This document shows positions 1 through 11,295 of a stretch of 11,295 nucleotides of DNA, piece after piece. Below the pieces are notes generated by a model, which made no database searches, was not told where the DNA came from, and worked only from the letters and a program-made list of their open reading frames with translations. A program made the translations under genes and the position numbers. The DNA lies in assembly GCA_964447495.1 (NCBI GenBank), contig CAYUTF010000016.1, positions 1 through 11,295 of the forward strand, read 5' to 3'. The stretch is from an uncultured archaeon (GTDB lineage Archaea > Asgardarchaeota > Lokiarchaeia > Sigyniarchaeales > SOKP01). Position 1 is the stretch's first letter, and each line of letters begins with the position of its first letter.

Positions 1-224
1 TCATATTTCAACCATTTACCGTTAGTATCCTTACCTGGATTTTCACAATACTTGTCTTCAGAAACAAAATCTAAAATCTCTGATACTGCTTGAGAATCTT
101 CATCTGTATTTATATATTTACCATTTGCTTTATCTAGAATATCAAGGTCTTCATCAGATACATTCTGAATAAAATATGCTTTCATATCTTCAGGAACCAT
201 CTCAAAAACTAAAAAAACATTCAT
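1..224 (-). CDS. Hypothetical acidic protein, 3' end outside the window (MNVFLVFEMVPEDMKAYFIQNVSDEDLDILDKANGKYINTDED...)
   Basis: Manual translation: ATG at 224, GAGGAG Shine-Dalgarno just upstream, frame open to the window edge; absent from the ORF track. Confidence 0.75.
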   Translation of the reverse strand, partial: MNVFLVFEMVPEDMKAYFIQNVSDEDLDILDKANGKYINTDEDSQAVSEILDFVSEDKYCENPGKDTNGKWLKY

Positions 225-269
225 CTTTTATCTCCTCTTTGTATACAACTAACCAATTAGTTATGCCTT

Positions 270-298
270 ATATAACCACGTAACAACCAGTTTGTCAA
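270..298 (-). promoter_or_regulatory. sigma70-type promoter TTGACA-17 bp-TTATAT
   Basis: -35 at 293-298, -10 at 270-275 preceded by TG, then a short hairpin (AACTAA/TTAGTT) and the SD of the 1..224 ORF. Confidence 0.55.
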
Positions 299-517
299 CT
301 ATTTTAAACTTCCGTCAACCATTTTTTTTGGCGAACTCGAGTTCGTTTCACCTATATCATCCTGATCACTAATTACCATCTTTTTGTAAAACTCAAAATC
401 TCGTCTCAAAACCTCAGATGGCTCTCTTGGATTCAATATGGCTTCTGCAAAAATAAGTGAATCTTCAGGAGACAACTCAAGTACTTCCATCTCCACATTT
501 TCTTCATTCTTTTTCAT
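299..517 (-). CDS. Small protein resembling the C-terminal half of DUF1778/TacA-type antitoxins
   Basis: LELSPEDSLIFAEAILNPREPSEVLRR resembles the DUF1778 pattern LS.ed...f..al.nP..pn..L..; no N-terminal RHH region. Confidence 0.55.
   Translation of the reverse strand: MKKNEENVEMEVLELSPEDSLIFAEAILNPREPSEVLRRDFEFYKKMVISDQDDIGETNSSSPKKMVDGSLK
332..345. repeat. Perfect palindrome CGAACTCGAGTTCG, copy 1 of 3
   Basis: Identical cores at 5934-5947 and 11279-11292. Confidence 0.9.
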
Positions 518-586
518 TATTTTTCCTTAAGTGGGTCATCCGCAAAATCAAACAATTGGTGAATATTACCCTATTCATCTTTATTA

Positions 587-1642
587 TTAAAAAGGCAATG
601 TTGTTTGTTCTCCAGAACCTATACCAGTATATCGCCTAACTATCCTTCTGCCACCTATACGTTCAATATACTCAATAACCTCACCTTTAAATAAGGGATA
701 TTTAATCATCATATTAACCACTTCCTTCTCACCTAAAGTATATATCAGCGTAATCCCATCCCTTACATAACCATCACTACCAACTTTAGCCTCTATCTCA
801 AACCAACCTCTATCAATACACTCAGCTTTGGGTCTATTATGACGCCTACGCTTATAACCTTTATCTCTTCCATCAATCAAAAAACCAAAACCCCTCAAAA
901 GTTCAAACATCCTATTCTGACTAATTCTAACTCCTCCAACCTTAACAAAGTCTGCAAACTCACCAATACTTATCCCTCCCTTTCTTGCCATCATCGCCCT
1001 TCCATGAGCTGCTTCCTCTTGCATCTCATGCATCTTCTCTTCTACATTCATTATCCTCTTTGTCTGCTCCCTCGCTAATACTATAGCACCATCTCTCTCT
1101 TTCTCGGCAAGCTCACGCCCCTTCCTCTCTCTCAGCAGTACTTCAAGAGCTTCTGACGACATCTCTGGTATCCAAACTCCCTTCTTCACCTCTTCTTTGT
1201 TAATAATATCCTGTCCACTTGCAAGCTTTGGCAAAATATCATTTCTTAACCATCTTCTAAGTCTTACACCAACTGGTTTACGACTCAATAAACAAACGCC
1301 ATGCATTCCAGTCTCAAACAAAAGCATTGCTTGAGACCCTTTTAAAACGGGCACCGAATCGGTGCCTGTTTTTATAAACTCCTTAAATAACTTAAGTTTT
1401 TTGCCTTCCAAAATAACATAATCATCTCCATCAACGAATTCATTAGACCATTTTTCAGAAATATTATTTACTAATCTTTTCCCATCTCCAGCATATCCAA
1501 GAATATCTCCTATCTCTTTTGCTATCCAACATGGTCTACCTTCATAAGTAAAAGTAGTAATCGGCTTATCCTCAAAATCAAAAACTTGACTCACTATCTC
1601 TTGCATCTTCTCTCCTTCATTTTTCATCTTATCATCCATCAT
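587..1642 (-). CDS. Phage antirepressor-like protein, Bro-N domain plus C-terminal KilA-C/ANT domain (alternative start 1606)
   Basis: Bro-N pattern VFDFEDKPI...GRPCWIAKEIGDILGY...LLFETGMHGVCLLSRKPVGVRLRRWLRNDILPKL; coiled linker; ANT pattern ISIGEFA...ISQNRMFELLR..GFL...NRPKAECIDRGWFEI; GAAGGAG SD before the ATG at 1606. Confidence 0.85.
   Translation of the reverse strand: MMDDKMKNEGEKMQEIVSQVFDFEDKPITTFTYEGRPCWIAKEIGDILGYAGDGKRLVNNISEKWSNEFVDGDDYVILEGKKLKLFKEFIKTGTDSVPVLKGSQAMLLFETGMHGVCLLSRKPVGVRLRRWLRNDILPKLASGQDIINKEEVKKGVWIPEMSSEALEVLLRERKGRELAEKERDGAIVLAREQTKRIMNVEEKMHEMQEEAAHGRAMMARKGGISIGEFADFVKVGGVRISQNRMFELLRGFGFLIDGRDKGYKRRRHNRPKAECIDRGWFEIEAKVGSDGYVRDGITLIYTLGEKEVVNMMIKYPLFKGEVIEYIERIGGRRIVRRYTGIGSGEQTTLPF
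1344..1372. repeat. Intragenic 29-bp inverted repeat in the Bro-N coding sequence (encodes KTGTDSVPVL)
   Basis: AAAACGGGCACCGA-A-TCGGTGCCTGTTTT, 13 of 14 positions pair. Confidence 0.85.
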
Positions 1643-1661
1643 CTTCTCATCTTTTCTTCTT

Positions 1662-1690
1662 CAAGGGTGTCGCGTTTCACGACCCCCTTG
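1662..1690. repeat. GC-rich inverted repeat upstream of the Bro-N gene
   Basis: CAAGGGTGTCGCG-TTT-CACGACCCCCTTG, 11 of 13 arm positions pair. Confidence 0.85.
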
Positions 1691-1710
1691 TCTTCTTCAT
1701 CTTCTTTTTC

Positions 1711-1737
1711 GATGGGGGGACGAAACGCCCCCCCATC
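1711..1737. repeat. Second GC-rich inverted repeat upstream of the Bro-N gene
   Basis: GATGGGGGGACG-AAA-CGCCCCCCCATC, 11 of 12 arm positions pair. Confidence 0.85.
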
Positions 1738-1809
1738 TTTCTGGCCTTCAATTTATTTTTAAAAATTTTTCATTCAACAACACTTTATCAACTTTGTATG
1801 GTCCAATAT

Positions 1810-2058
1810 CTATTCATCACTCAAATATCTATCCGTATCTTCAACAACCTTTAAAATAGTCCTATCTCTATATAATATAATCTTTCTAATTAACCTCCAA
1901 ATCAATTCAATTCCAATCATAGCAATCGAAAATAAAAACAATAATCCATCTATTGATTCATCAAAATTGAATTCAAAAAGTTCTGCCCCACTTATTATAA
2001 ACAACAACGAAAAAAATCTTAAATCAATTTTTCCTATATCTTTTTTTCGTATTGACAT
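1810..2058 (-). CDS. Small membrane protein with two predicted TM segments
   Basis: Hydrophobic stretches FFSLLFIISGA and GLLFLFSIAMIGIELIW; basic N-terminus; co-oriented with neighbours. Confidence 0.6.
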   Translation of the reverse strand: MSIRKKDIGKIDLRFFSLLFIISGAELFEFNFDESIDGLLFLFSIAMIGIELIWRLIRKIILYRDRTILKVVEDTDRYLSDE

Positions 2059-2069
2059 TTTTCACCATA

Positions 2070-2393
2070 TTAATTGCATCTTTTAACTATACTAATTGCG
2101 TCTTTCATCTTCTTCACTTTTTTCGTAAGCCACCCACACCCCTCACACCACTCACAATCAACCGGATTATCACATCCACATGCAACAACACCAGCCCTAC
2201 ATGGTCCAACCACAAACTCAGAACCTGGTTTACATAAATATTTTCCAGATTCGTTATGAAGTCCCCAGTTTATTTGAACCAATTGCATCGCTCTACCGAA
2301 ACCAATAGTCTTCAAAGAAGACACTAATACTTTTTCAGAAGTTGTTTTTGGACCCAAAATATCATTAGCCTTATCATAATTATCAATCAACAT
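2070..2393 (-). CDS. Hypothetical Cys-rich, probable metal-binding phage protein
   Basis: PC...CGC....CEWCEGCGW motif; AAAGG SD; operon packing. Confidence 0.7.
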   Translation of the reverse strand: MLIDNYDKANDILGPKTTSEKVLVSSLKTIGFGRAMQLVQINWGLHNESGKYLCKPGSEFVVGPCRAGVVACGCDNPVDCEWCEGCGWLTKKVKKMKDAISIVKRCN

Positions 2394-2405
2394 ATCACAT
2401 ACCTT

Positions 2406-2942
2406 TCATCTATATCTTTCATAGCATTCATCACATAATTGATTTATGTCTCCTTGTCTTATTCCATTAATAAAATTCTTAATTCCATCAGGTTTTCCAA
2501 GCAATCTAGCTCTATGTTTCTTATTAATAATTCTTTCTACATGACCACCACAACAAGGACATTTCCATTCCATCAAAATAACCTTGTTAATATCATCAAA
2601 ATAAGTAGATACCTCAACCAGCGATTCACTATTCCATCCAAATGCTAAATCAACAGGAAAAACTGGTATACTAAATCCATCATCCAACTTTTTTTTCAAA
2701 TTTAAAAAAATATTCTTTTTGTTAGGCTTTTTAAAATAGACACTTGAAACATCCAGACCCATTCTATCCTTTGCCTTTTTTTGTACTAAATCTGAATATT
2801 CTTTTATTTTTTTCTCTATTTCAATTATTCTAAGTCTAGCATTCTCTCTTTCAGACAAAGACGACCCTTCATTTTCAACAACATTCTTAAGTTTTCTAAT
2901 CAACCTATACTTTGCTATTATATCCATACTATTTACAGGCAC
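2406..2942 (-). CDS. Hypothetical protein with N-terminal helical hairpin (loosely DUF2786-like) and C-terminal zinc ribbon
   Basis: LIRKLKNVVEN...SERENARLRI; CPCC...CDEC; overlaps the stop of the upstream gene; start may be the ATG of MDIIAK. Confidence 0.65.
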   Translation of the reverse strand: MPVNSMDIIAKYRLIRKLKNVVENEGSSLSERENARLRIIEIEKKIKEYSDLVQKKAKDRMGLDVSSVYFKKPNKKNIFLNLKKKLDDGFSIPVFPVDLAFGWNSESLVEVSTYFDDINKVILMEWKCPCCGGHVERIINKKHRARLLGKPDGIKNFINGIRQGDINQLCDECYERYR

Positions 2943-3909
2943 ATAATCTAGGGTCTACTGACCTACGATTTGACATGATTGCCCCACCATTACAAGTAAC
3001 CACAAGTATCTGATGGAAAACTATATCACTAGAATCATTGTGATATGTACACCCAGCTGCTCCAACATTCCATGTACGATCTCCTATTCCACAAGAATCA
3101 ATTTCAGCATACCAATATCCAGTTTCACCTTCTAAACCTAATCCCTGAACTATAGATATACAATTCTCTGAATTTTCCTTAATCACATTTTCTGTTTCAA
3201 CAGAATATTCCAAATCTAAACTACGGCAAACATTCAAACAATCTGACTTCTCCCACTCAAGATTTGGTTTGTAATACCAACATATCCCAGAATCTTTAGG
3301 AAATTCATATCCACCTTCCCAGCATATTTCATCTTCCGTATCATATTCAGTATCTATTAAAATATCACTATCTGTGTCTATATTATTATCGACATCACTG
3401 TCTGCATCACTATCAGCATCAGCATCAGCGTCAGCGTCAGCATCAGTGTCTGTATCAGCGTCAGCGTCAGCGTCAGCATCAGCGTCAGCATCAGCATCAG
3501 TGTCTGTATCAGTATCCCCATCAACATAATCAATATTACAACACATTAACCCATCTGGACATGTCCCATCTAATGGAATTCCACCCAAAGAAGAACAATG
3601 ACTCAAACATTCACTTATACAAGTATAATTTATGTCTGAATCAGTATCAGAATCACTGTCAGTATCAGTATCAGAATCACTATCCGTGTCTGTATCAGTA
3701 TCAGCGTCAGCATCACTATCAGCATCAGCATCGATATCACTATCTGTGTCACTATCAGCATCGGCATCTACATACTTATTTTCATCAGTATTTTCATGCA
3801 TATAATCGAAATCAGTCCCTAATCCAGAATCAATATCAAAAAACTTATCAGGTTTCACAGAACAGGCAAAAACAAAAACACAAATTAAAACCCATGAAAT
3901 CTTTTTCAT
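2929..3909 (-). CDS. Lipoprotein with two Asp-X dipeptide repeat tracts and Cys-rich domains
   Basis: Signal peptide with lipobox MKKISWVLICVFVFA-C; AAAGGAG SD before the ATG at 3909; D(A/T/S) tracts; Cys-rich modules. Confidence 0.85.
   Translation of the reverse strand: MKKISWVLICVFVFACSVKPDKFFDIDSGLGTDFDYMHENTDENKYVDADADSDTDSDIDADADSDADADTDTDTDSDSDTDTDSDSDTDSDINYTCISECLSHCSSLGGIPLDGTCPDGLMCCNIDYVDGDTDTDTDADADADADADADADTDTDADADADADADSDADSDVDNNIDTDSDILIDTEYDTEDEICWEGGYEFPKDSGICWYYKPNLEWEKSDCLNVCRSLDLEYSVETENVIKENSENCISIVQGLGLEGETGYWYAEIDSCGIGDRTWNVGAAGCTYHNDSSDIVFHQILVVTCNGGAIMSNRRSVDPRLCACK
3388..3522 (-). repeat. 6-bp-unit coding repeat (Asp-X tract 2, 45 codons)
   Basis: DGDTDTDTDADADA...DSDVD. 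Confidence 0.9.
3634..3768 (-). repeat. 6-bp-unit coding repeat (Asp-X tract 1, 45 codons)
   Basis: DADADSDTDSDID...DTDSD. Confidence 0.9.
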
Positions 3910-3977
3910 AACAAACTCTCCTTTTTTCAAAAATACTACATTCCCCCGAATCTTTCGAGAGATCTTTTTCATATTAT

Positions 3978-4009
3978 ATAATATGATAAACAAAAAGCAG
4001 TTTGTCAAC
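3978..4009 (-). promoter_or_regulatory. Probable sigma70-type promoter for the lipoprotein gene
   Basis: GTTGACAAAC at 4000-4009; -10 ambiguous (CATATT at 17 bp or TATTAT at 19 bp). Confidence 0.45.
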
Positions 4010-4038
4010 AAAATATAGAAAAAAACAATAATATTCTA

Positions 4039-4410
4039 TCAAAAATTACCATTTATATCTGGAATAAAATCTGATTCCCTAAAATTACCTTCTTTTTCAC
4101 CTCGCCTTTCACTCACTGTTTCCCAATTAACAGCCAAAAACGTTTTATCCTTTGTTGAACCGAAAGGAAGTTTCAACCTACCTATAATATCTGGTTTATC
4201 ATCTATATTTCCATCCTGGCTAAATCCATTAACAATTATCTTCTTGTTTGTTCTAGCCATAAATACTTCACTCTCTCCGATGCATATATTATATTTTGCT
4301 GAATAATATCTATTCAACAATTCCTTCCTTTTATTATCAATTCTTACAAATTCATCATATATCCTTCTAGTTTCTTCAATAATACCCTCAAGTTCTTCTC
4401 TCAAATTCAT
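4039..4410 (-). CDS. Hypothetical protein (start 4410 preferred over 4431)
   Basis: GGAGGA SD 8 nt before the ATG of MNLREE; N-terminal coiled coil. Confidence 0.7.
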   Translation of the reverse strand: MNLREELEGIIEETRRIYDEFVRIDNKRKELLNRYYSAKYNICIGESEVFMARTNKKIIVNGFSQDGNIDDKPDIIGRLKLPFGSTKDKTFLAVNWETVSERRGEKEGNFRESDFIPDINGNF

Positions 4411-4427
4411 ATTATTATCCTCCAAAT

Positions 4428-4652
4428 TCAATGATTAACCACCGACCCTCCTATACTATTATCTGAATTAAAAATCATATCCTGTTCATCTATATATTCA
4501 AACCCAAAAATAATAGTATCTTTATTTTTATCAACTGCCACAATAGCAATATCTGAAAATTTCTTCTCTATAGCTTCAAATACTATTTTCATATTTGTTC
4601 TTTTATTATCAACTATTCTTTCAACTTCTCTAAAAATTTCTTCCTTTTTCAA
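4428..4652 (-). CDS. Hypothetical protein
   Basis: TTG start with AAAGGAG SD; overlaps the upstream ORF. Confidence 0.55.
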   Translation of the reverse strand: MKKEEIFREVERIVDNKRTNMKIVFEAIEKKFSDIAIVAVDKNKDTIIFGFEYIDEQDMIFNSDNSIGGSVVNH

Positions 4653-4815
4653 CTTTAATCATCTCCTTTCTCAACCTAATATCATCTACATTCAAAATAC
4701 CCATAGAATAAAAAGCATGTAATACCGTCCTATCAGGATATTTCGATGCTGCTTCTATAACAACTTTAGGATTCAATTTCATGGAAAAAACAACTCTACA
4801 TTCATCTATTTTCAT
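4630..4815 (-). CDS. Hypothetical protein
   Basis: AAAGG SD; directly downstream of the promoter at 4858-4886. Confidence 0.6.
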   Translation of the reverse strand: MKIDECRVVFSMKLNPKVVIEAASKYPDRTVLHAFYSMGILNVDDIRLRKEMIKVEKGRNF

Positions 4816-4857
4816 ATTCAGCCTTTCTTGTCAGCATCTTGCCAACTATCCACTTAA

Positions 4858-4886
4858 AATCTAATACCTTAAAATTTATTCGTCAA
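4858..4886 (-). promoter_or_regulatory. sigma70-type promoter TTGACG-17 bp-TAGATT
   Basis: Spacer AATAAATTTTAAGGTAT resembles that of the 8865-8893 promoter; followed by the leader hairpin 4830-4846. Confidence 0.6.
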
Positions 4887-5139
4887 CCTTATTTTTATCA
4901 AGAATCTCTTGTATAGAAGATAAATTAGCTTTAAGTTCACGATTAATACGAATCAATCTTCCTCTTTTATCATTATCAATGATACGATTTAAATTAACTA
5001 CTCTCTCATAAAGACCATCAAGTTCACAAACAACTTCATCACAATCAACATTAAACGAAAGAATATGTAAAATATCATTCAATGTAACATTCATTCTTTC
5101 TAGTTCATATATCAATTTTTTGTCATTTTCATCATTCAT
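4876..5139 (-). CDS. Hypothetical helical/coiled-coil protein
   Basis: ORF track; co-oriented; heptad-like pattern. Confidence 0.6.
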   Translation of the reverse strand: MNDENDKKLIYELERMNVTLNDILHILSFNVDCDEVVCELDGLYERVVNLNRIIDNDKRGRLIRINRELKANLSSIQEILDKNKVDE

Positions 5140-5214
5140 TTTTCAACCCAATAGTTTGTCAACACTATATACTCTTGACTCCCCATCATCTTAGCTCTTT
5201 TTTGATGTAAAGGA

Positions 5215-5244
5215 AATATATATGATTTGAAATATAGTTGTCAA
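5215..5244 (-). promoter_or_regulatory. sigma70-type promoter TTGACA-18 bp-TATATT
   Basis: Intergenic, with an A-rich UP-like tract upstream. Confidence 0.5.
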
Positions 5245-5279
5245 GTACTTTTTTAAATAAAAAATATTCCAATGATTTC

Positions 5280-5699
5280 CTATCCATATCTTTCATCCAA
5301 ATAACTAAACAAATCATAAAGATTGTTTGTTTTTATTGCTTTTTCCATTCCATTATCATCTTCCATTAACCATAACCAATTAATAAAATATCCCTTAATA
5401 TGAAATTTATTAATTATATCAATAGTACCATCATTAGTTAATATCTTATCTTTAAGAGCATTTTCATTATATTTGCTTCTGATAAATGTCTTATGATCTA
5501 TAAGACGATTTTTAATAGATTCAAAATCTCTATGAAAGACTATCCACCCTGTTCCATCGTCATATTCTTCAAAAAGTCCTAATCCTTCTCTAGCCTTAGA
5601 GAATGATAAATAAGCCCATAACTGTATAGCCCATGGTAAAAACGTCAAATTTTCACTTAGTTTCTTGCTTCTACTTATAATTTCTTCATCAGTTCTCAT
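5280..5699 (-). CDS. Hypothetical protein
   Basis: 139-aa ORF overlapping the stop of the upstream ORF. Confidence 0.7.
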   Translation of the reverse strand: MRTDEEIISRSKKLSENLTFLPWAIQLWAYLSFSKAREGLGLFEEYDDGTGWIVFHRDFESIKNRLIDHKTFIRSKYNENALKDKILTNDGTIDIINKFHIKGYFINWLWLMEDDNGMEKAIKTNNLYDLFSYLDERYG

Positions 5700-5916
5700 G
5701 TCTTATTCCTGTAATTCCTTCTATCAAAGCCATTGCTATTGCAAAAGCCGTCATTTTACCTTCATTATAATTATATCTTTTAAATGTATCATATTCATAA
5801 TCACGTTCAATATCTGAAAACTCTCTCATAATTCCATCATATTCTGCTTTTGTCTTTTCATATTCTTTCTTAATAGATTCATATATCGTATCAATCATTA
5901 TTTTAGAAACATCCAT
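5689..5916 (-). CDS. Hypothetical protein
   Basis: GGAG SD; 75 aa, helical. Confidence 0.7.
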   Translation of the reverse strand: MDVSKIMIDTIYESIKKEYEKTKAEYDGIMREFSDIERDYEYDTFKRYNYNEGKMTAFAIAMALIEGITGIRHEN

Positions 5917-5931
5917 TACATCTCCATTTCA

Positions 5932-5949
5932 AACGAACTCGAGTTCGTT
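5932..5949. repeat. Perfect 18-bp palindrome AACGAACTCGAGTTCGTT, copy 2 of 3
   Basis: Intergenic, between a stop codon and the next SD. Confidence 0.9.
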
Positions 5950-5951
5950 AT

Positions 5952-6143
5952 CTATATGTACCCAAGATACAATAACCACGATGGATATCCATGTGGACAT
6001 ATACCATCAGGTTCCACTACACATCCATCTGTTGCCTTAATAATCAAATCAGAACGACTCCCGATAAAATCAAAAAGCCATCTCTCAATTTGATCCAAAT
6101 CAGGCTTAGGCATAGTTGGTTCCGGATATCTTTTCTTTTTCAT
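5952..6143 (-). CDS. Small conserved-looking phage protein, possibly metal-binding
   Basis: ATDGCVVEPDGICPHGYPSWL motif; GAGG SD. Confidence 0.7.
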   Translation of the reverse strand: MKKKRYPEPTMPKPDLDQIERWLFDFIGSRSDLIIKATDGCVVEPDGICPHGYPSWLLYLGYI

Positions 6144-6175
6144 AATATCTTTCCTCTACTTAGTATATTTATCTT

Positions 6176-6598
6176 TTATCTCTTAGTCCCTTCGAGGTTA
6201 GCCCCTTCGAAATTAGCCCCTTCGAGCTTGGCCCCTTCAAGGTTAGCCCCTTTAAGGTTGGCCAATTTAAGGTTGGCTCCTTCAAGATTGGCTCCTTTTA
6301 GGTTAGCCCATTTGAGGTTGGCCAATTTTAGGTTGGCATCTTTAAAGTTGGCCCCTTTGAGGTTGGCTCCTTCGAGATTGGCCCCTTTTAGGTTGGCCCA
6401 TTTGAGGATGGCCCATTCGAGATTGGACCCTTTAAGGTTGGCTCCTTTTAGATTGGCCCATTTAAGGTTGACTCCTTCGAGATTGGCCCCTTTGAGATTG
6501 GCCCCTTTAAGGTAAACCCCTTTTAGGTTGGCCCCTCGCAAATCAATCCCTTCTAAAATGGCTCCTCGCAAATTTCTTTCACTTAAATCGATTTTCAT
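6176..6598 (-). CDS. Pentapeptide repeat protein (paralog 1)
   Basis: Tandem A(N/K)L(K/E)(G/W/L) repeats with 15-bp periodicity; starts 3 nt after the helicase stop. Confidence 0.92.
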   Translation of the reverse strand: MKIDLSERNLRGAILEGIDLRGANLKGVYLKGANLKGANLEGVNLKWANLKGANLKGSNLEWAILKWANLKGANLEGANLKGANFKDANLKLANLKWANLKGANLEGANLKLANLKGANLEGAKLEGANFEGANLEGTKR

Positions 6599-6601
6599 TA
6601 T

Positions 6602-8815
6602 TTAACTCCAAATTCCATCAAACTTACCCGTAAGTTGAGTTTTTCGATATCTCACAAGAATCCTTTCCAGTACTCTGTAAATATCATCTTCAGCCGTTTC
6701 CATATCTATAGAATTCATCCAATGACCAATACAAGCATCAGGCTTATTGAATCCCATTCCATCCCTCAGAAAAGCCCCATCGCAAACACTACACAGATGG
6801 CCTAGAGCGCCCCTCAGTAGGCTCTTCCTTTCCTCGGTTAGTTCAGGTTCTGGCACATGAGAAACCCGCTCAGATTCCCGCTCAGCCACTCTCCTGATTT
6901 TCTGAGAGTAATACTCTCGATTGGCTTCATACTCAGCTTTACGAATCCTTTCCGAGAGCTCTTCATCACTCTCCTCTTTGATGTCTACAAAATCAGACTT
7001 TTTACTAGAAACTTTTTGGCCACCCTTGAAAACATAATCATTATCAAGAGCCATATAGGCAAGTTTGACTTTGTACTCTATAATATTTTGAATGTGAATA
7101 TCAAGAGGATGAGAAGAGACCAGCCTTTTGATAGTCACATTGTTACTCTTTTGACCTATCCTGCAAATTCTGTCCTCTGCCTGAATATTCCAAGAGGGTG
7201 TCCAGTCAAGGTCAACAAAAATCGCATTAGAAGCCCTTGTCAAAGTAAGACCAACACCCCCAGCCTTGATTGTCAGACCAACACCCTTCAATTCGCCAGC
7301 TTGAAACCGCCTTACAACATCCTGTCTATCCTCTGAAGACGTATCTCCGGTTATTACGTCCCATCCATCACGATTAGCCAACTCATCTATAGGGGCTCTA
7401 TGAGCAGAAAAAACAACAACTGGCGTATCAGTTTCCTCATGCTCTTCAACCAAATTAAGCATTGCTGGAATTTTAGACTTAGCCAGTAAAGCCCTTACTC
7501 GAGAAAAAGCATTAAAATCAGGAAGTGTATCAAGGTCAAGCATCGAAAAATCATCTGCATCAAAATTGATTCCTTGAGCATCAGCAATTTCTTGAGCAAG
7601 CTCTTTCAATTCCTTATTGAGAGACCTACTGGAACAATCAACCTCAATTCTCTGATATGTTTTAGGAGGTAGATCCTTAAGAACATCTTTTTTGAGTCTA
7701 CGAATCATGACTTTCTTCATCCGCTCAACAACTTCCTGAGTAGGAAGTCCAAACTCATACCCACCGTACTTACTACATGAACCATTGAAAAGATTAACAA
7801 ACTTGTTAAATCCACCCAAGGGATACATTCCAAACGCACACAAAACACCCCACAGGTCGAATGGTCGATTCATCAGAGGAGTACCAGTCAAAACCCAAAC
7901 CTTGGCAACATTTTTCGACAATTGTGTAACTTTCTGTGTCCTTTGGGCTTTGTAATTTTTTGCAAGATGACCTTCATCAAAAATAACAATCGTTTCACTT
8001 AAACCAGCACGTTTGTCTTCTGGAATGTCAGCAACCAAAATTGGTTCACCCTTTCTGTTTATTTTTCCACTATCCATGGAAGGCATCAACCATTTTGGAA
8101 GAATATCATAATTGACAATTACTATTTCCCCCTCTTTAGGAACTATATTGTCGTCTTTTTTACCCTTGACTATCCTAATAGAATAATCTGGTCTCCAAAG
8201 CTGAATTTCATCTCTCCAATTATATTTAACAGCAGAAGGGCAAGTAACTAAAACTCTTGATTTTTCAGGAATAGCAACAAGAGCCTGAACGGTTTTCCCG
8301 AGCCCCATATCATCAGCCATCAAAGCATGATTATGGAGAGCAAGAAATCTAACTCCATCACGCTGAAAATCATAAAGAGGACTTCCGTCAACCCTGACAC
8401 GTTCAGCTCGTTTTTCAGCCTCTTGACTATCTACAGTACCGACTGAAGCACGATTCCTTATACTATCAGGAACATCGAGTTTTAATTGGTCAGCAATCTC
8501 GATAACTCTGTCCAAATCCTCAGTCTTGACACTCACTATCCAGTGCTTTTCGTCTGGATTCCATCGAGCCCCAGGCATAGACCTGAGCAACGTAATAGCA
8601 TTTTTGTCATACCCCATGATGACCTTGCCATCCTCGGTCAATTTACGGACATTATCTCTATTCTGGTCCATACTTACGCCAAGTTTTCGATGACAAGCTG
8701 TTGATTTGCAAACTGTATGCCAAGTACCATTTTTAACAAAGGCAAACCCGTCACCCACGCCAACTTGCTCTCCACAACATTCACAACGTTTCGAAAATTT
8801 ATTTTTTATAACCAT
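6602..8815 (-). CDS. SNF2-family helicase/translocase, SMARCAL1/HARP-like
   Basis: Motif I ADDMGLGKT, motif II DEGH, motif III LTGTP, RRLKKDVLKDLPPK, AGGVGLTLTRA, motif VI QAEDRICRIGQ; HARP-like YD...LRSMPGARWNPDEKHW; N-terminal CxxC...C....C. Confidence 0.92.
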   Translation of the reverse strand: MVIKNKFSKRCECCGEQVGVGDGFAFVKNGTWHTVCKSTACHRKLGVSMDQNRDNVRKLTEDGKVIMGYDKNAITLLRSMPGARWNPDEKHWIVSVKTEDLDRVIEIADQLKLDVPDSIRNRASVGTVDSQEAEKRAERVRVDGSPLYDFQRDGVRFLALHNHALMADDMGLGKTVQALVAIPEKSRVLVTCPSAVKYNWRDEIQLWRPDYSIRIVKGKKDDNIVPKEGEIVIVNYDILPKWLMPSMDSGKINRKGEPILVADIPEDKRAGLSETIVIFDEGHLAKNYKAQRTQKVTQLSKNVAKVWVLTGTPLMNRPFDLWGVLCAFGMYPLGGFNKFVNLFNGSCSKYGGYEFGLPTQEVVERMKKVMIRRLKKDVLKDLPPKTYQRIEVDCSSRSLNKELKELAQEIADAQGINFDADDFSMLDLDTLPDFNAFSRVRALLAKSKIPAMLNLVEEHEETDTPVVVFSAHRAPIDELANRDGWDVITGDTSSEDRQDVVRRFQAGELKGVGLTIKAGGVGLTLTRASNAIFVDLDWTPSWNIQAEDRICRIGQKSNNVTIKRLVSSHPLDIHIQNIIEYKVKLAYMALDNDYVFKGGQKVSSKKSDFVDIKEESDEELSERIRKAEYEANREYYSQKIRRVAERESERVSHVPEPELTEERKSLLRGALGHLCSVCDGAFLRDGMGFNKPDACIGHWMNSIDMETAEDDIYRVLERILVRYRKTQLTGKFDGIWS

Positions 8816-8864
8816 AATTGTCTCCCACGTATCATCCTCAACATCTTGTTGAATATCTATACTG

Positions 8865-8893
8865 ATTTTAAAACCTTAAAAATGGTTTGTCAA
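8865..8893 (-). promoter_or_regulatory. Near-consensus sigma70 promoter TTGACA-17 bp-TAAAAT for the helicase operon
   Basis: -35 at 8888-8893, -10 at 8865-8870, leader hairpin 8838-8852, GGGAG SD. Confidence 0.75.
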
Positions 8894-9064
8894 CATACTA
8901 TTGAGCTTTTTTTGACAATAATTTGATTTTTTTCCAAAAAGAAACTCTATAGACTTGTCTATCTCTTCAGCCTCAGAAATGGCTAAATTCTTGCACTGCT
9001 CTGAACAAAAAAATCCTTCTGAAATCTTTTCTCCACAAAATATGCATTCATACTTTTTTTCCAT
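8876..9064 (-). CDS. Small zinc-ribbon protein (DUF2116/TRASH-like)
   Basis: CIFCGEKISEGFFCSEQC. Confidence 0.65.
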   Translation of the reverse strand: MEKKYECIFCGEKISEGFFCSEQCKNLAISEAEEIDKSIEFLFGKKSNYCQKKLNSMLTNHF

Positions 9065-9065
9065 A

Positions 9066-9266
9066 TTAGTTATTGTCTTTCTCTAGTTCTTCCTTACAGA
9101 GTGGACAATAATCCCACTCTCCATCACATTTCCATCCATTTTTTTTAGCAAATGACCTCGCCCCCCTAACATCAGAATACGGTGTCGAAATACAAGCACA
9201 ACACTGATTCTCTTCTTCGCCAATAAAATTGTCACAATATATCGTAACGCCTTTTTGATAACTCAT
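9066..9266 (-). CDS. Small zinc-binding phage protein
   Basis: YCD...CC...AKKNGW....DYCPLC; AAAGGA SD inside the 49-bp repeat. Confidence 0.7.
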   Translation of the reverse strand: MSYQKGVTIYCDNFIGEEENQCCACISTPYSDVRGARSFAKKNGWKCDGEWDYCPLCKEELEKDNN

Positions 9267-9271
9267 AATTT

Positions 9272-9320
9272 ATCCTTTCGTCTGCAACTGCCAACAATAG
9301 GTTGCATTACGCGTGCCAAC
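9272..9320 (-). promoter_or_regulatory. 49-bp direct repeat copy A: sigma54-type -24/-12 promoter, leader and SD
   Basis: TTGGCACGCGTAATGCA (GG-N10-GC) at 9303-9319; 47 of 49 identical to 9886-9934. Confidence 0.7.
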
Positions 9321-9346
9321 CCGCCCGCCACAGAGTGACGAGCGGG
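9320..9346 (-). terminator. GC-rich RNA hairpin after the pentapeptide gene, without a U-tract
   Basis: CCCGCUCGUCAC-UCU-GUGGCGGGCGGG; 12-bp stem whose two mismatches become G-U pairs only on the minus strand. Confidence 0.45.
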
Positions 9347-9362
9347 GGGGGGTCGGTTCTAC

Positions 9363-9878
9363 CTATTCAAGGTAAGCCCCTTCAAGGTAAGCCCCTTCGA
9401 GGTTATCCCCTTCGAGGTTGACCCCTCTTAGGATGGCCCCTTCGAAGTTGGCCCCTTCGAGGTTAGCCCCTTCGAGGTTAGCCCCTTCGAGGTTAGCCCA
9501 TTCCAGTTTGGCCCCTTCGAAGTTGGCCCCTTTGAGATTGGCTCCTTCGAGGTAAGCCCATTCCAGTTTGGCCCCTTCGAGGTTGGCCCCTTCGAGGTTG
9601 ACCCCTCTTAGGATGGCACTTTTGAGATTGGCCCCTTTGAAGTTGGCCCCTTCGAGGTTAGCCCCTTCAAGATCTGCCCTTTCAAGATCTGCCCATTCGA
9701 GGTTGGCCCCTTTGAGATTTGCCCCTTCGAGGAAGGCATCTTTAAAGTTGGCCAATTTTAGGTTGGCCCCTTCGAAATTGGCTCCTTCGAGATTGGCCTC
9801 TTCGAAGTTGGCGCATTCCAGTTTGGCCCCTTCCAAGATGGCCCCTCGCAAATTTCTTCCACTTAAATCAATTTTCAT
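9363..9878 (-). CDS. Pentapeptide repeat protein (paralog 2; start 9878 preferred over 9911)
   Basis: ANLEG repeats; N-terminus MKIDLSGRNLRGAILEG matches paralog 1; AAAGGA SD 8 nt upstream. Confidence 0.92.
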   Translation of the reverse strand: MKIDLSGRNLRGAILEGAKLECANFEEANLEGANFEGANLKLANFKDAFLEGANLKGANLEWADLERADLEGANLEGANFKGANLKSAILRGVNLEGANLEGAKLEWAYLEGANLKGANFEGAKLEWANLEGANLEGANLEGANFEGAILRGVNLEGDNLEGAYLEGAYLE

Positions 9879-9885
9879 CTTTCTC

Positions 9886-9934
9886 ATCCTTTCGTCAGCA
9901 ACTGCCAACAATAGGTTGCATTACGCATGCCAAC
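9886..9934 (-). promoter_or_regulatory. 49-bp direct repeat copy B: sigma54-type promoter, leader and SD
   Basis: TTGGCATGCGTAATGCA (GG-N10-GC) at 9917-9933. Confidence 0.7.
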
Positions 9935-9999
9935 TTTCAAAACGCGAAATTATTAGTTTTTTTGCTGTATACTTTTTTCAGAATGAATACTTTTTGCGT

Positions 10000-10055
10000 G
10001 AAAAAATTGCGTACCTTAAAAAACCCAATGATTTCAAATAGAAAAAATTGCGTAC
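10000..10055. repeat. 15-bp direct repeat GAAAAAATTGCGTAC, two copies 41 bp apart
   Basis: Exact copies at 10000-10014 and 10041-10055, intergenic. Confidence 0.8.
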
Positions 10056-10087
10056 TTTATTTACCTTTTTTCATACAAAAAAGAAGA

Positions 10088-10597
10088 TTAGAGGATTTCA
10101 CCGTAGACATAAATATCAGCAACTGCTGTAGTAGCAGTGCTTTCAGCAGTAGTAACCTTTACATAAATTGTAGAATTAGCAGTAATTGCAACTTTTGCTC
10201 CAGTGAAAGAAATCATAAACGTACCTCCTACTGTAGTTAGACCAGTAAGGGCAGTAGCACCAATTACTTGAACACCTGCAGATGCTGTTCCTATTGAAAT
10301 TTGTGCTGGTGTAGCAGGTGCAGACCCAGTAGTTGATTTAAGCTTAACTATAGCAAACGCTGGAACCCAATAATCAGATACAGACCCACCCAAAGCAGCT
10401 GATTTCTCATCCTTACCAACTAACACAAGGTCTAAATCTTCAACAACAGTCCGTAGTCTACAACCTATTGTTGTCTGTACACCGTCCAACGCATCATCCA
10501 CATACTTCCCTGGATAGGTGGAATCATTCATTACTTGAGAAGCATAAGGGGTAGCTTTCTCGACTCTTAATTCTTTTCCTGTCGGCACTTCTGACAT
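10088..10597 (-). CDS. Probable virion structural protein (capsid decoration/fibre-like)
   Basis: Ala/Thr/Val/Gly-rich beta-type sequence; strong AAGGAGG SD; product inferred from composition only. Confidence 0.5.
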   Translation of the reverse strand: MSEVPTGKELRVEKATPYASQVMNDSTYPGKYVDDALDGVQTTIGCRLRTVVEDLDLVLVGKDEKSAALGGSVSDYWVPAFAIVKLKSTTGSAPATPAQISIGTASAGVQVIGATALTGLTTVGGTFMISFTGAKVAITANSTIYVKVTTAESTATTAVADIYVYGEIL

Positions 10598-10646
10598 TTT
10601 GTCCTCCTTTTAGCAATTGTATATTAAATTGCTTTGTTTTTTTATT

Positions 10647-11174
10647 TTATTTTATTTCAAATGCTGTACTTTTAATATCACTCGAAATTTTCTTAAATTT
10701 ATTCTTATCCTTACCAGATGACAACAAAATACTTAACTCATCACTTATATAAGATGTTTTTATCAATAATCCATAAATAAGTTTTTTCAAATCTTCACTA
10801 TTAAACTCACTCATTGAAGCGTATTTGTTCAATAACTTTTCAATATCTTTTATGGCTCCTTTTACCATATTAACTGAATATTTATCTTTGCTTTCCTCGA
10901 TTCGCTCTAAAATATCACTCATTCTTGGTGCTGAATCTTCATACATCTTGCTCAATTTTTTCTTTGCAGACTCAAGCTTACTTCTGTCTTCATCACTTAA
11001 ATTTTTACCAGCTCTATTGATATAAAAATTCAATCTACCCATAGCTGTTTGTAAATCATCCGATGCTGCTTTTAATCCAGAAGCAATTTTTTCTGCACTT
11101 TGCTCAAAAAACCCTTCTGGTGGTTCCCATTTTATGGGAACATCGGCAGACCATTTTTTTTCAAATATATCCAT
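10647..11174 (-). CDS. DUF3175-like protein with C-terminal extension
   Basis: KKWS...EGFF...KIASGL...AMGRLNFYINRAGKNLS...LESAKKKL matches the DUF3175 signature FYINRAGKNL. Confidence 0.75.
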   Translation of the reverse strand: MDIFEKKWSADVPIKWEPPEGFFEQSAEKIASGLKAASDDLQTAMGRLNFYINRAGKNLSDEDRSKLESAKKKLSKMYEDSAPRMSDILERIEESKDKYSVNMVKGAIKDIEKLLNKYASMSEFNSEDLKKLIYGLLIKTSYISDELSILLSSGKDKNKFKKISSDIKSTAFEIK

Positions 11175-11196
11175 TGCTTCCTCTCTTAATATTCAA

Positions 11197-11212
11197 TGTT
11201 TCACGTGAAACA
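11197..11212. promoter_or_regulatory. parS: Chromosomal-type centromere site parS
   Basis: TGTTTCACGTGAAACA, exact match to the bacterial ParB/Spo0J consensus, intergenic. Confidence 0.85.
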
Positions 11213-11213
11213 C

Positions 11214-11258
11214 TTATTTCTTTTTCTTTCCGCCCTTGCCTTTTTTCTTGCATCCCAT
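11214..11258 (-). CDS. 14-aa basic micropeptide MGCKKKGKGGKKKK
   Basis: AAGGAGGA SD at 11267-11274, 8 nt before the ATG; TAA at 11214-11216. Confidence 0.55.
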   Translation of the reverse strand: MGCKKKGKGGKKKK

Positions 11259-11277
11259 TTTTAATATCCTCCTTGGT

Positions 11278-11293
11278 ACGAACTCGAGTTCGT
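11278..11293. repeat. Perfect 16-bp palindrome ACGAACTCGAGTTCGT, copy 3 of 3
   Basis: Directly upstream of the SD, at the window end. Confidence 0.9.
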
Positions 11294-11295
11294 TT

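Follow-up and report, generated by a model that had tools for sequence, protein, structure and literature searches.

The locus described here raises the question of why a predicted antirepressor gene should encode one segment of its Bro-N domain as an inverted repeat and have two similar palindromes just upstream of its start, and whether such repeats are kept for the peptide that they specify or for the nucleic acid itself. A preliminary description of the DNA had proposed that the upstream palindromes are silent donor cassettes or relics for exchanging the Bro-N loop, or that the palindromes are operators for a protein whose binding site is written into its own gene. The features on which the argument depends are listed below for the window, by which we mean the whole 11,295-nt stretch of DNA that was analyzed.

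587..1606, minus strand: Bro-N plus KilAC (ANT) antirepressor gene (Pfam, PHROGs)
1311..1337, unstranded: weaker inverted repeat close to the in-gene palindrome, on its 3' side (11-nt arms, 91%)
1344..1372, unstranded: in-gene palindrome of 29 nt (inverted-repeat search, RNA folding, conservation in relatives)
1607..1661, minus strand: purine-rich leader with ribosome-binding site (sequence, comparison with loci L005 and L006)
1639..1752, minus strand: stop-free frame ("cryptic peptide") over both upstream palindromes (ORF reading)
1662..1690, unstranded: upstream palindrome B (custom script, RNA folding, identity to loci L075 and L101)
1691..1710, minus strand: acidic-codon spacer (EKEDEED) between the upstream palindromes, a piece of a ~48-nt repeat unit
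1711..1737, unstranded: upstream palindrome A (inverted-repeat search, folding, comparison with the DGVTIRDSI subfamily)
1810..2058, minus strand: upstream ORF of 82 aa, which bounds the leader on its 5' side (in locus L002 the long gene comes after a near-identical ORF of 80 aa)

The contig is phage-like, and the likely start of its antirepressor gene is the ATG at 1606-1604, which is preceded by AAGGAG at 1617-1612; the open frame extends upstream to an ATG at 1642. The product matched the Pfam Bro-N family PF02498 with a marginal score (27.2 bits, cut-off 25.6, E 6.1e-6) over residues 28-138 of the 351-aa ORF and positions 2-96 of the 96-position profile, and the KilAC/ANT family PF03374 with 37.8 bits (cut-off 25.3, E 2.7e-9). 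Its PHROGs matches were to the anti-repressor Ant families phrog_130, 63 and 9438, from which it is predicted to be an antirepressor. The Bro-N subfamily to which it belongs is divergent, having SQAMLLFETG in place of the canonical GG.Q..INESG. Searching PDB sequences with the protein returned nothing below E 0.2, and Foldseek gave only weak matches, of the Dachshund/SKI type and to the baculovirus Orf22 N-domain (best E 5e-3, TM 0.46-0.59). The protein was absent from the 134 other host-family genomes searched, PF02498 was present in just one of 200 other genomes of a phylum sample, and megablast of the window over its whole length against 50,697 phage records found no match.

All three palindromes were recovered by inverted-repeat search, script and folding, with the positions and geometry that had been described for them. 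The in-gene palindrome has 13-pair arms, comprising 12 Watson-Crick pairs and one A.C mismatch on the coding strand, around a 3-nt spacer centered on 1358; the inverted-repeat search delimited its arms as 1344-1357 and 1359-1372 (14 nt, 93% complementary). Bases 1372-1344 encode K79-L88 (KTGTDSVPVL, as first reported), counting from the ATG at 1606, and in the predicted structure they code for the loop between the helix at 68-81 and the strand at 92-97, a loop of low model confidence (mean pLDDT 58 for residues 81-90). Palindrome A has 12-nt arms (1711-1722 and 1726-1737, 92%), one coding-strand G.U and a TTT spacer centered on 1724. For palindrome B the script gave 10 pairs with one mismatch and the fold a 12-pair stem with one mismatch, centered on 1676 and thus 48 nt from the center of A. 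Folded as RNA, the coding (minus) strand reached -16.2, -17.8 and -24.5 kcal/mol for the in-gene palindrome, B and A, respectively (z-scores -5.35, -4.46 and -5.03), and none of 200 dinucleotide shuffles of each was as stable; on the plus strand the values were -19.7, -13.9 and -20.0 kcal/mol, with 0, 1 and 0 of 200 shuffles as stable. A strict filter (at least 9 pairs, at least 6 of them G-C, at most one mismatch, loop of 3-7) found two sites in the 53-kb contig, both at this locus, and none in two host contigs of 180 kb (C1) and 116 kb (C2). The three palindromes are far beyond chance. Further copies of them were sought in the genome of the bin and none was found, the only hits being AT-rich chance words.

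For brevity we refer to a dyad of at least 8 pairs in the loop-coding segment 5' of the GG.Q / SQAMLLFE strand as a Bro-N coding palindrome, an informal name with no published family behind it, and the in-gene palindrome is one of these; as a caveat on treating it as a nucleotide-level feature, the motif GT[DE]SVP is reverse-complement symmetric in itself. The weaker repeat at 1311..1337 encodes GSQAMLLFET and is retained solely in L005 and L006, so it offers no evidence from covariation.

Comparison with relatives and with canonical genes placed the in-gene segment at the homologous Bro-N loop. A palindrome occupies the homologous place in 11 of the 17 loci of the window's subfamily, the window included, and is the best palindrome of the entire locus in six; the remaining six of the 17 have no good palindrome there. 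Over the 11 loci that have one, 86% of cells pair (shuffles 57.6 ± 2.8, 0/500), a percentage that is inflated by the centering of each locus on its best palindrome. In this same set, both sides have changed in 12 of the 13 stem pairs, and covariation scored 0.758, compared with 0.197 in shuffles (0/500) and at most 0.235 in slid controls. The in-gene palindrome thus keeps pairing over relatives though both its bases and its amino acids change; in L002, where the peptide is quite different (VNPSYGF), a 9-pair stem is still present. Taken one by one, the loci gave modest synonymous-shuffle p values (the ten best, 0.01-0.18). Among the window, L005 and L006, 71-81% of Bro-N residues are shared, yet 6-8 of the 29 palindrome positions differ, a divergence that would be awkward for a sequence-specific reader. 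In this subfamily, whose members are few and divergent, the palindrome changes faster than its flanks (8/29 vs 39/234 and 24/193).

The enrichment of palindromes at this loop among homologs, which the preliminary description had put forward as a test, was also strongly evident outside the subfamily. We examined 72 Bro-N representatives selected blind to the loop; all 35 translations sampled from them matched PF02498. Their loop windows averaged a minimum free energy of -15.65, whereas synonymous shuffles averaged -10.61 (Wilcoxon 5e-12) and windows elsewhere in the same ORF -11.64 (3e-9); p was below 0.05 in 30 of the 72, and the loop window was the most stable of its ORF in 22. At least 8 Watson-Crick pairs were present in 59 representatives and 13 had no good palindrome. 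The position is narrowly set, the palindrome center having a median of -40.5 nt from the NESGLY codon (IQR -43.5 to -38.5) and its axis falling on a base in 66 of the 72. Strand preference was inconsistent, the sense strand folding more stably in 28 representatives and the antisense strand in 44 (p 0.06), and internal mismatches were A.C or C.A in 26 instances and G.T or T.G in 10, a pattern compatible with duplex DNA, albeit no positive proof of it. The element was present in all three Bro-N groups sampled, and we are highly confident that it is real, occurs in every one of those groups and is constrained at the nucleotide level.

The loop motif that the preliminary description cited for typical Bro-N domains is real: a scan for D-K-G-V-x-K-x-D-T-L gave 80 loci, and 10 of the 10 that were checked with Pfam were Bro-N; 59 representatives with flank identity under 90% formed the canonical set. 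Within their palindrome, one Lys is AAG and another AAA in 59/59, Thr is ACC in 59/59, and Leu CTT and Asp GAC are each found in 57/59, whereas codon entropy in the flanking conserved Leu, Thr and Lys columns is 1-2.5 bits. The DGVTIRDSI subfamily (39 representatives) has Arg CGT in 37/39, Ser TCC in 35/35 and Val GTA in 38/39. Therefore, a 27-nt palindrome is frozen at synonymous sites in two canonical subfamilies, while codons in the canonical flanks vary freely. In the canonical set, positions 10 and 18 covary (A-T in 31, G-C in 21, A.C or G.T never), although only two well-supported independent switches, or nine on the best tree, stand behind this covariation. Sites that do not pair are frozen too: Val is GTA and not GTC in 51/59 canonical genes as well as in the DGVTIRDSI subfamily at the count given above, Gly is GGG, Thr is ACG over ACA (31 vs 4), and the central codon is fixed at its third base, as AAA (59/59, canonical) and ATT (38/39, DGVTIRDSI). 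These unpaired or mismatched synonymous sites suggest that sequence is read as well as symmetry. The element was single-copy in five of five phage records.

The upstream palindromes can be placed against the same subfamilies. Window positions 1698-1662 are identical at 34 of 37 positions to the in-gene element of the canonical loci L075 and L101 (~170-kb database, E 2.6e-8), with homology reaching 1698-1701, and by this identity palindrome B is a free-standing copy of the canonical (DKGVxKxDTL) in-gene palindrome. Palindrome A agrees at 20 of 27 positions with the element that is frozen in the DGVTIRDSI subfamily, and the differences restore pairing. The resemblance to a typical Bro-N loop that had been noted for the peptide holds in the DNA as well, and both upstream palindromes are very probably homologous copies of Bro-N in-gene palindromes. 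They belong to an array of ~48-nt repeat units that is a translated linker in L002 and frame-broken in the window, and whose units vary in number and type (A-B in the window, A plus a decayed unit in L005 and L006, B-A'-B in L002).

The minus-strand frame over both palindromes was also as described: positions 1752-1639 read IEGQKDGGAFRPPIEKEDEEDKGVVKRDTLEEEKMRR and end in a TGA (1641-1639) that overlaps the ATG at 1642-1640. The peptide itself fared less well, having no Pfam match at E <= 1, and tblastn of its 37 aa against phages, with the low-complexity filter on, gave none at E <= 10. Its frame is homologous to the translated acidic linker in the 962-aa ORF of L002 and is not conserved in the window, where the leader has one extra base relative to L005 and L006; because the frame is broken in this way, it is probably untranslated here. 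DNA resembling the 82-aa ORF lies upstream in L005 and L006 as well. A scan of viral contigs for the exact leader pattern gave 0 matches, no promoter was called adjoining A or B, and the P22_AR_N repeats of L002 contain no comparable GC-rich palindrome. Few canonical phage genes have a free copy upstream (3/62 and 0/35), so an operator 5' of the gene is not general; the putative operator within the coding sequence remains a live candidate.

We consider that these observations would best be explained if the three palindromes were copies of one element, a DNA-level dyad located, in all three sampled groups, in the segment coding for the loop that immediately precedes the GG.Q / SQAMLLFE strand. 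This element would be maintained by selection acting on the nucleic acid, and template switching within the palindrome would keep its arms matched. A protein would read the element in cis, either as a symmetric duplex or as an extruded hairpin, some positions being sequence-specific, and the prime candidate reader would be the Bro-N domain that the gene itself encodes, leading to autoregulation or cis-loading, with the upstream copies being spare sites or vestiges. Taken as a whole, we give this explanation an even chance of being correct. The identification of Bro-N as the reader is more tentative, and we think it somewhat doubtful. A bolder version is unlikely: that Bro-N recognizes, in duplex or extruded hairpin form, the palindrome encoding its own variable loop, that each gene thereby carries a recognition site whose specificity drifts with the protein, that the upstream copies, resembling palindromes of other subfamilies, are cross-specific sites or loop donors, and that the whole constitutes a self-addressing module of phages and giant viruses.

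The alternative that survives best is that the palindrome has no function, being an old quasi-palindrome in a permissive surface loop that perpetuates itself by template switching and that the need to stay in frame protects from deletion. The mechanism is published: polymerase template switching is reported to homogenize the arms of inverted repeats and to invert their spacers (PMC8604942, PMC7202029). The loci related to the window have in common with this process multi-base compensated arm changes and a clean 3-nt spacer inversion, since ~130 nt of leader are identical between L005 and L006 but for three inverted spacer bases, and the spacer of palindrome A is inverted in L005 and in contigs from three of four metagenome runs (X2, X4 and X9). 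The inconsistent strand preference, the low model confidence and hypervariable peptide of the loop, and the axes on a base, which would be expected from one inherited ancestral axis, also agree with neutrality, and four of the frozen synonymous sites oppose amino-acid-constrained bases of the other arm. However, template switching is a mutational mechanism and not a conserved element; homogenization cannot account for the frozen sites that do not pair (GTA, GGG, ACG and the central codon third base), and the fixed position in one gene family is left unexplained. In addition, the genomes and ORFs that carry the element contain almost no other palindrome comparable to it, and the element persists over subfamilies with little common sequence. 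We therefore regard a purely neutral origin as unlikely. In a check for a recombination hot-spot, the pairwise distances of different segments correlated poorly throughout (0.03-0.28) and the correlation did not fall across the element, a result with little to say either way.

A hairpin in the coding-strand mRNA, tuning the translation, pausing or decay of the antirepressor message with the leader copies as 5' stabilizers or brakes, appears less probable still. Such a role would fit the coding-strand G.U wobbles in A, B and L006, the conserved sense G.T in the canonical subfamilies (positions 12-16 in 34/59, 6-22 in 36/39) and the greater stability of A and B on the coding strand, but it is the antisense strand that folds at least as well in the loop-blind sample, A.C mismatches there exceed G.T, and the window's own in-gene hairpin is stabler on the plus strand. 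Rfam searches gave no family at gathering score in window positions 1100-2100, and in eight related or canonical loci that score was reached only by two tRNA genes, away from the element.

The donor-cassette reading, in which hairpin-initiated gene conversion would replace the in-gene loop from the upstream palindromes, gains some plausibility from these copies being versions used in-gene by other Bro-N subfamilies and from the variation of unit number and type among relatives. The exchange that it predicts did not come to light: loops of type A or B were absent from all 17 loci and all 14 proteins of the subfamily, and no swapped-loop allele was found in contigs of the four metagenome runs, the latter being weak evidence as contigs drop rare variants. 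Without such an allele the idea is unsupported, and against it stand also the absence of homology between the flanks of donor and target, the lack of any recombinase or reverse transcriptase seen among the window's ORFs, and the units of L002 being merely translated linker; we judge it highly improbable. Two further signals from the runs, contig breaks at 1332/1368 (X3) and an 87-nt look-alike contig (X2), were read as an assembly effect of the palindrome and as an unrelated hairpin, respectively, and not as biology.

Finally, it is extremely unlikely that the palindromes simply mark transcript ends or act as intrinsic terminators. In favor of this are the AAAA and TTTT that flank the in-gene hairpin, a terminator-like site listed at 1714-1733 (plus strand) by a consensus scan and a weak Rfam score of tracrRNA type (27.9 bits, gathering 70), such as terminator hairpins typically give. 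Against it, distant relatives that keep the in-gene hairpin (L003, L004, L008, L009) and the canonical genes have no T-run, the T4 run after this hairpin being confined to the window, L005 and L006, and A and B are followed on the coding strand by purines, the layout not being that of a terminator. Moreover, the scan found four such sites where 4.8 were expected, and one copy lies within a reading frame that stays intact downstream of it in the relatives examined.

The preferred reading, a coding dyad read in cis, matters since Bro-N is among the commonest domains of phages, prophages, baculoviruses and giant viruses and, to our knowledge, its nucleic-acid target has never been defined. The in-gene element offers a concrete candidate for it that could be tested at low cost, and we found no published description of a Bro-N coding palindrome in the literature. 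At a minimum, it is a cis signal to respect in recoding, annotation and evolutionary-rate analysis of Bro-N genes. It also offers a natural example of DNA-level selection prevailing over the choice of loop amino acids, of palindrome arms evolving in concert and of spacer inversion between near-identical genomes. If the element is neutral, then template switching alone can sustain a coding palindrome over long periods.

Binding sites located inside the gene of their own binder have precedents in parS within spo0J/parB and in the origins within pT181 repC, lambda O and phiX174 A. These are likewise dyad or hairpin cis sites in the gene of a nucleic-acid-binding protein, and likewise conserved within one specificity group while differing from group to group; binding is shown for them, whereas the Bro-N palindrome is a putative site and encodes the loop of the putative binding domain itself, and we know of no replication or partition function for Bro-N proteins. 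Autorepression by I-TevI illustrates how one DNA-binding domain could serve both an in-gene site and a look-alike before its own gene, although in the window's protein the tail is KilAC, a nuclease domain is missing and look-alikes upstream are rare, at the frequencies given above. The palindromic elements of Rickettsia are also palindromic DNA translated in tolerant protein loops, but they are mobile, 100-150 bp long and spread over many unrelated genes, whereas no further copy of the Bro-N element was found in the genome of the bin or in the five phage records. Silent-cassette conversion at pilE/pilS similarly involves partial, unexpressed copies of a variable segment near the expressed gene, with non-B DNA as a possible initiator; for the Bro-N loop, by contrast, the loci, proteins and contigs compared yielded no expressed counterpart of a silent copy, and there are no flanking homology blocks. 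A further parallel is found in the mitochondrial genes of Nematomorpha, which are reported to carry coding palindromes of up to 284 bp (PMC6649704). They too are perfect or near-perfect inverted repeats within coding sequence with both arms translated, and they are long, numerous and distributed over many genes of one genome, whereas the Bro-N element is single, 19-31 nt in length, restricted to one fixed loop of one domain family in unrelated viruses, and frozen in sequence within subfamilies.

The three GC-rich, odd-centred palindromes that the preliminary description had located in the window were borne out by the sequence and by inverted-repeat analysis:

1344-1372, palindrome within the antirepressor gene, GC-rich and odd-centred
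1662-1690, upstream palindrome B (hairpin B), GC-rich and odd-centred
1711-1737, upstream palindrome A (hairpin A), GC-rich and odd-centred

In this order, RNA folding of the coding (minus) strand gave -16.2, -17.8 and -24.5 kcal/mol, with z-scores of -5.35, -4.46 and -5.03; in each case none of 200 dinucleotide shuffles was as stable. The plus strand gave -19.7, -13.9 and -20.0 kcal/mol. GC-rich stems are rare in the contig because its coding strand is very C-poor (GC skew about -0.3 to -0.6). A filter for stems of at least 9 pairs, at least 6 of them G-C, returned two sites in the 53-kb contig, both at this locus, and none in two host contigs of 296 kb combined. No extra copies of any of the three palindromes were found in the rest of the bin. 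Immediately 3' of the coding palindrome, at 1311-1337, lies a second inverted repeat with 11-nt arms (91%), whose translation is GSQAMLLFET; the related Bro-N loci L005 and L006 also have it, farther relatives being too divergent for comparison.

The ORF at 587-1642 has a KilAC/ANT match (E 2.7e-9) and a marginal Bro-N match (27.2 bits; cut-off 25.6) in Pfam, as well as matches to PHROGs antirepressor families; its start codon is likely the ATG at 1606, which is preceded by AAGGAG. When residues 1-135 were modelled with AlphaFold2 (mean pLDDT 83.6), the palindrome-encoded K79-L88 fell at the end of helix 68-81 and in the loop preceding strand 92-97, and residues 81-90 are the lowest-confidence internal stretch (mean pLDDT 58). 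All larger ORFs of the window are carried by the minus strand, and those near the antirepressor gene or otherwise assigned are:

299-517, minus strand, 72-aa ORF weakly similar to TacA-like antitoxins (E 6.7e-4; 20.0 bits, below the cut-off of 21)
6176-6598, minus strand, pentapeptide-repeat protein
6602-8815, minus strand, SNF2-type helicase
9363-9911, minus strand, pentapeptide-repeat protein

The TacA-like ORF adjoins the antirepressor gene on its downstream side. The helicase is flanked on both sides by the pentapeptide-repeat proteins (E 5.8e-46 and 4e-86), the second of which lies within a GC island of 0.49-0.59 (9301-9900; background 0.26-0.46). The window is the initial 11.3 kb of its contig, in a bin of 3.8 Mb, and its composition is unlike that of the remainder of the bin. 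Distant relatives were found on IMG/VR viral contigs, and Bro-N was found in just one of 200 sampled genomes of the phylum, the bin's own genome aside. Strand asymmetry is extreme in the window and in contigs C16, C8 and C26 of the bin, where GC skew is -0.32, +0.40 and -0.385, respectively, with the coding strand G-rich and C-poor, and near 0 in the rest of the bin (31% GC); these three contigs are probably one or several phage genomes binned together with the host.

Comparison of 17 distinct loci of the window's subfamily (the window, three viral, two metagenome and 11 genome contigs, L010 having been dropped as a duplicate of L003) revealed that the structure of the in-gene palindrome is conserved and its sequence is not. 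The homologous segment holds a centred palindrome in 11 of the 17, with arms as different as AAAACAGGCACCGATTCGGTGCCCGTTTT in the window, AAAACGGATACGGAATCCGTATCCGTTTT in L005, TTTGAAGGAACCGAATCGGTTCCTTCAAA in L009 and TAAACCCGTCATACGGGTTTA in L002, where the encoded peptide is entirely different. In a gap-free alignment of these 11 loci, which were chosen and centred by their possession of the palindrome, 86% of cells are paired (57.6 ± 2.8 in shuffles; 0/500), both partners have changed in 12 of 13 pairs, and covariation scores 0.758, where shuffles give 0.197 and slid partners no more than 0.235. This palindrome is the best of the whole locus in 6/17, and synonymous-codon shuffles gave p values of 0.01-0.18 for the ten best loci and no significance for the remainder, modest values because GT[DE]SVP, the usual peptide, already has reverse-complement symmetry. 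The six loci from which the palindrome is absent are of the GDTG..PS type or belong to the shortened-loop loci, two of three of which lack it.

The preliminary description had named a loop motif of typical Bro-N domains, and this motif proved to be real and to be a DNA element. Scanning viral contigs for D-K-G-V-x-K-x-D-T-L in any synonymous codons returned at least 110 stretches at 80 or more loci; all 80 translations listed resemble canonical Bro-N genes, and the ten scanned matched PF02498 at 90-99 bits. Among 59 representatives (flank identity <90%) of the 76 loci with sufficient flank, codon choice collapses precisely over a 27-nt palindrome, most commonly AAGGGGGTAACGAAATGTGACACCCTT: Lys AAG, Lys AAA and Thr ACC are each used in 59/59, and Leu CTT and Asp GAC in 57/59, against codon entropies of 1.0-2.5 bits at nearby Leu, Thr, Lys, Ser and Gly columns of equal conservation. 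Element positions 10 and 18 covary perfectly (31 Thr ACx with Cys TGT, 21 Ala GCx with Cys TGC, no mixed forms), which on a flank-based tree requires nine switches, only two of them on well-supported branches. A second scan, for D-G-V-T-I-R-D-S-I (80 loci, 39 representatives), revealed the same freezing over GATGGGGTAACGATTCGTGACTCCATC, with Arg CGT in 37/39, Ser TCC in 35/35 and Asp GAC in 39/39. In both subfamilies silent sites are frozen that do not pair (element positions 6, 9 and 13-15; loci L023-L102 and L245-L324): those in Gly GGG, in Val GTA, which faces a G, and at the third position of the central codon. Val is GTA in 51/59 and 38/39, respectively, though unable to pair, the central codon is Lys AAA in 59/59 and Ile ATT in 38/39, and the purine-purine mismatch 9-19 is common to both. 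Therefore, not only symmetry but also sequence is under constraint.

The preliminary description had also raised palindrome enrichment at this loop in homologues, and the outcome was positive in a sample drawn independently of the loop, by the 3' motifs NESGLY and, 16 codons on, W[VI]T (80 loci, 78 with sufficient flank, 72 representatives at <85% identity; PF02498 matched in 19/19 translations scanned). Mean folding energy of the 60 loop-encoding nt is -15.65 kcal/mol, compared with -10.61 for synonymous-codon shuffles (Wilcoxon 5e-12) and -11.64 for other windows of the same ORF (3e-9). At single loci folding reached p<0.05 in 30/72 and p<0.01 in 15/72, and the loop window was the most stable of its ORF in 22. 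At least eight Watson-Crick pairs are formed in 59 of the 72 palindromes and fewer in 13; 66 are base-centred, and the median distance of the centre from the Asn codon is -40.5 nt (IQR -43.5 to -38.5). The palindrome sequences and peptides are highly diverse (e.g., L172, L140, L181, L196 and L212). The coding palindrome is therefore a feature of Bro-N genes at large and not of this phage alone. By eye, an apparent inverted repeat is also seen in two very divergent Bro-N loci of another genome of the phylum (L020 and L022, genome G256), adjoining the GQK / GTRE strand on its 5' side.

As to what reads the element, we rank first, and tentatively, a cis site read by Bro-N itself, since no partner other than the gene's own product is sure to accompany it. 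The canonical element occurs once per record, within the Bro-N gene, in 5/5 phage records searched. The N-domain of this product presumably binds nucleic acid, with which the weak Dachshund/SKI-type fold matches are compatible.

Template switching homogenises the arms of inverted repeats and inverts their spacers, according to PMC8604942. The ~130-nt leaders of the two metagenome relatives L005 and L006 are identical save three inverted spacer bases of hairpin A (compared at L005:620-660 and L006:3110-3150), a difference that is one clean spacer-inversion event. The same spacer is inverted relative to the window (1723-1725) in contigs of metagenome runs X2, X4 and X9 and not X3, and the in-gene spacer is ATT in some subfamily loci and AAT in others. 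Between the window and L005, 8/29 palindrome positions differ, compared with 39/234 and 24/193 in flanking coding sequence, and the stem is fully paired in L005 and has one mismatch in the window. Together, the inverted spacers and palindrome differences are the signature of template switching, with arm homogenisation and spacer inversion.

A neutral palindrome that perpetuates itself ranks second among the readings of the element, and an mRNA hairpin third. Sense-strand G.T wobbles are kept in both canonical subfamilies, which favours the hairpin, but the palindromes have no consistent strand preference, so a duplex or cruciform DNA element fits better. A terminator role is unlikely, given that the T-run lacks conservation.

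The upstream copies resemble canonical elements. Window 1698-1662 is identical at 34/37 positions to the in-gene element and 5' flank of the canonical loci L075 and L101 (E 2.6e-8, database about 170 kb), and hairpin A is alike to the DGVTIRDSI element at 20/27 positions, the differing ones restoring pairing. The repeat unit of ~48 nt, a palindrome plus acidic codons, is ordered A-B in the window; A precedes a decayed unit in both L005 and L006, and the order is B, A-like, B in L002. The latter (L002:430-3318) is a single 962-aa ORF with four P22_AR_N domains, a linker, a Bro-N domain and an antirepressor tail, whose translated acidic linker consists of three palindrome units joining the P22_AR_N domains to Bro-N, which shows that the window's upstream array is capable of being coding. 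The minus-strand frame 1752-1639 across hairpins A and B does read as the preliminary description claimed, its TGA overlapping the ATG at 1642, and the peptide has no Pfam match. Sequence upstream of hairpin A is AT-rich with stops, and an extra base splits the frame from the gene; given these features and the L002 linker, the peptide is best read as a putative vestige of, or non-coding counterpart to, such a linker. The suggestion that the palindromes are donor cassettes for exchange of the Bro-N loop found no support here. Canonical phage genes seldom have a free upstream copy (3/62 and 0/35). A diverged second copy of the 27-nt element lies 221 and 357 nt upstream of the in-gene one in the viral canonical loci L024 and L038, mismatched at 7 and 6 of the 27 positions, respectively.

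No Rfam family matches the element, and no description of a Bro-N coding palindrome was found in the openly searchable literature. The window contributes a phage case within a divergent Bro-N/KilAC subfamily, together with codon-entropy and loop-blind statistics for phage Bro-N genes, a spacer inversion that was caught, and a relative (L002) whose upstream array is translated as a linker.
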